Sequence record: NC_047767.1
Direction: 5' to 3' (one strand)
DNA from: Staphylococcus phage vB_SscM-1
DNA: 64,000 nt
Shown: in pieces, positions 1 through 64,000 of the stretch
Layout of the letters: the number at the start of each line of letters is the position of its first letter
How positions within the stretch are numbered: the stretch's first letter is position 1
The notes under the pieces: model-generated
The model's database searches: none
Seen by the model: the letters and a program-made list of their open reading frames with translations, nothing else
Told to the model about the DNA's origin: nothing
Translations under genes and position numbers: made by a program

Positions 1-100
1 CAGTATCATGAGCACTTTTTACATAATCACTTATTTTTCCTAAATCCGTTGTGTTTACTTCTCTTAATTCTTTTACTACAAATGGACTAATTTTTTCCAT
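1..100 (-). CDS. hypothetical protein, N-terminal fragment (gene continues past window start)
   Basis: ATG at 100..98 with RBS aaaggagag 7 nt upstream on the minus strand; the frame stays open to position 1 (MEKISPFVVKELREV...). Confidence 0.45.
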   Translation of the reverse strand, partial: MEKISPFVVKELREVNTTDLGKISDYVKSAHDT

Positions 101-112
101 ATTATCTCTCCT

Positions 113-592
113 TTATTTTCCTATTGATTTTTTAGCTAACATATCTACATGGTCATTCCACTTATTATCACTATGTCCTTTTACTTTTACGAACTCAATT
201 GTTATATGTTTCTGATACTCTCTTAACATCTTAATGTAGGTTTGACTAAGGATATTTCTTGCCTGCCAACTACCTTCATACCACTTTATTAATCCTATAT
301 AATCTACATAAACTACAACTTGCTTATAACCTAACTTTATAGCTTTCTCTATACCATAGCAACAAGCCAATACTTCCCCGGTTACATTGTTGTACTTAGC
401 AAGAGCTTTTTTATCTCCGCCCTTACTAACCTCTGCTAATACTTCAGCATCTTCACTAGGTGAGTCTAATAATACTGCTCCTGAACCATAAGTACCTTCT
501 TTATAATCTGATGAACCATCTGTATATACATAAACAGTACTATCCAATTGGTACCTCCCCTCTAGACAAGAAGTAAGGGTGGTATGAGTCAC
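113..592 (-). CDS. ribonuclease H (RNase HI-like)
   Basis: 159-aa ORF with RNase H motifs (VYTDGSS...GAV, TGEVLA, FVKVKGHSDNKWNDHVDMLAK). Confidence 0.75.
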   Translation of the reverse strand: MTHTTLTSCLEGRYQLDSTVYVYTDGSSDYKEGTYGSGAVLLDSPSEDAEVLAEVSKGGDKKALAKYNNVTGEVLACCYGIEKAIKLGYKQVVVYVDYIGLIKWYEGSWQARNILSQTYIKMLREYQKHITIEFVKVKGHSDNKWNDHVDMLAKKSIGK

Positions 593-737
593 TTGTAAGA
601 TTATAAATATATTTTACATGAATACTTTCATAATCAAAACAACTAAAGCATAGAGACTTAACTTCCTTCTCATCCTTTGCTACAATAAATATTTCAAAAT
701 CATCCAAAGTTACTTTAAATAAACTTTTAAACTCCAT
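540..737 (-). CDS. hypothetical small protein (65 aa)
   Basis: Strong RBS (aagggggcaaaagta) before the ATG at 737. It overlaps the 5' end of the RNase H ORF by 53 nt, so one of the two starts may be misplaced. Confidence 0.35.
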   Translation of the reverse strand: MEFKSLFKVTLDDFEIFIVAKDEKEVKSLCFSCFDYESIHVKYIYNLTSDSYHPYFLSRGEVPIG

Positions 738-750
738 TACTTTTGCCCCC

Positions 751-1437
751 TTAAGATAATCTTTTTAGAATACTTATAAGCTCTTTAATATCTTCTGCGT
801 TATAATCATCAAAATCTCTACCTTCAAAGAAATCATAAGCTTCATATCTTACTCCGTCACTAATATTCTCTGAATCTATAATTTCCTCTAAATCATAAAA
901 GGAACTAATAAGTTCTTCCATATCCACATCATCTAATAAATCATGAAACTCCTGAGCATCATCTGACATAGATTTTAAAATTATATTATGGTAAGTGCTA
1001 CCCTCACCTGCACTTGTATACAAATGATTAATATTAAGAATTACTAGTGTGTTCACTACAACATTAAATTCACTTATAATAGGTAACTCTTCTACTAAAT
1101 ATTTAATATTACTATTAATAATATCATTAATAAGTTCATCACCTAGCATAGCTTTTTCTTCTTTAGAGCTATACTCTCTAAGATTAGAGAAGTCATCTCT
1201 ATATGTTATTAGTGAGTTTCTATCTGTACTTAATAATCTATCCATAGCACCTAGTAGCATAATCATATCGTGATGTGTACTCATTTCCTTAAGTAAATCC
1301 ATTAGTACAAAAAAGGACTCTTCTCCTATAGCTTTTTTAATATCCTGTAACTCAAAGGATTCTATCATAGCTAGTGTATCATCTATTTCTTCAATTGTAG
1401 GCAAATGTTTAATTAAATTATTTTCCTTCATTATCAT
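751..1437 (-). CDS. hypothetical acidic protein
   Basis: 228-aa ORF rich in D/E, tightly packed with its neighbours. Confidence 0.55.
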   Translation of the reverse strand: MIMKENNLIKHLPTIEEIDDTLAMIESFELQDIKKAIGEESFFVLMDLLKEMSTHHDMIMLLGAMDRLLSTDRNSLITYRDDFSNLREYSSKEEKAMLGDELINDIINSNIKYLVEELPIISEFNVVVNTLVILNINHLYTSAGEGSTYHNIILKSMSDDAQEFHDLLDDVDMEELISSFYDLEEIIDSENISDGVRYEAYDFFEGRDFDDYNAEDIKELISILKRLS

Positions 1438-1648
1438 CTTCCTCTTCTAATTCTTTGAATAGCTCCTCTGCTGTCATTCCTAAAGCTTTTTCTAATTTAG
1501 CTCTATTAGCACTTCTAGGTTTCTTTTTACCATACTCCCAGTAGGATATAAGAGAATAATGTACACCTAGTTCACTTGCTAAACTCCTTAAAGTAAATCC
1601 TTGTTCTTCTCTTACTTTTTTAAGTACTAGTGGTTTATTTTCCTCCAT
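1418..1648 (-). CDS. XRE-family helix-turn-helix transcriptional regulator
   Basis: 76 aa with an HTH_3-like segment (LRSLASELGVHYSLISYWEYGKKKP). Confidence 0.65.
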   Translation of the reverse strand: MEENKPLVLKKVREEQGFTLRSLASELGVHYSLISYWEYGKKKPRSANRAKLEKALGMTAEELFKELEEEDDNEGK

Positions 1649-1649
1649 A

Positions 1650-1901
1650 TTAATCCTCCTTATATCTTAATGGATGTGAACCAGATTCTACTACCTTGAT
1701 AAAACGATAGCTATTACCTGGTAAAGCATTATCTCTTACATAACTCTTAGCCTTATTTTTAGCCTCAGCTTTACTCTTTGCTGTTACTTCTAATGGTACT
1801 GTCTTCTCTTTATTACCTAAGTTATAATTAAAGTAAACAGTAAATTTTAATTCCTCTTTCTTAAGAACATTTATTCTAAACCATCTTTTAAGTCTACTCA
1901 T
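1650..1901 (-). CDS. hypothetical basic protein
   Basis: 83-aa ORF coupled to the upstream HTH gene (stop/start 1 nt apart). Confidence 0.5.
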   Translation of the reverse strand: MSRLKRWFRINVLKKEELKFTVYFNYNLGNKEKTVPLEVTAKSKAEAKNKAKSYVRDNALPGNSYRFIKVVESGSHPLRYKED

Positions 1902-1971
1902 CTTAATATCTCCTTTCTTTATTAACTTAAATACATTATAACATATTTATAAAACCAAGTCAACTTAAATA

Positions 1972-2004
1972 TAAAAAAAAGACTAGGAAATTAATCCTAA
2001 TCTT
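1972..2004 (-). terminator. rho-independent terminator (minus-strand) downstream of CHAP endolysin
   Basis: Minus-strand RNA forms hairpin agattagga/tcctagtct followed by a U8 run (plus strand shows A8 at 1973..1980). Confidence 0.5.
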
Positions 2005-2015
2005 TTAGAGTCGTG

Positions 2016-3134
2016 CTAGTATACTTTAGTAATAATTAATCTTTCGTGCCACACGTAACCGTTATTATCTGGTGAATATACTCTACAATACCCATCTTTA
2101 GTAACTTCATAAACATAGAATATTTGACCCGGTTTGTATTTCTCATTCTTAAGTGTACCATTTCTAGTTGTAATTGTAACACCTGCACTATCGGCTTTAG
2201 CTTGTAGTATAGGTTTCTTTTGAACCTTTATTGTCCCTTTAGGAACTTTTTTACCAATTGCTAACTTAAGTTTTGGTGCCGGTGTTTTTTTCTTAGGTGT
2301 TACTTTCTTTTTAGCTTTAGCAACTGTAGCTTTAGCTTTAGCAACTGTCTTATTCTTAAATATCTCTACAACTCTTAAGCGTTCGAACCATACCCAACCA
2401 TTATTACTATTTGAGTATACTCTAGCCCAACCATTTTTAATTTCAAAGATATAAAATTGGTCATATCCTGCTTGGTAAACTTCGTTAGTAGGGTAGTACT
2501 TACCATTTTGTAACTTACAAATATTTACACCATACTTATCTGCTTTAGCTCTGAAATAAGCACCTTTAGAGTTAGATAAAGTTTTAGGTGGTACTTTACC
2601 TTTAACAATAGCTTTAGCTCCACTTGAACTATTAGATGTTGCAGGTGCTTTAGGTTTAGTAACTGGTTTAACTGTAGTAGGTTTACTTTCTGTAACTGTA
2701 GAACTTTTAGCGTACTTAGGTCTAATAAATACCATTGATGGGTCGTATGAGTGAGAACGTCTAGTAGCAACTTCAGTCTTACTTATTCCTCCACCCAACC
2801 AATTCTGCTCGATTACAGTTATTGTATTAAGTGTAGCACTGATAACTGAGGCAACGTGACCATATCCACCACCAAAAGTAGGACTAGTCCATACTACAAT
2901 ATCACCCGGTTGTGCTAAAAATTCAGGTGTATTGTTATATATATCTGCCTTACCTGTGAAGTCATTTTTATAAGGTATATCCTTAGCACCTTCACCGGCT
3001 AATGACATTCCCATTGCAAAGTAAGCATGGTAGTTAGCAGTATCAAAGCATTGCCATCCTGCATAGTTGTCCCAATCCCAACCTTTACCTTCTAAGGACT
3101 TAATGTAGTCCACAACTTGTTTTTGTGTTTTCAT
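2016..3134 (-). CDS. endolysin: CHAP peptidase domain plus two SH3b-like cell-wall-binding repeats
   Basis: N-terminal CHAP signature (YAGWQCFDTANYHAY...GYGHVASVIS). Two C-terminal repeats resemble each other and the C-terminus of the adjacent amidase (…WVWHERL…). Confidence 0.75.
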   Translation of the reverse strand: MKTQKQVVDYIKSLEGKGWDWDNYAGWQCFDTANYHAYFAMGMSLAGEGAKDIPYKNDFTGKADIYNNTPEFLAQPGDIVVWTSPTFGGGYGHVASVISATLNTITVIEQNWLGGGISKTEVATRRSHSYDPSMVFIRPKYAKSSTVTESKPTTVKPVTKPKAPATSNSSSGAKAIVKGKVPPKTLSNSKGAYFRAKADKYGVNICKLQNGKYYPTNEVYQAGYDQFYIFEIKNGWARVYSNSNNGWVWFERLRVVEIFKNKTVAKAKATVAKAKKKVTPKKKTPAPKLKLAIGKKVPKGTIKVQKKPILQAKADSAGVTITTRNGTLKNEKYKPGQIFYVYEVTKDGYCRVYSPDNNGYVWHERLIITKVY

Positions 3135-3182
3135 TTATTCTATTTCCTTTCTTGTTATATTGTATTCTTAATATAACAAGAT

Positions 3183-3216
3183 ACAAAAATAGGACTAAGG
3201 AATTAACCTTAGTCCT
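3183..3216 (-). terminator. rho-independent terminator (minus-strand) downstream of amidase endolysin
   Basis: Perfect 10-bp stem aggactaagg/ccttagtcct with loop aattaa; on the minus-strand RNA it is followed by a U-rich tract. Confidence 0.55.
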
Positions 3217-3223
3217 AAATATA

Positions 3224-4105
3224 TTACATAACTTTAGTAATAATTAATCGTTCATGCCATACCCAAAGATTTGAGTCTTTTGAATAAATTCTAGCCCAAC
3301 CATCTTTAACTTCGTAAACATGGAAATTAGGTGTACCTGCTTTATAAACTAGGTTAGTCTTTTGATACTTACTACCTACTTTTTTACACACTGTAATTCC
3401 TGCACTATCAGCTTTAGCAATAAATTGTTTAGAACTTTTATGAGCTAAAGTTTTAGGTGCTTTTTGTCCTACTTTAAGTTTACTAGTTGTTTTCTTAGTC
3501 TTAGGCTTAGTTGTTTTCTTAGCCGGTGCTTTTGTAGAGCCTCCAATAGATTTACCATGGATACCTTCTGCAATCTTCTTAGTAAATGATTGTAGGTTTT
3601 TCTTAATATAGTTCATGTCACCACTATTAGTAATAAATCCTAGTTCTACTAAACGGTAGTTAATATTAATTTGACCTGCAACATTACAATTTAATAAATC
3701 GTTACGTTTAGTTACACCTCTAATAACTCCTACTGTATCTTTAAGTGCTTTTTGAATACCATTATCAATACTATCTGCTGGATAAGCACTAGGTATAATA
3801 ACATGTCCTCCACTTGCACTTGGACTAGCACTATCTAAATGGAACTCAACTACAACTTTATATCCTTGAGATTTAACCCAATATAATCCGTAGTCTTTAG
3901 TATTACCTAATTTTTGACCATAAGCTGTATCTTGGTACATGTCTTGTGACTTACCGTAAATAGCAACAGTATGCCCTGCTTGCTTAAGATACTTAGCTAC
4001 ATTATCGACAATATTGTTTCTAATGAAATCTCTCTCATTTGTACCATTTCCGACTGCTCCAGGGTCGTTATATCCGTGACCTGCTACTAACATAATTTTA
4101 GTCAT
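3224..4105 (-). CDS. endolysin: N-acetylmuramoyl-L-alanine amidase (Amidase_3-type) plus SH3b-like cell-wall-binding domain
   Basis: N-terminus MLVAGHGYNDPGAVGNG...HLDSASPSASGGHVIIPS is typical of MurNAc-LAA (Amidase_3). C-terminal 65 aa match the CBD repeats of the CHAP lysin. Confidence 0.75.
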   Translation of the reverse strand: MTKIMLVAGHGYNDPGAVGNGTNERDFIRNNIVDNVAKYLKQAGHTVAIYGKSQDMYQDTAYGQKLGNTKDYGLYWVKSQGYKVVVEFHLDSASPSASGGHVIIPSAYPADSIDNGIQKALKDTVGVIRGVTKRNDLLNCNVAGQININYRLVELGFITNSGDMNYIKKNLQSFTKKIAEGIHGKSIGGSTKAPAKKTTKPKTKKTTSKLKVGQKAPKTLAHKSSKQFIAKADSAGITVCKKVGSKYQKTNLVYKAGTPNFHVYEVKDGWARIYSKDSNLWVWHERLIITKVM

Positions 4106-4108
4106 TAA

Positions 4109-4163
4109 AAAATCACCTTTCTGTTATAATTTGTACTACATCTAATATAACAGAAAGGTGATT
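4109..4163. terminator. long hairpin (19-bp stem), probable bidirectional terminator
   Basis: aaatcacctttctgttata ... tataacagaaaggtgattt inverted repeat with a 17-nt loop, and T-rich tracts on both sides. Confidence 0.55.
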
Positions 4164-4170
4164 TATAATT

Positions 4171-4365
4171 TTATTTATTTCTTGATGATAAACTTTCTAG
4201 TTTCTTAATAATTTGAGATGCTGTTTTATTATCTACTGACTCTAAAGTTGTTTCTGGTAAAAGTTCAATTGCATCCCAAACTTCTTGTTTATTACTAAAT
4301 TTTTCATTAACAATAACATTACCAATTAATGATTCCATATAGTAAACTTGTTTATTAGTTGCCAT
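4171..4365 (-). CDS. hypothetical small protein (not a holin: no transmembrane segment)
   Basis: The ORF track starts at 4410, but that N-terminus overlaps the RBS aaaaaggag. ATG at 4365 (MATNKQVYYMES...) is the likely start. Confidence 0.45.
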   Translation of the reverse strand: MATNKQVYYMESLIGNVIVNEKFSNKQEVWDAIELLPETTLESVDNKTASQIIKKLESLSSRNK

Positions 4366-5730
4366 TCCATAAAACTCCTTTTTTATTATATGTATAACCA
4401 CGGACGTCAACGTGGCTTTAAACTTCGGTTTCCATCATCGTAATAACTTCCACCTCAATACTCCGCAGAGTAGACATAGCTATGTAAAGTATATAACTAG
4501 CATCTCTTCCTAGGAGAACACGCTTGCGTTATATACTCAATGAAACTCTACCCTCATTCGAGGAAACAGCAAACCGATTCGTCAATCGCACATGTTAATT
4601 CTCAAGTTTCATTTATGTATAACTCCCTCTAACCTGTAACTTGGGAGCGTGGTAATTTACCATACGTACAAATTCCAGTTTTACATATTCAGGTACTAGT
4701 AAATATTTCAACTAGTTTGTGAAGTACGCTACCTTGAACTCATAAACTCCAATAGCTAAATAAGTTGTTTTTACTGAGGACATTTTTATTATGTATATAC
4801 CCTAGTGGTTAACTAGGGAGTTACTAAGGAACCACCTTAGCAAGTGGATATCTACAAACGTTGGCTAACTCGATACCTGCTACGAGTACTCCTAATATTT
4901 AAAAATAGCGTTAGGCACGCCCACGACCTTCGTAACGTTTTGTTTAGTAAGCTTGTTTATTCTATCAAATAAGTTTATAAATTGTACTTGGTCTGATACA
5001 ATAGTTTACTTACCTATGTATCCCCCTGGGCAATTAAACGCAGGAGGCAGTTCTTATGCCTATCACTTATAAGAAAACCTAAAACCATTATAAGCTGGAC
5101 TTTTGAAGATTGGTTTATTTTGTTCACGCATACGTAAAAACTTACCACTATCCATGGTTGATAAATTCTTACGCCCAGTATCATAGGGTTAGTTGAACAG
5201 GGACAAGTTATGGAACTAACTTGCGATAAAAGAGTTTTGTAGTTTATGTATGGCTAGTTATTTTTTATGTAGGACGAACTAGCAAAACTACATATCATCA
5301 TATAACCAGTAACTTCAGATGATAATAAAGTTTTTTTACAACTGGTTCATTTATGTATTGCCTACTCCTCGTAAGGTGGTAAGCTGAATTAATATATTAT
5401 GTATACTAGGATTGTACCAGTAAACTTCCTAGTGTTATCTTCCCATCTTGCACAGGAGACCTCGAGATTATCAGTCCCTTTAAATAGTTTTTTTCCTATG
5501 CCTATTACTAGATAGTAAGGATTGATTAATTCCAAACGTTACCCTCAATCTTTGGGTTAGCTCACAATATTTGAGTATGACACAGACTGGTTCGTGGATG
5601 ATTACCTCAATTCTATATATGTAACCTTGCACCTTGAACCCATAAACTCAGGTGCACCTAAAGCCGGCTAAGGAGTTTGGGTGACTTGGGGACATAGCAT
5701 TACCTCTTTTTTTGTTAGGACTATGTATAT

Positions 5731-5794
5731 AGAAGTGCAAGGGATTCGAACCCTTAGACTTAGCCTGCCTCCGGACACGCCGACTAGACACTTC
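5731..5794 (-). other. tRNA-like element (T-arm plus acceptor stem; incomplete cloverleaf)
   Basis: Minus strand reads GAAGTGT...AAGGG-TTCGAAT-CCCTT-GCACTTC-T. It has a canonical T-loop GGTTCGAATCC with a 5-bp T-stem and a 7-bp acceptor helix, but only 32 nt lie between them, too few for D, anticodon and variable arms. Confidence 0.35.
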
Positions 5795-5987
5795 TATTAT
5801 GATACCTACACTCAACTTAGTGCTTACACTTAAGATAGCCTAAGGTTTACAAATGTTTAGTTTATATGCATTTCAGCATTTGGCACGGTATCCTACCTTT
5901 TCCCTTCATTTTCTTAAGACAAATGCTATAACCTCACGATTATAGAGACTGTGTTTAAGCACACAGTTAAGCTACTATTGTAATTTC

Positions 5988-6016
5988 ATTATACCATATT
6001 ACTTGTTGTTTGTCAA
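5988..6016 (-). promoter_or_regulatory. sigma-A consensus promoter TTGACA-N17-TATAAT (minus strand)
   Basis: Plus strand has tgtcaa at 6011..6016 and attata at 5988..5993, exactly 17 nt apart. It sits inside the ORF-free block. Confidence 0.55.
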
Positions 6017-6833
6017 CTTCTTTTTTGTATTAAAAAAGTACACCTAGGAAACCTATACCATAATCTTATAGTGTACTGTGGTTTTTTATCTTAGGCTCGA
6101 AGCAACTCGGTACCTAAGAAAGGAAAATATGTATTTCTAGCAGGAAGTTTAGAAAGGATGTTGATATACCAATGTATAACGCTTTAATTAGAGAGGAGTT
6201 AACTTCCTGCTAGACATTATCAGTAAAGGAGTTTTAAGTCTGATAATATGTTTATGTTATTAAAAGAGGAATGATTCTGTTGTATTCTGATTAATACAAC
6301 TAAATATCCAAGCATAGCCCTTCTCAGGGGGAACTACCCAGTAAGAAACAGTATTAGACGACCTAGTGTAAGAAGATTCTATACGGTTGCAAGTCGTAGT
6401 CCATCTTTTACAGCAAAGAGCAATATAGGGGTTAGGTCTTTTACTAACCAACTTTCACACGATATGAAGAATTATAGTAAATTTCTATTTTAGCCTACAT
6501 ATCAAATTTGTTTTGTAATGTGGATTTGTGCTACTTGTACAGGTAACTTTCATTATCAAAACTATTTCTAGTCTCCAACCACATCAGAACTTTAAAGCGT
6601 AGTTTAAAAAGTTTCCGCTAAGAACTCCTTAAACGATTATTCCTGACTGTTACCTTGTCCTATATCCCTTACAGAGTAGTACCAAGCATTCCCCTCGTAT
6701 TAAAAAATACTCTAAGGTAAATGTCTGAGTTCTCACGCAGATTTATTACCTGTGACAATCTTGTACGTTACTCCTATCAGAGAGTTATTCCGTCACTATG
6801 CTTAGATATTTAGTTGTATTATCTTGTATATAT

Positions 6834-6862
6834 AATATAGCATACTTTTAATTCTTTGTCAA
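6834..6862 (-). promoter_or_regulatory. near-consensus promoter TTGACA-N17-TATATT (minus strand)
   Basis: Plus strand has tgtcaa at 6857..6862 and aatata at 6834..6839. Confidence 0.45.
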
Positions 6863-7041
6863 GTTCATTTTCAAATTATTTTAAATATGTATGTAGGATT
6901 CCACTATTAATCCTACATGTTTAATTATTTTAAGTGGTTTGATATAAGTTTTAAACTTATAAGAAAAATTGTTATTGTTTATACTGGAAAACAATTTTAT
7001 AAAAACAGTTGTGTAAGGGGTTTTAATTTGTTTGTAAATAC

Positions 7042-7070
7042 ATTATACCATATAATTCTACCCTTGTCAA
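7042..7070 (-). promoter_or_regulatory. sigma-A consensus promoter TTGACA-N17-TATAAT (minus strand), firing into the ORF-free block
   Basis: Plus strand has tgtcaa at 7065..7070 and attata at 7042..7047 with 17-nt spacing. It lies immediately downstream of the stop of the 7089..7313 gene. Confidence 0.55.
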
Positions 7071-7088
7071 GTTTATTTTAAACTTTTT

Positions 7089-7313
7089 TTATTCTCCTGA
7101 TAATTCTTCTTGTAATTTATCCCAATATTTCTCCGCTTCACTACGATTATCTTCTACGTGCTTAGTTACTTTTCCACATTTGACACAATATAAATCTTTA
7201 ATATGCCCTTCTTCTCTTTTTCTACTTCTCTTACGTGGTACCATAAATACTGAACCACATTCTTTACAGTTTAATTTTGAATAAGTCATTGCTTGTCTTT
7301 TCATTTTTATCAT
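7089..7313 (-). CDS. small zinc-ribbon protein
   Basis: 74 aa with two CxxC pairs (CKECGS...CVKCGK). RBS aaagga upstream; preceded by two tandem consensus promoters. Confidence 0.6.
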   Translation of the reverse strand: MIKMKRQAMTYSKLNCKECGSVFMVPRKRSRKREEGHIKDLYCVKCGKVTKHVEDNRSEAEKYWDKLQEELSGE

Positions 7314-7341
7314 ATCCTTTTCTTGTTTTATTTGTTAATTG

Positions 7342-7370
7342 TATTATATCATAAATAAAAGTATAAGTCA
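7342..7370 (-). promoter_or_regulatory. sigma-A consensus promoter TTGACT-N17-TATAAT (minus strand)
   Basis: Plus strand has agtcaa at 7365..7370 and attata at 7342..7347. The predicted start site is about 20 nt upstream of the ATG at 7313. Confidence 0.6.
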
Positions 7371-7426
7371 ACAAGTATTTAATATTTTTATTCCTGAGTA
7401 AACTTATAAATTTAATTTATAACTGT

Positions 7427-7455
7427 ATTATACTATATCCTGAGTAATAAGTCAA
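7427..7455 (-). promoter_or_regulatory. second tandem consensus promoter TTGACT-N17-TATAAT (minus strand)
   Basis: Plus strand has agtcaa at 7450..7455 and attata at 7427..7432. Confidence 0.55.
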
Positions 7456-7535
7456 CAGATTATACTAAATTTTTTATATTCTGAGTAAATTAAAAAGTAA
7501 AATCCTTTTATATCAAGGGTTTCAAGCTCTAAATT

Positions 7536-7632
7536 TTATGTTTAGAAAATAAGGAGTACTCCTAATATATAATACTATATCTATTATAAATAAATAAAAG
7601 AACTTAAATATAAATATATAAATAATAGAGTT
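7536..7632. repeat. direct repeat copy 1 (~97 bp) in AT-rich intergenic region
   Basis: ttttatgtttagaaaataag...aaaagaacttaaatataaatatataaataatagagtt. About 85% identical to copy 2, 144 bp downstream. Confidence 0.6.
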
Positions 7633-7679
7633 AAAGTCAACAACTTAATTATTACTAAGTTATCTGAATATTCAATTAA

Positions 7680-7776
7680 CTTTATGTTTAGAAAATAAGA
7701 AACCTTCTAATATATATTACTATATATTTATAATTAAATAAAAGAACTTAAATATAAATATATAAATAATAGAGTT
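7680..7776. repeat. direct repeat copy 2 (~97 bp)
   Basis: Aligns with 7536..7632; the last 45 nt are identical. Confidence 0.6.
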
Positions 7777-7816
7777 GGAAAAATCAGCAACAAAAAAGTG
7801 ACTTACAAAAAGTCAC

Positions 7817-8026
7817 TTAGAAAAATAGTTTATAGGATTCAATCATTCGGGTATTTACATATACAGAAGCAGAGTCTATACTGCTTTCAGTAAATACTTT
7901 TACAGTAGGAGTACTAGCTCCACTAATTAGATAATCAATATCTCTGTGTTTAATTGGTTCTTCCTCAGTAGAAACTAAGAAATACTTAGCTCCACTAATC
8001 ATAGTTAGTTCTACATGTTTAATCAT
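7817..8026 (-). CDS. hypothetical protein
   Basis: 69-aa ORF in a tightly packed minus-strand block of small genes. Confidence 0.45.
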   Translation of the reverse strand: MIKHVELTMISGAKYFLVSTEEEPIKHRDIDYLISGASTPTVKVFTESSIDSASVYVNTRMIESYKLFF

Positions 8027-8038
8027 AATATAATCTCC

Positions 8039-8371
8039 TTATGTGAATTTGTTGAATACGAAAGAAAGTATAGCACCCAGAACAAGAAGCAAAACTTTCT
8101 CAGTAGTATCTTTTTTCTTATCATCTTTACTTTTAGTATTCTTTTTAAGTTCTTCAATCTTTTCATCTAACCTATCAAGCTGAACATATATAGCAGATTG
8201 TTTCTCAGAATTAACAGCTAGGTCTTTGTCTAAATCATGTATAATGCTTTTAAGTCTTTCTACATCTTCATCCAGTGACTTATAAGTTTCTTTATCAATA
8301 TAACCCTTTTCTTGTATTTGATTCCTTATTTTTTCTATTTGTTTAACAAGGGATTCAACATTTTGGCTCAC
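8039..8371 (-). CDS. hypothetical coiled-coil protein with C-terminal membrane anchor
   Basis: 110 aa with heptad-like charged repeats and a C-terminal hydrophobic tail (LLLVLGAILSFVF). Confidence 0.5.
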   Translation of the reverse strand: MSQNVESLVKQIEKIRNQIQEKGYIDKETYKSLDEDVERLKSIIHDLDKDLAVNSEKQSAIYVQLDRLDEKIEELKKNTKSKDDKKKDTTEKVLLLVLGAILSFVFNKFT

Positions 8372-8383
8372 TTATAATCACCC

Positions 8384-8704
8384 CTAAACACAATCGGCTT
8401 CAGAATAAATACTATATTCATCAAGAAAAGTACTTATTATATTTTTATAATCCTGGGTAATGATTTTACCATAAGAAGTCTTTACATCAATTACAAAAGT
8501 AATCTTTCCGAAAGTATCAAGGTTTAGCTCACATATAACCTCGTTTGGGTTATCCGAAGGTAGAAAATAATAATCAAAGTGTAGAATAGAACCATTTGTC
8601 AAAAGTCTATTAATTCTATATATGTGGTAAAAATCCCTATCCCCATTAAAATAAGACAAGGACTCTTTAAATTCTAACTTTAATGTATCTTTATACTTTA
8701 TCAA
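8384..8704 (-). CDS. hypothetical protein
   Basis: 106-aa ORF; its stop is 13 nt from the next gene's start. Confidence 0.5.
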   Translation of the reverse strand: MIKYKDTLKLEFKESLSYFNGDRDFYHIYRINRLLTNGSILHFDYYFLPSDNPNEVICELNLDTFGKITFVIDVKTSYGKIITQDYKNIISTFLDEYSIYSEADCV

Positions 8705-8741
8705 TCTTCAAACCTCCTCCACCATTTAATTTTTATATCTA

Positions 8742-9005
8742 TCACTTGTGTGGTATAATAGTAATGATATAAGATACTACAACAATAATAAGTAATATAA
8801 TTATTATGAATATATTCTCATGTACAATAAGAAATATATTAAAGCTTGACATTAAATATATTCCTAAAACATATGATGCCTGTAATTTTATATAGTAAAA
8901 GTACCTCATGTAAATATACCTACTAAGATTATCAATGGTGTTATTCAGTGCTATAAAATAGAACCAGAATAGAGGTAAAGATATACCGATAGCTAAGTAA
9001 GTCAT
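8742..9005 (-). CDS. hypothetical membrane protein
   Basis: 87 aa, very hydrophobic, with at least two predicted TM helices. Confidence 0.45.
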   Translation of the reverse strand: MTYLAIGISLPLFWFYFIALNNTIDNLSRYIYMRYFYYIKLQASYVLGIYLMSSFNIFLIVHENIFIIIILLIIVVVSYIITIIPHK

Positions 9006-9159
9006 TTACAGCAACACCAATCTATATAATATAGAGTATCCATATATTACCTATTAAATACCTGGATTACATAACTAATATAACATTCACAAACTTTTAC
9101 AAAGGAGGAATGTTAGATTAATAAGTGTAGCAAAATTTACCAAAGGAGGTCTCTAGGAC

Positions 9160-9546
9160 TTGTTTAATAACGTTTTTAAATTAATAATAAAGACAGTAAT
9201 CATCATTATATTCTTATTACTCATTCTATCTATTAATAACGCAATAGCTCTTATCTTTGGTATTAGACCTCAAACAGTAATAGCTTACGCTTTAGTAGGC
9301 GTAGGAGCTTCATATATATCTTTGATGTTCTATGATAGAGCAGTAGAGAAGAAGGAAGACCCTCTACCAGAGTATATACTCAAAGAAGTTGAAATTACAA
9401 GAGAAGAAGTAGAAGTTCTTAAATCTATTATACACGAGAAGATAGATATGAGCGACACAACAGAAGAGGAGATAAGAGTTCGTGCTAAAGTAAGGGAGAG
9501 GGAAAAACGTGAAAGAGAAAACCAGAGCAGAAGTAAAGAAAGCTAG
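9160..9546 (+). CDS. hypothetical membrane protein with charged C-terminal tail
   Basis: TTG start preceded by aaaggaggt. N-terminal TM helices, then an E/R/K-rich tail. This is the first plus-strand gene after the divergent region. Confidence 0.5.
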   Translation: MFNNVFKLIIKTVIIIIFLLLILSINNAIALIFGIRPQTVIAYALVGVGASYISLMFYDRAVEKKEDPLPEYILKEVEITREEVEVLKSIIHEKIDMSDTTEEEIRVRAKVREREKRERENQSRSKES

Positions 9547-9778
9547 GAAGGAACTACTAAAGTCTGCAGAGGTTAAATCCATAACCTATAAAGGTGATAA
9601 ACGTATATCAAGCCCTAGTAGGGTATGTGGCGTGTGTAGAGCACCTCTATCAGGCATGAATTACGTGGAGGGTGTTGTACTATCAAAAAAGAAACACATC
9701 CACTTACAGTACTCTAAATTCCTTTATATAGACATATGTTATAACATCACAGACTGCTACAGAAATTTAAAGATATAG
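9509..9778 (+). CDS. hypothetical protein
   Basis: 89-aa ORF overlapping the previous gene by 38 nt. Coding status is uncertain. Confidence 0.3.
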   Translation: MKEKTRAEVKKARKELLKSAEVKSITYKGDKRISSPSRVCGVCRAPLSGMNYVEGVVLSKKKHIHLQYSKFLYIDICYNITDCYRNLKI

Positions 9779-9789
9779 GAGGTAATGAC

Positions 9790-10209
9790 TTGAATTCTAA
9801 AAATATAAGAGAGAAGATGCAGAAAAAGAAAGCACAAGAAGAGGATGCAAGACAAGCTATCACTAATGGTTTTATGCACAATATACACAAGTTAATGATG
9901 GACTTTAGTAAGAAAGTAGATAGCAATCAAATAGAAATAAAAGATACAAATGATTTGTATAAACTGTATGTTATCTTTAGCCAAATGAGTCAGTTGGATA
10001 ATAATGGTAATGAAGGCGGAGGAGCCTTACCACAATTATCAAGTACACAACAGCAAGTATTTGAAGATATCATAGACAACTCAGAAATAGACTCTGAAGA
10101 GGCAAAAGTAGACTTACAGAAAATTTCAGAAATGACAGAAGATGAGATTACTCAAATGATTTTAGAGAAAGAACAAATCATGAATGAAGAGAATTCTCAA
10201 ACATTCTAA
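9790..10209 (+). CDS. hypothetical acidic protein
   Basis: 139-aa ORF with RBS ataggaggtaatgac just upstream. Confidence 0.5.
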   Translation: MNSKNIREKMQKKKAQEEDARQAITNGFMHNIHKLMMDFSKKVDSNQIEIKDTNDLYKLYVIFSQMSQLDNNGNEGGGALPQLSSTQQQVFEDIIDNSEIDSEEAKVDLQKISEMTEDEITQMILEKEQIMNEENSQTF

Positions 10210-10221
10210 GGAGAGATATGA

Positions 10222-10565
10222 ATGGATGGAAAGAAAATATTAAAAATAGCTCAAGAAACATTTGGTACTGAGGAGATAACAAGAGAACAATTAGACCACA
10301 TTATCAACATGTTAAATCCCTCAACATATATGTTAAGGTACCATACTTTAAGAGGGCACCCTATTACATTTAGTATTCCTAATAGGGATAGAAGTAAAGC
10401 ACAGGCACACCGCCCCTGGCAAGTAAAAATCGTAAATGACACCCATCCAAATAAAGTAGTAATTAAAAGCAGACAGCTTGGATTATCGGAAATGGGTGTA
10501 ATGGAGATGGTGCACTTTGCAGACCTTCATAGTTATGCTAACGTGAAGTGTTTGTTTACATTCCC
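10222..10565 (+). CDS. terL: terminase large subunit, exon 1 (ATPase N-terminus with Walker A)
   Basis: KSRQLGLSE resembles the T4 gp17 Walker A motif SRQLGKT. The track ORF runs on to a stop at 10570 inside intron sequence. The splice site is placed after U10565 (P1: attccct pairing with ggggaat, U·G at the junction). Confidence 0.6.
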
Positions 10566-10830
10566 TAAATAGTTGGGGAATTAAAACTCTGTTAAACGGG
10601 CAAAGCTGAATAATGAATAAGCTGGTAAGAGAACCTAAGTCCAAACGGATAGAGGCAATCCCGTGCTAAATCGAACTAAGGTATATATACCTTAGTTACG
10701 TAAAAGCCTAACGACTAAATTTCTAGGTAGCTATACAAAAGGGTATAGTGAGAACTAGATAAGAAAGCTCTTTATAGAGAAGTAAAGCAGAGAGCTTAAC
10801 ACCAAAACGTTGAGCTAAGATATAGTCTAG
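10566..10830 (+). mobile_element. group I intron (terL intron 1, ORF-less, ~265 nt)
   Basis: It shares a 17-nt 5' element and a ~60-nt near-identical core (gcctaACGACUAaat...) with the downstream intron. AACGACUA resembles P7 of phage IA2 introns. It ends in G10830, and joining restores a Pro codon (cc|t) and the reading frame. Confidence 0.6.
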
Positions 10831-11041
10831 TCCGTATATAAATATCACGAAAGTGACGGTAGTAACGACTAACGAACAAATGAAGAAATTTGTTCAGTCT
10901 AGGTTAAACCCAGTACTAGAGAAGGAATATTTTAAAGATATTGTAAACTGGGACAAAGACTCACTAGGATATAAACAAATAAGAAATTCTAGTATGTTCT
11001 TTAGAACTAGTAGTAAAGCTAGTACTGTCGAAGGTGTGGAT
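10831..11041 (+). CDS. terL: terminase large subunit, exon 2
   Basis: In-frame coding piece (…PYINITKVTVVTTNEQMKKF…STVEGVD). The ORF track shows only its GTG-initiated part, 10853..11047. The splice site is placed after U11041 (P1: guggaU pairing with GUCCAC). Confidence 0.55.
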
Positions 11042-12274
11042 AGGTAGTAAGTCCACATTAAACTCTGTTAAACGGGGAAACCCCTAACGTAAAGACGAGG
11101 GCAATCCCGTGCTAAATGTTGACTTTATATAAAATATATGTTATAATATATTTGTAAGGTTAATTAAATGCCTAACGACTAAATTTCTAGGTAGCTATAC
11201 AAAAGGGTATAGTGAGAACTAGATAAGAAAACCGCCAAGATTATTTTTAGTAAGTAAATAAGTTTATAAAAAAGGAGGGTTATTGTATGGATATGGAGGA
11301 GAAATTTAAAGAAAAACTATATAATTTAGTAAAAGATGAATATACATTAATAGGTAAATACATTAGAAGTACTGAAAAAGTATGCATTAAACACAATAAA
11401 TGTGGCTATGAATGGGATGTATACCCTGGAAATATACTTAATAAAAATACTAGATGCCCTAGATGTGCAGGTAATGCAAAGCTAACACACAGTGATTTTT
11501 TATCTAGAGTTAAACATGTACATGATGATTCTATCGAAGTACTTAGCACATATAAAGGTCAACTTAAGAAAGTAGATTTACAACATGAATGTGGTTACAG
11601 GTGGTCAGCAACACCTAATAACATACTGAGAGGTAAAGGTTGCCCTAAGTGTAGAGGCTCAATGAAGCTAACACAAGAGCAGATAGATTGTAGGATGTCT
11701 GAGTTATTTGAAGGTGAGTATAAATTTTTAGAACCTTATATAAATAGTGACACAGCTATTATGTGTAAACATTCATGTGGTCATACATGGAAGGTAAGAC
11801 CTTACAATTTATTTGGAGGTAGAAAGTGCCCTGTATGTTATAGAAGGTCACAGGGAGAATTATTCATCCAAAATATTCTAGAGACTAACAAGGTTAACTT
11901 TACAATAGAAAAATCATTTGAGGGTTGTAAAGATAAGATAGCACTAAGGTTTGACTTTTACTTACCCGACTATAATTGTGTTATTGAATATGATGGTGAG
12001 CATCATTTCTTAGACAATCGTTACTCTAAAAATTCAGATTCACTAGAAGTGGTGAAAAAGCGTGATAAGATAAAGGATGATTTCTGTAGAGATAATGGTA
12101 TTAATATGATACGCATTCCATATTATATGGATGATTTAAAAGTTAAGGAACTAATATTAGAACTTCTTGGCGGAAGTAAAGCAGAGAACCTTTCACCTAA
12201 TAGAAAGGTTATGATATAGTCTAATCCGACTCTTAAATGAGTGTTAAAGTATTAGGAAACTAACGGTATAAATG
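11042..12274 (+). mobile_element. group I intron (terL intron 2, ~1.23 kb) carrying a homing-endonuclease ORF
   Basis: The core at 11059..11230 is near-identical to intron 1. The ORF sits after the core. The intron ends in G12274 and exon 3 resumes in frame at 12275 (IDYLSLDE…); 12298/12299 is an alternative 3' site. Confidence 0.6.
11287..12219 (+). CDS. intron-encoded homing endonuclease: three zinc-ribbon repeats plus a DUF559/Vsr-like (PD-(D/E)xK-fold) nuclease domain
   Basis: Three repeats CGYEWDV…CPRC, CGYRWSA…CPKC, CGHTWKV…CPVC. The C-terminus FDFYLPDYNCVIEYDGEHHF…KKRDKIKDDFCRDNGINMIRIPY matches the DUF559 pattern (hDFh…hhIEhDG..H…D..RD..L…G..hhRh). Own RBS aaaaggaggg. Confidence 0.65.
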   Translation: MDMEEKFKEKLYNLVKDEYTLIGKYIRSTEKVCIKHNKCGYEWDVYPGNILNKNTRCPRCAGNAKLTHSDFLSRVKHVHDDSIEVLSTYKGQLKKVDLQHECGYRWSATPNNILRGKGCPKCRGSMKLTQEQIDCRMSELFEGEYKFLEPYINSDTAIMCKHSCGHTWKVRPYNLFGGRKCPVCYRRSQGELFIQNILETNKVNFTIEKSFEGCKDKIALRFDFYLPDYNCVIEYDGEHHFLDNRYSKNSDSLEVVKKRDKIKDDFCRDNGINMIRIPYYMDDLKVKELILELLGGSKAENLSPNRKVMI

Positions 12275-13567
12275 ATTGACTACCTTTCACTCGATGAGTA
12301 TGACCGTGTAAATGCACTTGCTGAGTCCTCAGCATTAGAGTCTATGTCTTCTTCCCCTTTCAAAGTAGTAAGGAGATGGAGCACTCCTACAGTTAAAGAT
12401 TATGGAATAGATAAGTTATACAAACAATCAGACCAATGGTTTTATGGTTATGACTGTAAACACTGTGACCATTTTAATGAAATGAAGTATGAAGACTACA
12501 ACCCAGATGATTTATCCGCAAGTGGAAATGTTCTTCTAGTTAACCCAGATGGAATAGATGAAGAAGCTAAGACTGTTCAGGATGGAACATATCAATATGT
12601 GTGTCAAAAGTGTGGTAAACCTTTAGAAAGATGGTATTCTGGTAGATGGGCTTGCAAGTATCCTAGCAGAACTGAAAATAACAAAGGTATAAGAGGATAC
12701 TTTATAAGCCAACTTAACGCTGTATGGATTTCTTTAGATGAGATTAAAGAAAAAGAAATGAGAACAGAGTCTAAACAAGCATTTTATAACTACATTATAG
12801 GAGCACCTTTCGAAGATGTAAAAATGAAAGTGTTAGATGGAGATATCCTGGATAATAAATCACCATTTGCTAAGAAACAATTATTTAATAGAGATAGATA
12901 CAAGTACATTTCAGTAGGTATAGATTGGGGAAATCATCATTGGGTAACAGTTCATGGTATGACACATGATAATAAGGTAGACCTTATTAGACTGTTTAAT
13001 GTTAAGAAAATGAGTAGACCTGATTTAGTAGAAGCAGACTTAGAGAAGATAATGTATGAGATATCAAAATATGACCCTGATATAATTGTAGCAGATAACG
13101 GAGACTCAGGTAACAATGTTCTTAAACTCATAAATAGATTTGGAGAAGATAAAGTATTTGGATGTACTTATAAATCTTCACCAAGGTCATCAGGACAACT
13201 TAGACCAGAGTTTAATGAGAAAAAGAATACTGTAACAGTAGATAAGCTAATGCAAAATAAAAAGTATATACAAGCATTAAAAACAAAAGATATTAGGATG
13301 TACCAAGAAGTAGATGATGACTTAAAACTTTATTTAAAACATTGGCAAAATGTTATAATTATGGATGAAGAAGATGAAAAGACAGGAGATATATACCAAA
13401 TAATTAAAAGACGTGGAGACGACCATTATAGTCAGTCAGCAGTTATTGGGTATATAGGTATTAATAGACTTTTAGATTTAGAAACTAAAACTAAAGGTAC
13501 TAACTTTGAATCTACATTTGTATCTACTGATTACAACACAGAAGATAATCCCAAATATCATATTTAG
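12275..13567 (+). CDS. terL: terminase large subunit, exon 3 (C-terminal region incl. RNase H-like nuclease domain)
   Basis: Motifs VGIDWGNHHW and DIIVADNGDSG are typical of the terminase nuclease domain. The spliced product is about 615 aa. Confidence 0.65.
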   Translation: MDYLSLDEYDRVNALAESSALESMSSSPFKVVRRWSTPTVKDYGIDKLYKQSDQWFYGYDCKHCDHFNEMKYEDYNPDDLSASGNVLLVNPDGIDEEAKTVQDGTYQYVCQKCGKPLERWYSGRWACKYPSRTENNKGIRGYFISQLNAVWISLDEIKEKEMRTESKQAFYNYIIGAPFEDVKMKVLDGDILDNKSPFAKKQLFNRDRYKYISVGIDWGNHHWVTVHGMTHDNKVDLIRLFNVKKMSRPDLVEADLEKIMYEISKYDPDIIVADNGDSGNNVLKLINRFGEDKVFGCTYKSSPRSSGQLRPEFNEKKNTVTVDKLMQNKKYIQALKTKDIRMYQEVDDDLKLYLKHWQNVIIMDEEDEKTGDIYQIIKRRGDDHYSQSAVIGYIGINRLLDLETKTKGTNFESTFVSTDYNTEDNPKYHI

Positions 13568-13581
13568 GAAGTGAAATAAAC

Positions 13582-14406
13582 TTGACAATTAAAACAATTA
13601 ATGATATAATAAGTAATGTAGATTTAACTACTAAATCTATGGATGAGAATAAACTGTTTTTCTATACAGGTAAATTCTTCTCCATGGAGGATGTTATTGA
13701 TAACTTAGATAAATATAATGTTGTTTATGAGCAAGTATATAAAAGTTATGGATTTAATAACTTTTATGATATGTTCATTTACGCAGACTCCAATACTGAT
13801 AAAGTATATAAAGGAGGAAACAAAGAATTATCTAAGCTTAATAAGGTTAAAAGAAAAGTAATGAGAAATGGCAAAATGATAGAGATGACTGTGTATGAGG
13901 CTAATGGTAATGAAGAAGAAGGTAAAGATAAACAACCATCTTCAGAAGATACTTCTACACCTAGGTCAGCTATCGGAGCAAAAGCAAAAGATAATGGTAA
14001 TGGAGATACTAAGGTAAATCCTAAAAAATTAGCAACCACTTTAGGACAACTAAAGAATTCAGGAGCTAATATTGAAAATGTGAGACAAGATGCTGATATG
14101 TATAGAGAATACACTGATGAAAATGGAGAAACGATAGGTTTGTCTGTTTTTAAAGAAGACGATAATACAATCACATTAGGAGGTTTCACTGGAGCAGAAG
14201 ATGTAACAGGACTAGGTATAAGGTCAGTTATGGAACTTATAAAACTAGGAATACAGAAAGAGAAAGGTATAATTGTAGAAGGTATAGACTCAGTAGAAGC
14301 AGAAGAGTTTTTAAAAACTTTGGGGTTCAAAAAAACTCAAGAAGTTTATAAGATGAGTAAAAAAGATGTTAAAGGATTTATTGGAGACTATGGAGACTTT
14401 TTATAG
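13582..14406 (+). CDS. hypothetical protein
   Basis: 274-aa ORF with a TTG start after aggaag. Confidence 0.5.
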   Translation: MTIKTINDIISNVDLTTKSMDENKLFFYTGKFFSMEDVIDNLDKYNVVYEQVYKSYGFNNFYDMFIYADSNTDKVYKGGNKELSKLNKVKRKVMRNGKMIEMTVYEANGNEEEGKDKQPSSEDTSTPRSAIGAKAKDNGNGDTKVNPKKLATTLGQLKNSGANIENVRQDADMYREYTDENGETIGLSVFKEDDNTITLGGFTGAEDVTGLGIRSVMELIKLGIQKEKGIIVEGIDSVEAEEFLKTLGFKKTQEVYKMSKKDVKGFIGDYGDFL

Positions 14407-14548
14407 TATAATAGTAGTCTATACAATTATATTTTTCACATACACAATTTCAAAGACCTACCATAACATTGTTAGCCTATCTAATCATAAGAAGATTGAT
14501 AGTAGCTTAACAGAACTAAAAAAGGATATAGAAAATTTATTAAAGTAA
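14366..14548 (+). CDS. hypothetical small membrane protein
   Basis: 60 aa with a hydrophobic N-terminus; overlaps the previous gene by 41 nt. Confidence 0.3.
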   Translation: MLKDLLETMETFYSIIVVYTIIFFTYTISKTYHNIVSLSNHKKIDSSLTELKKDIENLLK

Positions 14549-14567
14549 AGGAAGAGGAAATTATATT

Positions 14568-15035
14568 ATGGAAAGAGAATTTAACACACTAACATTAGAA
14601 GAGTCTATTACACCTAAAAGTGAAGAAGTAAGAAAAGAAAAAGTAAAAGAATTCAGCCAAGAGTTATGTAATATGGTAAAAGACTTATACAAAACTTATA
14701 ACTTCTTTAGACAAGACCCTGTAGACGAGAAAGATGGTCACATGATGGTATTCTCTAGTAGACTAGGGGATGAAATAACAGGAGCTTACCATGAAAGAAT
14801 GTTTAAACTTGCTTTTGATAATTCATTAACTATTTTTGAAACAAACAAGCAATTTAAACAAGATGTTGAAGAAGGTAAAGCAATAGAACTAGGTGATGTT
14901 GTAATAGTAGAGACAGCACATCAAAATGTTCTAACAGGAAATGAATTTAACCTAAGCATTACATTTATGCTTAGAGAAGTATATGAAGAAAAACAAAGGA
15001 TTGAAAAGGAAGAAGAAGAGAAGCTTGATTTATAA
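14568..15035 (+). CDS. hypothetical protein
   Basis: 155-aa ORF with RBS aaggaagaggaa. Confidence 0.5.
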   Translation: MEREFNTLTLEESITPKSEEVRKEKVKEFSQELCNMVKDLYKTYNFFRQDPVDEKDGHMMVFSSRLGDEITGAYHERMFKLAFDNSLTIFETNKQFKQDVEEGKAIELGDVVIVETAHQNVLTGNEFNLSITFMLREVYEEKQRIEKEEEEKLDL

Positions 15036-15050
15036 GCTTCTCTATTATTA
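15018..15050 (+). terminator. rho-independent terminator
   Basis: Stem gagaagctt/aagcttctc followed by a T-rich tract; the stop codon lies inside the stem. Confidence 0.45.
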
Positions 15051-15075
15051 TGAGACTAATTTAGGAGTTTAAATA

Positions 15076-16074
15076 ATGAAAAAAGAAAATAAAGTAACAG
15101 GTGTAATAGGAACTTTATTTGTTGTATTTATGGCTGTTGTTATTGTGCTTATGATTATTATGTATCAAAAAACACAACAACAAAAACAAGAAAATGAATC
15201 ATTAGAGAGACTAGTGGAGATTTACAAAAAAGAAGATGAAACTACTGATGACTCCGCTAAAGAGTATGTTAAGAAGATAAATAAAGCGGAAGATGAACTA
15301 GTTAAAGTAAAAAAAGAAACAAACTATAAAAATTACAATTCTAAATCTAAAAAAGAAAAAGCAAAAGAAGATAGAGAAACTAGGGAAAGAATATACAACA
15401 TTAGTAGTGATGAGGATATAGAAGATGAAATAATTATGGTTAGAGGATTGATAGAAGAAAGAGAAGGTATAGATGCACCAAAAATAGTAATAGATGAAGA
15501 AGGCATAGGAACAATAGTTGTTCCTAAAGGTACAGACCTTGAAGATTTAGAAGTAACGAGTATTATATCTGATAACATAGATACCTCTACTTCTAATTTA
15601 AATCCAGCAAGTCCTCTTATACCATCAGTACCTGTTTTACCTCCTTTACCAGAAAGTTCTAACAATAATGATAATACTTATTACCCTCCAGAGGATAATA
15701 ATGTTTTACCAACAACACCTATAGAACCACCTACAACAGAAGAACCTCCTATTGTAAATCCACCTATTATACAACCTCCTGTTGTACAACCTCCAACAAC
15801 TGAGGAACCAAGCACAGAAAATCCAAGTACTGAAGAACCACCAACAGAAGAACCTAGTACTGAAGAACCAAGTACTGAGGAGCCTTCAACAGAAGAACCT
15901 TCAGAAGAACCAAGCACTGAAGAACCTTCAGAAGAAAATCCAATAACAGAAGAACCGTCAATAGAGGAGCCTAGTACTGAAGAACCTACAACTGAAGAAC
16001 CAAGTACTGAGGAAGAAATAACAGAAGAAGTACCTACAACAGAAGAAGAAATTAATGATGAAGAAGAGTCTTAA
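15076..16074 (+). CDS. membrane-anchored protein with P/T/E-rich tandem repeats
   Basis: N-terminal TM helix (GVIGTLFVVFMAVVIVLMIIM), a coiled charged region, then about 15 copies of STEEP/TEEPS. Confidence 0.55.
   Translation: MKKENKVTGVIGTLFVVFMAVVIVLMIIMYQKTQQQKQENESLERLVEIYKKEDETTDDSAKEYVKKINKAEDELVKVKKETNYKNYNSKSKKEKAKEDRETRERIYNISSDEDIEDEIIMVRGLIEEREGIDAPKIVIDEEGIGTIVVPKGTDLEDLEVTSIISDNIDTSTSNLNPASPLIPSVPVLPPLPESSNNNDNTYYPPEDNNVLPTTPIEPPTTEEPPIVNPPIIQPPVVQPPTTEEPSTENPSTEEPPTEEPSTEEPSTEEPSTEEPSEEPSTEEPSEENPITEEPSIEEPSTEEPTTEEPSTEEEITEEVPTTEEEINDEEES
15790..16035 (+). repeat. tandem 15-18-nt coding repeats (ccaagtactgaagaacc…)
   Basis: Repeated gaagaacc(a/t)(ag/tc)(c/t)actgaa units encode the TEEPS array. 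Confidence 0.6.
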
Positions 16075-16151
16075 AAGCTCTTCTTCTTTGATATTTAAGG
16101 TTATGATATATTAATTATGTAAGTAAATTAACCATATGGTGGTGTAAATTA

Positions 16152-16505
16152 TTGATGGGTATTAATATATTATCTTCATTAATAGTTGTTATAACATGTA
16201 TTAGTTTACTATCTCTATTATTAATACTGACTACAGGATACTTCAATAAAAACATTTTGGTTAAAATAACACTTTATGTTATACTAATAGCAGGAATATA
16301 TTTTTTAATTATAATGTTTAAACAGACATCAGGTATTATAAAAGATGATGTTATCAATACAATAGAAAACACAGAAAGATATAATGGATTTGTAAGTCCT
16401 ATTACAGTAGTATCTACAGGTATAATAGGTACAATACTAGGTTCGTGTTGGTATAAGTTTAACAGTTATATAAAAAACTATAATATGAAGAATAAAAAAC
16501 GCTAG
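16152..16505 (+). CDS. hypothetical membrane protein
   Basis: 117 aa with three predicted TM helices. Confidence 0.5.
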   Translation: MMGINILSSLIVVITCISLLSLLLILTTGYFNKNILVKITLYVILIAGIYFLIIMFKQTSGIIKDDVINTIENTERYNGFVSPITVVSTGIIGTILGSCWYKFNSYIKNYNMKNKKR

Positions 16506-16520
16506 AAATGGTGAGTAATA

Positions 16521-16892
16521 GTGACATATTCAAAAGACAAAAAATGGGATGAAGCTAAAGAATTTATTAAGAACCAAGGTATGAAAGATAACTGGATTGA
16601 GATAGTGGATTATTATAGGCAGATAGGTGGTAAGCATGTAGCAGTTTTTATTGCTCTAGATAAAACTAAATACATGATACTAGAAGCAACAAAGGATAAC
16701 AGAGTTATTTTAGTTGATAAAGATAATAATATTAGACTAGAGGACTACACTGTGGTTACAGAAAGTAAAAAAATGTTCTATTATATAGAGGAGCCTTTTG
16801 AAATACAAATAAAGTTACCAGAGCATGTTAGAGACATAACATACAATAACACAGTAGTACTAACGATGGTTAGAGTCAAGGAGGGTAAGTAA
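16521..16892 (+). CDS. hypothetical protein
   Basis: 123-aa ORF immediately upstream of the portal gene (2-nt gap). Confidence 0.5.
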   Translation: MTYSKDKKWDEAKEFIKNQGMKDNWIEIVDYYRQIGGKHVAVFIALDKTKYMILEATKDNRVILVDKDNNIRLEDYTVVTESKKMFYYIEEPFEIQIKLPEHVRDITYNNTVVLTMVRVKEGK

Positions 16893-16893
16893 A

Positions 16894-18606
16894 TTGGCAG
16901 ATTTTTTTAAAAATTGGAGGATAGGGGATTTACCTAAACAAAATGAAAAAATAAATCAAGTTTCTATAGATGGAGACTTACAAGCTAACATAAGAAAGAT
17001 AGAAGAAGATAATAAGAATTACAATGAGAGTATAGCAAAGTCTTTATACGGACAGCAACAAGCATACGCAGAGCCTTTTATACAAATGATGGATACTAAC
17101 CCAGAGTTCAGAGATAAAAGAAGTTACATGAAAAGTGAACATAATCTTCATGATGTTCTTAAGAAATTTGGTAACAACCCTATTCTTAATGCTATAATAC
17201 TAACAAGAGCAAACCAAGTGTCTATGTATTGCCAACCTGCCAGATACTCTGAGAAAGGTCTAGGATTTGAAGTAAGACTTAGAGACCTAACTAAGGAACC
17301 AGGTAGAAAAGAGCAAGAAGAAATTAAGCGTATAGAAGAATTTTTACTAAACACAGGAACTAAGAAGGATGTAGATAGAGACTCATTCCAATCTTTCTGT
17401 AAAAAGATTGTAAGAGATACTTACATCTTTGACCAAGTTAATTTTGAGAAGGTGTTTAGTAAAAAGAATAATACTAAACTAGAGAAGTTTATTGCAGTAG
17501 ACCCTTCTACTATATTTTATGCCACAGATAAAAAAGGTAAGATTATAAAAGGTGGCAAGAGATTTGTTCAAGTAATGGATAAAAAGGTAGTAGCAAGTTT
17601 TACATCAAGAGAGCTTGCAATGGGTATAAGAAACCCTAGAACAGCAGTAGAGTCTTCTGGATATGGATTATCAGAAGTAGAGATAGCAATGAAAGAATTT
17701 ATTGCTTATAATAATACAGAATCATTTAATGATAGATTCTTCTCTCATGGTGGAACGACTAGAGGTATATTACAGATACGTTCAGACCAACAACAATCTC
17801 AAAGAGCTCTAGAGAACTTTAAGCGTGAATGGAAATCCAGTCTATCAGGTATTAATGGTTCATGGCAGATACCAGTAGTTATGGCAGATGATATTAAGTT
17901 TGTTAACATGACACCTACTGCTAATGATATGCAATTTGAAAAGTGGTTAAACTATCTTATCAATATTATTGCAAGTTTGTATGGTATTGACCCTGCTGAA
18001 ATAGGATTCCCTAACCGAGGAGGAGCTACAGGTTCTAAGGGAGGAAGTACTCTAAACGAGGCTGACCCTTCTAAGAAACATCAAGCTTCACAAAACAAAG
18101 GTTTGCAACCATTACTTAGATTTATAGAAGATTTAATAAACACACATATAATTTCTGAATATGGAGATAAATATACATTCCAATTTGTTGGTGGAGATAA
18201 TTCAGCAGAGAAAGAAAAAATAGAAATACTTAAAGCTAAGACTGAATTAGGAATGACTGTTAATGAAGCAAGAGAAGCTTTAGGATTAACAGGAAAACTA
18301 AAAGGTGGAGATGCACCATTAAACGGAGCATACGTACAATACTATGGTCAATACCTACAACAAGAACAATATGAAGAAGCTAAGCAAAAAGAAAGATTTG
18401 AAATGCTTCAACAAATTCTACAGGGCAACAATGAAGAAGAAGATGACCAAACAGTAGAAACAGCTAAAGTTGATAATAAGAAACAAATGGATGGTAAAGT
18501 AGAACCTGAAAGTAAAGTAGGAAAAGATGGTCAAATAAAAGACCAAGATAATACAAACTCTAAAGGTGTAAAACATTCATATGATAAAAAAGATTGGAAA
18601 CAATAA
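16894..18606 (+). CDS. portal protein
   Basis: 570 aa, positioned between terminase and prohead protease. Size and an acidic C-terminal tail are typical of SPO1/Twort-like portals. Confidence 0.65.
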   Translation: MADFFKNWRIGDLPKQNEKINQVSIDGDLQANIRKIEEDNKNYNESIAKSLYGQQQAYAEPFIQMMDTNPEFRDKRSYMKSEHNLHDVLKKFGNNPILNAIILTRANQVSMYCQPARYSEKGLGFEVRLRDLTKEPGRKEQEEIKRIEEFLLNTGTKKDVDRDSFQSFCKKIVRDTYIFDQVNFEKVFSKKNNTKLEKFIAVDPSTIFYATDKKGKIIKGGKRFVQVMDKKVVASFTSRELAMGIRNPRTAVESSGYGLSEVEIAMKEFIAYNNTESFNDRFFSHGGTTRGILQIRSDQQQSQRALENFKREWKSSLSGINGSWQIPVVMADDIKFVNMTPTANDMQFEKWLNYLINIIASLYGIDPAEIGFPNRGGATGSKGGSTLNEADPSKKHQASQNKGLQPLLRFIEDLINTHIISEYGDKYTFQFVGGDNSAEKEKIEILKAKTELGMTVNEAREALGLTGKLKGGDAPLNGAYVQYYGQYLQQEQYEEAKQKERFEMLQQILQGNNEEEDDQTVETAKVDNKKQMDGKVEPESKVGKDGQIKDQDNTNSKGVKHSYDKKDWKQ

Positions 18607-18626
18607 AATAAATTGTTAATTCAATT

Positions 18627-18654
18627 TTGAAAACAACTTCTTGTGTGCTATAAT
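18627..18654 (+). promoter_or_regulatory. promoter TTGAAA-N16-TGcTATAAT embedded in the portal terminator hairpin
   Basis: -35 at 18627..18632 and an extended -10 at 18646..18654. The spacer is the 5' arm of the terminator stem. Confidence 0.45.
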
Positions 18655-18679
18655 AGTACTTAAGAAGTTGTTATTTTTC
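18632..18679 (+). terminator. rho-independent terminator after portal gene
   Basis: 11-bp stem aacaacttctt/aagaagttgtt with an 18-nt loop, followed by atttttc. Confidence 0.5.
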
Positions 18680-18752
18680 TTATTTGTTGATTAAGTGTTA
18701 TATTATGTATGTAAGTACAGAAAAATAATTAACATTGTGAGGTGTAATAAAC

Positions 18753-19535
18753 TTGCACACAGATGAGCAAACATTTATGTTTAATGCCTTTATGCCAGTA
18801 GACGTAAAGAAATCAGTGGATACAGAATCTGAAACATATACAATATCAGGATGGGCTAGTACAGGACAACTAGATTTACAGAATGAGATTATAGACCCAA
18901 AAGGTATAGATATTACACATTTCCGTGAGCATGGTTACATAAACTATGAACACAAGTCTAATATCAGAATAGGTTATCCTACAGAGAATTGTTACGTTGA
19001 CGTAAATAAAGGATTGTATGTAGAAGCTAAGCTATTTAAAAATAACCCTTACGCTACTGAAATGGTTCAGTTAGCAGAAACTTTAGAGAAATCTGGAAGT
19101 AATAGAAAGATTGGATTTTCTATAGAGGGTGCTATTACTAAACGTAACATTAATGATACACGAGTAATAGAGGGTGTTAAGATTACAGATATAGCAGTTA
19201 CAGCCACACCTGCTAATCCTTCAGCTACTATAGAAACTATTTTGAAAAGTTTCTTAACAGGTAATGGTATATCTCCTGAAACTCAGGTAGATGCAGGAGC
19301 CTTACGTAGAGAAGAACTAGCATCAAGTATAACAAAGCTAACTTATACTTTAGGTATTAAAGACCCTAAAGAGTATAAAAACATGTGGGATGGCGTAGTT
19401 GAGTATTTGACAAAATCAGAAAGAATGGGTTATGAAGAATCTATCATAACTTTACAATTAGCCAAAGGTTTATCAAGAAGAGATGCAGAGTTAGCAGTAT
19501 TAGATATACGGAAGGAGAACTTAAATAATGAGTAA
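18753..19535 (+). CDS. prohead protease
   Basis: 260 aa placed between portal and scaffold/capsid. TTG start after gaggtg. Confidence 0.55.
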   Translation: MHTDEQTFMFNAFMPVDVKKSVDTESETYTISGWASTGQLDLQNEIIDPKGIDITHFREHGYINYEHKSNIRIGYPTENCYVDVNKGLYVEAKLFKNNPYATEMVQLAETLEKSGSNRKIGFSIEGAITKRNINDTRVIEGVKITDIAVTATPANPSATIETILKSFLTGNGISPETQVDAGALRREELASSITKLTYTLGIKDPKEYKNMWDGVVEYLTKSERMGYEESIITLQLAKGLSRRDAELAVLDIRKENLNNE

Positions 19536-20481
19536 AGAAATGAAAAATATTTTGGATGAGTACGAAAAACTTAACCAACAAGAAGTTTCTAAATCAGAAG
19601 AACCTAAAGAAGAGGAAGCTAAAGCAGAAGAAAATACAGTAGAAGAAACAGAACAAACTGTAGCTGAAACTGAAGTAGCAGAAGCTCAAACACCAGAAGA
19701 GGTAGACCCTGAGAAAGTAGAAGAGCAAGAAGAAGAAGCTAAACCAGAAGAAGATGCTGAAGAAGCTAAGGAAGCTGAAGAAGAATCAGAATCTGTAGAA
19801 AAATCTAAAAAAGAGTCTAAAGACCCTGTAGACCATAAAGACACAGATACAGAAGATAAAGACAACGAGAAACGTAAGAACAAGAAAGATAAAGATAAAG
19901 ATGAAGATAAAAAGGACAAAAAAGAAGAAGGTAAAAAAGAAGAAGCTAAGAAATCTATTTCAGATGAATTAATTCTTGAAGGCTTTACTCAAATTCTTAA
20001 ATCAATCCAAGATATCAATGAAGACAAACAAGAGTATGTTTCTAAAAGTGAATTCAAATCTTTAGAAGAAAAATTAGATGCTATTCTAGGTAAACAAGAA
20101 GAAGTTAAAGAAGAAGTTTCTAAATCAGAAGAAGAAGTAGAATCAGATGAAGAGGAAGCAGTTTCTAAATCTGTTACTTCTAAAGAAGAAACTAAAGAAG
20201 AAAAAGCAGACGGTTATGTTTCTAAGTCAGCAACAGTTGAAGAAGATACTCAAGAAGAAACAGCAGAAGCAGAAGAAGTTCAAGAACAAGAACCTACAAT
20301 TAGTCGTGAAGAACTACGTACTAAATTTATGAAGAGCTTCCGTGAACAAGCTTCTAAGAAAGACAAATCTGTTATTCAATTAAACCACGCTAACGAGTCT
20401 TATACACGAGTAATGAATGACTTTGATAATGCATCAGAACATGATTTACAAATTGTAAAAGAATTTGCAGGTATTGAATAA
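19528..20481 (+). CDS. putative scaffolding protein (highly acidic, E/K-rich)
   Basis: 317 aa, mostly E/K/D with predicted coiled coil, lying between protease and major capsid. Confidence 0.4.
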   Translation: MSKEMKNILDEYEKLNQQEVSKSEEPKEEEAKAEENTVEETEQTVAETEVAEAQTPEEVDPEKVEEQEEEAKPEEDAEEAKEAEEESESVEKSKKESKDPVDHKDTDTEDKDNEKRKNKKDKDKDEDKKDKKEEGKKEEAKKSISDELILEGFTQILKSIQDINEDKQEYVSKSEFKSLEEKLDAILGKQEEVKEEVSKSEEEVESDEEEAVSKSVTSKEETKEEKADGYVSKSATVEEDTQEETAEAEEVQEQEPTISREELRTKFMKSFREQASKKDKSVIQLNHANESYTRVMNDFDNASEHDLQIVKEFAGIE

Positions 20482-20586
20482 TATACTCAAAGAAGTGTTA
20501 TATTATAGAGTGTAACTAATGAAATAAAGGGTAGGGTAATACTCTACCCTACATATAAACAAAAAGATGAAAGGTGATTAACTTTT

Positions 20587-21996
20587 ATGACTAACGCAGG
20601 AAAAGAAAAACAATTATCCCCGGCTCAAGATAAAGTAGCGGATAAGTTACAAGATGAATTATTTGAAAAAGTTTCTAAATCATACCAAACTGGTTATGGA
20701 ATTACTCCAGATACACAAGTAGATGCAGGAGCTTTACGTAGAGAGATTTTAGATGACCAAATTACAATGCTTACATGGACTAATGACGATTTAATTTTCT
20801 ATCGTGAAATTACTAAACGTCCAGCACAATCAACAGTAGTTAAATATGATGTTTACTTACGTCATGGTAACGTAGGACATTCACGATTTGTTCGTGAAAT
20901 TGGGGTAGCTCCAGTATCAGACCCTAACATCCGTCAAAAAACCGTATCAATGAAATACGTATCAGACACTAAAAACATGTCAATCGCATCAGGTCTTGTA
21001 AATAACATTGCAGACCCAGCTCAAATCTTAACAGAAGATGCTATCGCAGTTGTTGCAAAAACAATTGAGTGGGCTTCATTCTACGGAGATGCTTCTTTAA
21101 CAGCAGATATCGAAGGAGAAGGTTTAGAGTTTGATGGTTTAGCAAAATTAATTGACAAGAACAATGTAATTGATGCTAAAGGTGAATCTTTATCACAAAA
21201 ATTATTAAATGAAGTAGCAGTTCGAGTAGGTAAAGGCTTCGGTACAGCAACTGATGCATTTATGCCTATCGGTGTTCAAGCTGACTTTGTAAACAACTTA
21301 TTAAATAACCAATACCAATTAATGGCAGATAACAGCGGTAATGTAAACGCAGGTTACAACGTACAAGGATTCTATTCTTCTCGTGGTTTCATTAAATTAC
21401 ATGGTTCTACAGTAATGGAAAATGAATTAATCTTAGATGAGTCATTACAACCATTACCAAACGCACCACAACCAGCTAAAGTTTCAGCTACAGTTGAAAC
21501 AGCTCAAAAAGGTAAATTTACTGATGAATCTGACCGTGCTTTAACTTATAAAGTTGTAGTTAACTCTGATGATGCTGAAAGTGCTCCATCAGAAGCAGTA
21601 GAAGCTACTGTAACAAACGCTACAGATGGCGTTAAGTTAACAATTTCAGTTAACTCTATGTACCAACAACAACCTCAATTCGTTTCTATCTACCGTCAAG
21701 GTAAAGAAACAGGTATGTTCTACCTAATTAAACGAGTTCCAATGAGTCAAGTTAACGAAGAAGGTAACTTAGTATTCGTAGATAAAAACGAAACTTTACC
21801 AGAAACAGCAGACGTATTCGTTGGTGAAATGTCTCCACAAGTATTACACTTGTTCGAGTTACTTCCAATGATGAAATTACCATTAGCTCAAATTAACGCT
21901 TCTGTTACATTTGCAGTATTATGGTATGGTGCATTAGCTTTACGTGCTCCTAAGAAATGGGCTCGTATTAAGAACGTTCGTTATATCGCAGTTTAA
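20587..21996 (+). CDS. major capsid protein
   Basis: 469 aa, followed by a strong terminator; in the capsid position of the SPO1-like morphogenesis module. Confidence 0.6.
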   Translation: MTNAGKEKQLSPAQDKVADKLQDELFEKVSKSYQTGYGITPDTQVDAGALRREILDDQITMLTWTNDDLIFYREITKRPAQSTVVKYDVYLRHGNVGHSRFVREIGVAPVSDPNIRQKTVSMKYVSDTKNMSIASGLVNNIADPAQILTEDAIAVVAKTIEWASFYGDASLTADIEGEGLEFDGLAKLIDKNNVIDAKGESLSQKLLNEVAVRVGKGFGTATDAFMPIGVQADFVNNLLNNQYQLMADNSGNVNAGYNVQGFYSSRGFIKLHGSTVMENELILDESLQPLPNAPQPAKVSATVETAQKGKFTDESDRALTYKVVVNSDDAESAPSEAVEATVTNATDGVKLTISVNSMYQQQPQFVSIYRQGKETGMFYLIKRVPMSQVNEEGNLVFVDKNETLPETADVFVGEMSPQVLHLFELLPMMKLPLAQINASVTFAVLWYGALALRAPKKWARIKNVRYIAV

Positions 21997-22033
21997 TTAC
22001 TATATTATAAACAACTTAATACAAAACAAAATA

Positions 22034-22064
22034 GTGGGTAAACTTAGTTTATCCACTTTTTTTA
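22034..22064 (+). terminator. rho-independent terminator after capsid gene
   Basis: Stem gtgggtaaac/gtttatccac followed by T8. Confidence 0.55.
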
Positions 22065-22093
22065 TTAAAAATACTTGAAAGGAACATCAATAT

Positions 22094-22390
22094 ATGTTAA
22101 AATTTACTAAAAATAAAGCAGAAAAAATTGCTACCATTCATGGTACATTAACAATTAAAGAAGATGGAACAGTAGAAGGTCTAACACCTGAGCAGGAAAA
22201 AGAATTCTCAAATGTTCCAGGATTTGAATTCGAAGAAGAAAAGAAAACTACTAGAAAACAATCAGCTTCTACTAGTAAGGAAGAAGAACCTAAAGAAGAG
22301 GAAAAGAAAGCCTCTACTAGAAAATCTACAAGTACTACTAGAAAATCTACAGCACGTAAAACAACAGCCAAAAAAGACGAAGATAAGTAA
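22094..22390 (+). CDS. hypothetical protein with K/T/S-rich C-terminal repeats
   Basis: 98-aa ORF (TRKSTSTTRKSTARKTTAKK). Confidence 0.45.
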   Translation: MLKFTKNKAEKIATIHGTLTIKEDGTVEGLTPEQEKEFSNVPGFEFEEEKKTTRKQSASTSKEEEPKEEEKKASTRKSTSTTRKSTARKTTAKKDEDK

Positions 22391-22404
22391 AGGGTGAGAT
22401 AGTA

Positions 22405-23310
22405 ATGGCATTATTCGGAGGTCATTTAGACCCTTATGAAAAAGCATTAAATTATGAATATCCATACCATCCATCAGGTAACCCTAAACACATAGATAGA
22501 GAAGCTATAGATGATATAACATTAGCAGATTATGGATGGACTCCAGATGCTATAAAATATCATTATATGTATGGTATAACGGTACAGAACCCAGATACAG
22601 GTAAACCTATGGGGGATGAATTTTATAACCATGCTTTAGAAGTAGCAATATCAAAAGCAGAGAAAGCACTAGATATTACTATACTGCCAGATATCATGCA
22701 TGAGATGAGAGACTATAATGAAACAGAATTTAATAGTTATATGTTTGTTCATGCCTATAATAAACCTATTTTACAGGTAGAAAACTTACAGCTTCAATTC
22801 AATGGCAGACCAATATATAAATATCCTGCAAACTGGTGGAAAGTAGATAACTTAGCAGGACATGTACAGCTATTCCCTACAGCACTAATGCAGACTGGTA
22901 ATAGTATGTCATATGATGCAGTGTTTAATGGATATCCTCAACTAGCAGGTGTGTATCCACCTTCAGGAGCTAGGTTTGCACCTCAAATGATACAACTAGA
23001 ATATGTAGCAGGAATGCTACCTAGAAGAAGAGGTAGAAGAGCTAAACCTTGGGAAGTACCGGCAGACTTAGAACAATTAGTTATCAAATATGCATTGAAA
23101 GAAATATATCAAGTATGGGGTAACTTAATTATCGGTGCTGGTATTGCAAACAAGACTCTATCTGTAGATGGTATTACAGAAACAATTGGAACTACACAAT
23201 CAGCTATGTATGGTGGAGCAAGTGCACAAATTCTTCAAATAAACGAAGATATAAAAGAACTAATAAGTGGACTACAAGCTTATTACGGTTCAAACATGAT
23301 AGGACTATAG
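22405..23310 (+). CDS. virion structural protein (putative head-tail/neck)
   Basis: 301-aa ORF in the head-to-tail joining region. Confidence 0.4.
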   Translation: MALFGGHLDPYEKALNYEYPYHPSGNPKHIDREAIDDITLADYGWTPDAIKYHYMYGITVQNPDTGKPMGDEFYNHALEVAISKAEKALDITILPDIMHEMRDYNETEFNSYMFVHAYNKPILQVENLQLQFNGRPIYKYPANWWKVDNLAGHVQLFPTALMQTGNSMSYDAVFNGYPQLAGVYPPSGARFAPQMIQLEYVAGMLPRRRGRRAKPWEVPADLEQLVIKYALKEIYQVWGNLIIGAGIANKTLSVDGITETIGTTQSAMYGGASAQILQINEDIKELISGLQAYYGSNMIGL

Positions 23311-23324
23311 GGAGGTTTTAAATA

Positions 23325-24203
23325 ATGGGAAATGATTTTACATTAGGTTCTCCCGGAGAAGGAAATATAGCTAATAAGTCTACTAACTATTCTTCTAATA
23401 GTGATATAAACAATGTAACTAAAAAGTCAGAAACAGCAAGAGTAGAATTTGATATACCTAGTATGATTAAATTTATAGAGGACAGAGGTATAAAAGTATT
23501 ATGGGAAAGAGCATACTTTTGTCCTTGTTTAAATCCAGACACAGGGCATCCTAGAATGGATTGTCCTAGATGTCATGGTAAAGGTATAGCATATCTACCT
23601 CCTAAAGAGACGATAATGGCTATACAATCACAAGAAAAAGGTATTAATAATATAGAGATTGGTTTATTAGAAAGTGGTACTGCTATTGGTACAACAAGAT
23701 TAGAGCATAGAATATCTTACAGAGATAGATTCACAGTACCAGAAGTACTAATGCCTCAATCAATGGTTTATTTTGTAAGTGATACACGTATTAAAAAAGG
23801 AATACGATTGTACTATGATGTAAGAGAAGTTACGTTTATAACTACTCAAGAAGAGGTTATTAGAGAAGAAGATTATGAAATTAAAAATGGTAGACTATTC
23901 CTAGATGAAAAATATAAGAATAGTACTGTATCCTTAAACATTTTAATGACTTTAAGATATGTCGTATCAGATATACTAAAAGAAAGTAGATACCAATATA
24001 CGAAGTTTAACCAACCAAAACCCAGATTTGATAACTTACCTCAAAAACTTCTTTTAAAGAGAGAAGACGTTATAGTTCTTCAAGACCCTTACAAAATGAA
24101 TGATGGGGATATTGAGGATATAGAATTGCAAGTAGAAGACCCTAAAGCATCAGTTAATAATAATGCTTCAGGAGGATTCTTTGGAGGGGCGTTAGGTAAC
24201 TAA
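23325..24203 (+). CDS. virion structural protein with Cys4 zinc-binding motif
   Basis: 292 aa with CPC…CPRCHGKG. Confidence 0.4.
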   Translation: MGNDFTLGSPGEGNIANKSTNYSSNSDINNVTKKSETARVEFDIPSMIKFIEDRGIKVLWERAYFCPCLNPDTGHPRMDCPRCHGKGIAYLPPKETIMAIQSQEKGINNIEIGLLESGTAIGTTRLEHRISYRDRFTVPEVLMPQSMVYFVSDTRIKKGIRLYYDVREVTFITTQEEVIREEDYEIKNGRLFLDEKYKNSTVSLNILMTLRYVVSDILKESRYQYTKFNQPKPRFDNLPQKLLLKREDVIVLQDPYKMNDGDIEDIELQVEDPKASVNNNASGGFFGGALGN

Positions 24204-24823
24204 TGGCTAGAATAAAAGGTAATAGACCTAAAATGTTTAAAGAGCCTAAAAAGGTAGGTAGAAGGGCTATATCAGCTATACAGGGAGAAATACTCGATAA
24301 CTTACAACAGACAGCTATGAGAGTAGATGACGTGTATATTAAAAGAATGCCTAACTACCTTGAAATAACAGAAAGAAAGCTAGAAGAAAAAGGTGTAGTA
24401 GATTTAAAGAAAGCCTTTGCAACTTCTAGTAAAAAGAAGCGTACTAAAGATGGTGGATGGTACTTAGTCGTACCTATTAGGTTAAAGACTAGTAAGATGT
24501 CTAAAAAGACATATCAAGACCTAAGAAAGTTAGAAACACCATCAGGACAAAAAACAACACTAACAGATTACTTAGAAGGACTAGAAAAAAATCAAGTTAC
24601 ACATGCAAGTATGGTTCCTAACACGCCTTATAAAAATACAACTAAGATTAAGCGTAAAAAGGATAGAAATGCATCATACTTTATGTTTAGAACAGTTTCA
24701 AATAAGTCACCTGCTAATGCATGGGTTCTTAACAGAGATAAAGTAAATAAAGATAATTTCTCTAACACAACAATGAAACATGTACAAAGCTTGATGAAGT
24801 GGAAAATGAATAATCTGAAATAA
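24203..24823 (+). CDS. virion structural protein (putative neck/tail completion)
   Basis: 206 aa; translationally coupled (ATG overlaps the upstream stop). Confidence 0.4.
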   Translation: MARIKGNRPKMFKEPKKVGRRAISAIQGEILDNLQQTAMRVDDVYIKRMPNYLEITERKLEEKGVVDLKKAFATSSKKKRTKDGGWYLVVPIRLKTSKMSKKTYQDLRKLETPSGQKTTLTDYLEGLEKNQVTHASMVPNTPYKNTTKIKRKKDRNASYFMFRTVSNKSPANAWVLNRDKVNKDNFSNTTMKHVQSLMKWKMNNLK

Positions 24824-24834
24824 AGGAGGATATT

Positions 24835-25671
24835 ATGGCTATTACTTCTGTAGACTCATATCTATTGTCAGAAATCAAGCCTAGACTCAAAACAGTGCTA
24901 GAGAATTGTTATATTATAGATGAAGTTTTAAAAGACTTTGATAAACAATCAAGGGATAGTTTTAAAGAGGCTTTTGTAGGAAAAAATGCACAGCATGAAG
25001 TTACAATAGGATTTAATTTCCCACAGTTTAAAACTAACCATGAAGCACATTATCTTATACAATTAGGTCAAGGAGAAGAAAGTAATAAATCTCTAGGTGG
25101 CTTACAAGGTGTATATGATTATGCTAACGGAGAAACATTGTCTGAAAGCTCTGTAGCAACTTTAGAAGGTAATGAATTATGTTTTACTGTTTCTAAAGAC
25201 ATCTACAAAGTTATAAATATAGAAGACATTGAGTTCTCTAAAGCAGACAAAGTAAGACATGAAGGAAACAAGATATACTTTGCTTATAGTGGAAATGAAG
25301 AGTATGAAGGATACAATGGTATAGTTAACTATGTTGAAAAAACAGGGGAAACTAAAGGACTTGTTAAAGGTATGACTATTAATGAACAAGTAACTATTGT
25401 AGGGTTATCTCACAATGTAGATGTAGCAAGATGTCTAGATGCAATACTAAAGATGATATTAATATCTATGAGAGATAGCATAGAAGAACAACAAACATTC
25501 CAACTACAAACATTATCATTTGGAGACTTAGCTCCTATAATAGGAGAGGGTGAGTCTATGATATTTGGTAGACCCACAATTGTACAATACACATCTTCTA
25601 TGGATATGGACTATACAGTAACAAATGATATTAATAAGTTAACATTTAAAGCAAGAAAGGAATGGAATTAG
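24835..25671 (+). CDS. virion structural protein (putative tail sheath stabiliser/completion)
   Basis: 278-aa ORF directly upstream of the sheath gene. Confidence 0.4.
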   Translation: MAITSVDSYLLSEIKPRLKTVLENCYIIDEVLKDFDKQSRDSFKEAFVGKNAQHEVTIGFNFPQFKTNHEAHYLIQLGQGEESNKSLGGLQGVYDYANGETLSESSVATLEGNELCFTVSKDIYKVINIEDIEFSKADKVRHEGNKIYFAYSGNEEYEGYNGIVNYVEKTGETKGLVKGMTINEQVTIVGLSHNVDVARCLDAILKMILISMRDSIEEQQTFQLQTLSFGDLAPIIGEGESMIFGRPTIVQYTSSMDMDYTVTNDINKLTFKARKEWN

Positions 25672-25890
25672 ATGGTTAGAAAAAAGCAAGTAGCAAAACC
25701 TAAGCCTAAAGATTTCACAGGTTATATCCATATAGATACCTTCTTAGAGACAGCTAAAGTTATGTTTAACATGACAGGCGGTCAAGCAGAAGGATTTAAA
25801 GCATATATGTATGGTAATACTTATCAGTACAGTGAGTTAGACTTTTTACCTCATTTAGAAAAGTATTTAGGAAGAAAATTAGATATTTAA
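25672..25890 (+). CDS. hypothetical small protein
   Basis: 72-aa ORF. Confidence 0.4.
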   Translation: MVRKKQVAKPKPKDFTGYIHIDTFLETAKVMFNMTGGQAEGFKAYMYGNTYQYSELDFLPHLEKYLGRKLDI

Positions 25891-25911
25891 TAAGATAGGA
25901 GAATTAAGTAT

Positions 25912-27675
25912 ATGGCAAAAGATGTATTCCCAAGAAAACCAATACAAAGACCGCATACCTCAGTTGAAGTAGATACTTCAGGTATCGGTGGTTCCGCTAG
26001 TGCTAGTGAGAAAGTACTTTGCTTGATTGGTAAAGCAGATGGTGGAGAACCAGATACAGTTTATGAATTAAGAAACTATGCTCAGGCTAAACGTGTTTTC
26101 CGTAACGGAGAATTACTAGATGCTATCGAGTTAGCATGGGGTTCTAATCCACAATACACAGCAGGTAAGATTTTAGCTATGCGTATTGAAGATGCAAAAC
26201 CAGCAAAATTAGAAGCAGGTGGATTAAGAGTTATTTCTGAATTATACGGAAATGATGCAAACAATATCCAAGTAGCTTTAGAAAAGAACACACTAAATGA
26301 CTCATTACGTTTACGTTTAATTTTTGAAAACGATAGAATTAACACAACATTTGATAACTTAGGTAATATCTTTACTATCCGTTACACAGGAGACGAGTCT
26401 ACAGGTTCATTCTCTGTTGAGAAAGACCAAGAGACAGGTAAAGCTACTAAGTTAGTTTTAAAAGCAGGTAGTCAAGAAGTTAAGTCTTATGATTTAAACG
26501 GTGGAGCTTACAGTTACACAAATGAAATCATTCAAGATATTAATCAATTACCAGACTTTGAAGCTAAGTTATCACCTTATGGAGATAAAAATATTGAATC
26601 TAAAGAATTAGATGAAGCACAAGATGTAGACATCAAAGACAAAGCTAAGTATGTTAAATCTATTTTTGGAGATATCCAAAAGCAAACAGCATACAATGGT
26701 TTAATCCGCTTTGAACAAGTAGAAGAAGACCAAAGTGCTCCAGAAGACGTAGAAGTTGAAGCAGGGGAAGAAGATGCTACTGTAACAGCAACATCTACAG
26801 TTAAAGCAATCGAACCATTTGCATTAACTAAATTAGCGGGAGGAACTAACGGAGAACCTCCAACATCATGGGCTCATAAATTAGAGAAGTTTGCTCATGA
26901 AGGTGGATACTATGTAGTACCTTTATCAGACAAGCAATCAGTACACGCTGAGGTAGCTCATTTTGTTAAAGAACGCTCAGATGCAGGAGAACCAATGAGA
27001 GCTATTGTTGGTGGAGGTATTAATGAATCTAAAGAACAATTGTTCGGAAGACAAGCATCATTATCTAACCCACGAGTAGCATTAGTTGCTAACTCAGGTA
27101 CATTCCCAATGGATGATGGTCGTCAATTAAAAGCACCAGCTTACATGACAGCATCAGCTATCGGTGGTTTAGTATCAGGTTTAGATATCGGTGAATCAAT
27201 TACATTCAAACATATCCGTATCAGCTCATTAGATGCAATTTATGAGTCTACAGATTTAGACCAATTGAATGAAAATGGAATTATCACTATTGAATTTGTT
27301 CGTAACCGTACATCTACTAACTTCCGTATTGTAGACGATGTAACAACATTCAACGATAAATCAGACCCAGTTAAACATGAAATGGCAGTAGGAGAAGCTA
27401 ATGACTTCTTAGTATCTGAATTGAAAGTACAACTTGATGATAACTTCATCGGTACACGTACTATTAATACAAGTGCATCAGTCATTAAAGACTTTATCCA
27501 ATCTTACTTAGACCGTAAGAAACGTGATAATGAAATCCAAGACTTCCCTGCAGAAGATGTACAAGTTATCGTAGAAGGTAATGAGGCTAGAATCTCATTA
27601 ACAATCTACCCTATCAGAAGCCTTAAAAAGATTTCTGTTAGCCTTGTTTATCGTCAGCAAACATTACAAGCCTAG
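25912..27675 (+). CDS. tail sheath protein
   Basis: 587 aa. The N-terminus MAKDVFPRKPIQRPHTSVEVDTSGIGGSA and overall size match contractile-tail sheath proteins of Twort-like myoviruses, by recollection. Followed by a terminator. Confidence 0.7.
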   Translation: MAKDVFPRKPIQRPHTSVEVDTSGIGGSASASEKVLCLIGKADGGEPDTVYELRNYAQAKRVFRNGELLDAIELAWGSNPQYTAGKILAMRIEDAKPAKLEAGGLRVISELYGNDANNIQVALEKNTLNDSLRLRLIFENDRINTTFDNLGNIFTIRYTGDESTGSFSVEKDQETGKATKLVLKAGSQEVKSYDLNGGAYSYTNEIIQDINQLPDFEAKLSPYGDKNIESKELDEAQDVDIKDKAKYVKSIFGDIQKQTAYNGLIRFEQVEEDQSAPEDVEVEAGEEDATVTATSTVKAIEPFALTKLAGGTNGEPPTSWAHKLEKFAHEGGYYVVPLSDKQSVHAEVAHFVKERSDAGEPMRAIVGGGINESKEQLFGRQASLSNPRVALVANSGTFPMDDGRQLKAPAYMTASAIGGLVSGLDIGESITFKHIRISSLDAIYESTDLDQLNENGIITIEFVRNRTSTNFRIVDDVTTFNDKSDPVKHEMAVGEANDFLVSELKVQLDDNFIGTRTINTSASVIKDFIQSYLDRKKRDNEIQDFPAEDVQVIVEGNEARISLTIYPIRSLKKISVSLVYRQQTLQA

Positions 27676-27682
27676 TACCAAC

Positions 27683-27710
27683 AAGGAGGTACTAGGTACC
27701 TCCTTTTTAT
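27683..27710 (+). terminator. rho-independent terminator after sheath gene
   Basis: Stem aaggaggtac/gtacctcctt with loop tag, then ttttat. Confidence 0.55.
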
Positions 27711-27747
27711 AAAAATAATTAAGAAATAATTAGGAGAGTGAATATAG

Positions 27748-28086
27748 ATGGCATCAGAAGCTAAACAAACAGTCCATACTGGTAATACCGTCCTTCTAAT
27801 GATTAAAGGTAAACCGGTAGGAAGAGCTCAATCAGCATCAGGTCAACGTCAATATGGAACTACTGGTGTATACGAGATTGGGTCAATCATGCCTCAAGAA
27901 CACGTTTACTTAAAATATGAAGGTACATTAACAGTAGAACGTTTAAGAATGAAGAAAGAAAACTTTGCAAAACTAGGATATGCTTCATTAGGTGAAGAAA
28001 TCCTTAAGAAGGATATCATTGATATTCTTATTATTGATAACTTAACTAAACAAGTTATTATTAGTTATCACGGTTGTAGTGCCAAT
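27748..28086 (+). CDS. tail tube protein, exon 1
   Basis: 113 codons ending …ISYHGCSAN. The track ORF reads 2 more codons into the intron before its stop. Exon 1 ends on U28086. Confidence 0.6.
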
Positions 28087-28420
28087 AAATAATTGTTGCC
28101 TCTATACAGTAATGTATAGTTGAATAATACCTGAAATTGCGGGAACCCCTTAAAGCTAATCAAACTACAAAGTAATCCGAAAGGATAAGCTTGAATGTTA
28201 CGAAAGTAGAAAAAATTGATTAGATGGTATAAGGTGAGATAAAAGCATTAGTAACTAACGACATATTACTAGTGTCCTAAGTACTGGAACAATAGGAAAT
28301 CCGCAGGCAAGCTTACGAAAGTGAGAAGCTTCAACGACTGTAATAGGTAGACTCCTTATAAATAAGGGTCATGGGACAGTCTAACCCCTTTAAAATATAT
28401 TGAAAGATAGGGTGTAAGTG
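28087..28420 (+). mobile_element. group I intron (tail tube intron 1, 334 nt, ORF-less)
   Basis: A 334-nt non-coding segment ending in G28420, with conserved elements shared with intron 2 (…ucaACGACUguaau…). Exon 2 resumes the tube frame (NYNESWTTNEIVTESIEFSYLTAS). Confidence 0.55.
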
Positions 28421-28490
28421 AACTATAACGAGAGCTGGACAACTAATGAAATTGTAACAGAATCTATTGAGTTTAGTTATTTAACAGCAT
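28421..28490 (+). CDS. tail tube protein, exon 2 (70 nt)
   Basis: In-frame continuation; ends on U28490. Confidence 0.5.
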
Positions 28491-28740
28491 CAACTAACTA
28501 GGTGCCTTTACACAGCAATGTGTATCGAACAATCCTCTAATTCAGGGAACCTCTAAACATATTAAGATGTAGACAATCCTGAGCTAAGCTCCTTTAAGGA
28601 GAAAGTGCAACGACTAGTCAGAATGACGTACACTCAAGTGAGTGGAAATGGGGATTACCCTTATGGGGTAGTGATATAGTCTGAACTATATGGAAACATA
28701 TAGAAGGTTAGGAATAACGAACCTAATCGTAACATAATTG
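28491..28740 (+). mobile_element. group I intron (tail tube intron 2, 250 nt, ORF-less)
   Basis: Non-coding segment with a core resembling intron 1 (…gcaACGACUagucag…, …cagcaatgtgtat…). It ends in G28740. Confidence 0.5.
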
Positions 28741-28760
28741 CAGATAAAGCTTCAAATTAA
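28741..28760 (+). CDS. tail tube protein, exon 3 (20-nt micro-exon: ca gat aaa gct tca aat taa)
   Basis: It completes …LTAS-DKASN-stop, giving a 142-aa product, and is followed at once by a terminator hairpin. Confidence 0.45.
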
Positions 28761-28765
28761 TAAGG

Positions 28766-28800
28766 AAGACCTAACAATAAAAGTTAGGTCTTTAATTTTA
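28766..28800 (+). terminator. rho-independent terminator after tail tube
   Basis: Stem aagacctaac/gttaggtctt with loop aataaaa, then taatttta. Confidence 0.5.
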
Positions 28801-28803
28801 TAC

Positions 28804-28832
28804 TTGCTTTGTCAGAAGCAGTGTGGTATAAT
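28804..28832 (+). promoter_or_regulatory. promoter TTGCTT-N17-TGgTATAAT for the free-standing endonuclease gene
   Basis: -35 at 28804..28809, extended -10 at 28824..28832. RBS ataaggaggtaat lies before the ATG at 28856. Confidence 0.5.
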
Positions 28833-28855
28833 ATAAAATATAAGGAGGTAATATT

Positions 28856-29788
28856 ATGACAAATACAAATCAATTCACATTCAATATAGAGAAGAGTAAA
28901 GAGATATGGAATGAATGGTGTATAAACCAAAATTTAAAACCCTTAGTAGAATATGAAAAGTCACAACAAACTTTTTACTTTGAATTCTTAGAAGGTAAAT
29001 TTAAGGGGTTAGTAGGTAAAACATATTGGGCTAGTATTAAGAGAGGCTCTATTATGTTAATGAGTTGTTTAACACCTGAAAGTAAAGATAAATATATTAA
29101 GTCTTTAGGAGAGTCAAAAGGTATCAGGATACTTGAAGACTATAAAGGTGGTAGAAAGATTAAACATAAATTTATAGTAGCGGAAGGTAAATACCAAGGA
29201 TGTGAAGGATATATAACGTTAAATGATTTAGAGAGTTTAGGTAGAATAGACAACAGAAGTTTATCTGAAAAAGGAAGGAAACAATATTTTGATAAGCAAG
29301 CAAGACTCAGAGATTGTGTTATTTTAGAATATCCTAAGGAATATAGAATAAAAACTAAAGATAAGATAATAGTAAAAGATAAAGAAGGTCATGTTCATAA
29401 TATTATTGTACAGGACTTTTTTGAGAAAACATCTTTAATGGAACTATCTTGTGCTAGTGAAGGGGAGAAAATAGTTAAAGAAATACTTACTAAAAATGCT
29501 ATAAAATTTGAGAAAGAAAAATCATTCAGAAATAAAGAAGGTAGAATACAAAGATTTGACTTTTATATTAATGAAAATAATAAAGAGTATGTAATAGAAT
29601 ATAATGGTGCACAACATTATAGAGATTCTACAGGATACCTCAAAGATACTTTAGAAGTAACTCAGAAAAGAGATAAACTAAAAAAAGAATATATTAAAGA
29701 TAAAGGAATAGAGTTATTAATTATTCCTTACACAGTAACAGATAAAAAAGAAATGGAAGAAATGATTTTAGACTTTTTTAACAAATAA
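28856..29788 (+). CDS. free-standing homing-endonuclease-like protein with DUF559/Vsr-like nuclease domain (paralogue of the terL intron ORF)
   Basis: C-terminus RFDFYINENNKEYVIEYNGAQHY…QKRDKLKKEYIKDKGIELLIIPY is homologous to the C-terminus of 11287..12219. The N-terminal 200 aa are unrelated and lack the zinc-ribbon repeats. Confidence 0.6.
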   Translation: MTNTNQFTFNIEKSKEIWNEWCINQNLKPLVEYEKSQQTFYFEFLEGKFKGLVGKTYWASIKRGSIMLMSCLTPESKDKYIKSLGESKGIRILEDYKGGRKIKHKFIVAEGKYQGCEGYITLNDLESLGRIDNRSLSEKGRKQYFDKQARLRDCVILEYPKEYRIKTKDKIIVKDKEGHVHNIIVQDFFEKTSLMELSCASEGEKIVKEILTKNAIKFEKEKSFRNKEGRIQRFDFYINENNKEYVIEYNGAQHYRDSTGYLKDTLEVTQKRDKLKKEYIKDKGIELLIIPYTVTDKKEMEEMILDFFNK

Positions 29789-29844
29789 CCCTTGACTCAT
29801 CCTCAAGGGTTATGCTATACTTTAAATAAAGGAGGAGAGATATA

Positions 29845-30003
29845 ATGAATAACAGACAATCTAAAATAAAAGGATACAACATGTTTCATTATTACGACTA
29901 CCCTACAACTAAAGGAAAATTTAAAAAGATAATGAAAAGGAAATCTAGAACAGAACTTAAAAAAGACTTACAGAAAGAAAGGGATAACTATGAAAAAGAG
30001 TAA
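29845..30003 (+). CDS. hypothetical small basic peptide (52 aa)
   Basis: RBS aaaggaggag 7 nt upstream; K/R-rich (pI very high). Below the ORF-track size cutoff. Confidence 0.3.
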   Translation: MNNRQSKIKGYNMFHYYDYPTTKGKFKKIMKRKSRTELKKDLQKERDNYEKE

Positions 30004-30133
30004 TAAAAAGACCTTAGGTAAGATGACACATAAAAGAGCAGTTTGGGATATTAACCCTGTAACAAGAGTAACTAAAGACAAAACAAAATATACTAGAAAA
30101 AAGAAGCATAAAAATGTTGACAATAATTATTAA
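29990..30133 (+). CDS. hypothetical small basic peptide (47 aa)
   Basis: Overlaps the previous ORF by 14 nt in another frame; extremely K-rich. Its 3' end overlaps the next promoter. Confidence 0.2.
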   Translation: MKKSNKKTLGKMTHKRAVWDINPVTRVTKDKTKYTRKKKHKNVDNNY

Positions 30134-30145
30134 AGATGTTATAAT
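30117..30145 (+). promoter_or_regulatory. sigma-A consensus promoter TTGACA-N17-TATAAT
   Basis: -35 at 30117..30122 and -10 at 30140..30145, upstream of the 30176 gene. Confidence 0.55.
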
Positions 30146-30175
30146 ACTATTATAAACAGTAAGGAGACGATATTA

Positions 30176-30436
30176 ATGAGAATGACAGAGCATGTAAGAT
30201 ATACTATGGATTGCTTTATGCAACTAGGTGTTACATTTGAAGTAACACCTGAAGCCATTATTGTAGTAGCAACAGATGAAGATGTTTACAGTATCCAATT
30301 TAAAGATGGTATTGCAGAGGTAGCATATAGATATTATGGAAAACTTAAAAGATTAGGTGTGTTACAGCATTTAACAAACTATACACTAGAAGAAACACCA
30401 CAAATGTGTGAAGAGATAAAGGAGCATATTCAATGA
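30176..30436 (+). CDS. hypothetical protein
   Basis: 86-aa ORF with RBS aaggagacg. Confidence 0.5.
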   Translation: MRMTEHVRYTMDCFMQLGVTFEVTPEAIIVVATDEDVYSIQFKDGIAEVAYRYYGKLKRLGVLQHLTNYTLEETPQMCEEIKEHIQ

Positions 30437-30729
30437 AAAAAATAACAATTATCAGAGAAGAATTAGAAAGTAATTTAAGTAAATTCCCAGAAGGGAAAAG
30501 TAAGTTTGATGCAATTGAAATTAACAGTATTTTAGAAGTATTTAAATCTAAAACTAGACAAGCAGAGAAGATTACTAAGAAGTACTTACCAGGACAAGAA
30601 GTACTGACAATTGATTACAGTCTGTATGACTCATTACAGGAGTATTATACATACTTAATCAATAATAAAGAAAGAATCATTCAAGGATTACAGGAAATTG
30701 TAAATAAAATAAAAGATTTAGAAAAGTAA
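30433..30729 (+). CDS. hypothetical protein
   Basis: 98 aa; translationally coupled (atga overlap). Confidence 0.5.
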   Translation: MKKITIIREELESNLSKFPEGKSKFDAIEINSILEVFKSKTRQAEKITKKYLPGQEVLTIDYSLYDSLQEYYTYLINNKERIIQGLQEIVNKIKDLEK

Positions 30730-30859
30730 TTTTGACTTTAAAAGTAAATATGTTATAATAGAGATAAGCTTAAGAGCCTGTACTAAGTACGTGTTATATT
30801 AAATATGACAGTGAATAGTACAGGTTTATTATTTATAAAAAGGAAGGTAAAGGATATTT

Positions 30860-31282
30860 ATGGAAGAAAATAAAGAGACTAAAGATGTTAAAGATATGAC
30901 ACCTGAAGAAATTGAAGAAATGAAATATAAAGTAGAAAAAGACAAAGAAAAGACAGTTAACAAAGTAATACGTGGCGTTAATGATGTATGGGAAAAGGAA
31001 TATGATTTTAAAGAACTAGACTTAAAATTTAAAGTTAAAGTTAGATACCCTAATGCTAGAGAGCAAGGTCGTATTTTTGCTTTACGTTCATCTTTCCTAG
31101 GTGGCATGGATATGTACCAAAATGAAGATGTATTCCAAGCATACCAGATGTTAGCAACGTTACAAGAAGTGGGGGAAGAAGTTCCTAAAGAATTCAGAGA
31201 TGTTGAAGAAGTATATAACTTATACCCATTAAAAGTTATGTTCCAAGACTGGATTGAATTCTTAAGTTCCTTTCGATACTAG
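30860..31282 (+). CDS. putative tail assembly chaperone (acidic)
   Basis: 140-aa acidic protein upstream of the tape measure gene. Confidence 0.35.
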   Translation: MEENKETKDVKDMTPEEIEEMKYKVEKDKEKTVNKVIRGVNDVWEKEYDFKELDLKFKVKVRYPNAREQGRIFALRSSFLGGMDMYQNEDVFQAYQMLATLQEVGEEVPKEFRDVEEVYNLYPLKVMFQDWIEFLSSFRY

Positions 31283-31307
31283 AAATGAAATACTAGAGCA
31301 TGGGGGT

Positions 31308-31832
31308 ATGGACTCCCTAGTAAAGACACCTTATGCAAGAAATATGTGGGCTATCATGAAAGAATTTAAGGTATTACCTACAGAGAAGAGATTCCAGGAC
31401 TTATCATATGAACAGATGGACTTTATCATTGCAAGTATGAATAGAGATAATTGGTTAGAGTACCAAGCTTCTAAAGGACAACAACACATGGATAATCTTG
31501 TAGAAGATGACGATACTAGTTGGTGGGATACAGCTCATGATGAGTTTGACCCTGTACCAGACTTCTTAGATGCAGAAGACCTAGCTAGACAGGTAGAAGA
31601 TAAGATGTCTGATTTAGAGAAAGAACAAAGACAAAACAGATTTGATGCAGAAATGGAAGATGAAGAAGATTTAATGCATCAAAATAAGATGGAACTTATT
31701 AAGAGAAATATTGAGGAGCTAGATGAAGAATTAGCCAACGGAAGATTTGAAGGTGACTTAAATCCTCAAGTATCTCAAGAAAGTATTAACCAAGCACTAA
31801 ATGAATTTGATGATGATGATTTATACATTTAA
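31308..31832 (+). CDS. putative tail assembly chaperone (very acidic C-terminus)
   Basis: 174 aa with a D/E-rich tail (…NEFDDDDLYI), directly upstream of the tape measure gene. Confidence 0.35.
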   Translation: MDSLVKTPYARNMWAIMKEFKVLPTEKRFQDLSYEQMDFIIASMNRDNWLEYQASKGQQHMDNLVEDDDTSWWDTAHDEFDPVPDFLDAEDLARQVEDKMSDLEKEQRQNRFDAEMEDEEDLMHQNKMELIKRNIEELDEELANGRFEGDLNPQVSQESINQALNEFDDDDLYI

Positions 31833-31888
31833 GGGTGGTAGAATTTACTACCATCCTATTTTTTATACTATAGGATGGTGAGTAAAGA

Positions 31889-34800
31889 ATGGCAATGAAT
31901 GATAACTATAGGTTAAATATATCGGGTGATAGTAGAGATTTAGAAAGAAGTTTGCAAACTATTATTGCCATGATGGATGCTATAGAAGAAAGAGACCTAG
32001 GTAAATCAGTAGAAGGTTTCGGAGAAAAGTTAAGAGAGATTGCAAAATTAACAAAAGAAGTACAAAATATAAGTAGTAAGAACCAGGATAGCTCATTTGT
32101 ATCTGCTAAAGATATGAATGATACAATACAGTCTACTAAAGAAGCTACTAAGCTTATACAGGAATTCCAAAAAGCTTTACAAGAGGTTCAGAATCAAAGA
32201 ATATCTGACGGTATAGCTCCTGACCCAGAAGTTATTAAAACATATGAAAAATTAGAAGGGGTACTAGGAAATACTAAACAGAAAATGGATTCTATGTCAT
32301 CTGTAACAGTAGGTAAAGATGGTAGTATCAATTCTCTTATGAAGGACATGGAACGCCTAGGAACCCTAACTGATGACTTCTATAACAGTACAGAAAGAGC
32401 AAGAGAAGCACAAGAAAGGTTATCTCAAGTTAGAGCTACAAGAAATAGAGTACAGAGAAACTTAGAGAAGTCAGAAGTAACAAACAATATGACGTATGAC
32501 CAAGGTGTACAAACAAGACAAGCTCTTAATTCTGTTAATACATTTAAAAATGATAGAGAAAGATTCTCAGCAGAAATAGAAAAAACTAGAAAAAGCTACA
32601 TGGAATCAAAAGGCTCACATCAGCAACTAGCAAACGATTTCTCAGAAGGAAGAATTGACAAGAAAACTTATGAGAAAGAAAGAGCTCAAATAGAAGCTAC
32701 TATAGATGCTAGAGCAAAAGAAATTAAGAACATGGAAGCACTTCAAAGGGAACTAGACAAAACAATAAAATACTTTGAAGGCTCAGCACAACAAGAATTC
32801 GGTACTAGAACATCTGATGCACAACGAGGAACTTATGAAAGAATGATGCAAGAAAGAGCACCATCAATCGGTTCTCATGCTGTAATGGGAGGACTAGCTG
32901 TAGGTGCAGGTATGTACTTACAAGGTAAAGGACTATCAGAGACTAATAGACCCTATAAAGTAGCTTTAGGTCAACAGATGGGTGAGAGTGATTATACAAG
33001 TCTAAGAAGTACTTTTGCTAAGGATTCTATAGACAATAAGCTAGGTTTAACAGGTACAGATATGCTTCAACTGGCAGAGCAATACAATGCTTCTGCAGGA
33101 TATACAAGTCAAGAAGATACAAGAAGTGCTACAGTAGAACTAGGTACTGGAATGCGTTCAATGGGTATTGCTAATAGTGATGCCTATAAAGAGTCCATGG
33201 CATCACTTATCCATACTGGAGGAATATCTGGAGGTATGGAAATTAAGGACATGCAGAATGCTTTCATCGGTGGACTAAAAGAGTCTGGAATGGTTGGTCG
33301 TAATGAAGAGCAACTTAAAGCATTAACAACTATTGCAGAACAGAATTCACAAGGTAGAACACTCACTAATAAAGAAATGGATAACCTAACAGCTACACAA
33401 GCTGTATTAGCAGGAACAGGCTCAAAAGCATTACAAGGTGAACAAGGTGCTCAGTTTATGACTGGACTTGACCAGGGTATTAGAGGAGCTTCTGGAGATG
33501 CTTACAATAGGTTAGCAATGGGATGGGGAACTGAATACCAAGGCGTAACAGGTATGAGAGAGTTTGATAAACAAGCTCAAAAAGGTATAGCAGACCCAGA
33601 TAACTTACAGAACTTCTATGATGTAGCAATGTCTCAAGGTGCAACAACTGAAGACCAAAAAGCTTATTTCTATCAAAATATGAAGAATCTAAATCCAGAG
33701 ACTACAGTAGAACAATCAGATGAGTTATTTAAACTTATGGATAAAGGAGATTTATCTGAGAAAGAGTTGAAGAAAAGACTCAAAGATATGGAAGATAAAG
33801 GCTCTAAAGAAAAAGATAAGAACTCAGAAGATTATAAGGAATCAGATGAAGGAAAGAATGACCAAAATAAAGCTAAGTTTGATAAACTAGCAGAAGACAT
33901 ATACGATTTAGCACAACCTATGAGAAATCTTCATGGAGCAACTATGAGCTTGCCTGCTCCGTTCTACTTACTAGGAGCATCAGCAGTAGCTTTAGCAATG
34001 TCATTTGCTAAGTCAATGGCTATGATGAAAGGTTCAGAGATGCTAACTAGAGGAGGCGTAAGAGGTAGTCGTTCTAGAATGGCAGGTAAGAATACTCCTA
34101 AGGGTGGAGGTAACACACCTAAAGGAGGAGGACTTGCTGGATGGGGTTCTGCAGGAATGGCAGGACTTGCTGGTATGTTCGGTATGGATACTCCTGGAGG
34201 AGAAGGTAAACAGACTAAAGGTATGCCTAGCTTTGGTGGAGGAGCCACTGATACCGGAACAGATAATAAGAAGGGTACTGGCGGAGGTATGTTCGGAAGA
34301 GTTAGAGACTTCTTTAGTAAGGATAAACCAGTAGACCCTAACTTAAAAGATTTTAATACCCTTGAAAAAGATGCTACTAACAAACGAAGATTCTTTGGAA
34401 TGGGAGATAAATTTAAAGACCTGTTCGGTAAAATATCCGATATAGGAGGACAATCACCAGGGGGAAATAGAACATTCGGAAGTAAGTTAAAAGACTTTGC
34501 CAAAGGCTCAGGAAGTAAATTAAAAGGTTTTGGTAAATCCATATGGAATGGAGCTAAAGACCCAACTCCAGGAGGATTTAGTAACTCTAACAAGTTAGTT
34601 TCAGGAGCAGGTAAAGCAGGAGGACTCTTAAAGAAAGTACCGTATCTTGGACTAGGACTCATGGCAGGAGAAGGTATAGCTAGAACTCTAGGAGGAGAAG
34701 ATGGAAACCAAGTAGGTGGAGATATAGCAAGCGGATTCCTAGACCCTCTAGGACTAGGTTACGGTAAAAAAGTTGGAGACAATCTAGCTAAAAAAGGTGA

Positions 34801-35854
34801 AGAAGCCGAAAAGAACCCTGTAGGTTGGGGTGAATGGAAAAAAGGTGACCGAGGACTAATAGGTAATGCTGTTACAGGAGCATGGGATGGTATTAAAGGT
34901 ATCTTCGGAGGTAAGAAAGCAGAAGCTAGTGAGGAGAAAGGCGGTTCTGGAGGTGGCAGTTCTTTAGACAATAAAGACTACATGAAAGAAGGAAAGAAAT
35001 CTCCTATGAGAGCTAGAATGGATGCTGAAAGACTAAGAGAGAAAAACAATACTTCTGAAACAGAAAATCTCCAAACATATAGAGGACTATTAGATAGATT
35101 TGAACAACTTATCCAAGAAGCTAAATCCTTAGATATAGGAGGAGGCTCAGAAGACTCTGACTCAAGTTCAGATGGTAAAAGTGCTAGTGAAATTGGTGGC
35201 ACGGGGGCTAAGAAAATCTGGGGATTCTTTAAAGACAAAGGATTATCAGATTCTCAAATATCTGCACTAATGGGTAACTTACAACAAGAAAGTAACTTAG
35301 ACCCTAATGCTGTAAACGGTGATAGTGGAGCATTTGGTATAGCTCAATGGCTAGGTTCCAGAAAAACAGGATTAGAGAACTTTGCTAAATCTAAAGGTAA
35401 GAAGAAAAATGATTTAGATGTTCAACTTGATTATCTGTGGAAAGAAATGAATACAGATTATGAAAGTAACAACCTGAAAAATGCTGGATGGTCTAAAAAT
35501 GGAAGTGTATCTAAAAATACATCAGCATTTGCATACGGTTTTGAGCGTATGGGTAGAGACGAAGCAATGATGAGTACTAGAGAGAAAAATGCTAAATCCT
35601 TCAAAGAGAAGTATGGAGGAGGAGGTAGTGGAGGTTTTGATATTCCTAGTTCTCTATCAACACCTGTTCAGGCATACTCATCTACACCAACCAATAGTAC
35701 GGAAAACACAACAAACCATAACAATAATGTAAACATTAATGTTACAGTAGAAGGTGGAAGCAACCCAGAAGAAACAGGAGACTTAGTAGGTAATGCTATA
35801 GCAAGTAGAATTAGTTCTCTTGATGTATTTACTAATCAGCAAAGAAGAAAATAG
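31889..35854 (+). CDS. tail tape measure protein with C-terminal lysozyme-like (tail lysozyme) domain
   Basis: 1321 aa with a coiled-coil N-terminal half, Gly-rich repetitive middle, and C-terminal segment GLSDSQISALMGNLQQESNLDPNAVNGDSGAFGIAQW typical of phage tail lysozyme-like domains. Confidence 0.7.
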   Translation: MAMNDNYRLNISGDSRDLERSLQTIIAMMDAIEERDLGKSVEGFGEKLREIAKLTKEVQNISSKNQDSSFVSAKDMNDTIQSTKEATKLIQEFQKALQEVQNQRISDGIAPDPEVIKTYEKLEGVLGNTKQKMDSMSSVTVGKDGSINSLMKDMERLGTLTDDFYNSTERAREAQERLSQVRATRNRVQRNLEKSEVTNNMTYDQGVQTRQALNSVNTFKNDRERFSAEIEKTRKSYMESKGSHQQLANDFSEGRIDKKTYEKERAQIEATIDARAKEIKNMEALQRELDKTIKYFEGSAQQEFGTRTSDAQRGTYERMMQERAPSIGSHAVMGGLAVGAGMYLQGKGLSETNRPYKVALGQQMGESDYTSLRSTFAKDSIDNKLGLTGTDMLQLAEQYNASAGYTSQEDTRSATVELGTGMRSMGIANSDAYKESMASLIHTGGISGGMEIKDMQNAFIGGLKESGMVGRNEEQLKALTTIAEQNSQGRTLTNKEMDNLTATQAVLAGTGSKALQGEQGAQFMTGLDQGIRGASGDAYNRLAMGWGTEYQGVTGMREFDKQAQKGIADPDNLQNFYDVAMSQGATTEDQKAYFYQNMKNLNPETTVEQSDELFKLMDKGDLSEKELKKRLKDMEDKGSKEKDKNSEDYKESDEGKNDQNKAKFDKLAEDIYDLAQPMRNLHGATMSLPAPFYLLGASAVALAMSFAKSMAMMKGSEMLTRGGVRGSRSRMAGKNTPKGGGNTPKGGGLAGWGSAGMAGLAGMFGMDTPGGEGKQTKGMPSFGGGATDTGTDNKKGTGGGMFGRVRDFFSKDKPVDPNLKDFNTLEKDATNKRRFFGMGDKFKDLFGKISDIGGQSPGGNRTFGSKLKDFAKGSGSKLKGFGKSIWNGAKDPTPGGFSNSNKLVSGAGKAGGLLKKVPYLGLGLMAGEGIARTLGGEDGNQVGGDIASGFLDPLGLGYGKKVGDNLAKKGEEAEKNPVGWGEWKKGDRGLIGNAVTGAWDGIKGIFGGKKAEASEEKGGSGGGSSLDNKDYMKEGKKSPMRARMDAERLREKNNTSETENLQTYRGLLDRFEQLIQEAKSLDIGGGSEDSDSSSDGKSASEIGGTGAKKIWGFFKDKGLSDSQISALMGNLQQESNLDPNAVNGDSGAFGIAQWLGSRKTGLENFAKSKGKKKNDLDVQLDYLWKEMNTDYESNNLKNAGWSKNGSVSKNTSAFAYGFERMGRDEAMMSTREKNAKSFKEKYGGGGSGGFDIPSSLSTPVQAYSSTPTNSTENTTNHNNNVNINVTVEGGSNPEETGDLVGNAIASRISSLDVFTNQQRRK

Positions 35855-35916
35855 TTGACTTAAAGAGTAGTATGTGATATACTACTCTTATACATATTAA
35901 AGGAAATGGTGAGATT

Positions 35917-38313
35917 ATGTATAGAAAAAGAAACCCAGTATTTAGAGTAGACTTTATAACAGATGATAATAACTTCACAGTAATGTATGACAGTAGTATT
36001 AAAGTTGAAGGTTCTACTATAGAAAATAGAATAAGAAATTTCCAAACTAAAAATTCTATGCAAGATGATAGTGCTGTATTCCAAATAACGTTAGCAGGAG
36101 ATACACATTGGGATAAAATATTAACTGTAAATGATATTATGAAAATATATGTTAACCCTAATCCTGCAGATGATAACGAGGGATTAATACTTAGTGGAAT
36201 GATTTCACAGGTTTCTAAGGTAGGAGCATATGGTAACAATCAGATAACTTATAGAATAACCGGACAATCATTCTCTAAACCTTTTCTAAAGTTCGGTTTA
36301 GGGGTTATACAAGAGGTTCAAGCAGTTCTTCCTTCTACAGGTTGGTTAGTGGATGGAGACAGAATATCCTTTACAGGTAAGTCAGCTTCTGCTATAATGA
36401 AAGGTGTATTAGATGAATTTGTTCCTCTAATGAAATATAACTTTACTGATGGTAAAGATAAAGGTTTTGGAAGTATAGCTTCTCACTTTAACTGGGATAA
36501 CTTAGAAAGCTGGGAAGAATTAGAAAACCTAGCAGATGCAACTCAACTGTCTAATTTTGATGGTTCTTTAAAACAGATGATGGATTTAATAACAGCTAAA
36601 CCATTTAATGAACTATTTTTTAGAAACGGTAAGGATGATAAAACAACAGATTTAATTATGAGAAGAACACCCTTCAATCCTACTCAATGGAATGCTTTAG
36701 ATTATGAAACAGTAACTTCAGAAGATTTAATTGAAGAGGATGTAGGTAAATCAGATGTAGAAACATACTCTATATTTACAGTATTAACGCCTGAGATAGG
36801 TAAGAACCTTAACTCTAGAATGTATTCTAAACCACAATACCATAAAGACTTAGTGGATAGATATGGTTATAGTAAACTTGAAGTAGATAACATGTACGTT
36901 AATTTATCTAGTAATGGCTCCTCAGAAGATGAAGATAGTGGAGTAGATGATGATAAAGGTACACAAGTTGCTACCTATGATAAAGTAAATAATGACCTAA
37001 AGAACAAAACAAGAGAAGTTATATCTAATAATAAGACAGGATATATAAAAGAATTATCCGGTAGGTATAAAAATCTTAGAAAAGAAGAAGCTAAGAAGAT
37101 TGTTAATGAATTTGTTAAAAAAGGTAAGCTTAGTAAAGATTATTACACAAAGGTAACCGGCAATGATGAGTTCTCAGATGGTTATGAGGATACTAGACCT
37201 AGAGCTACCATAGAAGATGTTAAGAAGGTATTAAAAGAAGAATTTAAAGATGAAAAAGCTTTTGAAGGTAAAAAGAAAAAGAGTAATAAAAAGAAAGCAA
37301 CAGAAAGACTAAGTAAAGAATTCAGGTATGGTAATCCAACTCAAGCTAAGAGATTAGTAGATGAGTATGTTAAGTATAAAGGAACACCTCCTGGAGATGA
37401 AGTATACCAAAAATATGTAGATTCCTTAAAAGATATTGATAACGTAACTTCAGATACAGGAACAGATGCTACAGATAGTCCTATCCTTACATTCAGTAAG
37501 ATGTTGTTTAATTGGTATCATAATAACCCTAACTTTTATTCAGGAGATATAATTGTAGTAGGACACCATAAGTATGATTTAGGTAAAAGACTTTTTGTAG
37601 AAGATAGACAGAGAAATGATGTATGGGAATTCTATATAGAATCTGTAGAACATTCCTTTGATTTTCAAAAAGGCTATACTACTACAATAGGTGTTACTAG
37701 AGGACTAAAAGAAGCTACTATACCTGCGGGTAGTCCTCACAGATTTAAGTACTTCTGGGGTAAATCATCTGACTTTACAGGAGGTTTACTAGGAGAAAAA
37801 TCTCTAGCAGAGATGAAGAAAGAAGCAGTAGAAGCTAAGAAAAATAAAAAAGGAAGTAGTGGAGATTCAGAAGGAGCAAATGATGGAGGTTCATTATCTA
37901 AACTAGAAAAGTTTGATGGTAATTTACCTAAGTATGATTTTAAAGCTCGTGAAGGAAACCACTTTACAACATTGCAGTGTACATGGTATTGTTATAATAG
38001 ACGTGCACAGCTAGGTATAGGATTAAAGATAAGCTCTAACAATTGGTGGCATGATGCATGGAAGTGGAAAGAACGCTCTAAAGCAGATGGATACTCAGGA
38101 GGCTCTAATCCTAAACAAGGTGCAGTAGTTGTATGGCAAGCATTTACAAAAGAAGCTCCTACTAAATATGGTCACGTAGCTTTCGTTGAGAAAGTACTAG
38201 ATGGAGGAAACAAGATTAAAATATCGGAGTACAACTATAACACACCAGAAGCTTACGGAGAAAGAACAATACCTGTAACAAGTGCAATGTACTTCATATA
38301 CGATAAAGGATGA
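35917..38313 (+). CDS. tail-associated murein hydrolase with C-terminal CHAP domain
   Basis: 798 aa; C-terminal CHAP motif (FTTLQCTWYCYNRRAQLG…YGHVAFVEKV). Confidence 0.65.
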   Translation: MYRKRNPVFRVDFITDDNNFTVMYDSSIKVEGSTIENRIRNFQTKNSMQDDSAVFQITLAGDTHWDKILTVNDIMKIYVNPNPADDNEGLILSGMISQVSKVGAYGNNQITYRITGQSFSKPFLKFGLGVIQEVQAVLPSTGWLVDGDRISFTGKSASAIMKGVLDEFVPLMKYNFTDGKDKGFGSIASHFNWDNLESWEELENLADATQLSNFDGSLKQMMDLITAKPFNELFFRNGKDDKTTDLIMRRTPFNPTQWNALDYETVTSEDLIEEDVGKSDVETYSIFTVLTPEIGKNLNSRMYSKPQYHKDLVDRYGYSKLEVDNMYVNLSSNGSSEDEDSGVDDDKGTQVATYDKVNNDLKNKTREVISNNKTGYIKELSGRYKNLRKEEAKKIVNEFVKKGKLSKDYYTKVTGNDEFSDGYEDTRPRATIEDVKKVLKEEFKDEKAFEGKKKKSNKKKATERLSKEFRYGNPTQAKRLVDEYVKYKGTPPGDEVYQKYVDSLKDIDNVTSDTGTDATDSPILTFSKMLFNWYHNNPNFYSGDIIVVGHHKYDLGKRLFVEDRQRNDVWEFYIESVEHSFDFQKGYTTTIGVTRGLKEATIPAGSPHRFKYFWGKSSDFTGGLLGEKSLAEMKKEAVEAKKNKKGSSGDSEGANDGGSLSKLEKFDGNLPKYDFKAREGNHFTTLQCTWYCYNRRAQLGIGLKISSNNWWHDAWKWKERSKADGYSGGSNPKQGAVVVWQAFTKEAPTKYGHVAFVEKVLDGGNKIKISEYNYNTPEAYGERTIPVTSAMYFIYDKG

Positions 38314-39196
38314 TTATGTGAAAACAGTAGAAGATGCTAAAAAAATAGTAATTAAATTTATTAATAACATAGCTGTATTTGATGAGTTGACTACTTCTAT
38401 TATTGAACAACGTGATGCTGAGTTAGTTGATTACACCAGTGATTATGTGTATGAAAGGGTCTCTGGTGTTAGACCATATGAAGGTGTTATTGAAAGAATA
38501 GAAGTTTTTAATATAGACTTTGAAGATATACAGGATAATATTAGTAATATAGATATGGTAGTTTCTTTTAGAAAGAAGATATACCAAGTAGATAGAGATA
38601 AAAATGTTGGAGATACAATTGTAACACTTAATTTACAGCTAAAACTGGAAAATGACAAATGGATTATAGATAACTACGAGCAAGAACAAGATGTGTTATA
38701 TGCAGATTATTTTCAGTATGAAGAGGATGAAGAAGAATTACCCACATCTATTACAATAGCAAGATACTTAATTGATAACTATAATGATTTTACAAATATT
38801 AAGTATATGTTTAAAGGTAAACCTACTGAAAATCCTTTTGAAACAGATAAAGATATCTATATAGATTCCTTTAATATACTTTATTGGTTATATCTCAAGG
38901 AGGGTGTAGAATTAGACTACCCTCTTACAGTAGATAGTTTATTAATTAGCTCTAAGTTTATTGAAGTGTTTAAAAAAGGACATAAGTATGAATTCAACAT
39001 AGAGAAACTATCAAGAGGAGATATACTTTTCTTTGGTAAAAGTGATGTATCTGTTGGAATATATACAGGTGAAAATACTTTTATATCTGTAAGAGGAAAG
39101 TTCCCTAAAGATAATAAGGGATTAGATTTATTTAAGTTAGATGAGTATTGGGAAGAATTTAATGGTAGAGTATTAAGGTATGGAGGTGACATTTAA
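38282..39196 (+). CDS. tail-associated protein (possible peptidase-like C-terminal region)
   Basis: 304-aa ORF overlapping the upstream stop. GTG at 38318 with RBS aaagga is an alternative start. Confidence 0.4.
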   Translation: MQCTSYTIKDDYVKTVEDAKKIVIKFINNIAVFDELTTSIIEQRDAELVDYTSDYVYERVSGVRPYEGVIERIEVFNIDFEDIQDNISNIDMVVSFRKKIYQVDRDKNVGDTIVTLNLQLKLENDKWIIDNYEQEQDVLYADYFQYEEDEEELPTSITIARYLIDNYNDFTNIKYMFKGKPTENPFETDKDIYIDSFNILYWLYLKEGVELDYPLTVDSLLISSKFIEVFKKGHKYEFNIEKLSRGDILFFGKSDVSVGIYTGENTFISVRGKFPKDNKGLDLFKLDEYWEEFNGRVLRYGGDI

Positions 39197-42018
39197 TGAC
39201 ATTAAGAACTCAAGCATCTTTAGGTAAAGGTTTAAAGGAAGTAGAAAAAGATGATTTTAATATGAATAACCTTTTTCTTGCAACCATTACAAAGGTAAAT
39301 TACAAATACCAAACAGTAGAACTGAGAACAAAGTACACCTATGCAGGTAGGAATATAGGGTCTAAAGGAGAATTCTCTGCACCCTTCCCTAAATCATTCA
39401 TAGGTAGAACTCCAGAAGGAGCCTTATTTGGAGATAACAATATTATAGTACCAGGCTCTATTGCTTTAGTAGGATTCTTAGAAGGGGATGCAGGACAACC
39501 TTTTATTATAAATGTTTATGGTTACGCTAATGATAACAAGATGCTAACACCTAACCCACTAGAGAGTGGAGATATAAACAATAGAGAGATATATAAATAT
39601 GGTAGTATGATTCATCAGATAAGTCCATCCCTTACTTATAGTTACTTAGATGGAGAAGGTACGTTTATAAAATCTTTTAATGGTAAATCATTTATTTCAA
39701 TAACTTCACAAGAGGATGAGAGACCTTTAGCAACTGATTTTTATACAGGTACGGAATACGAAGATTTATATACTTCTTATTACGGTGATGGTTCAGAAGT
39801 AGAACCTAGAAATCAAATAGCTCCTAATGTATTGTTAAAACATAGAGGAGAGTATACACATGATGGAGAAGAAGATAACCATATAACTACTTTACATCTA
39901 ACAGAAAAGGGAGCGGTAAGGGTATCAGTAATGAATACTGAGACACAAGAACGTACCACTCAAGAGATGGATGAAAATGGAAATTATAGAGTTATATACC
40001 AAGGAGATGAACTACTTCTTGATGAAGCCCAAGTATGGGTAGAATATGGAATAAACAAAGATACTAAATCATTCTATATTAAGAACGAAAACCAAGAATT
40101 TGAATTTACAGATGAAGGTGTACTTATTAATGGAACACCCTTAATAGACAACCTAGATGAGAGTCTACAAGAAGCCTTTGAACAACTTAAAGTTATACAA
40201 AAAGATTTAGAAGATATTAATAGCCTTTTAGAAGGGGCGGGCAAAGAGAATCTAGAAGAGCTAATAAGAACAGCTAAGGACTCTATAGAAGCATCCGGAC
40301 AAGCTAGTAGAGATGTAGAGAAACTAAGAGGAGACATATCTACAGTATCTCAAAGAGTAGAAGGTAATATTAAAAAGCTAGATGACTATATGAAAACAAT
40401 GGATGACTTTGTAAAAGATACAAATAGTTTTATAACAGAGTACACAGGGTCATTAGATAATGTTAAAAGAGATGTTACAACAATTTCCAACAATGAAAAC
40501 AAGTATAGACACACAACATATAGAGACATAAAGATACATGCAGATTTACCTTTTAAATTTGAGGGTTATGATGATTTAAGAAATCAAAATGGTGTTTCTT
40601 ATTATTATCCACAAGGACTATGTTTAGATGATGATTACTATTATTTCTTACATGATACACCGGAACTTGTTAATAGACTATTAGTTATATATGATAAATC
40701 ATTTAATATTGTTAGAAAGTATTATGTAGGATTTCATGGTGGAGAAAATATACATGTAGAAAAAGAAGGGGATAAAAGATACCTTTATGCTAAAACTAGA
40801 GTAGGTAAAATAGGTAAGTTCGACATTAGTAACATTACTAAAAGTTCAGATACAATAGAATTACAACCAGTACAAGAGTATGATGTAGTATTATATACTA
40901 ACTTCTTTAGAACAAAAGAAGGTTGGGGATTTGAGGGGAATAATAATACTAAAGGTGGTAATCTACAAAGAGACACGTTAGTATTTTATAATCATGATTT
41001 TAGTAAAATAACAGGTACACTATGGATACCACCAAGTAACTCTACTTTATGGTCTAATACTCTTATAGGTAGTATAACTAATTATAGTGCTAAGAAACAA
41101 GGAATGGCACTTATAAATAATACTATCGTTCAAACTTTAGGTGGTAACTACATGATAAGTAGAGACAAAGAAGTACACAATTACCACTTACAAGGTGTAC
41201 AAGAAATTAGTCCAAGTGGTCAAATTATGAATGACTACACTTATCACCCACAACAAATGATAGATTACTTAAAGAGTATTGGTAAGAACCCTTATGTTAT
41301 AGAACATGAAAGTGCCTATAATTATAAAAATAGACTATTTTCAGTTATTGTGTATGTAAAAGCAAGTTCACCGGAGGCTACTACTAAAGGTATACTTGTA
41401 GTAGAGTATGGGGCTAAAGATAAAGACACTACTATGAATAAGGATTATGGTATACCATTTACTGCACCTACTGCTAATTACAATCCATATAAAACTAATA
41501 TTAATGGTTATATCTATAATGAGTATACAGGATTTAAGATAGAAACTATGAAAGATTTAGTCAAGTACATGCATGAAACGTACCAAGATAAAATAGTTAT
41601 ATACACGTCAAATACTAGTTTGAAAGATTATAATGATATCCCTTACCCAAATGGAATGAAAATAACATTAGAGAATTTAAATAACTACACTTACTTTTTA
41701 ACAGAAGAAAGTAACCCATTAGTAGAGAGATTTATTATAACTAAAGATAGTAATGATAATTTTAACTTTATAAATATGAATAAAGATAATAGATATACCG
41801 GAATAGATTTACTTAACATAGAAAAAAGTATAAAAGGATATTCTATAAATACGGTAAACATTCCAGAAAATGTATCTGCAAGTGGTTGGTTTAACTCTAG
41901 TGTAGAAGTTTCATCTAAAAAAGTAACTTACCAACCGTATGATAGTTATGATACCTATTTAAATATATATCATACAAATTCATGGCAAGGTTGGAAAAAA
42001 ATAACAATGGTAGAGTAA
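39196..42018 (+). CDS. large tail/baseplate protein with glycerophosphodiester-phosphodiesterase-like region
   Basis: 940 aa. It contains the HRG motif (…LLKHRGEYTHDG…) characteristic of GDPD enzymes. Its position matches the GDPD virion protein of Twort-like staphylococcal phages. Confidence 0.45.
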   Translation: MTLRTQASLGKGLKEVEKDDFNMNNLFLATITKVNYKYQTVELRTKYTYAGRNIGSKGEFSAPFPKSFIGRTPEGALFGDNNIIVPGSIALVGFLEGDAGQPFIINVYGYANDNKMLTPNPLESGDINNREIYKYGSMIHQISPSLTYSYLDGEGTFIKSFNGKSFISITSQEDERPLATDFYTGTEYEDLYTSYYGDGSEVEPRNQIAPNVLLKHRGEYTHDGEEDNHITTLHLTEKGAVRVSVMNTETQERTTQEMDENGNYRVIYQGDELLLDEAQVWVEYGINKDTKSFYIKNENQEFEFTDEGVLINGTPLIDNLDESLQEAFEQLKVIQKDLEDINSLLEGAGKENLEELIRTAKDSIEASGQASRDVEKLRGDISTVSQRVEGNIKKLDDYMKTMDDFVKDTNSFITEYTGSLDNVKRDVTTISNNENKYRHTTYRDIKIHADLPFKFEGYDDLRNQNGVSYYYPQGLCLDDDYYYFLHDTPELVNRLLVIYDKSFNIVRKYYVGFHGGENIHVEKEGDKRYLYAKTRVGKIGKFDISNITKSSDTIELQPVQEYDVVLYTNFFRTKEGWGFEGNNNTKGGNLQRDTLVFYNHDFSKITGTLWIPPSNSTLWSNTLIGSITNYSAKKQGMALINNTIVQTLGGNYMISRDKEVHNYHLQGVQEISPSGQIMNDYTYHPQQMIDYLKSIGKNPYVIEHESAYNYKNRLFSVIVYVKASSPEATTKGILVVEYGAKDKDTTMNKDYGIPFTAPTANYNPYKTNINGYIYNEYTGFKIETMKDLVKYMHETYQDKIVIYTSNTSLKDYNDIPYPNGMKITLENLNNYTYFLTEESNPLVERFIITKDSNDNFNFINMNKDNRYTGIDLLNIEKSIKGYSINTVNIPENVSASGWFNSSVEVSSKKVTYQPYDSYDTYLNIYHTNSWQGWKKITMVE

Positions 42019-42042
42019 GGGTAAAACCTTACTCTTTTTTTA
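42012..42042 (+). terminator. rho-independent terminator
   Basis: Stem agagtaagg/ccttactct with loop gtaaaa followed by T7. The stop codon is inside the stem. Confidence 0.55.
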
Positions 42043-42074
42043 TAGGTGCTGTTATATTAATTATGACAAAGTAG

Positions 42075-42103
42075 TTGCACATTTAAAAGATATATGATAT
42101 AAT
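42075..42103 (+). promoter_or_regulatory. promoter TTGCAC-N17-TATAAT
   Basis: -35 at 42075..42080 and -10 at 42098..42103, upstream of the baseplate gene block. Confidence 0.5.
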
Positions 42104-42129
42104 ATATCTATGTAAAGGAGAAATGAATT

Positions 42130-42888
42130 ATGCCACAAGCAGATGGAAAGCACCAACTAAGTAGATTTGTTATCCAGTTCCCAGAAGAAGGGGATAATGG
42201 TTGGTATAGATTTAAAGTAAATCCTGAAAACTATACTTATGAGAAACCTCAGCGTTCTACTATACTTAAAACTAAATCTGATATTGTAGTAGAAGACTAT
42301 GGTAAAGATATAGAAGTTATAAACTTCTCAGGTACTACAGGTTTTAGAAGTATTAAAGAAGGTAATAAAACAAAAAATGGTAAACAAAAATTAGATGATT
42401 TAGTAGACTTAGTAGACAAATATGCTAAATCAGGAGGAAGTGGAAATAGACAGCAAAAGAGTATTATATTTTATAATATGACAGATGGTGTGTATAAAAA
42501 GGTTCACTTAGCTCCACAAGGTATTAAGATTTCTAGAAGTGTTAACGAGCCTTTATTATACAGGTATGATATTACTTTACTAGTATTAGGAGAAGCTTTT
42601 GAACCAGATAGAGGTTCTATATCTGACCCAGAGTTTGGTAATTTAACACCTAGTAATGAACAGAGTTTACAGAATAAATTAATAGATATGTTTGCACCTG
42701 CACAAGAAGCTAGAAAATATACAACTAACGCAGGACTGACAACAGATAGGGTAACACCTAAAACATATTCACAGACAAGTAACGGTAAACCTGTTTCTAA
42801 TCCTAGAACAGCAACTAATGGCTTATCAAGTACATTAAATAACATGTCTTTAATAATAGGATATGGTAATGGAGGTATAAAATATTAA
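42130..42888 (+). CDS. putative baseplate protein
   Basis: 252-aa ORF, first gene after the promoter. Confidence 0.4.
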   Translation: MPQADGKHQLSRFVIQFPEEGDNGWYRFKVNPENYTYEKPQRSTILKTKSDIVVEDYGKDIEVINFSGTTGFRSIKEGNKTKNGKQKLDDLVDLVDKYAKSGGSGNRQQKSIIFYNMTDGVYKKVHLAPQGIKISRSVNEPLLYRYDITLLVLGEAFEPDRGSISDPEFGNLTPSNEQSLQNKLIDMFAPAQEARKYTTNAGLTTDRVTPKTYSQTSNGKPVSNPRTATNGLSSTLNNMSLIIGYGNGGIKY

Positions 42889-43412
42889 TGGAACACAAAG
42901 TAGAACAAACATCCGGTTTATTAAGATTTTTAAATTCAATACAAACAGATGGTTCATCTATACAGTATAACATATTAGACGAAGAAACTACTTTTGTTTC
43001 TAAATTTTATACGCCTAACTTACAATTGAGTGAACTATCTAAGAAAGTACTATATGATATACAGAATAACAATATTAAAACAGCAGAACAAGATTTTAAT
43101 ATAGATTCTATGGTGAACAAGATAGAGAAAACAACATTAAAAGTACAGGCACCAAGAATATACAGAATAATGCAAAACATTGTTCTAGAGGCGTATGCTA
43201 TTATAAACTGTTTTTTAGAAAACCCAGAATCTTTAAAGTACCTAACATCTACAGACATAATGATTGCAAGAGAAAACATTAATTATATAGCAGATTTTCT
43301 AAGTGATTATGATGAGTATAGAAGTGTTATTACAGACCTAAGAGAACTGGAAATTTGTTTTGGATACTTAGAGTACCAACTACCTTTAATAAAGAAAGAA
43401 AGTGAAGTATAA
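42888..43412 (+). CDS. putative baseplate assembly protein
   Basis: 174 aa; translationally coupled. Confidence 0.35.
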   Translation: MEHKVEQTSGLLRFLNSIQTDGSSIQYNILDEETTFVSKFYTPNLQLSELSKKVLYDIQNNNIKTAEQDFNIDSMVNKIEKTTLKVQAPRIYRIMQNIVLEAYAIINCFLENPESLKYLTSTDIMIARENINYIADFLSDYDEYRSVITDLRELEICFGYLEYQLPLIKKESEV

Positions 43413-44113
43413 TGAGATTTAGAAAACATGTAATTCAATACGGAGATACAATGCAATCTATAGCTCAATATTATTACAATAATGTAGGTGCTTGGATAGA
43501 ATTGATAGAACATAACAATTTAAAATACCCTTATATAGTGGATGATGAAGTATTAAAGAACAAAGACCCAGAAAGACTTGTAACAATAGGAGACACAATT
43601 ATTATACCTACAGAAGAGGCTTTATCTGATGTAGTATTACAAGACATATCTGCTAAGGATAGAGATGCATTATTAGAGCTATCTTTTGGAAGAGACCTAA
43701 ATATAACAAGAGACGAAGGGTACTTTAATGAAAGAGGTACTAGTGACGAGATATTAGGATTTACAGGAACTTCAGGAGACTTAGATACTGTTACAGGAAT
43801 AGGTAATATTAAACAACAATTACAGACAAGACTTTTAACACCTAGAGGTTCTTTAATGTTACACCCTGATTATGGCTCGGACTTACATGAGTTGTTTGGA
43901 AAGAATATTCCAGAGCAAGCTGTACTTATAGAGATGGAAGTATGTAGAACAATATTGTCAGATGGAAGAGTACAGTCCGCTAATAACATAGACTGGAAGA
44001 TAGAGGGTAATGAATACTCAGGAACTTACAGTGTAGAACTAAAATCAGTAGAAGAATCAATAAGACTTGTATTAGAAGCAGATGAAACAGGTGTGTTTGC
44101 TCTATTTGAATAG
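43412..44113 (+). CDS. baseplate protein with N-terminal LysM-like motif
   Basis: HVIQYGDTMQSIAQYYYNNVGAWIELIEHNNL resembles a LysM fold signature. Confidence 0.4.
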   Translation: MRFRKHVIQYGDTMQSIAQYYYNNVGAWIELIEHNNLKYPYIVDDEVLKNKDPERLVTIGDTIIIPTEEALSDVVLQDISAKDRDALLELSFGRDLNITRDEGYFNERGTSDEILGFTGTSGDLDTVTGIGNIKQQLQTRLLTPRGSLMLHPDYGSDLHELFGKNIPEQAVLIEMEVCRTILSDGRVQSANNIDWKIEGNEYSGTYSVELKSVEESIRLVLEADETGVFALFE

Positions 44114-44128
44114 GAAGGGATAAAAGAC

Positions 44129-45175
44129 ATGAAAACTAGAAAACTAACACATATACTATCTAGGATGATAGATAAAACAATGATATCTACTAGTAAACTA
44201 ACAGACTTCACACCCGGTTCAGCGGTAAGGTCTTTACTAGAGGCTGTATCATTAGAGATAGAACAGTTTTATATATTAACAAAAGAAAATATTGAATGGG
44301 GAATAGAAGAGGGTATTATAGAGGCTTTTGACTTTGATAAGAGGCAAGAAAGAAGAGCCTATGGAGAAGTTACTTTAACATTCTATAATCCTTTAGAAGA
44401 AAGAATGTACATACCGAAAGGAACAACATTTTCTTCTACTAGACAACAGTACTCCCAACAATTTGAAACACTTGTAGACTACTATGTATCAGAAGGTTCT
44501 ACAGATGCTATTGTAGAAGTCTATGCTAAAGAACCAGGTATAATAGGTAATGTACCAGAAGATACAATTAATGTCATGTCTTCTGCTTCTACGCTCATTA
44601 AATCTGTAACCAATGAATACTCATTCTCTACAGGACAAGAACAAGAGACACAAGAAGAGTTAAAAAGAAGATTCCATGCATATGTAGAATCAAGAGGTAG
44701 AGCTACAAATAAATCTATTAGATATGGTACATTACAAGTACCAGATGTTACAGGTGTATATGTACATGAAGAAGTAGGATATGTTAATGTATATGCACAT
44801 GATAAAAATGGTAATCTACCTATAGAAATGAGACAGGATATTATATCATCTATAGAGGACTATAGACCTAGTGGTATTAAATTAGATGTAACACCGGTAG
44901 TAAAATTAGATACAGATGTTACAGTTAAAGTTACAATATCTAATAAAGCAAGAATAGGAGAATCATTACAATTACACGTAGAGAGTGTTATAAGAGGTTA
45001 TTTAAATAATATGGGTGTATCTGATAACTTTGTACTAGCTGACTTAACACAAGCTATTATGAATATCGATGACATACTTATATACGATGTAAGTTTTACA
45101 ACACCTCAAAGTAATATTACAACTAAACCAGAAGAAATTATAAGAGCAGGAAAAATATCAGTAGAGCTTGTATAA
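44129..45175 (+). CDS. putative baseplate J-like protein
   Basis: 348 aa; position and size in the baseplate module. Confidence 0.35.
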   Translation: MKTRKLTHILSRMIDKTMISTSKLTDFTPGSAVRSLLEAVSLEIEQFYILTKENIEWGIEEGIIEAFDFDKRQERRAYGEVTLTFYNPLEERMYIPKGTTFSSTRQQYSQQFETLVDYYVSEGSTDAIVEVYAKEPGIIGNVPEDTINVMSSASTLIKSVTNEYSFSTGQEQETQEELKRRFHAYVESRGRATNKSIRYGTLQVPDVTGVYVHEEVGYVNVYAHDKNGNLPIEMRQDIISSIEDYRPSGIKLDVTPVVKLDTDVTVKVTISNKARIGESLQLHVESVIRGYLNNMGVSDNFVLADLTQAIMNIDDILIYDVSFTTPQSNITTKPEEIIRAGKISVELV

Positions 45176-45187
45176 GGAGGATAAAAT

Positions 45188-48100
45188 GTGAGTAATTTTT
45201 TAAAAAATCTACATCCATTATTAAGACGTAAGAAAAACCCTAAAGATAATGAAGATGTAAACTACGCTTTGATTAAAGTGTTAAATGAAGAAATGAATTT
45301 AATAGAGCAAGATGCTATTGAGAGTAAACTACAATCCTCCCTTAAATCTTCTACAGGTACTTATTTAGATAACTTCGGAGATTGGTTTGGAGTGTATCGT
45401 AAAAAAGACGAAGATGATGAGAAATATAGAGCTAGAATTATTAAATATTTACTCTTGAAAAGAGGAACAAATAATGCTATAATAGAAGCTATAAAGGATT
45501 ACCTAGAAGATAGTAATGTAGACGTTAGTATTTATGAACCTTTTAGAAACATCTTTTATACAAACAAATCACACTTAAATGGTCATGACCATTTAATGGG
45601 TTACTACTACAACTTTGCTATTATTAATGTTTCTATCGGAAGCTATTTCCCTATGGAGATTGTAGATGTTATAAATGAATTTAAGCCAGCAGGTGTAAAG
45701 TTCTATGTAACATACGATGGAGGAGGTACTAATACAGGTAACTCAGTTATTAAGGTTCTAGATGAACCAGTTAGTATTGATGTATACCAAAATATAGATA
45801 GACTTAGCGGGTACTCTGAAACTTTTTACGGTCATATTAATATGGGATTAAGAAAAGTTAGTTATGACAGTAAAACAGATATATTTAAAACCAATAATAG
45901 TAAAATTAATAGTAATGATGTGTTAACAGGTTCCTCTAGTATAGGTAGAGCATTTCATAACTACGCATACAAGACAAACTTTGTATATAATCCTACTAGA
46001 ACATCTACTGTATCCGAGATACAAAAGGTACTAGATGAAAAAGGTAGAGAGTTACCTTTAGAATATTATATCAATACCACAGAAAAGAATAGAGCATCAG
46101 TATACCTAGATATAGAGTCTACAACAGGTACATCTTTTATATATAATAACTTAAATTTAAGAGAATACTTTAGCCAGTACAAACCGGAATTACTACAAGG
46201 GGATACACAGGATATTAAAAATGCTATATCTTCTTATGTAGGAGTAGCAACATTTGATTTATTCATGGAGGCTTTAATTTCTCCTGATGATGTTGTATCT
46301 ACACAAACACAAGTATTTGATTTCTCAATAGGTAAATGGGTAACAATAAATAGTAGTGAAATAACTTATGGTATGAAAAATGTAGGAGCAGAGCTAGGAT
46401 ATATAAAAGACTACATGAATAATGAGCTTAACATGTTCACAAGAGTTTCTATAGCATCTTCAAGTGATGTCACAGTTAATATAAATTATCTAGACCTACT
46501 ATTTTACCATTATACACCAGATGTTTATACAGTTAAACCTTATAAAGGTCTAATAGAGTACTATATAGAACTAGATAGGTTAAGTTATGTAGACGCTTTT
46601 AAAGTAGCTTCATTAAACAATGGGGATATCATTTCAAAAGTAGGATATGAACCTATGGGGTATGTTAGGGTAGTTGGAGAGTCTAATGAGCCTAAAAATA
46701 TAATTCATATAAACGATACAGCAGAGCCTCCAATACCTGTGTATGAATTTCAAATAATAACTGATGAAAATGATGTATTTAATTATAGGGATACTAAATA
46801 TTTAATTGAGTTTGATATAGCAGGAGAAGATGCTAGTTTTGTGAAAGATTTATATGTTTACCCTGCTTTTATTTTAGAAGACTTTAGTGATTATAGTATA
46901 ATAAATAGTACAGGTGCTAAAGTATCTATTACTAATACTAAAGGTAGAGCTATAGTAGAAGTTCCTAGTTATGTAGATTTTGAAAAGTATACCAAGATGT
47001 TTATTCAACTAAGTACTTATAATTATCAAGAAAGAGAAGACTTAAAACCAGGTGAAGTAATATATGCAGAGCCATATAAAATAAGTTTTAATAACATTAC
47101 AGTTCAAGATATTTATGAAAGTACAGACCAAGCACCAGACCCAACAACTAGAATAAATAATGCTTTTGTTGATAATAGAACAATAGACGGTACACCAGGT
47201 AGAGGGAACTCAGGACAAGATGGTAATATCTTGCATAATGAAGCCTATACTCTTAAAACACCAGGAGTTTACAACCCTAAAGAGTATAAGATACTAGATA
47301 ATATAACTTTTAGAAAACCTATTGAAACTGGTAAAACCTACACAGTCCAAATTAAAGGTAAGTTAGGTTCTGATAGGACTGGGTGGGGTGTATATAACTC
47401 TAGTGGGTATATGAATGAACTATATGGAAATGGTAGTGGTACTATTAATGAAAACGACTATAATCCAAAAACTGGGATATATACTAAAACATTTGTAGCC
47501 CCTGAACCAGACCCTACAACTGGTAATCATAGAGAACGATTAAATACGGATATAGAAATATATCAATTCCCTAAAAGTGGAACTAGTCAAAGTACAATAG
47601 AATGGATAAAGATAGAAGAGGGTTCACAAGCTACTAAAGCAGGGTACCAGTTTGCTTATTATACAATGGCTTATTTACCTAAAGGTGAATACGATATATA
47701 TTATAAAGCAAAGGTAGAGGTACAAGAAGGGGAATTAGATATGGTAACCATACTAGATTTCCCTAATACTATAACAAACACAGACCCTAAATTTTTCGTA
47801 CCAATAGAAAATGGATATGTAAAAGGTAAGATATCTGTAAACCGTACAGACACCGAAGGTAGATTACTAATATATGCCGGACTAGCAGGAGCAACAGCAG
47901 GGAATAAGATTAGGTTCAGTGAGTTAGAGGTTTACTATTCTACAGACCCCGTAGGATATGTAGAGAACGAGATTATATTAAAAGATTCCTCTGGAAATAT
48001 ATTACCTACAGAAAAAGTTTACACAGAATATACCACACCTAATAGTGTATATAATGGTCAAAAAACTTATAATTACTCTGTTATGTTGCATGGTTCTTAT

Positions 48101-48715
48101 ACTAATATTGCAGAAATAGAATTCAGAGGTAAAGGTAAGGTAGATAATCTCAAATTGCAATACACTAGATATCCTATACCTAGTTCATGGAATACTCTAT
48201 ATGAAGCTGATACTATAGAACCTAACCCAGATTCATTTAGTTTAAAATATGATAATGAGTTAAGAGACTTATACGGATTAGAACTTATAGATTACTCTAG
48301 ATTAAATGCCTTTTCACTTGTCAAATTACAATCTTTATGGGATACTACTATAGAGGAAATAACAAGCTCTACAGGTACATTTACAGATATGCCGGATAGC
48401 TATTTTAATGCTACATGGCAATATATAGATAGACTAGATGAAATTACTATAGGTAGTATGAGTATTCTTGATGACATAGCAGGAGGAATGATAGATAACT
48501 CTATACAGACTGTAACTGTAAGAAGAAAACCTACTATAAGTCAATATACAGATACAGATAATAATTCCGTAGCAGAACCTCAGTATACAGAGGACATAAC
48601 AATGGGTTCCCCTAGAAGGATTAATGAATTAAGTGAAGTAACTATGATAGATGAGACAATTAATATAGATAGAAGAATAAAAGTTATAGATACCTATACA
48701 GAGCAAAAAACATAA
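45188..48715 (+). CDS. large tail/baseplate structural protein (putative adsorption-associated)
   Basis: 1175 aa with a GTG start after aaggagg. Confidence 0.45.
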   Translation: MSNFLKNLHPLLRRKKNPKDNEDVNYALIKVLNEEMNLIEQDAIESKLQSSLKSSTGTYLDNFGDWFGVYRKKDEDDEKYRARIIKYLLLKRGTNNAIIEAIKDYLEDSNVDVSIYEPFRNIFYTNKSHLNGHDHLMGYYYNFAIINVSIGSYFPMEIVDVINEFKPAGVKFYVTYDGGGTNTGNSVIKVLDEPVSIDVYQNIDRLSGYSETFYGHINMGLRKVSYDSKTDIFKTNNSKINSNDVLTGSSSIGRAFHNYAYKTNFVYNPTRTSTVSEIQKVLDEKGRELPLEYYINTTEKNRASVYLDIESTTGTSFIYNNLNLREYFSQYKPELLQGDTQDIKNAISSYVGVATFDLFMEALISPDDVVSTQTQVFDFSIGKWVTINSSEITYGMKNVGAELGYIKDYMNNELNMFTRVSIASSSDVTVNINYLDLLFYHYTPDVYTVKPYKGLIEYYIELDRLSYVDAFKVASLNNGDIISKVGYEPMGYVRVVGESNEPKNIIHINDTAEPPIPVYEFQIITDENDVFNYRDTKYLIEFDIAGEDASFVKDLYVYPAFILEDFSDYSIINSTGAKVSITNTKGRAIVEVPSYVDFEKYTKMFIQLSTYNYQEREDLKPGEVIYAEPYKISFNNITVQDIYESTDQAPDPTTRINNAFVDNRTIDGTPGRGNSGQDGNILHNEAYTLKTPGVYNPKEYKILDNITFRKPIETGKTYTVQIKGKLGSDRTGWGVYNSSGYMNELYGNGSGTINENDYNPKTGIYTKTFVAPEPDPTTGNHRERLNTDIEIYQFPKSGTSQSTIEWIKIEEGSQATKAGYQFAYYTMAYLPKGEYDIYYKAKVEVQEGELDMVTILDFPNTITNTDPKFFVPIENGYVKGKISVNRTDTEGRLLIYAGLAGATAGNKIRFSELEVYYSTDPVGYVENEIILKDSSGNILPTEKVYTEYTTPNSVYNGQKTYNYSVMLHGSYTNIAEIEFRGKGKVDNLKLQYTRYPIPSSWNTLYEADTIEPNPDSFSLKYDNELRDLYGLELIDYSRLNAFSLVKLQSLWDTTIEEITSSTGTFTDMPDSYFNATWQYIDRLDEITIGSMSILDDIAGGMIDNSIQTVTVRRKPTISQYTDTDNNSVAEPQYTEDITMGSPRRINELSEVTMIDETINIDRRIKVIDTYTEQKT

Positions 48716-48751
48716 TATTTATAATACAGGTATGTAAACTTTAAAAATATT

Positions 48752-48816
48752 CAGGTATATAGTTGACACATAAGTATAATTGTGTTATAATATATGTATG
48801 CTTAACTATATACCTG
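48752..48816. repeat. 11-bp perfect inverted repeat (caggtatatag / ctatatacctg) bracketing a promoter
   Basis: Arms at 48752..48762 and 48806..48816. Confidence 0.5.
48763..48791 (+). promoter_or_regulatory. sigma-A consensus promoter TTGACA-N17-TATAAT
   Basis: -35 at 48763..48768 and -10 at 48786..48791. Confidence 0.55.
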
Positions 48817-48874
48817 TTATATTAATTACGAGCATAAAAACAAACAAAATAGTTTATGAAAGGAATTAATAACT

Positions 48875-49396
48875 ATGGCAATAGCAACTTATAATTCAAG
48901 TGTAGAATTAGCTAAATATTTAGTTAGTAAAGCAGATTCTACATATCTAACGATTGGTAAAACAACTCCGTGGTCAAATGAAACAAAACCACCACAACCA
49001 GATGAAAACACAACAGCACTACAAGAGGTAATAGGGTATAAAAAGGCAACTAAAGTAACACTTGTAAGACCTTTTCAGACTCCTCAAGATGATGGAAAAG
49101 ATACAATTTCTTATGGAAATACAGAATGGGTTATTGTACCTACAGAGAAAGCAACAGAAGAGGGAGCTAAGTGGCTCTATTTAGAAAGTGAAGTTGTTGG
49201 AGATGAGTTACCTTTAGGAACTTATAGACAAGTAGGATTTGTAATTGACCTTGTACCAAAAACAGGTATTAATAAGTTTAACTTACTTCCTAGTGAAGTA
49301 CAGAACACAGGAACATTAATGTTCTTTGATAACAAACAGTTCCAAAATAGAACAGAGCAAGTAACATCAAAAGAGAGAATGGTTATTCAGATTTAA
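48875..49396 (+). CDS. virion structural protein
   Basis: 173-aa ORF with RBS aaaggaatt. Confidence 0.4.
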
Positions 49397-49413
49397 GAAA
49401 GGGAGATTAATTG

Positions 49414-52400
49414 ATGGCATATAATTTTAGTTCAACACCATATTTAGATAGGTTTAATCCAGCTAAACACCATACAAGAGTATTGTTTAACCCAGATAGA
49501 CCTTTACAACAGTCTGAACTTAATGAAATGCAATCTATACAAACCTATTACCTTAAAAATTTAGGAGACTCTATTTTTAAAGACGGAGATAAACAATCAG
49601 GCTTAGATTTTACCTTAGATACAAACAAGGTACTGAAAGTAAATCCAGGGTATGTATATATTGATGGTAAATTAAGATACTACAATAGTGAGTCTACAGT
49701 AAGACTTACAGGAGTAGGAAGAGAAACAGTTGGAATTAAGATAGAAGAAAGAATTGTAACACCTGATGAGGATAGTTCATTATTAGACCAAACAAGTGGA
49801 GTACCTAGTCATTTTTCTAAAGGTGCAGACCGTTTAGAAGAGAAAATGACTCTAACATTAAATGACCCTACCTCAGCTACAATTTATACATTCCAAGATG
49901 GGGATTTATATATTAAAGCTACAAGTCCAGAGATGGATAGAATTAATAAGGTACTAGCAGAACGTACTTACGATGAGTCAGGTTCATATAAAGTAAGTGG
50001 ATTTGAATTATTCTCAGAGGGTAATGCTGTAGATGAAGACCATATATCACTTGTAGTAGATGCAGGGAAAGCATACGTATTAGGTTATAGTGTTAATAAA
50101 CCTGTATCAACAAGAATTAATGTACCTAAATCATATGAACTAGGTACATCTGAGAACGAAAGTACAATATTTAATACCTCTACAGGTTCTATTAGCTTAG
50201 CTAACTCACCTGTAAAAGATATTAATAGAGTTACAGCTCAAGTATTAGTAGATAAAGAGAGAGTAACAAGAGGAGCTATTGGAGATGGTCAAGACTACCT
50301 CTCTAACAACACAGCCTTTGAAGTTGTAAAAGTATGGACTGAAACAAGCCCAGGACAAACAACTAAGGAATACAAACAAGGTGAAGATTTTAGATTAATA
50401 GACGGACAAGCAATTGATTGGTCACCTTCTGGTCAAGAACCAAGTGGAGGTACAAGTTATTATGTATCTTATAAATACAATAAACGTATGACAAAAGATG
50501 TAGACTATACAGTTACTACTACAGGTGAAGGTGTAGGTAAGAAATGGTACTTAAACTTTACACCATCTGGAGGAGCTAAACCGATTGACCAAACAGTTGT
50601 ATTGGTAGACTATACTTACTATTTAGCTCGTAAAGATGCTGTAGTACTAGACAAAGAAGGTAACATAACTGTAATAGCAGGACAACCAAATATTTTAAGA
50701 CTTGTTTCACAACCTATAAGAATTGACCCTAATACATTACAGTTAGGAACAATTACAGTTCTCCCAGATTCAGAAGATGCAGAGTGTTTAACTTATGCAG
50801 TAACTAGACTATCTATGGAAGACTTACAGAAGGTTAAAAAACGTGTAGATGATTTAGAAATAAATCAAGCTATAAACGCTTTAGATGATGGAGCTATGGA
50901 AGGTCAAAACCCTCTAACACTACGTTCAGTATTTAGTGAAGGTTTCATTAGTTTAGATAAGGCAGATATTACTCATCCAGACTTTGGGGTAGTATTTAGT
51001 TTTGAGGATGCAGAAGCAACACTAGCTTATACAGAACAAGTAAATGCACCTGATATTATAGAAGGGGTATCTACAGCTCACGTATGGGGTAGATTAGTCT
51101 CAGCACCATTCACAGAAGAGAGAACAATCTATCAAGGACAAGCTTCTGAAACGATGAATGTTAATCCTTATAATATACCTAATAAACAAGGGGTATTAAA
51201 ATTAACACCAAGTGAAGATAACTGGATAGAAACAGAAAATGTAACTATCACAGAACAAAAAACTAAGAAGATTACTATGAACAGATTCTGGAGACATGGT
51301 GCTTCTCACTATAACGAAACAGAACACTATTTATACTCTAACTTACAATTAGATGCAGGTCAAGTATGGGAAGGTAAGTCATACTCTTATGATAAAACTC
51401 ATGGGCGTACAGGTACGCTTCTAGAGTCTGGAGGTCAACGTACTTTAGAGGAAATGATTGAGTTTATTAGACAAAGAGATGTTAAGTTTACTGTAAAAGG
51501 ATTACATCCTAATGACAATAACCTAGTATTACTCTTCGATGGTGTTAGATGTGCTATAACACCTGATACAGGATATAGAAAAGGCTCAGAAGATGGAAGC
51601 ATTATGACAGATGCTAAAGGGGTAGCAAAAGGTACATTCAGAATACCTCCAGGTATCCGTTGCGGTAACAGAGAAGTAACACTTAAGAACGTAGATTCTA
51701 CAAGTTCTACAACTTACTCAGCACATGGTCGTAAGAAAATAACACAGGATATTATTCTTAGAACAAGAGTTACAGTTAACTTGGTAGACCCATTAGCACA
51801 GTCATTCCAGTACGATGAAAACAGAACTATTTCATCTGTAGGATTATACTTTGCTAGTAAAGGTGATGCAAGTTCTAACGTACTAGTACAGATTCGTGGA
51901 ATGGGTGACCAAGGTTTCCCTAATAAAACAATCTATGCAGAAACGGTTATGAACGCAAGTGATATTAAAGTATCTAACAATGCTAGTGCAGAAACAAGAG
52001 TATACTTTGAAGACCCTATGATGGCAGAAGCAGGTAAGGAATATGCTATTGTTATCATTACAGAGTCGGATGCTTATACAATGTGGTTAGGTACTAGAAC
52101 TAAACCGAAGATTGATAAGCCTAATGAAATCATCTCAGGTAACCCTTACGTTCAAGGTGTTCTATTCAGTTCATCTAACGCATCTACATGGACTCCTCAC
52201 CAAAACTCCGACCTTAAATTTGGGGTGTATACTTCTAAATTTGATGAGACAGCTACAATAGAGTTTGATTCTATTAAAAGCGTAGAAGCAGACAGAATCG
52301 TATTAATGTCTACTTACTTGACTCCTGATAATACAGGGTGTAGCTGGGAGATTAAGATTATCTTTGACGACATGGATGAGAATGTAACATTTGACTCTAT

Positions 52401-52872
52401 TGAATGGCAACCAATTGGTAATTATCAAGATACAGAGCTTTTAGGACTAGCAAGAGAAGTTAAACTTAAAGCTACATTTAAGTCTAACAGATATATCTCA
52501 CCATTAATGAGTGTTAGTGATTTAACGTTTACTACATTCTTAACAGAGCTAAAAGGTTCTTATGTAGGAAGAGCTATTGATATGTCAGAAGCTCCTTATA
52601 ACACAATCAGATTTAGTTATGAAGCATTCCTTCCTAAAGGTACTAAAGTAGTACCTAGATATTCTGATGACGATGGTAAAACATGGAAAACATTTACTAA
52701 AGCACCTACTATTAAGAGAACAAATAACGAGTTCTCTCAATATGTAATAGATGAAAAAGTAAAATCATCAGGTAAAAATACGAAGCTCCAAGTAAGACTA
52801 GATTTATCTACTGAGAATAGCTTCTTAAGACCAAGAGTAAGAAGACTAATGGTCACAACTCGTGATGAGTAA
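49414..52872 (+). CDS. large tail fibre / receptor-binding-like structural protein
   Basis: About 1152 aa. The track starts at the TTG at 49411, but the ATG at 49414 is more likely. Followed by a strong terminator. Confidence 0.45.
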   Translation: MAYNFSSTPYLDRFNPAKHHTRVLFNPDRPLQQSELNEMQSIQTYYLKNLGDSIFKDGDKQSGLDFTLDTNKVLKVNPGYVYIDGKLRYYNSESTVRLTGVGRETVGIKIEERIVTPDEDSSLLDQTSGVPSHFSKGADRLEEKMTLTLNDPTSATIYTFQDGDLYIKATSPEMDRINKVLAERTYDESGSYKVSGFELFSEGNAVDEDHISLVVDAGKAYVLGYSVNKPVSTRINVPKSYELGTSENESTIFNTSTGSISLANSPVKDINRVTAQVLVDKERVTRGAIGDGQDYLSNNTAFEVVKVWTETSPGQTTKEYKQGEDFRLIDGQAIDWSPSGQEPSGGTSYYVSYKYNKRMTKDVDYTVTTTGEGVGKKWYLNFTPSGGAKPIDQTVVLVDYTYYLARKDAVVLDKEGNITVIAGQPNILRLVSQPIRIDPNTLQLGTITVLPDSEDAECLTYAVTRLSMEDLQKVKKRVDDLEINQAINALDDGAMEGQNPLTLRSVFSEGFISLDKADITHPDFGVVFSFEDAEATLAYTEQVNAPDIIEGVSTAHVWGRLVSAPFTEERTIYQGQASETMNVNPYNIPNKQGVLKLTPSEDNWIETENVTITEQKTKKITMNRFWRHGASHYNETEHYLYSNLQLDAGQVWEGKSYSYDKTHGRTGTLLESGGQRTLEEMIEFIRQRDVKFTVKGLHPNDNNLVLLFDGVRCAITPDTGYRKGSEDGSIMTDAKGVAKGTFRIPPGIRCGNREVTLKNVDSTSSTTYSAHGRKKITQDIILRTRVTVNLVDPLAQSFQYDENRTISSVGLYFASKGDASSNVLVQIRGMGDQGFPNKTIYAETVMNASDIKVSNNASAETRVYFEDPMMAEAGKEYAIVIITESDAYTMWLGTRTKPKIDKPNEIISGNPYVQGVLFSSSNASTWTPHQNSDLKFGVYTSKFDETATIEFDSIKSVEADRIVLMSTYLTPDNTGCSWEIKIIFDDMDENVTFDSIEWQPIGNYQDTELLGLAREVKLKATFKSNRYISPLMSVSDLTFTTFLTELKGSYVGRAIDMSEAPYNTIRFSYEAFLPKGTKVVPRYSDDDGKTWKTFTKAPTIKRTNNEFSQYVIDEKVKSSGKNTKLQVRLDLSTENSFLRPRVRRLMVTTRDE

Positions 52873-52875
52873 ATT

Positions 52876-52898
52876 GAGGGGCTTTGCCCCTCTTTTTT
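52876..52898 (+). terminator. rho-independent terminator
   Basis: gaggggc ttt gcccctc followed by T6. Confidence 0.6.
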
Positions 52899-52925
52899 CT
52901 ACATAATAAAAAAAGGAGAGGTAAT

Positions 52926-53087
52926 ATGCCACAAGAATATAGAGACCCTTATTCAAAAGCTAAGTTGTTTATACCTACTCAACAAGAGAAGACAATTTCT
53001 CAAATGGAGGAAGAATTAAGGGATAAGCTATCCCAAGTTGATGAAGTATTAGCAAGATTGAATAAAGCAGAGAAAGGAAATAAATAA
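52926..53087 (+). CDS. hypothetical small protein
   Basis: ATG at 52926 with RBS aaaaaggagaggtaat. The track start at 52884 would overlap the terminator. Confidence 0.4.
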   Translation: MPQEYRDPYSKAKLFIPTQQEKTISQMEEELRDKLSQVDEVLARLNKAEKGNK

Positions 53088-53088
53088 T

Positions 53089-54819
53089 ATGAGTTTTTCA
53101 TTTGTAAGCATAAAAGAAACTGATAGACTTAAAGATGTATACCCCAAGATAAATGCAATAGGGGAAGAGTTAAGTAAACCTAACAGTATTTATAAACAAT
53201 TAAATGATTTAAAAACTACTGTATCCAAGTATCAAACGTACAAGTTGACAACAGATACAGGACAATATACAAGTGGTCAAGTTATTAATTTAGATACAGT
53301 ACAGGGTTCTAAGACAGTATATGGTACAATCACTAATCCACCTAAAGGACTTTCAGGAGAAGGGTGGATAAGTTATAAAGAGTCAGAAGGTTCTAATACC
53401 ACTCTTGTAAACTTTTACCCGATAGATAGTGATAGTATATATACTAAAGTACGTAAATTACCTAAGCAAACACAAAACCCTAACTTATTACATGATACAA
53501 CATTCTCAGGATTACCTATGTATGGTTCTTACACATTACCCGAAGGTGTATGGTGGGATACTAATGGGGATAGAACTACAGTTAACTACCCAGACCCTAC
53601 CGTTAAATATCAAGGTATTAATACAGTAAGATTACAAGATACATCTACAACTTACCCTATGTTAAGACATAAAGGTTTAGAGGTAGGTAAAGATGTAAAT
53701 ATAGGAGATAAAGTAACACTTAGTGTGTATGTTTATACACCGGATAAGTCATTATTTAATGGGAATAACGCCTATATTACAATAACAGGATATCCCGGTG
53801 AAATAGGTTCTAGTAACACTAGCTTAGCTACAACTACTGTATATGAAAGTGATTTGGAAAATAGCCAATGGAAAAAACTAACATGTACAGCTACAGTTCC
53901 AAGTACAGTAGGGGGTTCACCTATACAATATGTTAGTGCCATGTTAAGACTAAGCTTAACTAAAGGTGGTTTTGATAATGGACTTAAAGTTTATTATGCA
54001 CTACCTAAGTTAGAAAAGGGCACGGTAGCAACACCTTATGTATCACACCCGGACGATAAGATACAGTTTAATGAGCTATGGTCAGAGTGGTCGGAACAAA
54101 AGAGTAAGTTACAATCAACTAATGATAGTGTTACGGATATACATTATGATAACTACTTTAAGTATGCATGGTGGAGAGATAAAGTAGGTACTAGAACCTT
54201 ACAAGATTTAGCCTATGAATTACCACAAGGGTTCCATACATTCTATGCACAAAGAGGTATACCAGGAATATTACCGGATGCTAGTATTAGAGGTATGATT
54301 AATGTAGACTATGATGAAGGGCATATAGATTCTAAGTATAAATTCGTTCAAATGTATTATATGGATTATTTTGGTAACTTCTATACTCAATATTACGATG
54401 CTAATAAAGGTTGGTATGAACCTATAAAAAGTATTGGTTCAAAAGAACTTTGGACTGGTACACAAGACATCGGTAGTAACCTTAACTATATATTTAATTT
54501 ACAAGATAATATAAATAATTACGATTATATAGAGATTGAATATTATACAAATAGTTCAAGCAGATTTACCGAAACTAGAAAGTTAAAAGTTTTAAGTAAT
54601 TCTGCATTAGCTATTACAACTACTAGAATGGATGCTCATGACCCTACAGGTACATCTATAAGTACATGGCAAGCAGAGTTTTCCATAGATAATAACACTC
54701 AAATAACAGCTAAATATTGTAAACGTATACTTGTTAATGCTAGTGGTAATAGTTCTGTACTTGGTCAAAATACCTCAGGATTATTTACAATAAAACGTAT
54801 CGTAGGGATTAAGGAATAG
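53089..54819 (+). CDS. putative tail fibre protein
   Basis: 576 aa, S/T/G/Y-rich, in the distal tail region. Confidence 0.4.
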   Translation: MSFSFVSIKETDRLKDVYPKINAIGEELSKPNSIYKQLNDLKTTVSKYQTYKLTTDTGQYTSGQVINLDTVQGSKTVYGTITNPPKGLSGEGWISYKESEGSNTTLVNFYPIDSDSIYTKVRKLPKQTQNPNLLHDTTFSGLPMYGSYTLPEGVWWDTNGDRTTVNYPDPTVKYQGINTVRLQDTSTTYPMLRHKGLEVGKDVNIGDKVTLSVYVYTPDKSLFNGNNAYITITGYPGEIGSSNTSLATTTVYESDLENSQWKKLTCTATVPSTVGGSPIQYVSAMLRLSLTKGGFDNGLKVYYALPKLEKGTVATPYVSHPDDKIQFNELWSEWSEQKSKLQSTNDSVTDIHYDNYFKYAWWRDKVGTRTLQDLAYELPQGFHTFYAQRGIPGILPDASIRGMINVDYDEGHIDSKYKFVQMYYMDYFGNFYTQYYDANKGWYEPIKSIGSKELWTGTQDIGSNLNYIFNLQDNINNYDYIEIEYYTNSSSRFTETRKLKVLSNSALAITTTRMDAHDPTGTSISTWQAEFSIDNNTQITAKYCKRILVNASGNSSVLGQNTSGLFTIKRIVGIKE

Positions 54820-54831
54820 GAGGATAATAAA

Positions 54832-55179
54832 TTGAAATATATAAATGTAAAACAAGATGGTTACCTAGGTATAAACATTAATAATGATACTAGAGTAATA
54901 AATGGTTATGTGTTATCCGGTGGGGTAGGAGAGCAAGATATTATTATCCATGAGAGCGTATTACCTTATAATTTCTATGACGAGTTTATTGTAGGTAAAT
55001 TTAAGTATTATAGAGAGACGGGTGAAGTTATAGAGGACTATAACTTCGTACCTCCTAACTACGATATACAAGAACCTATACCGGAACAAGAAACAGTATC
55101 TAAAGAAGAATTTGATAGTTTAAAAAATGAATTAGATGAAATGAGAAAACTATTAGAGAAATTATTAGGAGGTAAATAA
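54832..55179 (+). CDS. hypothetical protein (putative fibre chaperone)
   Basis: 115 aa, between two fibre-like genes. Confidence 0.3.
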   Translation: MKYINVKQDGYLGININNDTRVINGYVLSGGVGEQDIIIHESVLPYNFYDEFIVGKFKYYRETGEVIEDYNFVPPNYDIQEPIPEQETVSKEEFDSLKNELDEMRKLLEKLLGGK

Positions 55180-55181
55180 TA

Positions 55182-56534
55182 ATGGCTCTTGACAACTTTA
55201 ATGAATTAACTAAAAATAATAATGTTAAAGACATGACAGATGCAATTAATAGTATAGGTTTGGAACTATCTAAACCTAGAAATGTATTTGAATTAGTATC
55301 TGATTTACAAGTACAAGTTAAAAATACACAACTAAAAGCTATTACTACAGATAAGGGATTAAGTAAAGTACCTACAGGAACAAGAATTTTAGATGTAAAA
55401 GAGGTAGGTGTTTACTACTATAGTGCTAGTACTTTAGCTACAAAGACAGATAAACCAGAGATGAACTCTCAAGATACTGTACTAGTTGTTACACCAACAA
55501 ATGATGCATCTGTAGTAGTACAGACTATATACCCTTTAACTGTAAGTGGTAATGCTATTCAACAAGCCTATAGGGTTGTTATAGGTAATACAGCAGGAGA
55601 TTGGGTTTATCTTAAAGGTTTAGTAGGAGGAAACACAAATTCTATAAGTGGAGTAAACCTAGATACTTTCTCTACCCCTGGAGAATATTTTATTTCCGGC
55701 TCAACAGGACTACCAGAAGGAGAGACAGAAGGACTACTAAAAGTATACAGAGGTACTAATAATAAAATTGTACAAGAATTCATATCTAGCTTAACAAAAA
55801 GTAAATATTTCAAAATAACAAGCATTTCAACAGGATGGATAAAAGAATTAGAACCTAAAACTTTAAGTAAATACACATTAGGTGGAATTAACGATGAAGG
55901 TCAAGGAACTTTTGGTTTACTAATATATATAAGTGATAACAAAACATTTCAACAAGCTATAACAGACCATATAGCAAAAACAGGACAACCTACATTTACA
56001 TTTTATGTACAAGGTGGTGTTACAGGAAACCCACTAGGGGGTTTAAGTGGTAGAGGTATATTTGTATGTGAGTCTACTAGTGAAAGTGCACTAAGTAATA
56101 ACTTATATGGTGTGTACCATGTAATATCTACACTAGGTACATTAATTACCGGTTCTGTTATTGGTGGAGACTGGCGTATACCTAAGGGTTCAGATTCTAC
56201 AACTACTTTATGGACTGGTGTTAAAGAGTTCACAAGTAAAACAACGGAAACTATGAACTATAGCTCTAATGACTTTGATTACTTTAAGGTATATGTTACT
56301 ATAGGAGGAACTAATAGTAACTCTATCTATAGACAAGGGTTTGAATTTGGTAAGCATAGTGCTAACAAATATAAGGTATCAAGTGTAAATGTACCTTCAA
56401 GTGGAACTACGTTAGAGTACTTTATGTGTTCAATATCATTTAATGGTAATAAATTTACAATTGATGAATATAATACTAAAACTAATGGTAAGTGTTACGT
56501 AACGGAGATAGTAGGTATAAAGAGACCTATTTAA
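55182..56534 (+). CDS. putative tail fibre / receptor-binding protein
   Basis: 450 aa, T/S/G-rich; last structural gene before a terminator. Confidence 0.4.
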   Translation: MALDNFNELTKNNNVKDMTDAINSIGLELSKPRNVFELVSDLQVQVKNTQLKAITTDKGLSKVPTGTRILDVKEVGVYYYSASTLATKTDKPEMNSQDTVLVVTPTNDASVVVQTIYPLTVSGNAIQQAYRVVIGNTAGDWVYLKGLVGGNTNSISGVNLDTFSTPGEYFISGSTGLPEGETEGLLKVYRGTNNKIVQEFISSLTKSKYFKITSISTGWIKELEPKTLSKYTLGGINDEGQGTFGLLIYISDNKTFQQAITDHIAKTGQPTFTFYVQGGVTGNPLGGLSGRGIFVCESTSESALSNNLYGVYHVISTLGTLITGSVIGGDWRIPKGSDSTTTLWTGVKEFTSKTTETMNYSSNDFDYFKVYVTIGGTNSNSIYRQGFEFGKHSANKYKVSSVNVPSSGTTLEYFMCSISFNGNKFTIDEYNTKTNGKCYVTEIVGIKRPI

Positions 56535-56542
56535 TTATTAAA

Positions 56543-56569
56543 GACTAGATTAATTTCTAGTCTTTTTTA
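56543..56569 (+). terminator. rho-independent terminator
   Basis: agactag attaatt ctagtct followed by T6. Confidence 0.55.
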
Positions 56570-56570
56570 T

Positions 56571-56599
56571 TTGACTTAAAAGGGTAAGTGTGGTATAAT
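56571..56599 (+). promoter_or_regulatory. sigma-A consensus promoter TTGACT-N17-TATAAT
   Basis: -35 at 56571..56576 and -10 at 56594..56599. Confidence 0.55.
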
Positions 56600-56632
56600 A
56601 TAAAGAGTGTAAGAAGGGATAAGGAGAATTAC

Positions 56633-58387
56633 ATGAAATTAATAGTAAAAAACTTATACACGTACGTAAATTTTGAAGAAGGTGATTATTATTTAAAGGA
56701 TGTATTCTTAAAACGAGTACATAAGACAATAGGAGCAAGGCAAGATGGCTTTCAGTTTAGTCCTGCGTATAAAAGAGGTAGTTGGGACGGTTATGTAGAC
56801 TTTTATGATTATGAGGAAAACAAATTTCCTACAGGACTATTACCAAAAGTAACTAACCTTTTGGGTGAACTACAAACTAGATATTCTTTTCAGTATGATA
56901 TAGAGTATCAGAGAGATGAGAGTTTCTTAGCTGAGGAAGATATAGATGAAGAGATAACTTTGTTAGACAATAATGTAGGTGAGATAACTTTAAGAGGTTA
57001 TCAGTATGAAGCTGTGTATAATAGTCTAACATACTATAATGGTATAGTCCACGTAGCCACAAATGGAGGAAAAACTGAAATGGCTAGTGGTATAATAGAC
57101 CAACTTCTTCCACAATTAAGAAAAGGAGAACGTATAGCATTCTTCACAGGTTCGTCAGAAATATTTCATCAGTCAGCAGATAGACTTAAAGAAAGACTAA
57201 ACATACCTATAGGTAAAGTAGGAGCAGGACAATTTGATGTTAAACAAGTAACAGTTGTTATGGTTCCTACAATGAATGCTAGTTTAAAAGACCCTGCACA
57301 GGGTGTTAAGGTCACACCTAAGCAGAACATTAGTAAAAAGATAGCAACAGAAATATTACCTAAGTTTGAAGGAGGAGGAAGTAATCAAAAGAAATTACTT
57401 TCAATGTTAATAAAAGGATTTCAACCTAAAACTAAGGTAGACCAAAACGTTAAAGATACACTTATAAAAGTATATGAACAGAGTAATAGTGACTCAGAAG
57501 TGCTAATGAATTTAAGAGCCTTTAATGCAGACTACCAAAGTATTATAAGAGAGAAGAATACAAGTAAGTATGATAAGTATAAGAGAATGAGAGAATTTTT
57601 AGATTCTGTAACAGTGATGATAGTTGATGAAGCCCACCATTCTAAATCAGATACGTGGTATTTAAATCTTATGACTTGTGAGAACGCATTATACAGAGTA
57701 GCATTAACAGGTTCTATTGATAAGAAAGATGAAATGCTTTGGATGAGATTACAAGCCTTGTTTGGTGATGTAATAGTTAGGACAACTAACTCTTACCTTA
57801 TAGACCAAGGACATTCTGCCAGACCTACTATAAATATGATACCTATAGCACAGCCAACAGATATAGAAGATGTTAAAGAATATAGGGAAGCATATGATAA
57901 AGGTATAACAAATAATAGTTTTAGAAATAAAGTTATTGCAAAACTAGCAGAAAGATGGTATAATAATGACAAGGGTGTTTTAATCATTGTAAACTTTATC
58001 CAACATGGTGAAAATATTTCTGAACTGCTAGATGATTTAGGTGTAGAGCATTACTTTTTACACGGAGAGATAGACTCTAACACAAGGAAAGAAAAGCTTA
58101 ACGACATGAGAAGTGGTAAGCTTAAAGTTATGATTGCAACATCACTTATTGATGAAGGTGTAGATATCTCTGGTATTAATGCACTTATACTAGGAGCAAG
58201 TGGTAAATCACTAAGACAAACACTTCAACGTATTGGTCGTGCTTTACGTAAGAAGAAAGATGATAATACAACACAGATATTCGATTTTAATGATATGACA
58301 CATAGGTTCTTATTAGGTCATGCAGGAGAAAGATTAAAGATATATGATGAAGAGGAATTTGAAGTAAAATATGTAGGGAAAAAATAA
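56633..58387 (+). CDS. SF2 (DEAD/DEAH-like) helicase
   Basis: Motifs ATNGGKTE (I), VDEAHH (II), LTGS (III), QRIGRALR (VI). ATG at 56633 with RBS aaggag; the GTG at 56588 lies inside the promoter. Confidence 0.7.
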   Translation: MKLIVKNLYTYVNFEEGDYYLKDVFLKRVHKTIGARQDGFQFSPAYKRGSWDGYVDFYDYEENKFPTGLLPKVTNLLGELQTRYSFQYDIEYQRDESFLAEEDIDEEITLLDNNVGEITLRGYQYEAVYNSLTYYNGIVHVATNGGKTEMASGIIDQLLPQLRKGERIAFFTGSSEIFHQSADRLKERLNIPIGKVGAGQFDVKQVTVVMVPTMNASLKDPAQGVKVTPKQNISKKIATEILPKFEGGGSNQKKLLSMLIKGFQPKTKVDQNVKDTLIKVYEQSNSDSEVLMNLRAFNADYQSIIREKNTSKYDKYKRMREFLDSVTVMIVDEAHHSKSDTWYLNLMTCENALYRVALTGSIDKKDEMLWMRLQALFGDVIVRTTNSYLIDQGHSARPTINMIPIAQPTDIEDVKEYREAYDKGITNNSFRNKVIAKLAERWYNNDKGVLIIVNFIQHGENISELLDDLGVEHYFLHGEIDSNTRKEKLNDMRSGKLKVMIATSLIDEGVDISGINALILGASGKSLRQTLQRIGRALRKKKDDNTTQIFDFNDMTHRFLLGHAGERLKIYDEEEFEVKYVGKK

Positions 58388-58403
58388 GAAAGGAGCTTAT
58401 AAA

Positions 58404-60026
58404 ATGGGAAGTGTTAAACTTAAAAGAAAACTACTTGACTATATTAAAGACAACGCAAAGGATAACTTATTTACAGTAGGTACGAAAAAAGAAATAGCAG
58501 AGTGCTTAGATTCAACTGTACCGACAATAAATAAACATCTTAAAACATTAGAAGAAGAGAAAGAAGTGGTAGTAGTTTCTAAACCAGGAAGAAATGGTGG
58601 GGTTATTATTACAGTACTGGATAATATCCATAACTCAGAAGAGTTTAAAGAATTCAAAAACTCTAGTGATGACATCATTACTTCTACTAAAAAATATGCA
58701 GAAGACTTAAGAGATAAACACTTCCCTACTTATAAGTATCAAAGAAAAGAAGTAAGAAGAAGAACTAAAAAAGAGATGATAGAATACAATGCTATAAAAG
58801 ATGAGAAGAGAAAAATAGTTCTTGACATGAACTTAGCATTAAGTACATCTCCTTACCCTACAAGAGAAATCTTCAATATGTCTTATGACCCAGAAGGATT
58901 TTTCAAAGCTTATATACTATGTAAGTTATATGACCAATACTGTATATCTCACATGTATGCTAAGTATACGACACATAAGCAACTAGCTAATGACTACACG
59001 TTAAAACCAGAGGAAATGACAAGACATAGTGAACTATCAAAATATTACTACCAACAATTTGTAATGTTGCTTCCTAGGAATAGTGCTAGTGAAGAATTTT
59101 TTGGTAGTAGGAACTTCAATACTTTCTATAACTTCTACATAAAAGTAAAAGATAGAAAGGATTTTAACATTTTTAAATACATACAAAACGTATTTAAGAA
59201 TGTTAGCTTCTCTTATGAGAATGGTTATTATAAAAACCCTATACCTGCACCTAACTATTTTAGTTCTGATAAATATATACAGTCTTATGAAAATTATATA
59301 CAAGGAATTAAAAAAGGTGTTAACAAAACAAACAGACACTTAGGAGCTGTAGAAGGGCTTATAAGTTCTAAAGATTACACAAACAATCCCGCATTATCTC
59401 AGCTACAACAAATGTATAGTGTAGGATTAAATAATGAAGTACATGATATAGAAGAGATGTTTAAACATGCATTAGACTTAGAAGAAGTAGAATTCGGATA
59501 TATTAGAGATGTTAAGCATTTGACATTACTAAACTTTAGTAATAAAGTAGATAAAGCTATACAGGAATTTGAAGAGCAGGATAAGGAGATTATGAATAAG
59601 TTTGTTAAACAGCTTATTATTAATGAGTATGCTCCAACATCTTTCCCTAAAACAGCTCATGTGTCTATGTTCCCAATGCAAAGACATCATATGGTATCAG
59701 AACTTAGATACCAAAATAAATCTATAAAAGATAATGCTTTAAACATAGGCTTGGTATCTACTAACCCTGATACTGAATTATTAGACAACCAAGACTTAGT
59801 AAACCTAACACAGGTTGCATATGATTATATAACAATGAGTAAATACAATTCTAATTATTATGTTATTAGGATGTTTGCAGACTTTATGGGATATGAAGTA
59901 AACTTAAAAGATGTTAAGAGAATTATTGAAAAATATTCTGTAAAAGACTTGATTCCATTAACAAAGTATGGTATGCTAGACTATGAAGAAATTAAGAGAG
60001 AGAATGAGGGAGCTAAACATGAGTAA
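58404..60026 (+). CDS. hypothetical replication-associated protein
   Basis: 540 aa, between helicase and DnaB-like ATPase genes. N-terminal HTH-like segment (TKKEIAECLDSTVPTINKHLKTLEE). Confidence 0.4.
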   Translation: MGSVKLKRKLLDYIKDNAKDNLFTVGTKKEIAECLDSTVPTINKHLKTLEEEKEVVVVSKPGRNGGVIITVLDNIHNSEEFKEFKNSSDDIITSTKKYAEDLRDKHFPTYKYQRKEVRRRTKKEMIEYNAIKDEKRKIVLDMNLALSTSPYPTREIFNMSYDPEGFFKAYILCKLYDQYCISHMYAKYTTHKQLANDYTLKPEEMTRHSELSKYYYQQFVMLLPRNSASEEFFGSRNFNTFYNFYIKVKDRKDFNIFKYIQNVFKNVSFSYENGYYKNPIPAPNYFSSDKYIQSYENYIQGIKKGVNKTNRHLGAVEGLISSKDYTNNPALSQLQQMYSVGLNNEVHDIEEMFKHALDLEEVEFGYIRDVKHLTLLNFSNKVDKAIQEFEEQDKEIMNKFVKQLIINEYAPTSFPKTAHVSMFPMQRHHMVSELRYQNKSIKDNALNIGLVSTNPDTELLDNQDLVNLTQVAYDYITMSKYNSNYYVIRMFADFMGYEVNLKDVKRIIEKYSVKDLIPLTKYGMLDYEEIKRENEGAKHE

Positions 60027-61458
60027 AAAAATAAAAGAGGTTATTTTACACAAATCTATGAAAGACCTTAACTTTGCTAAGGATGTATTAACTAATTTAC
60101 CTGGTAAACTATTTGAAGAGAGTATAGATATGAAGTCTATATTTACTGTTTTAAAGAGAACAGCTCATACATCAAGCAGTATATCAGGAGAATCTTTAGC
60201 AGTTAAACTAGAGGACTTAATGGGTCGTAACAAGCATTCAGAGGATGAAATAACGAACGCTTTAGCATATATGGATAAATTGTACACTGTACAAATAGAT
60301 GACCGTGATGAGTCTCTAAACAGTGAAATAGAGAAGTATGTAAAGACAGAAATGTCTAAAGATATCTTAACAAAGTTTATCATAGAAAATAAACAAGAAG
60401 ACTCTGAGAACTTAACAGAGCTTGTAACAAAGTTAAAAGAAATTGAAGTAAAAGATATTTCAGGTACATCCGGAGAATTCATTGATTTCTTTGAAGATGG
60501 TCATAAGAAATTAGAAGCCTTAAAACATATTGCATCTAACAAGTTCTCTACAGGCTTCGATGCTATAGATAGACAAATTGAAGGCGGTATTGCTAGAGGA
60601 GAAGTTGGGCTAGTTATTGCACCTACCGGAAGAGGTAAGTCTTTAATGGCTTCTAACTTAGCAAAGAACTACGTAAGAAGTGGACTTAATGTTTTATACA
60701 TTGGTTTAGAGGAAAAAATGGATAGAATGGTTCTTAGAGCAGAGCAACAAATGTTAGGTGTAGACAAGAGTATGTTAATGAATGAAGACATGACTCTTAA
60801 TGAAGAAGTATTTAATGCCTTACAAAGTAAGTATGAACAGAATAGAGAGGTATTAGGAAACTTTTATATCTCTAAACATATGCCACAACAAGTATCTCCT
60901 AACCAGTTAGAGCAGATAATTCTTAATACTTCTATTAAAAAAGATAAACATATAGATGTAGTAATTGTTGACTACCCTAAATTAATGAGAAACCCTTATG
61001 AAAAATACAGTTCTGAATCAGAAGCTGGAGGTAGACTATTCGAGGATATCCGAAGATTAGCTCAGCAATATGGGTTTGTATGTTGGACTCTAGCACAAAC
61101 AAACCGTGGAGCTTACAGTTCAGATGTTATTACAAGTGAGCACGTTGAGGGTTCAAGAAAAATACTTAACGCAGTTGAGGTTTCTCTTGTAGTTAACCAA
61201 AAAGATGAAGAGTTTAAAAATGGTTTCTTAAGACTTTATTTAGATAAAGTACGTAACAGTTCTAACACAGGAGAAAGATTTGTAAACCTTAAAGTAGAAC
61301 CTTCTAAGATGAGAGTTAGAGACGAGACACCAGAAGAAGAACAAGAACATAAACAGATACTTTCTGATAATGGTTCAGAAGATACAAGTAGATTTACAAA
61401 GAAGGAACAAAAGATTGAAGCAGTCAATAGTTCTTTCGGAGGAGAATTAATAGAATAA
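59983..61458 (+). CDS. DnaB-like/RecA-fold ATPase (replicative helicase-like)
   Basis: Walker A GRGKSLMASNLA and Walker B VVIVDYP, typical of the DnaB C-terminal domain. Confidence 0.55.
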   Translation: MKKLRERMRELNMSKKIKEVILHKSMKDLNFAKDVLTNLPGKLFEESIDMKSIFTVLKRTAHTSSSISGESLAVKLEDLMGRNKHSEDEITNALAYMDKLYTVQIDDRDESLNSEIEKYVKTEMSKDILTKFIIENKQEDSENLTELVTKLKEIEVKDISGTSGEFIDFFEDGHKKLEALKHIASNKFSTGFDAIDRQIEGGIARGEVGLVIAPTGRGKSLMASNLAKNYVRSGLNVLYIGLEEKMDRMVLRAEQQMLGVDKSMLMNEDMTLNEEVFNALQSKYEQNREVLGNFYISKHMPQQVSPNQLEQIILNTSIKKDKHIDVVIVDYPKLMRNPYEKYSSESEAGGRLFEDIRRLAQQYGFVCWTLAQTNRGAYSSDVITSEHVEGSRKILNAVEVSLVVNQKDEEFKNGFLRLYLDKVRNSSNTGERFVNLKVEPSKMRVRDETPEEEQEHKQILSDNGSEDTSRFTKKEQKIEAVNSSFGGELIE

Positions 61459-61473
61459 ATTTAAACATACCAC

Positions 61474-61502
61474 TTGACATTTTATATGTTAGGTGGTATA
61501 AT
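61474..61502 (+). promoter_or_regulatory. sigma-A consensus promoter TTGACA-N17-TATAAT
   Basis: -35 at 61474..61479 and -10 at 61497..61502. Confidence 0.55.
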
Positions 61503-61532
61503 TGTTTTATAAACAATAAAGGAGAGGTTATT

Positions 61533-61715
61533 ATGGAAATAGAATTTGATTATGAGGAGTTAGTCATTAACTATATCAATGAAAAAGGAGAAGTAGTTGA
61601 TTGTGTAGAGTACTATGAAACTTTCGAGGACTTACCAGATATACTAACTAGATTAGCAAAAGATGCTAGTGAAGGCAAAAAACTAAAAATTACAGTAAAG
61701 GGAGGAAGAAAATAA
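61533..61715 (+). CDS. hypothetical small protein
   Basis: 60-aa ORF with RBS aaaggagagg. Confidence 0.45.
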   Translation: MEIEFDYEELVINYINEKGEVVDCVEYYETFEDLPDILTRLAKDASEGKKLKITVKGGRK

Positions 61716-62734
61716 TGAAATTTTTATTCTTTACAGACAGTCATTTTCATTTATTTACAAATTATGCAAAACCAGATGAGCAGTATGAAAATGATAGATT
61801 TAGAGAACAGATAGAAGCATTACAAAAAGTGTTTGACATTGCTAAAGAAGAAAAAGCAACAGTTATATTTGGAGGGGATTTATTCCATAAACGTAACGCA
61901 GTAAACACTAAAGTATATAATTCAGTATTTAGTACTTTTGCTAAAAACCAAGATGTACAAGTATTACTACTTAGAGGTAATCATGATGCAACAACAAATT
62001 CATTATATACCGATTCTAGTATTGATACTTTTGATTATTTACCTAATGTTGATGTAATCAAATCACTCAGCACTGTAACTAAAGATAATGTTAATATTGT
62101 ATTCACTGCTTATGGAGATGAAACAAAGGAAATAAAAAGTTATATCAAGAACAGTTATGACAAAGATATGGTGAATATTCTAGTAAGTCATCTAGGTGTA
62201 GAGGGTTCATTAGTAGGTAAAGGTTCACATAGGTTGGAGGGTGCTTTTGGATACCAAGACTTACAACCAGATTTATATGATTTCATTCTATTAGGTCACT
62301 ATCACCGTAGACAATATTTCAGTAACCCTAATCATTTATATGGAGGGTCTTTAATGCAACAATCATTTTCTGATGAACAAGAGGCTAATGGTGTACATTT
62401 AATTGATACAGGAAAAATGACTACAGAATTTATTCCTATTGAAACAAGAAAGTTTATTACAGTACAAGGAGATAATATTCCTGAGAATATAGATGAGTTA
62501 GTAGAGCAAGGACATTTCATTAGATTTATAGGTACACCAGAACAAGCTAAGGCATTAGAATTAGATGAAGTAGAGTCAAATGTACAAGTACAAATGAAAA
62601 AGAAATATACAGTAGAGAAACGTATAGACTCGGAGGTCACAGATGACCCTGTAACGATTGCTTCTAGCTACGCTGATAAATACTACCCAGAAGCTAAAGA
62701 TAAGATTGTAGAGTGTCTTAAGGAGGTTTTATAA
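61715..62734 (+). CDS. sbcD: SbcD/Mre11-family nuclease
   Basis: Calcineurin-like phosphoesterase motifs DSHFH, GGDLFH, GNHD, GHYH. Confidence 0.7.
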   Translation: MKFLFFTDSHFHLFTNYAKPDEQYENDRFREQIEALQKVFDIAKEEKATVIFGGDLFHKRNAVNTKVYNSVFSTFAKNQDVQVLLLRGNHDATTNSLYTDSSIDTFDYLPNVDVIKSLSTVTKDNVNIVFTAYGDETKEIKSYIKNSYDKDMVNILVSHLGVEGSLVGKGSHRLEGAFGYQDLQPDLYDFILLGHYHRRQYFSNPNHLYGGSLMQQSFSDEQEANGVHLIDTGKMTTEFIPIETRKFITVQGDNIPENIDELVEQGHFIRFIGTPEQAKALELDEVESNVQVQMKKKYTVEKRIDSEVTDDPVTIASSYADKYYPEAKDKIVECLKEVL

Positions 62735-63102
62735 TGACTTGGTATGATAAATTTAAAGACAATGTAGATACAAGTAAATTAGATGTAGATAGATTAACCG
62801 AAGATTTAGTTAAGTATGTTGAGAACACAAGACCTAAAATAAGAAAATTAGACATTTCAAATGTAGAAGATACTAACCTAGACAAACGTAAACCTTTACT
62901 ACAATTTGTAGATTATGATAATGTAGTAGAGAACATATGTAATGTAAAAGATATTAATGAAGGGCTAGAAAAGATAAGTCAGATACTAAAAGATAGTAAC
63001 TATGAGAGTCATTATTTTAGAACATATGAAATAGAGGGCATGTGGCATATAGATTATGGTTCACATACTACACAATTTAGAGTTACGAAAGGGGATAACT
63101 AA
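62734..63102 (+). CDS. hypothetical protein
   Basis: 122-aa ORF coupled between the sbcD and sbcC genes. Confidence 0.45.
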   Translation: MTWYDKFKDNVDTSKLDVDRLTEDLVKYVENTRPKIRKLDISNVEDTNLDKRKPLLQFVDYDNVVENICNVKDINEGLEKISQILKDSNYESHYFRTYEIEGMWHIDYGSHTTQFRVTKGDN

Positions 63103-64000
63103 TGGTTGTATTTAAAAGAGTAGAAATGAATAACTTTATGGCAGTAAAAGAAGCAACTTTAGACTTAGACAATAGAGGGTTAGTACTTATAGAAGGGAAA
63201 AATAAATCCAACGATTCATTTACTTCCAATGGGGCATCTAAGACAACTCTTATTACATCTATTACTTATGCTTTATATGGTAAGACAGAGAAGGGTTTAA
63301 AAGCAGATGAAGTTGTTAATAGAATTGAGAAAAAGAATACGTATGTTAAACTAACATTCTTTGTTGGTGACGATGAGTATAGAATTGAGAGATATAGGAA
63401 AGATAAAACACATAAAAATAAGGTATTGTTATTCTGTAATGATAAGGAGATAACAGGCTCTACTAATGATGTAACAGATAAAGCTATACAAGACCTGTTC
63501 GGTATTGAGTTTAACACCTATGTCAACGCTATTATGTACGGACAAGGAGATATTCCTATGTTCAGTCAAGCAACAGATAAGGGTAAAAAAGAAATACTTG
63601 AATCTATTACTAATGTAGAAGTATATAAAAAAGCACAAGATGTTGCTAAAGAAAAAATAAAAGAAATAGAACAAGAGCAACAATCTAAAGAGTCAGATAT
63701 TAATCAACTTAAATTTAAGGTTAGTATGTTAGAAGAGCAATATGACAAAGACTTAGACTATTACAAAAGTGTGATGGAACAAAAGAAACAAGAAGAGGAG
63801 TCTATCGAACAAGCTAAAAAAGAAGCTGAGAAACAAAGAGAAGAGATAAGCAAACAGATTGAAGAAGTTAAAAATAATATTCCTCAAGTAGAGGAAACAG
63901 AGTTTGAATTCTCAGATAGTTATTACAAAGCTCAAGAAGCAATTAATAAACTAGAAACTCATAAGAAAGATAAGTTATTACCTGCAGAACAAGAAGTTAC
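63103..64000 (+). CDS. sbcC: SbcC/Rad50-like ATPase, N-terminal part (continues beyond window)
   Basis: ATG at 63103. N-terminal P-loop region (LVLIEGKNKSNDSFTSNGASKTTL) followed by long coiled coil. No stop before the window end. Confidence 0.6.

Follow-up and report, generated by a model that had tools for sequence, protein, structure and literature searches.

A probable non-coding RNA locus of Staphylococcus phage vB_SscM-1: a divergent ROOL-family RNA followed by UACAUA-separated hairpin modules

ROOL (rumen-originating, ornate, large) is one of the large ornate RNAs with a solved structure. ROOL RNAs are encoded by phages, close to tRNA islands, and assemble into cages of eight subunits; the cage of ROOL env-120 is a self-assembled homo-octamer, and the ROOL of L. 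salivarius is not essential (PMC12286853). The cellular abundance of the L. salivarius RNA is very high (PMC5643018). In phage K, lncRNA2 is the most abundant phage transcript, and lncRNA2 and lncRNA1 jointly make up 27% of the reads (PMC11598898); in vB_SauM-515A1, lncRNA2 takes 8.4% of counts (PMC7698491). The published lncRNA2 was defined from read coverage only, and its likening to ROOL and GOLLD was based chiefly on where it lies and how abundant it is; a 2023 review also claims its sequence similarity to both. GOLLD RNA is likewise a large and abundant phage RNA near tRNAs, and forms a cage. The pseudo-ToxI repeats of phage PhiTE are an RNA countermeasure to a toxin ribonuclease, mimicking a type III RNA antitoxin.

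The 528-nt RNA predicted in vB_SscM-1 resembles ROOL (RF03087) in length (about 520-660 nt in the family), in the long closing helix and in the internal variable linker; ROOL is also phage-encoded beside tRNA islands, and extreme abundance has been measured in orthologues of the 528-nt RNA. Compared with the curated ROOL sequences, it represents a divergent branch with a sub-threshold Rfam score. In contrast to ROOL generally, this branch is carried by virulent Staphylococcus and Mammaliicoccus myophages of large size, vB_SscM-1 has lost the adjacent tRNAs, and the cage is predicted by homology. GOLLD is unlike the 528-nt RNA in size and architecture, and its covariance model gave no match at E <= 10, either with 556 nt or with 3.5 kb as the query. 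The likeness to pseudo-ToxI lies in a phage-encoded repeated non-coding RNA which would act on a host toxin endoribonuclease; unlike pseudo-ToxI, the vB_SscM-1 units are unrelated hairpins displaying a sequence that a type II toxin takes as substrate, and the inhibition is hypothetical.

The ORF-free block and its minus-strand promoters

Positions 4411-7088 of the window (the whole 64-kb stretch of phage DNA analysed) had been described by the first-pass annotation as an ORF-free, GC-elevated block between the lysis genes and terL. ORFs of at least 60 aa cover 89% of the window, and the sole one in this block is a 63-aa TTG ORF (6260..6451, minus strand), which falls within the region of the structured RNA at 6292..6821 (minus strand); of all ORF-free stretches in the window, the gaps on either side rank first (1849 nt) and third (637 nt) in length. 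The position was also correct, with endolysin genes (amidase, CHAP) at 2016..4105 and a terminase ATPase fragment at 12272..13567. The elevation of GC did not hold: the block has 34.2% and the window averages 32.3% (among equally sized windows the sd is 2.2% and the block ranks 110 of 614), and its local maximum is 0.41, short of the 40-45% claimed for sampled stretches. The features of the upstream half are as follows.

7042..7070, minus strand: promoter P1, sigma-70-type, TTGACA-17-TATAAT, 12/12 match with extended TG
6889..7035, minus strand: AU-rich leader or small RNA (inferred transcript), ending in a terminator-type hairpin and then UACAUACAUA
6834..6862, minus strand: promoter P2, 11/12 match with TG, driving the ROOL RNA
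6292..6821, minus strand: ROOL-family RNA of 528 nt, by closing helix, Rfam match and covariation; homologue of Kayvirus lncRNA2
5988..6016, minus strand: promoter P3, 12/12 match with extended TG, driving the cassette array

All three promoters lie where they had been placed before, and they have a 60-nt similarity in common. P1 is the homologue of 515A1 p78 (TTGACA-N17-TATAAT), which is listed without a coverage-step mark in the supplement of the 515A1 paper; P2 is the homologue of p78_1, which bears the RNA-seq coverage-step mark in the same supplement, and this homologue of P2 is active in 515A1. The closing helix of the large RNA begins 12 nt from the end of the P2 -10 box. At the position of P3, phage K has no promoter and the tRNAs come directly there. 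A 10-bp-stem hairpin noticed earlier near 6891..6918 was found at 6889..6920 with 12 pairs; its core, CCUUACACA..UUGUUUUCCAGUAUAAA, is kept in phage K, where a terminator is annotated at this position. The transcript of about 145 nt proposed earlier would run from P1 to this hairpin. Host RNA polymerase would be predicted to transcribe the minus strand of the block from three consensus early promoters.

With a probability of roughly 0.8, the block is a dedicated minus-strand non-coding RNA locus of the Twortvirinae (Sciuriunavirus-type), composed of a ROOL RNA and hairpin modules separated by UACAUA. The earlier proposal, abundant structured RNA or else a decayed tRNA region, holds in part on each side: the former is supported by the P2-driven 528-nt RNA, its very strong covariation, its divergent ROOL character and the rank of its phage K and 515A1 homologue as the most abundant phage transcript, and the latter by the loss of the tRNA island of the relatives, of which one remnant is left. 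The closing helix, the ROOL identity and the UACAUA punctuation were absent from that earlier reading.

UACAUA sites and the host toxin MazF

Downstream of the large RNA, the following features were identified.

6214..6249, minus strand: hairpin with a C/U-rich loop (ACUCCUUU; in phage K UUUCCUCCUUUG), from sequence reading and fold
6128..6217, minus strand: long hairpin with arms 6133..6149 and 6201..6217, UACAUA (6133..6128) directly after
6032..6077, minus strand: terminator-like element, stem AGUACAC/GUGUACU and then UUUUUU, from sequence reading and fold
4621..5981, minus strand: non-coding hairpin-cassette array in place of the tRNA island, P3-driven
5727, 5623, 5403, 5357, 5271, 5250, 5020 and 4795, minus strand: starts of UACAUA in the array
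5731..5795, minus strand: tRNA-like remnant with acceptor stem and perfect T arm (GGUUCGAAUCC), anticodon arm missing
4481..4619, minus strand: conserved structured element of about 127 nt with UACAUA on each side (4619..4614 and 4486..4481)
4389..4480, minus strand: last hairpin module, ending in UACAUA (4394..4389), from sequence reading

UACAUA is the commonest hexamer on the transcribed strand of the block, with 14 copies in 2.5 kb (5.6/kb), most of them directly behind a hairpin. The pentamer TACAT was observed 15 times on this strand against 4.3-6.7 expected, and the heptamer ATACATA 10 times between 4389 and 6892, all on the minus strand (0.5-1.1 expected; whole-window total 28). By prediction the sites are more exposed than AU-rich background, with a median unpaired probability of 0.46 versus 0.13 for AU-rich hexamers (p = 0.006), although four of the 14 are predicted to be mostly paired. 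The long hairpin has 17-nt arms that are 94% complementary, and the UACAUA directly after it has a predicted unpaired probability of 0.68. This first UACAUA, 148-241 nt past ROOL, is located directly 3' of a hairpin in 12 of the 13 phages examined, and the stem sequence varies between genera. In phage K, UACAUA sites lie near 37,837 and 37,444. The ATTATCAG stem of the hairpin at 6214..6249 is kept in alignment A1, and the terminator-like element at 6032..6077 was absent from the terminator scan because its loop exceeds 8 nt.

On the sense strand of the genes (55 kb), UACAUA occurs only nine times against 28.6 +/- 4.2 expected (z = -4.7); the antisense strand, with 43 copies, is not depleted, nor are the one-letter variants. 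Genes of phage K carry two copies against 18.4 expected (z = -4.4). The strand-specific avoidance (9 sense vs 43 antisense) indicates selection at the level of RNA rather than DNA. A spike of UACAUA around 82 generic ROOL loci was traced to a conserved, probably paired block within one group of related ROOLs, so that the motif at generic ROOL loci is uninformative.

UACAUA is the hexamer reported as the strict in vivo site of MazF in Bacillota (B. subtilis, L. monocytogenes and S. aureus; bioRxiv 10.64898/2026.08.06.743204; PMC7470975), and mazEF-Sa is present in all Staphylococcus strains surveyed, S. sciuri, S. vitulinus and S. lentus included (PMC5647390). Judged from sequence statistics and the published specificity of MazF, the sites most likely serve an endonuclease, for which host MazF is the leading candidate, and the avoidance in phage genes is a sign that these phages are subject to MazF activity. 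Cleavage at UACAUA would convert the precursor into hairpin-ended RNAs, or soak up MazF activity, or both.

Recognition of UACAUA by an agent other than MazF, be it a different endoribonuclease encoded by host or phage, a protein that binds RNA, or a recombination or homing process acting on the DNA, is rather unlikely. It would fit the commonest form of the motif, the heptamer AUACAUA, which is one base longer than the MazF site, as well as the coincidence of the cassette breakpoints with the motif and the many homing endonucleases of the Twortvirinae. Against it stand the exact identity of the hexamer with the reported in vivo site, the avoidance on the sense strand of genes only, and the occurrence of mazEF-Sa in every strain surveyed.

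If MazF is the agent, the UACAUA-punctuated transcripts might constitute a phage RNA device against this host toxin, a reading that we put forward tentatively and at less than even odds. The hexamer would have been purged from phage mRNAs, and exposed copies massed in a strongly transcribed non-coding RNA beside ROOL. The sites might absorb MazF activity during infection as a substrate sink, or MazF might cut the precursor into hairpin-ended RNAs and free the message of the lysis region. Such a role as MazF sink or in MazF-dependent processing is a new hypothesis, and the massing of UACAUA in a non-coding locus makes it concrete and cheaply testable. MazF pressure bears on host range and on resistance in phage therapy; a MazF device, if true, would represent the first case of a phage engaging a type II toxin through RNA, and would tie the ROOL/tRNA-island locus to toxin-antitoxin defence.

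Hairpin cassettes in place of a tRNA island

As the first-pass annotation had stated for related phages, tRNAs are present at this site, one to three in number and downstream of the ROOL orthologue: they were found by ARAGORN in the related loci L001 and L005-L007 and by record annotation in K, JS1 and Stab23, and of the other Twortvirinae loci inspected, most have tRNAs after the orthologue. ARAGORN identified no tRNA anywhere in the 64-kb window. The single tRNA-like remnant reported before is indeed located at 5731..5795 (minus strand). Its predicted fold has 9 acceptor pairs, a T arm of 5 pairs and a stem of 4 pairs that closes a 5-nt loop. The acceptor stem and the T arm are tRNA-like, the latter (AAGGG-UUCGAAU-CCCUU) bearing the GUUCGAAUC loop; a cloverleaf is not formed, the central hairpin loop being 5 nt with no 7-nt anticodon loop. 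At relaxed thresholds ARAGORN detected no tRNA in the remnant and gave implausible calls only. Its weak Rfam matches are tRNA-Sec (17.6 bits; threshold 47) and mascRNA (15.8 bits), no tRNA match reaching the threshold, and when the remnant was aligned globally with nine phage tRNAs, none stood out as its parent. The remnant is missing from L002 and L003.

The array shares its genomic slot and its direction of transcription with phage tRNA islands, and the acceptor/T-arm remnant survives in it; in contrast to such islands, vB_SscM-1 carries no functional tRNA there and its modules are unrelated hairpins. Behind lncRNA2 of Kayvirus come tRNA-Asp, tRNA-Phe and tRNA-Trp with no separate promoter, whereas in vB_SscM-1 a terminator, a new promoter and the cassettes follow. 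The tRNA island would have been swapped for shuffled hairpin cassettes, spanning about 1.4 kb, under their own promoter P3. Each heptamer of the array comes after the 3' strand of a hairpin, and the breakpoints of the array relative to L002, L003 and L004 coincide with ATACATA. In the terminal hairpin of one cassette, pairing is preserved by compensatory changes. Comparison of the cassettes with Rfam gave no matches. A host origin of the cassette was considered: a scan of 18-mers against 596 Gb of genomes found four matches in unrelated organisms, which were treated as chance since about 17 are expected by a uniform-composition estimate.

The cassette part (4621..5981) might be no more than decaying debris of a tRNA island without function, with ATACATA serving as microhomologies for the illegitimate recombination that shuffles the segments. 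The tRNAs at this site in relatives, the truncated tRNA-like piece retained in vB_SscM-1, the variation of cassette content between phages that are 94-97% identical elsewhere, and the lack of a known RNA family or host homologue for the cassettes all point in this direction. We consider it clearly unlikely, because debris would not account for a perfect 12/12 promoter dedicated to the array, for compensatory changes that keep the terminal hairpins with an invariant heptamer, for an approximately ten-fold enrichment of the hexamer on one strand only together with its specific avoidance in genes, or for the same motif flanking conserved elements in distant genera.

One such conserved element, of about 127 nt, lies downstream of the array and shows 89% identity to Kayvirus versus 68% for the neighbouring gene. 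Its two UACAUA copies keep a constant spacing of 133 nt in the window and in MSShimriz1, VL14, K, 184DA and PSU5, and 14 of its 47 pairs are compensatory among six sequences. A late promoter in this element was ruled out, 515A1 pL74 being located downstream of the gp074 homologue. Within the proposed locus, the element sits ahead of the lysis-region genes. The last UACAUA (4394..4389; predicted unpaired probability 0.52) is 12 nt ahead of the ribosome-binding site of a 66-aa gene (4371..4171), which belongs to PHROG 987 and has no assigned function.

The 528-nt RNA and its orthologues

The 528-nt RNA is closed by a helix of 26 bp (6796..6821 with 6292..6317), the 26-nt arms of which are 96% complementary, and contains an AU-rich variable linker at about 6445..6515, whose columns are the least conserved of the alignment. 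The Rfam search and the covariation analysis proposed by the first-pass annotation both gave positive results. The ROOL model RF03087 matched 6301..6815 (minus strand) over model positions 1-574 of 574, with 62.1 bits and E = 4.4e-12; this score includes a bias term of 16.9 bits and is below the curated gathering cut-off of 99.1 bits, and the RNA was therefore called a divergent branch of the family. The match surfaced only when 556 nt were submitted alone to Rfam: no ROOL match was obtained with the whole 64-kb window in gathering mode, and the E-value mode with 3.5 kb missed ROOL and found nothing useful, so that a negative Rfam result on a long stretch is unreliable for ROOL. The signature blocks GUACAAGUAGC and GUGAAAGUUGG are identical to the most conserved blocks of ROOL, and UUGGAG..GAAAU and AAUUCU also align to its consensus. 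The two signature blocks, 55-85 nt apart, were found again in 85 viral contig stretches.

Covariation was examined in an alignment of 15 sequences, which represent several genera and lineages of the Twortvirinae. A total of 140 pairs in 20 helices were identified, with 98.4% of cells paired and 80 of the 140 pairs compensatory; slid controls gave 35-40% of cells paired and at most 24 compensatory pairs, and none of 500 shuffles attained the observed values. The independently predicted helices coincide with ROOL helices in the structure line of the ROOL alignment. As judged by sequence and covariation, the 528-nt RNA is a divergent ROOL RNA. The P2 transcript would fold in a ROOL-like manner, combining a long closing helix and several nested domains with the internal variable linker and one or more pseudoknot-type helices. 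From its homology to ROOL, whose structure is solved, it is probable that copies of the RNA assemble by themselves into a multimeric cage made of RNA only.

That the RNA is merely ROOL-like, a separate family with another fold and role, is improbable. The score under the Rfam cut-off with its bias term would agree with separation, as would a 119-position sub-domain covariance model, which matched the Staphylococcus-phage group only, among 82 sources, and gave no reciprocal ROOL support. The full-model alignment, the placement of the predicted helices and of the variable linker, and the identity of the most conserved blocks argue against separation, as do the shared context (phage, beside tRNAs, extreme abundance) and the matches of the sequence profile of the Staphylococcus-phage group to four non-Staphylococcus viral loci (E = 1e-9 to 2e-10). 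Small proteins, or proteins in a non-standard code, as the products of the block in place of RNA are extremely improbable: nine short hypothetical proteins are annotated here in one relative and several ORFs of 30-56 aa are present, but no ORF is conserved, single-base indels separate homologous cassettes, core substitutions track base-pairing and not codon phase, the flanking genes read in the standard code, and an alternative code is made unnecessary by the covariation and the RNA-family match.

Kayvirus lncRNA2 (515A1 38,000-38,525) has the same position and promoter type as the 528-nt RNA and is its orthologue, with an identity of about 71% across 68% of the query; in the 15-sequence alignment the two can be aligned over their whole length, with all helices kept. 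The phage K orthologue (38010..38589) encloses the published lncRNA2 at 38,024-38,566 (PMC11598898). From the abundance of these orthologues, we infer that the 528-nt RNA may likewise reach very high levels in infection. Phage K lncRNA1 was considered as a paralogue and rejected, as it gave no profile match and no ROOL or GOLLD match. If the top phage K transcript is a ROOL RNA, the question of ROOL function enters a tractable system, virulent S. aureus phages with published transcriptomes, genetics and therapeutic interest.

Natural variation is informative in this respect, comprising genera with the RNA, a clade with a predicted RNA-binding protein instead, and the clade of vB_SscM-1, in which the tRNAs have been lost. 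Comparison of a 524-aa protein of L004 with solved structures gave no informative match. In the clade PG-2021_12 the RNA is absent altogether and a protein gene is located in its place, indicating that the RNA is dispensable for some Twortvirinae.

Non-coding block and its core RNA

The block at 4411-7088, described as ORF-free by the first-pass annotation, is indeed the largest ORF-free stretch of the window, the sole ORF of at least 60 aa being a 63-aa TTG ORF within a structured RNA. The three promoters proposed on its minus strand were found, two with 12/12 and one with 11/12 matches and all with an extended TG; a 60-nt similarity is common to P1, P2, and P3. The hairpin predicted downstream of P1 is also present, at 6889..6920, where phage K has an annotated terminator. 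An elevated GC content was not borne out, since the block (34.2%) ranks 110th among 614 same-size windows (window mean 32.3%, sd 2.2%).

Features of the locus and its surroundings
7070..7042, minus strand: promoter P1
6862..6834, minus strand: promoter P2
6821..6292, minus strand: core RNA
6214-6249: hairpin with C/U-rich loop, here ACUCCUUU, directly after the core RNA
6133..6217, minus strand: long hairpin, immediately followed by AUACAUA
6032..6077: terminator-like stem and U run, after AUACAUA
6016..5988, minus strand: promoter P3
4621..5981, minus strand: non-coding hairpin modules (cassettes)
2016..4105, minus strand: endolysin genes, just downstream of the block
12272..13567: terminase ATPase fragment

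The best matches to the block come from the Sciuriunavirus-type myophages PG-2021_31, ZCSS1, UHP46, and MSShimriz1 of Mammaliicoccus and Staphylococcus (91-94% identity over ~70% of length); Kayvirus, Silviavirus, and other Twortvirinae align at ~72% identity over one third. The core RNA, 528 nt in length and single-copy per genome, is enclosed by a 26-nt inverted repeat (6796..6821 with 6292..6317; 96% complementary, 478 nt between), which begins 12 nt past the P2 -10 box. It was found in Sciuriunavirus, Kayvirus, Silviavirus, Twortvirus, Sepunavirus, Baoshanvirus, and unclassified relatives.

RNAalifold analysis of 15 aligned sequences from several Twortvirinae genera and lineages gave a structure of 135 pairs, 78 with compensatory changes, to which one more helix, spotted by eye, was added and counted against the controls. 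Paired cells amounted to 98.4% in the 15 sequences versus 35-40% with partners slid by 1-3 columns, 80 pairs changed on both sides versus at most 24 in the slid controls, and the covariation score was 0.518 versus at most 0.082; none of 500 shuffles attained the observed values. The core RNA is highly structured and not a remnant.

Rfam searches of the whole window and of 3.5 kb found nothing. With the input cut to 556 nt, for which the filters are laxer, ROOL (rumen-originating, ornate, large RNA; RF03087) was matched over model positions 1-574 of 574 (E = 4.4e-12) with 62.1 bits, below the gathering score of 99.1. The closing helix, hairpins, nested domains, and variable linker align onto the corresponding ROOL elements, and the most conserved blocks of ROOL, GUACAAGUAGC, GUGAAAGUUGG, and UUGGAG..GAAAU, are identical. 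The two 11-mers GUACAAGUAGC and GUGAAAGUUGG, spaced 55-85 nt, were detected in 85 IMG/VR contig stretches, nearly all on unrelated contigs of 5-50 kb, and a Staphylococcus-phage sequence profile matches four of the IMG/VR loci (E = 1e-9 to 2e-10, 150-240 positions); a narrow sub-domain model did not reach the IMG/VR ROOL loci. Based on the full-length model match, the correspondence of elements, the identical conserved blocks, and the profile matches, we conclude that the core RNA is a divergent ROOL.

The phage K orthologue is located at 38010..38589, and the published lncRNA2 (38,024-38,566) falls inside. In phage K, lncRNA2 and lncRNA1 together make up 27% of all reads (PMC11598898), and in vB_SauM-515A1 the lncRNA2 region takes 8.4% of counts (PMC7698491), where promoter p78_1, the P2 homologue, bears a coverage-step mark. 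Non-coding and structured, the locus has strong promoters, and its core is a ROOL-family RNA, the orthologue of the dominant Kayvirus transcript. The finding of an RNA locus is real, and the structured RNA proposed by the first-pass annotation was the right inference; the core RNA adds a new, divergent member to a known family and, as a transcript, was already known in relatives. It is probably also highly abundant in vB_SscM-1. ROOL RNAs are found in phages and prophages close to tRNA islands, can equal 16S rRNA in abundance, and assemble into closed homo-octameric cages that enclose the variable linker (PMC12286853, PMC5643018); by homology, the vB_SscM-1 RNA probably forms a cage of this kind.

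Kayvirus lncRNAs have been likened to ROOL and GOLLD, chiefly by position and abundance (PMC9241854), and sequence similarity to both was asserted in a 2023 review (PMC10383478); in the literature, no paper was found demonstrating Kayvirus lncRNA-ROOL homology or giving a structure. Phage K lncRNA1, the other abundant RNA of Kayvirus, was rejected as ROOL or GOLLD, having no relation to either. Its 3' part (L019, phage K 13,639-13,768) weakly resembles the DUF3800-I RNA motif (32.7 bits, E = 0.004), the match running off the end of the searched stretch.

The clade of PG-2021_12 (L004, MZ417316.1) is without ROOL. At the ROOL position of this locus (4784-6358, minus) is a gene whose 524-aa product has DUF2828 and DUF7788 domains and falls in PHROG 850 ('RNA-binding protein'); the shared cassettes and three tRNAs are retained. 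The RNA may have been functionally replaced there by the RNA-binding protein.

Modules at the tRNA-island position

ARAGORN detected no tRNA in the whole 64 kb. In line with the first-pass annotation, the majority of the related Twortvirinae loci considered have one to three tRNAs at the same site. ARAGORN placed Trp/Phe/Asp in VL14, Asn in CF5, Thr/Ser/Ser in PG-2021_12, Phe in 184DA, and Asp in PSU5; those in K (Asp/Phe/Trp), JS1 (Asp), and Stab23 (Asp/Trp) are known from record annotation. In vB_SscM-1 the tRNAs have been replaced, and P3 (12/12), absent from phage K, opens ~1.4 kb of non-coding modules (4621..5981).

The modules are common only to Mammaliicoccus-phage clades, and their order and content vary among phages 94-97% identical elsewhere. 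One terminates in a tRNA-like remnant of 65 nt, which has an acceptor stem, a perfect T arm, and a central hairpin loop of 5 nt but lacks an anticodon arm; no clear parent tRNA was found for it. The modules match no known RNA family and have no homologue in the searched bacterial genomes. Homologous modules vary by single-base indels, and pairing of the terminal hairpin is kept via compensatory changes; the modules are not coding. A 15-nt hairpin loop, GAGUUUAUGRGUUCA, recurs almost unchanged in two cassettes (4731-4749 and 5631-5649, minus), where the stems differ in sequence, and is thus a repeated loop motif.

The first UACAUA past ROOL (at 148-241 nt) lies directly 3' of a hairpin in 12 of 13 phages examined, and the stem sequence of that hairpin varies among genera. 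The phage K counterpart (L018, 2630-2670) of the separate hairpin at 6214-6249 has the C/U-rich loop UUUCCUCCUUUG. The loop of this hairpin is similar to the 16S rRNA 3' end and also to the C-rich loops of staphylococcal regulatory RNAs binding ribosome-binding sites.

UACAUA at the locus and in genes

Among 28 copies of ATACATA in the window, 10 are within 4389..6892, against an expectation of 0.5-1.1, and all ten are on the transcribed strand; each is located 0-3 nt past the 3' strand of a hairpin, and breakpoints between related phages coincide with the motif. It includes UACAUA, and U^ACAUA was recently reported as the strict site at which MazF from B. subtilis, L. monocytogenes, and S. 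aureus cleaves in vivo (bioRxiv 10.64898/2026.08.06.743204); UACAUA is also among the S. aureus nEMOTE motifs (PMC7470975). With 14 copies (5.6 per kb), UACAUA is the most frequent hexamer on the transcribed strand of 4380..6900, and none is within the vB_SscM-1 ROOL itself.

In 59 predicted genes (55 kb), the sense strand has nine copies of UACAUA versus 28.6 ± 4.2 expected when synonymous codons are shuffled (z = -4.7), and the antisense strand has 43. Its sense-strand depletion ranks 18th of 1753 hexamers, and most of the more depleted ones are A/T-rich runs or contain GATC; TACATT/C/G and A/C/GACATA, each one letter away from the motif, show no depletion in the window genes. Phage K genes (47 kb) hold two copies versus 18.4 ± 3.7 expected (rank 18 again), and its 1.5-kb non-coding gap holds three. 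The predicted median unpaired probability is 0.46 for UACAUA versus 0.13 for AU-rich background (p = 0.006). UACAUA is purged from genes and concentrated at the locus past hairpins, in positions mostly predicted to be exposed.

The segment 4481..4630 is 89% identical to Kayvirus versus 68% for the adjacent gene. It includes an element of ~127 nt, a three-way junction and long hairpin with 14 of 47 pairs compensatory (six sequences), flanked at both ends by UACAUA at a constant 133-nt spacing in the window, MSShimriz1, VL14, K, 184DA, and PSU5. In Kayvirus, the first UACAUA directly follows tRNA-Trp and the second is 8 nt ahead of the ribosome-binding site of the gp074 homologue. A role of this element as the lysis-unit late promoter was rejected, since that promoter is further downstream in 515A1.

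Judging from sequence patterns, the most likely reading is that UACAUA marks sites cut by an endonuclease, for which MazF is the best candidate; mazEF-Sa was present in all Staphylococcus strains examined in a survey including S. sciuri, S. vitulinus, and S. lentus (PMC5647390). Cleavage at UACAUA, as we infer it, would split the precursors into hairpin-protected RNAs, and may serve for processing, as a MazF substrate sink, or as a sensor coupled to the lysis-region message. The main rival is that the cassettes are functionless debris shuffled at a microhomology, but a perfect promoter is dedicated to them, the motif is enriched on one strand specifically, and the flanked elements are conserved across genera. 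Within the searchable literature, the MazF-site pattern is without precedent, and it is open to direct testing.

In 49 of 82 generic ROOL loci (L020-L097, from IMG/VR), a conserved UACAUA is located inside the RNA 5' domain, ~284 nt ahead of the GTACAAGTAGC block and probably within a helix. No GATC-containing hexamer is present in the genes of the window or of phage K (L107), suggesting restriction avoidance; the window genes also lack TGGACA (0 versus 19 expected).

Other regions of the window

An AT-rich ORF-free stretch of 503 nt (7314-7816), with the lowest GC of the region (0.18-0.22), includes two copies of a 26-nt direct repeat, AAATAAAAGAACTTAAATATAAATAT. It is the positional counterpart of an untranscribed AT-rich region of phage K, the proposed replication origin (PMC9241854). 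The large terminase gene is apparently interrupted (10222-13567), with the ATPase fragment at 12272-13567 and an endonuclease-like ORF (11287-12219; treble-clef zinc finger and DUF2726) flanked by the ORF-free pieces 10573-10852 and 11048-11286; the interruption is likely to be an intron or homing element. At 28093-28855, the second-largest ORF-free gap (763 nt) is similar in its centre (~28533-28706) to many unrelated phages (T4-like, Bacillus, Vibrio), some of these sequences being annotated as intron-associated, and is probably an ORF-less group I intron overlooked, like ROOL, by Rfam filters.

Follow-up and report, generated by a model that had tools for sequence, protein, structure and literature searches.

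The window, a 64,000-nt stretch of the genome of Staphylococcus phage vB_SscM-1 (NC_047767.1), carries the large terminase gene terL on its plus strand, with a coding sequence that lies in three pieces. The locus belongs to a Twort-like myovirus (Herelleviridae, Twortvirinae; Sciuriunavirus closest). Our reading of the sequence, to which we assign a probability of roughly 0.93, is that this essential gene of a Staphylococcus/Mammaliicoccus Twort-like phage is split by a pair of group I introns from the same family. One of the pair, intron 2, carries a putative homing endonuclease gene. The locus is organised as follows.

10222-10566, plus strand: terL exon 1, codons 1-115, ending in U10566; delimited with the intron-less UHP46 terL as reference in blastn and tblastn
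10567-10867, plus strand: intron 1, 301 nt, IA-like group I, no ORF, last base G10867
10868-11041, plus strand: terL exon 2, 174 nt, codons 116-173, ending in U11041
11042-12274, plus strand: intron 2, 1233 nt, group I, same family as intron 1, last base G12274
11119-11147, plus strand: putative sigma-70-like promoter, TTGACT and TATAAT 17 nt apart (with TG), motif scan score 11/12
11287-12219, plus strand: intron-encoded ORF of 310 aa, putative homing endonuclease, with a Shine-Dalgarno sequence AGGAGG at 11273-11278
12275-13567, plus strand: terL exon 3, codons 174-603 and stop codon

The intron-less terL of UHP46 aligns with the window in three blocks, its positions 1-344, 344-520 and 520-1812 corresponding to 10222-10565, 10866-11042 and 12275-13567. 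Nucleotide identity over the exons is 92-95%; it amounts to 88-91% beside the introns, versus 97% in 12575-13567, the stretch of exon 3 most distant from them. A search for boundaries with U at position -1 and G as the last base of the intron yielded a single solution, in which exon 1 again ends at 10566. Excision of 10567-10867 and 11042-12274 joins CCU to ACU and GAU to AUU, and, as the initial annotation had proposed, the outcome is one continuous terminase: a 603-aa TerL identical to that of UHP46 at 595 of 603 residues, with zero gaps. Both introns are inserted in phase 0, intron 1 after codon 115 (FTFP/TNEQ) and intron 2 after codon 173 (EGVD/IDYLSLDE), with the Walker B-like motif LSLDE four codons downstream of the latter.

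The spliced protein matches phrog_675 (E 3e-245), with residues 16-598 covering profile positions 7-572 of 576. The Pfam GpA_ATPase domain runs unbroken over both junctions (aa 77-291) and scores 66 bits, versus 34 bits for exon 3 alone; the Terminase_6C match is weak, at 18.8 bits for a cut-off of 22.6. The motifs are distributed over the exons as had been anticipated: the Walker A-like KSRQLGLS (aa 82-89) is encoded by exon 1, and exon 3 encodes the Walker B-like motif, the remainder of the gpA-type ATPase domain and an RNase H-like nuclease domain. We also reconstructed the spliced terL genes of St14.GH, PSU6, qdsa001 and Romulus, each of which is open and codes for 605-608 aa. Thus, in each of the five reconstructed terL genes, i.e. 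the window's and those of four other phages, excision brings back the exact reading frame.

The structural elements of the two introns are the following.

10560-10566 with 10575-10581, plus strand: intron 1 P1, 7 bp, exon ATTCCCT with the internal guide sequence GGGGAAU
10570-10573, plus strand: intron 1 P10 guide UAGU, pairing with ACUA at positions +1 to +4 of exon 2 (10868-10871)
10587-10591 with 10788-10792, plus strand: intron 1 P3
10596-10600 with 10660-10664, plus strand: intron 1 P4
10713-10717 with 10823-10827, plus strand: intron 1 P7, GACUA with UAGUC
10722-10726 with 10755-10759, plus strand: intron 1 P7.1
10731-10748, plus strand: intron 1 P7.1a
10768-10779, plus strand: intron 1 P7.2, a CUCU/AGAG hairpin
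10793-10816, plus strand: intron 1 P8
10832-10859, plus strand: intron 1 P9
11033-11041 with 11051-11059, plus strand: intron 2 P1, 9 bp, exon GGUGUGGAU with the internal guide sequence GUCCACAUU
11042-11048, plus strand: intron 2 possible P10, AGGUAGU, pairing with positions +5 to +11 of exon 3
11232-11239 with 12166-12173, plus strand: intron 2 P7.2, CCGCCAAG with CUUGGCGG, read from sequence and alignment

Both introns thus have P1 and P3-P9 with the P3/P7 pseudoknot, together with P7.1 and P7.2; no P2 helix is evident in either of them. The presence of P7.1 and P7.2 between the 5' strand of P7 and the 3' strand of P3 points to subgroup IA (IA2-like) for both. The element AACGACUA, previously singled out as P7-like, is correctly named, P7 being GACUA/UAGUC. 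In intron 2, pairing of the P7.2 strand CCGCCAAG with CUUGGCGG, which takes the place of intron 1's CUCU/AGAG hairpin, encloses the ORF, so that the latter is located in the P7.2 loop.

We assessed covariation over nine introns of the family from six insertion sites, using 48 pairs in 12 helices from P3 to P9. Pairing is found in 95.1% of the cells, compared with 74% after shuffling and no more than 41% with slid partners, and 35 of the 48 core pairs show compensatory changes; the observed values were reached by none of 500 shuffles. P7.1 (UCUAG/CUAGA) and P7.1a (CUAUAC/GUAUAG) covary and are 100% paired. P7 is uninformative in this respect because it is invariant. In a 2-kb search, the Rfam model RF00028 matched intron 1 over the full model length (10556-10849, 35.7 bits, E 6e-7) and intron 2 partially (11072-11183, 30.5 bits, E 2e-5), and scans of the whole window with this model reported zero matches. 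Both scores are under Rfam's gathering threshold of 50, which the RF00028 check suggested at the outset thus does not reach. The central proposal of the initial annotation, two related group I introns within terL, is supported; the resemblance to group I introns goes beyond chance in the E-values of the 2-kb search and in a covariation signal that exceeds 500 of 500 shuffles and all slid controls.

The two P1 helices proposed earlier, ATTCCCT/GGGGAAT and (GGT)GTGGAT/GTCCAC(ATT), both exist and place a U-G pair at the splice site. Such a wobble, within a P1 of 5-9 bp, is present in all 18 terL introns that we examined, at eight sites, and across these introns the internal guide sequence covaries with the exon. 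The P10 pairing of intron 1 fits the 3' exon derived from homology (10868); with a 3' exon starting at 10831, the best pairing is 3 bp, away from the junction. In intron 2, the possible P10 is displaced from the splice site by four bases.

Real introns could yield alternative products, either by skipping of exon 2, with exon 1 joined to exon 3, or through a GTP-sensing switch that would set the timing of terminase production and packaging. By likeness to Twort orf142 and SIOphi terL, we regard such events in vB_SscM-1 as conceivable but rather unlikely. Exon 2 measures 174 nt, exactly 58 codons, and its loss would keep the frame and shorten TerL by 58 residues; furthermore, the P10 target of intron 1, ACUA, recurs at positions +5 to +8 of exon 3. 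Exon skipping was seen for Twort orf142 and, for the SIOphi terminase, predominated among the splice variants in an in vitro assay, and the switch is an idea proposed in the same work (PMC11878797). However, the P1 helices of the window's introns are wholly different (AUUCCCU versus GUGGAU), and neither guide sequence can therefore hold the exon of the other intron. The skipped product would moreover miss part of the ATPase core.

A reading that we consider very improbable combines an intron 1 at 10566-10830 and a 615-aa TerL with an origin of the introns by recent duplication or fresh ectopic homing in this genome. Its first part reflects the initial annotation, which had recognised three in-frame pieces on the plus strand but, as the UHP46 alignment and the boundary search show, ended exon 1 at 10565 instead of U10566 and took exon 2 as 10831-11041 instead of 10868-11041. 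It implied precisely the boundaries found here for intron 2 (11042-12274). The 3' splice site of intron 1, at 10830/10831, was set 37 nt too early, and consequently both the spacing of 211 nt between the introns and the product of ~615 aa were wrong, the actual values being 174 nt and 603 aa. Likewise, the statement that both introns end in G stands for intron 2 (G12274), but intron 1 ends at G10867 and not at G10830. The shorter intron 1 has in its favour that a G precedes 10831 and that 10831-10866 is open in the exon frame. A junction there would nevertheless retain 36 nt of the intron (P9 and the 3' tail), open by chance, and insert 12 foreign residues, PYINITKVTVVT, whose codons are missing from all intron-less alleles. 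These site-115 empty alleles are UHP46 and four metagenome contigs (L007-L009 and L012), and the residues are absent from every intron-less homologue. In addition, 10832-10859 corresponds to covarying P9/P9a helices of the intron family, and P10 matches 10868 rather than 10831.

As for the origin of the introns, the sequence resemblance on which the duplication idea was based is genuine. The 17-nt shared 5' element, AAACTCTGTTAAACGGG, is present and exact, within a 21-nt repeat (10584-10604 and 11060-11080) of 95% identity. The two introns also share an exact 18-nt block (10654-10671 and 11100-11117) and a 72-nt block of 96% identity (10695-10766 and 11159-11230), which includes the core segment described earlier as ~60 nt and almost identical:

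10706-10766, plus strand: 61-nt block, 61/61 identical to 11170-11230, spanning J6/7, the 5' strand of P7, P7.1 and P7.1a, and containing AACGACTA

Over this block, intron 1 differs from its same-site orthologues by 3-15 nt, which speaks for duplication. In contrast, the two ribozymes of the window are 73% identical overall, versus 86-89% over the full length between intron 1 and the site-115 introns of PSU6 and St14.GH, and 94% between the ribozyme parts of intron 2 and the site-173 introns of the Silviavirus phages qdsa001, Romulus and KSAP7, i.e. in other genera. Site 115 is occupied in St14.GH, Romulus, PSU6 and KSAP7, and site 173 in St14.GH, Romulus, KSAP7 and qdsa001. Since each intron is closer to same-site introns elsewhere than to its neighbour, a recent duplication of the whole intron is unsupported, and the claim of recent duplication or fresh ectopic homing finds no support; the identities indicate that both insertions represent old lineages of one intron family, each specific to its site. 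Local exchange between introns 1 and 2 might have left a trace only in the 61-nt identical patch, and we hold it doubtful that this patch reflects ongoing gene conversion between introns 174 bp apart. A related metagenomic phage shows a like pattern of identity between its own site-87 and site-173 introns.

Equally hard to sustain is the view that the pieces remain unspliced, in a terL that is decayed or fragmented or whose separate polypeptides assemble: many database records do enter each piece as its own 'terminase large subunit' CDS and the Rfam gathering score is not reached, but exon 2 lacks both a start codon and a ribosome-binding site (the GTG at 10853 falls in P9 of the intron), the breaks adjoin the ATPase's catalytic motifs, a covarying group I core is present in the intervening RNA, with guide sequences that match each exon end, excision restores the frame in five of five genes, up to five such interruptions occur in viable, propagated phages, and the terminase large subunit of a Kayvirus with an intron-split terL was identified by LC-MS/MS (PMC5618024). 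Finally, an intein reading was rejected on the in-frame stops found just past both 5' junctions (cct/aaa TAG, 10570-10572; gat/agg TAG, 11045-11047).

In the product of the intron 2 ORF, three zinc-ribbon modules of the CxxC type precede a Vsr-like nuclease domain at the C-terminus. The final 54 nt of the ORF overlap the 3' strands of P7.2, P3, P8 and P7, and its stop codon lies within P7. The protein matches phrog_559 (E 8e-87) and the Pfam families DUF4379, CapR and DUF2726, the last under the cut-off; comparison of its sequence with solved structures and with NCBIfam families gave no significant match. It has 348 homologues, with 99% identity to metagenomic proteins only and at most 55% to the next relatives. 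Among 50 aligned homologues, D236 is kept in at least 90%, and D223, E234 and H240 in all. The AlphaFold model (pLDDT 88) has the E. coli Vsr structures 1vsr and 1cw0 as top Foldseek matches in the PDB (probability 1.00, E 8e-4), with a modest TM score of 0.56 on the target. From the profile match, the conserved residues and this model, the product is probably a Vsr-like homing endonuclease of the PD-(D/E)xK superfamily belonging to phrog_559. I-Bth0305I is a characterised homing endonuclease with the Vsr fold. The ORF belongs to the same PHROG family as the phrog_559 Vsr-like endonucleases, and its C-terminal domain is predicted to adopt the Vsr fold; 'VSR' homing endonucleases of phrog_559 were reported inside introns of terL (phrog_675) in Bastillevirinae (PMC11878797). 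The promoter-like element sits within intron 2, in its P6 extension, and precedes the ORF by 140 nt, and the Romulus record has an annotated 'promoter' feature at the homologous position (2181-2209). In this AT-rich region, the scan found 22 promoter-like sites versus 19.8 expected, which is no enrichment.

Several bacteriophages provide points of comparison. [quoted passage not shown] Those introns and the IA2 introns of T4 (td, nrdB and sunY) share with the window's introns their chemistry and an IA architecture that includes P7.1 and P7.2 between P7 and the 3' strand of P3, but in contrast with them the window's introns have no evident P2 helix. Introns of the Twort and T4 types also occur several to a gene, with endonuclease ORFs in peripheral loops. 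No blastn similarity at E < 1e-3 was found between the window's introns and the Twort orf142 region; the terL gene of Twort contains a member of their family.

The terL genes of Silviavirus Romulus/Remus, KSAP7/KSAP11 and qdsa001 contain introns of the same family at the same sites (codons 115 and 173), with the same P1, P7, P7.1 and P9 architecture. Their site-173 ribozyme is 94% identical to that of the window, with the promoter-like element in the same place. They nevertheless have four or five introns rather than two, and their site-115 intron has an ORF, unlike the window's. Conversely, their site-173 intron keeps only remnants of the endonuclease gene that is intact in the window, positions 340-999 of the window's intron being deleted in qdsa001 and only 659-718 remaining of the ORF interior in Romulus. 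St14.GH (PV641622) resembles the window in having an intron without an ORF at site 115 (86% identical) and one that encodes a related endonuclease at site 173. The latter's ORF, however, has 369 aa and only ~68% nucleotide identity to the window's, and St14.GH possesses two more introns, at sites 65 and 556. The site-115 intron closest to the window's, with 87% identity over the full length, is that of vB_SurM-PSU6 (OP913464), in which a third intron follows codon 178 (phase 2) instead of codon 173 and an extra one is found at site 69.

Given what is established of group I chemistry, each intron, once transcribed, would fold into the group I core, and the last 7-9 bases of the exon would pair with the internal guide sequence, so that a U-G wobble marks the point of cleavage. 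The 5' splice site would then come under attack by an external guanosine, and the released exon would attack behind the terminal G of the intron. A separate promoter within the intron probably drives transcription of the endonuclease gene; the enzyme may cut the intron-less terL of co-infecting relatives near codon 173, and repair templated by the intron-bearing copy would spread intron 2. Homing finds indirect support in that some close relatives have the intron and others lack it, and in the lower exon identity to UHP46 beside the introns. Intron 1, without a nuclease gene and 174 bp away, would spread only via co-conversion or ordinary recombination.

Group I introns in terL are described as a characteristic trait of Twort-like phages (PMC7497331, PMC5618024, PMC10383478, PMC11878797), and a two-intron terL is a further case of a well-documented kind, ordinary for these phages and no surprise to the specialist. 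Other Twortvirinae terL genes have two to five introns each, at a total of eight sites that mostly adjoin catalytic motifs, and among close relatives the number of introns is zero, two, three, four or five. The terL gene of the window thus represents one more state of a polymorphic intron system. Its annotation should be a single joined CDS (10222..10566, 10868..11041, 12275..13567) instead of three 'terminase' fragments and a 'hypothetical protein', and many Twortvirinae genomes in the databases need the same change. As the endonuclease gene is intact here and decayed in Silviavirus, the phage lends itself to tests of the activity and the target of an enzyme combining zinc ribbons with a Vsr-like domain.

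The terminase large subunit gene (terL) of Staphylococcus phage vB_SscM-1 is distributed over several terminase-like ORFs:

10222-10572, + strand, terminase-like ORF
10853-11047, + strand, terminase-like ORF
12272-13567, + strand, terminase-like ORF

Two non-coding stretches separate them, the second of which holds an ORF of 310 aa (11287-12219). Both stretches contain repeats of 21 nt (95% identity, with 17 consecutive nt matching exactly), 18 nt (exact), 72 nt (96% identity; identical over the final 61 nt) and 56 nt (75% identity). The ORFs and the repeat comparison thus confirm that terL lies in three pieces with repeat-sharing intervening stretches, as proposed in the initial annotation.

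The exons are 92-95% identical at the nucleotide level to terL of Staphylococcus phages UHP46 and ZCSS1 (Herelleviridae, Twortvirinae, Sciuriunavirus); the gene is uninterrupted in the two phages and codes for 603 aa. Segments 1-344, 344-520 and 520-1812 of UHP46 terL align to 10222-10565, 10866-11042 and 12275-13567, respectively, with a one-base ambiguity at each junction. We searched for junctions requiring a U before the intron and a G as its final base and took the best protein match. This gave a single solution, with intron 1 at 10567-10867 and intron 2 at 11042-12274. The predicted exon 1-exon 2 junction joins ACATTCCCT to ACTAACGAA, and the exon 2-exon 3 junction joins GGTGTGGAT to ATTGACTAC; around the intron 2 insertion point, the intron-less UHP46 gene reads GAGGGTGTGGAT followed by ATTGACTATCTT. 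The predicted spliced coding sequence (1812 nt, 603 aa) has no internal stops. Its product aligns gap-free with UHP46 TerL, 595 of 603 residues being identical, and gives a full-length match to phrog_675, the terminase large subunit family (E 3e-245). The Pfam GpA_ATPase match runs unbroken across both junctions (aa 77-291) and scores 66 bits, versus 34 bits for exon 3 alone. Numbering insertion sites by the preceding terL codon, site 115 of intron 1 is empty in four metagenome contigs from close relatives, which confirms the junction of TTTCC(G/T) with ACAAA.

The UHP46 alignment and the junction search upheld the intron 2 boundaries of the initial annotation, and alignment to uninterrupted terminases bore out a single continuous TerL but not the 3' boundary of intron 1 or the product length. 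A 3' splice site at 10830/10831 would add PYINITKVTVVT, found in no homologue, and the gap-free match to UHP46 TerL corrects the product from ~615 to 603 aa. The misplacement arose because the 36 extra nt stay open in the exon frame. As for other explanations of the split gene, separate polypeptides were rejected because exon 2 has neither a start codon nor a ribosome-binding site, an intein because of in-frame stop codons just after both junctions, and translational bypass because the gaps of 301 and 1233 nt are too long.

A check with the group I intron model RF00028 had also been proposed. In a 2-kb local search, the whole model matched 10556-10849 (35.7 bits, E 6e-7) and part of it matched 11072-11183 (30.5 bits, E 2e-5), but these matches missed the gathering score, and whole-window Rfam scans (gathering threshold; E <= 0.01) gave nothing. 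Base pairing was assessed by mapping a structure worked out for intron 1 onto nine aligned family members (six insertion sites; four phages and the window), with pseudoknot brackets for P3 and P7 in the pair counts. Standard pairs occupied 95.1% of cells, versus 74% after shuffling and 27-41% with partners slid by 1-3 columns. Two-sided changes occurred in 35 of 48 pairs, and none of 500 shuffles reached the observed values. Helices P4, P6, P7.1, P7.1a, P9 and P9a are paired in 98-100% of cells, with compensatory changes. Pairing of P3 and P8 is slightly lower than that of the other core helices because two alignment rows are misaligned, and P7 (GACUA/UAGUC) is invariant among the nine introns.

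P1 was misaligned in several MAFFT rows and was therefore scored directly on the sequences. In 18 of 18 terL introns, representing eight sites, the exon end forms a 5-9-bp helix with a guide 8-20 nt into the intron; a U-G pair marks the splice site in each, and the guides vary with their exons. This predicted helix is the most telling feature for group I identity. At the start of exon 2 as defined by homology, bases 1-4 pair with UAGU, the P10 guide of intron 1; the exon 2 start of the initial annotation offers no similar P10 pairing. The introns can be assigned to subgroup IA by their helices P7.1 and P7.2, which separate P7 from the P3 3' strand. No P2 helix was seen in the window introns. 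The ORF of intron 2 is enclosed by P7.2, which here has 8 bp (11232-11239 with 12166-12173). On this comparative sequence evidence, we consider the splitting of terL by two group I introns to be real.

No record in the phage collection searched covers at least 80% of the window's terL region; hence, its exact arrangement is absent among these deposited phage genomes. Related terL genes carry introns at various sites.

Introns in terL of the window and related sequences
UHP46, ZCSS1: 0 introns; no sites
Window: 2 introns; sites 115, 173
Metagenome contig L012: 2 introns; sites 65, 173 (contig end within the site-173 intron)
Metagenome contigs L007, L008, L009: 3 introns; sites 65, 87, 173 (L009 5' end within the site-65 intron)
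PSU6: 3 introns; sites 69, 115, 178
St14.GH: 4 introns; sites 65, 115, 173, 556
qdsa001: 4 introns; sites 69, 87, 173, 392
Romulus, KSAP7: 5 introns; sites 69, 87, 115, 173, 556

Several sites are in or adjoin catalytic motifs: site 87 falls within the Walker A-like KSRQLG/LS (slash, insertion point), sites 173 and 178 flank LSLDE, and sites 392 and 556 directly follow DWG and RRGDD, respectively. The close relatives L007-L009 share intron 2, with an endonuclease 99% identical to that of the window, but lack the site-115 intron and have introns at 65 and 87 instead. The L008 interval with the latter two introns contains ORFs of 323 aa (DUF723/DUF4379) and 172 aa (HNH_3). Twort terL (L013, 1-1300) carries an intron of the window family and a 'homing endonuclease' ORF (764-1165). 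Both precede an exon starting near codon 300, which would make this a putative ninth insertion site. In blastn searches of Twort bases 1-50,000 with both window introns, only the terL intron was matched, not those of orf142.

The near-identity of the two introns had been read as suggesting recent duplication or ectopic homing; recent duplication is not supported for the whole introns. The two ribozymes share 73% identity over alignable columns. Identity to same-site introns of other phages is higher: 86-89% between intron 1 and its site-115 counterparts in St14.GH and PSU6, and 94% between the intron 2 ribozyme parts and Silviavirus site-173 introns, in which the endonuclease gene is internally deleted. 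Each intron therefore represents an old, site-specific lineage. In the 61-nt patch, same-site orthologues of intron 1 differ by 3, 11 and 15 nt and site-173 introns by 0-2 nt; the patch is likewise identical between the site-87 and site-173 introns of L007. It possibly reflects gene conversion within one genome. Variants of the P7.1a hairpin are scattered over insertion sites irrespective of position, which suggests recombination among family members. Slow evolution of the 61-nt block is an equally simple explanation as recombination or gene conversion.

There are also signs of horizontal movement in the sequences. All 269 nt of the site-69 intron agree between PSU6 (L004, 3594-3862) and qdsa001 (L005, 2582-2850), against ~80% identity in the flanking exons, which points to recent horizontal transfer of the intron. 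Exon identity to UHP46 is 88-91% next to the window introns (10429-11041, 12275-12574) and rises to 97% in the distal part of exon 3 (12575-13567). Relative to St14.GH, exons 1b and 2 are 92-95% identical and exon 3 only 73-77%. Such a mosaic would fit co-conversion accompanying the gain or loss of introns.

The intron 2 ORF, a putative homing endonuclease gene, is preceded by a strong Shine-Dalgarno sequence, AGGAGG (11273-11278). The 3' strands of P7.2, P3, P8 and P7 overlap with its final 54 nt, and P7 contains the stop codon. Its product matches phrog_559 (E 8e-87) and Pfam DUF4379, CapR and, weakly, DUF2726; searches of PDB chain sequences and NCBIfam gave nothing significant. Among 348 homologues, one 99%-identical cluster comes from metagenome assemblies only, and the next closest relatives reach 55% identity at most. 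Three CxxC pairs, D223, E234 and H240 are invariant in the homologue alignment. In the AlphaFold model (pLDDT 88), an alpha/beta domain comes after three small modules of repeated structure; in the PDB, this domain best matches E. coli Vsr (1vsr, 1cw0). The terL introns of Bastillevirinae are reported to encode phrog_559 proteins that have a Vsr-like domain (PMC11878797).

The window retains an intact endonuclease gene, whereas the Silviavirus site-173 introns (L005, 3840-4394; L006, 2104-2609) contain only remnants of it. In qdsa001, positions 340-999 of the window intron are deleted, and in Romulus and KSAP7, only positions 659-718 are left of the ORF interior. These introns are a clear case of endonuclease-gene decay within a retained intron.

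The P6 extension of intron 2 contains a promoter-like site:

11119-11147, + strand, near-consensus sigma-70 promoter (TTGACT, 17 nt with TG, TATAAT)

A promoter is annotated at the homologous position in the Romulus record (2181-2209), and intron endonuclease genes of Twort-like phages have their own early promoters according to reviews (PMC10383478). Shortly past the terL stop, a sigma-70 site matching the consensus at 12 of 12 positions (TTGACA, 17 nt with TG, TATAAT; 13582-13610) overlaps the TTG codon at which the next ORF (13582-14406) starts.

Searches with AACGACTAAA and GATATAGTCTA and blastn with both introns revealed no further members of this intron family in the window. The tail tube gene (27748-30860), the homologue of Twort orf142, is apparently also interrupted. 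Twort orf142 is known to contain introns, which have been studied experimentally. In the window, ORF 27748-28092 spans only positions 1-113 of the 141 of the phrog_985 profile and is followed by a second 310-aa Vsr-like endonuclease ORF (phrog_559/phrog_7140; 28856-29788). RF00028 had no match at E <= 1 across this region. UHP46 and ZCSS1 have the same arrangement (96% identity), annotated as 'VSR endonuclease' and 'tail tube protein'.

Group I introns are characteristic of Twort-like phages, with terL as a usual host (PMC5618024, PMC7497331, PMC10383478, PMC11878797). The arrangement described here is a further instance of this well-known feature of Twortvirinae genomes.

Follow-up and report, generated by a model that had tools for sequence, protein, structure and literature searches.

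Two ORF-less group I introns interrupt the tail tube gene of Staphylococcus phage vB_SscM-1, a Sciuriunavirus-like phage of the Twortvirinae. We consider it highly probable that both introns are self-splicing and that they have been carried along with the homing of the adjacent endonuclease gene. When the two segments are taken out of the DNA, the three remaining exons join into a 429-nt reading frame for a 142-aa tube protein that ends in LTASDKASN, and the C-terminal peptide predicted for this spliced product ends in FSYLTASDKASN. Tandem tube-gene introns followed by a terminal micro-exon are an arrangement of a kind already known, and vB_SscM-1 is one more example of it.

Anatomy of the interrupted tail tube gene

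The tube gene comprises the following features, with positions given for the window, i.e., the whole 64-kb stretch of vB_SscM-1 DNA that was analysed.

27732-27738, plus strand: ribosome-binding site AGGAGAG of the tail tube gene, read from the sequence, with its end 9 nt ahead of the start codon ATG (27748)
27748-28086, plus strand: exon 1, 339 nt, codons 1-113, final base U
[quoted passage not shown]
28421-28490, plus strand: exon 2, 70 nt, NYNESWTTNEIVTESIEFSYLTA and the first base of a Ser codon, final base U
[quoted passage not shown]
28741-28760, plus strand: exon 3, the terminal micro-exon, 20 nt, completing the Ser codon (bases 2-3) and encoding D K A S N before the stop
28765-28800, plus strand: intrinsic terminator of the tube gene, a hairpin with an 11-bp stem and a T-rich tail (placed at 28765-28793 by the terminator scan), also present in the intronless phage MSShimriz1

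Without splicing, the open reading frame extends from 27748 to 28092 and encodes 114 aa, its stop lying two codons (AAA TAA) beyond 28086. The earlier note had described a tube reading frame that stops two codons into a 334-nt segment, a resumption of frame at 28421 with NYNESWTTNEIVTESIEFSYLTAS for 70 nt (to 28490) and a 20-nt piece at 28741-28760 (CAGATAAAGCTTCAAATTAA) that completes a 142-aa protein ahead of a terminator, and we found each of these elements as described. The joined 142-aa product has a match in PHROG 985 (virion structural protein) with an E-value of 1.4e-74. A comparison with uninterrupted tube proteins had been proposed as a check, and the gene of Mammaliicoccus phage MSShimriz1 indeed matches end to end: exons 1 and 2 are each colinear with this intronless gene in alignment, the spliced DNA as a whole is colinear with it and free of gaps after removal of both segments, and 141 of 142 residues of the encoded proteins are identical (99.3%, residues 1-142). 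This match to an intronless allele lies far beyond chance.

The segment that forms intron 1 is absent from both MSShimriz1 and PG-2021_31, and that of intron 2 is absent from MSShimriz1, so these close relatives have no intron and one intron, respectively, in a gene for the same tube protein. Most of intron 1 was found in 88 phage records and most of intron 2 in 109. The 20-nt last exon is identical among UHP46, PG-2021_31 and intronless MSShimriz1. Such a small terminal exon had been regarded as unusual in the earlier note, which does not hold for this group of phages, where intron 3 of Twort orf142 leaves the same exon.

Structure, junctions and predicted splicing of the two introns

The proposal that the second, 250-nt segment also contains a group I core proved correct, and both inserts match the group I model in local scans. 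The helices to which we refer are as follows.

28083-28086 with 28095-28098: P1 of intron 1 (CAAU/GUUG)
28128-28132 with 28345-28349: P3 of intron 1
28137-28143 with 28300-28306: P4 of intron 1
28336-28342 with 28375-28381: P7 of intron 1 (GACUG/CAGUC)
28350-28356 with 28364-28370: P8 of intron 1
28487-28490 with 28502-28505: P1 of intron 2 (GCAU/GUGC)
28612-28616 with 28677-28681: P7 of intron 2 (GACUA/UAGUC)

Against RF00028, intron 2 reaches 89.8 bits (E 2.4e-23) in a local scan of 1.3 kb and exceeds the gathering score of 50. Its sequence is about 87-88% identical to intron 2 and 82% identical to intron 3 of Twort orf142, and its minimum free energy fold yields P1, P4-P6, P7, P7.1/7.2, P8 and P9. 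Between P7 and the 3' strand of P3, at about 28617-28645, are the P7.1 and P7.2 hairpins (GUCA-GAA-UGAC and CACUC-AAGU-GAGUG), which place the intron, together with its short P5, in subgroup IA2, the type of T4 td and of introns 2 and 3 of Twort orf142. Rfam scans of the whole 64-kb window at gathering and E-value thresholds gave no match for either intron; for intron 2, this miss is due to the speed filters of the search and is not evidence against the introns.

Intron 1 represents another structural lineage. Only 2 nt separate its P7 from the 3' strand of P3 (28342 to 28345), leaving it without the P7.1/P7.2 of subgroup IA2, and it carries a three-helix P5 extension at 28156-28223 and beyond. 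In the local scan it reaches 27.5 bits against RF00028 (E 1e-4), below the gathering score of 50, with the model penalising a P5 insertion of about 130 nt, and its homologue in UHP46 reaches 48.2 bits. Its group I membership therefore rests on covariation, P1 pairing and the terminal G. Across nine sequences of the intron 1 lineage and 70 pairs from P1 to P9, including the P3/P7 pseudoknot, 94.7% of cells are paired, compared to 36-42% in a control with slid partners; 36 of the 70 pairs show compensatory changes, and none of 500 shuffles reached the observed values. The P1 counts of this covariation analysis understate the pairing, since three site-402 introns and one site-328 intron have their P1 one column off register in the alignment.

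Each junction can be shifted by 0, 1 or 2 nt without any change in the spliced product, and only one of these three product-neutral placements gives an exon-final U and an intron-final G for both introns. The U at the 5' exon ends and the G at the intron ends that had been pointed out before are true only for the placement chosen there. In both introns, the end of the 5' exon pairs with the guide sequence and forms a U-G wobble at the splice site, while P10 pairing to the 3' exon is weak (1-2 bp, by inspection). We mapped 21 related introns at 10 sites, trusting those sites at which refinement by the U/G rule agrees with guide-sequence pairing; mapping of micro-exons by spliced alignment in distant IMG/VR loci is noisy. 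All but one of the 21 carry a G and at least 3 nt that pair with their own 5' exon, with the guide at intron positions +8 to +15 in the mapped tube-gene introns, and the single exception is a row with its junction placed one base off. Among mismatched combinations of intron and exon, 17% show such pairing. By our mapping, the 812/PM28-type intron at CDS 355 ends in A and not in G. Altogether, Rfam matches, covariation (for intron 1), guide pairing and an intact intronless allele support the reading of the locus as two group I introns and a 20-nt exon.

Three group I introns, all of them self-splicing, interrupt orf142, the Twort tail tube gene (Landthaler & Shub 1999, as cited in PMC10136302 and PMC11878797), whose CDS in GenBank AF132670 is joined from four pieces. 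The two phages share the interrupted gene, a 142-aa product and an arrangement in which ORF-less group I introns follow one another within the final 90 nt, and by our mapping intron 3 of Twort has the same site (CDS 409/410), GCAU/GUGC pairing and remaining 20-nt exon as intron 2 of vB_SscM-1. Twort differs in having three introns at CDS 345, 386 and 409 with a 23-nt internal exon, whereas the two of vB_SscM-1 lie at 339 and 409 and enclose a 70-nt exon. The intron 1 lineage is also distinct from the Twort introns in its long P5 extension and lack of P7.1/P7.2. The ribozyme of Twort orf142 intron 2 was reportedly crystallised by Golden and colleagues in 2005.

We infer splicing in vB_SscM-1 from these structures and from homologues, by analogy with experiments on the homologous Twort introns. 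After transcription, each intron would fold into its group I core, and the last four exon bases would pair with the guide (CAAU with GUUG and GCAU with GUGC) to leave the U-G wobble at the 5' splice site. Next, a free guanosine docked in P7 would attack this site, after which the terminal G of the intron would replace this guanosine and the freed 5' exon would attack the 3' splice site, with a single mRNA for the 142-aa tube protein as the outcome. Stop codons lie 4-9 nt within each intron, and translation of unspliced RNA would halt there.

Several other readings of the two segments were rejected. An intein would be an in-frame protein insert, which neither segment is, with stops only a few nucleotides in, and programmed frameshifting or readthrough would have to cross gaps of 334 and 250 nt that are full of stops. 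Group II introns have the wrong size and the wrong core motifs, and an intron-encoded endonuclease is excluded because no ORF in either intron exceeds 31 aa. Elsewhere in the window, a match to the J3/4-P4 consensus motif near 5911 on the minus strand was examined and is not an intron.

The adjacent endonuclease gene and the spread of the introns

Beyond the tube terminator, vB_SscM-1 carries a segment with a gene of its own.

28802-29979, plus strand: 1.18-kb segment with the endonuclease gene, absent from intronless MSShimriz1
28804-28832, plus strand: candidate promoter of the endonuclease gene (TTGCTT, 17 nt, TG-n-TATAAT), read from the sequence
28856-29788, plus strand: free-standing putative homing endonuclease gene, 310 aa, with a C-terminal I-Bth0305I/Vsr-like (EDxHD) predicted nuclease fold

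In blastn against the MSShimriz1 locus (L005), window positions 28741-28801 correspond to 1910-1969 and positions 29980-30300 to 2018-2339 of that locus. The endonuclease gene starts 96 nt past the tube stop codon, and a promoter-like site and a terminator of its own lie outside the tube terminator; the site at 28804-28832, which may serve as its promoter, was not listed by a consensus promoter scan. The fold predicted for the 310-aa protein is Vsr-like and derived from PD-(D/E)xK nucleases. Searches of PDB sequences with phmmer and with a 16-sequence profile found no relative of this protein, and searches of Pfam with it and with Twort ORF018 found no usable family (for the 310-aa protein only DUF2726, E 0.004, sub-threshold), so that its assignment as an EDxHD-type homing endonuclease rests on the predicted fold. 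Invariant among the homologues are E204, D235, E248, H254, D273 and K276. The founding EDxHD member, I-Bth0305I (PDB 3R3P), is encoded within a group I intron, whereas the gene of vB_SscM-1 is free-standing, and HMMER detected no sequence similarity between the two proteins. Versions of the endonuclease differ among near-identical phages, as that of PG-2021 is 74% identical with flanks of about 97%. In the same window, the two halves of terL flank a paralogue of the endonuclease, with group I-like RNA hits nearby.

ORF-less introns beside a free-standing endonuclease gene are the arrangement typical of collaborative (trans) homing, which has been described for the psbA intron of cyanophage S-PM2 with the free-standing F-CphI and for phages of the T3/phiI type (Zeng 2009; Bonocora & Shub 2009; PMC2790892; PMC3984707); in phage T4, mobE similarly mobilises the I-TevIII intron (PMC2790892; reviewed in PMC3984707). 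Twort has a homologous endonuclease gene (ORF018) after its tube gene, encoding a protein of 437 aa that is extended by an additional C-terminal region and shares only 33% identity with the 310-aa protein. Kayvirus 812 is likewise known to have two non-coding tube-gene introns and an adjacent putative nuclease gene, and all three elements are missing together from its host-range mutant 812a (PMC6445280). This layout, in which a pair of ORF-less group I introns close to the 3' end of the tube gene is directly followed by a nuclease gene, resembles the locus studied here, though the sites (355 and 391, as mapped in PM28) differ from 339 and 409 and the nuclease is of the longer Twort ORF018 type.

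Across 78 IMG/VR loci, a homologue of the endonuclease lies downstream of 15 of 19 interrupted tube genes and 6 of 59 uninterrupted ones (Fisher p 3e-8, with relatedness among the loci not corrected for). The linkage is not obligatory, as four interrupted loci do without the gene and six uninterrupted ones have it. Compared to MSShimriz1, the window has 4 differences in CDS positions 1-312 and 18 in positions 313-409, with one amino-acid change, and the exon flanks of intron 1 match those of kayvirus HN01, where an intron occupies the same position, and not those of the window's own close relatives. Listeria-type phages with and without the endonuclease gene differ by 1-2 nt in CDS 1-294 and by 18-36 nt, all of them synonymous, in CDS 295-423. 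Synonymous differences are concentrated in the last 100-130 nt of the tube gene.

These patterns point to co-inheritance of introns and endonuclease gene together with co-conversion of the flanking exon, as in collaborative homing, with the evidence here being comparative. The locus differs from the established cases in that several introns at many sites accompany one endonuclease locus and that the predicted fold is EDxHD/Vsr-like and not Endo VII-like, HNH or GIY-YIG. The same type of endonuclease occurs with intron sites 339+409, 366+409, 339+402 and 374+402 and therefore cannot target every insertion site, which argues against strict one-site collaborative homing. Nevertheless, a role of the endonuclease in the mobility of the introns seems probable. 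The introns would be selfish passengers in the last 100 nt of the tube gene beside the gene for the I-Bth0305I/Vsr-like endonuclease, which would cut the DNA of a co-infecting phage without this gene, and repair would then copy the introns jointly with the endonuclease gene and the 3' end of the tube gene, a form of trans or collaborative homing accompanied by co-conversion. The 20-nt terminal exon would be what remains 3' of an insertion site that happens to lie 20 nt from the stop codon. The suggestion of the earlier note that the introns, rather than the exon, drive the architecture is reasonable given about ten intron sites in the last 100 nt and the endonuclease gene next to them.

Alternatively, the introns might have spread by reverse splicing into RNA, reverse transcription and recombination, with the endonuclease gene as an unrelated selfish neighbour in the same gap. 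Moving to a new site does require more than ordinary homing, and near-identical intron bodies are indeed found at different sites with matching guides: intron 1 of the window sits at site 339 with guide GUUG, its 89%-identical copy in UHP46 at site 366 with guide GUUC. The four interrupted loci without an endonuclease homologue fit this scenario as well. We nonetheless consider it unlikely, since the strong association of interruption with the endonuclease, the joint absence of introns and nuclease gene in 812a (PMC6445280) and the coincidence of co-conversion-like tracts with exactly the intron-bearing part of the tube gene speak against it, and no source of reverse transcriptase is evident. 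Reverse splicing may account for changes of site yet not for the spread of the introns.

It is rather improbable that the endonuclease gene was once encoded within an intron and was later replaced or relocated by turnover, which would make its present adjacency a relic. Such an origin of collaborative-homing loci has been proposed (PMC10448857), and both the divergent endonuclease versions of near-identical phages such as PG-2021 and the paralogue between the terL halves would be in line with it. Yet all 21 mapped tube-gene introns measure 335 nt or less, not one of them retains an ORF remnant, and the endonuclease gene has expression signals of its own beyond the tube terminator.

The introns could also have been co-opted for regulation, with splicing efficiency or exon skipping tuning how much tube protein is made late in infection, or in which form, as might be suspected from the early stops in each intron, from exon skipping between tandem introns in Twort orf142 (PMC10136302) and from a switch role suggested for Herelleviridae introns (PMC11878797). 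This we find very hard to credit, because close relatives make the same protein without one intron (PG-2021_31) or both (MSShimriz1) and because skipping of exon 2 would shift the frame into 28741-28836, beyond the terminator, and give a useless product. Furthermore, the two guides of vB_SscM-1 differ (GUUG and GUGC), whereas introns 2 and 3 of Twort both have GUGC.

Finally, a decaying pseudogene or assembly artefact, in which junk insertions leave a truncated 114-aa tube protein, agrees with related GenBank records, which annotate tail tube proteins of 114-122 aa with the introns unmarked (CDS of 369 nt in UHP46 and 345 nt in HN01), but is effectively refuted by exons kept in frame at 99.3% protein identity, by covariation-supported group I folds of both segments, by recurrence of the architecture in many independent isolates (the 88 and 109 records mentioned above) and by the experimental splicing of Twort orf142 in the literature.

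The end of the tube gene as a possible intron hot zone

Related introns occur at at least ten sites of the tube CDS, at about 328, 339, 345, 355, 366, 374, 386, 391, 402 and 409. It is possible, and we offer this tentatively, that roughly the final 100 nt of the tube gene in Herelleviridae form a hot zone in which two ORF-less lineages have repeatedly been re-targeted by small changes of their guides, and that this zone coincides with the co-conversion tract of the free-standing EDxHD-type endonuclease gene just downstream, so that the introns hitch-hike with this gene and perhaps also protect genomes by breaking up the endonuclease target. Parts of this picture may reportedly be covered already in work by Lavigne and Vandersteegen (2013) and Lobocka (2012). 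If the hot-zone reading is true, ribozymes would here be re-targeted naturally, with competition among endonucleases as the driving force.

The vB_SscM-1 locus leaves the known mechanism of group I introns unchanged. For the annotation of these phages, it means that automatic procedures truncate an essential tube gene whose correct product is 142 aa. Beyond that, the occurrence of one intron body at adjacent sites, each time with a fitting guide, together with silent divergence confined to the endonuclease-proximal end of the gene, makes the Herelleviridae tube gene a good natural system for studying the movement of ORF-less introns and the contribution of endonuclease homing to phage mosaicism.

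Anatomy of the tail tube gene and its intronless relatives

The first open reading frame of the tail tube gene starts at 27748 and comprises 114 codons before a stop codon at 28090-28092. When it is cut after 28086, two further stretches continue the reading frame, 70 nt from 28421 onwards and 20 nt from 28741 onwards (CAGATAAAGCTTCAAATTAA). The joined exons total 429 nt and encode 142 aa; this protein ends in ...LTASDKASN and matches PHROG 985 (E 1.4e-74).

25912-27675: tail sheath gene upstream of the tube gene (Pfam Phage_sheath_1)
27748-28086: tube exon 1
28087-28420: intron 1 (334 nt)
28421-28490: tube exon 2
28491-28740: intron 2 (250 nt)
28741-28760: tube exon 3
28765-28793: hairpin terminator of the tube gene, downstream of the last exon

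The sequence thus bears out the earlier note, which had described a tube ORF stopping just inside a 334-nt segment, a frame resuming at 28421 and, after a second segment of 250 nt, a 20-nt piece completing 142 aa ahead of a terminator. Sliding either junction by 0-2 nt leaves the tube product unchanged, and among these product-neutral choices only the one originally proposed leaves, for both introns, U as the last base of the 5' exon and G as the last base of the intron. Joining exon 1 straight to exon 3 shifts the frame, with translation running on past the terminator as ...QIKLQINKEDLTIKVRSLILYLLCQKQCGII (28738-28836), so that exon-2 skipping would yield a defective product in this phage.

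Phage vB_SscM-1 belongs to the Twortvirinae, with the Sciuriunavirus-like phages ZCSS1 and UHP46 as nearest relatives (96% identity over 93-94% of 27748-30200), and its exact arrangement was not found in any record of the phage collection. Using the spliced protein as tblastn query, we detected an uninterrupted tube gene in Mammaliicoccus phage MSShimriz1, its product sharing 99.3% identity with the query across residues 1-142, and uninterrupted genes for 140-143 aa in many further Herelleviridae. Three colinear blocks of the window (27400-28088, 28421-28492 and 28741-28801) align to MSShimriz1 DNA, and the spliced sequence does so gaplessly across gene and terminator stem. Given this intronless allele, the gapless colinearity and phage PG-2021_31, which has intron 2 without intron 1, the arrangement is neither due to chance nor a pseudogene; exon conservation and recurrence across isolates likewise rule out a pseudogene or artefact.

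We note that related GenBank records annotate a truncated exon 1 with intron read-through as the tail tube protein, in most cases without annotating the introns:

UHP46 locus, 1649-2017: truncated tube CDS, 122 aa
HN01 locus, 1648-1992: truncated tube CDS, 114 aa
Twort locus, 2501-2866: truncated tube CDS (ORF106), 121 aa

Group I folds of both introns

Intron 2 scores 89.8 bits (E 2.4e-23) against RF00028, the Rfam group I intron model with a gathering score of 50, in a 1.3-kb scan. It forms P1 (GCAU/GUGC) and P7 (GACUA/UAGUC) and carries two small hairpins between P7 and P3' like phage introns of subgroup IA. Its identity is ca. 88% to Twort orf142 intron 2, whose ribozyme has been crystallised, and ca. 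82% to Twort intron 3. With 27.5 bits, intron 1 stays below this gathering score, as the model penalises an insertion of ca. 130 nt in P5, and its fold was therefore assessed by covariation in an alignment of nine homologues from five insertion sites and six phage loci (the window included), scoring P1-P9 with the P3/P7 pseudoknot. Standard pairs fill 94.7% of cells in this lineage, a share that drops to 36-42% on sliding the 3' partners by 1-3 columns, and compensatory changes occur in 36 of 70 pairs, values that none of 500 shuffles reached.

28083-28086/28095-28098: intron 1 P1
28128-28132/28345-28349: intron 1 P3
28137-28143/28300-28306: intron 1 P4
28336-28342/28375-28381: intron 1 P7
28350-28356/28364-28370: intron 1 P8

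Both introns hence have group I folds, intron 2 by model score and intron 1 by covariation, which together with guide pairing and the intronless allele upholds the earlier claim of two group I introns; by analogy to known systems, both very likely splice in vivo. Neither contains an ORF of more than 31 aa. Rfam scans of the whole window (1-64000) with gathering and E-value thresholds gave zero matches despite the local score of intron 2, since their speed filters drop these AT-rich introns, and are thus uninformative on further introns.

The two-intron tube gene is a textbook case among phages of this group. As recounted in PMC10136302 and PMC11878797 (citing Landthaler & Shub 1999), Twort orf142, later identified as the tail tube gene, has three self-splicing group I introns, exon skipping and a 23-nt internal exon; in AF132670, its CDS is joined from four pieces and annotated "contains group 1 introns". 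We mapped these introns after nucleotides 345, 386 and 409 of the spliced CDS, and Twort intron 3 shares with intron 2 of the window the site (409), the GCAU/GUGC pairing and an identical 20-nt terminal exon. The 20-nt micro-exon is therefore real and of an already known kind. Homologues over at least 80% of the length are found in 88 phage records for intron 1 and in 109 for intron 2, and one review counts the tail protein gene tmpA among the intron-bearing genes of Herelleviridae (PMC10383478).

Guide sequences and insertion sites

Across 21 related introns at ten tube-gene sites, all but one have, between intron positions +8 and +15, a G plus at least 3 nt that pairs with the end of the intron's own 5' exon; the odd one out is a row with its junction placed one base off. 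When introns and exons are mismatched, pairing of 4 bp is reached in only 17% of combinations.

Guide sequences (intron strand of P1) by insertion site in the spliced tube CDS
Site 328: GACC or GUUCACG
Site 339: GUUG
Site 345: GUAG
Site 355: GUGUCUC
Site 366: GUUC
Site 374: GCGA
Sites 386 and 409: GUGC
Site 391: GCUC
Site 402: GAGG

All mapped sites lie within CDS 328-409, the portion of the tube gene closest to the endonuclease gene downstream. In UHP46, a copy of intron 1 with 89% identity (2015-2347 of its locus) sits at CDS 366, 27 nt downstream of site 339 used in the window, with different termini and the guide GUUC instead of GUUG, fitting the local exon GAAU instead of CAAU. The same body with an adapted guide at both sites indicates that it moved between neighbouring sites; such moves lie beyond homing, with reverse splicing and illegitimate recombination as candidates.

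The first tube intron of 812-type kayviruses (CDS 355; PM28 locus, 1997-2301) apparently ends in A and not G, provided that the conserved ...NETWQTN... frame is kept, and this junction is compatible with a 7-bp P1 and a 6-bp P10. For comparison, the spliced tube gene was reported to be 426 nt long versus 429 nt in the intronless mutant (Botka 2019).

The putative downstream endonuclease gene and its proposed role in intron mobility

Right after the tube terminator, the window has an extra 1.18 kb (28802-29979) compared to MSShimriz1.

28804-32: promoter-like site of the endonuclease gene (TTGCTT, 17 nt, TG-n-TATAAT)
28856-29788: endonuclease ORF, 310 aa, with its own RBS and terminator

The PHROG families matched by the 310-aa protein are labelled HNH, intron-encoded or homing endonuclease. 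It has no sequence match in the PDB and just 19 close relatives in a collection of 5.8 billion proteins, labelled "VSR endonuclease" or "intron-encoded nuclease". A longer homologue, ORF018 of Twort, immediately follows orf142. We therefore read the gene as a putative free-standing homing endonuclease of the EDxHD/Vsr-like type, assigned to it by predicted fold, and infer that its product may be an active site-specific nuclease. A paralogue with 36% identity across the C-terminal 147 aa lies in the same window within the split large terminase gene terL (10222-13567; pieces assigned by PHROG matches), which is probably interrupted by a single group I intron or by two, with a homing endonuclease gene in one.

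10222-10572: N-terminal terL piece
10556-10849, 11070-11183, 12115-12242: sub-threshold RF00028 matches (35.7, 31.3 and 20 bits)
11287-12219: endonuclease ORF, 310 aa
12272-13567: C-terminal terL piece

Among 78 usable IMG/VR loci, an endonuclease homologue lies within ca. 2 kb downstream of 15 of 19 interrupted versus 6 of 59 uninterrupted tube genes (Fisher p 3e-8, overstating independence since the loci are related). Window and MSShimriz1 are identical in the last exon; they differ at 4 positions of CDS 1-312 and at 18 of CDS 313-409, the latter entailing a single amino-acid change. The exon flanks of intron 1 (ca. CDS 324-352) agree with kayvirus HN01, where site 339 is occupied by an intron of 89% identity, and not with close relatives of the window phage. 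In uninterrupted tube genes of Listeria-type phages from IMG/VR (CDS 4001-4423 of their loci), the endonuclease-bearing L028, L029 and L032 differ from the endonuclease-free L030, L031 and L033 by 1-2 nt in CDS 1-294 versus 18-36 nt, all synonymous, in CDS 295-423, a pattern resembling a sharply bounded tract of conversion or immunity beside the endonuclease gene. In L026, also endonuclease-bearing, divergence is spread over the whole tube gene. The PG-2021 phages share ca. 97% identity with the window in the tube gene region and lack intron 1, while their downstream endonuclease is only 74% identical; from this difference, turnover of endonuclease gene and introns seems quicker than that of the genome around them. 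In mutant 812a of kayvirus 812, the two non-coding tube introns and the neighbouring putative nuclease gene are jointly absent, according to PMC6445280.

Association, co-conversion-like tracts and site clustering suggest that the introns are tied to the endonuclease locus, which fits trans or collaborative homing as established in other phages (PMC3984707, PMC10448857 and PMC2790892). Under this scheme, a competitor genome devoid of the endonuclease gene would be cleaved by the enzyme, and its repair would bring in that gene along with the adjacent end of the tube gene and any introns within it, so that the 310-aa protein may drive intron spread. Introns at 339+409, 366+409, 339+402 and 374+402 all go with one endonuclease type; strict homing with the target as insertion site does not fit this variety, and hitch-hiking inside a conversion tract fits better than strict collaborative homing.

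Spread through reverse splicing alone is possible for the site changes but accounts poorly for endonuclease linkage and conversion tracts. Turnover of an endonuclease gene that formerly resided inside an intron (PMC10448857) is unlikely, as none of the 21 mapped tube-gene introns holds an ORF or ORF remnant. A regulatory role of the introns is unsupported, given that close relatives without one or both yield the same protein and that exon-2 skipping shifts the frame.

Returning to hitch-hiking, we tentatively suggest that the last ca. 100 nt of the tube gene could be an intron hot zone where guides are re-targeted within the conversion tract of the EDxHD endonuclease gene. If true, this would be of moderate interest, and parts of it may already stand in reviews; the novelty of the window itself lies in the combination of sites 339 and 409 in a Sciuriunavirus-like background.
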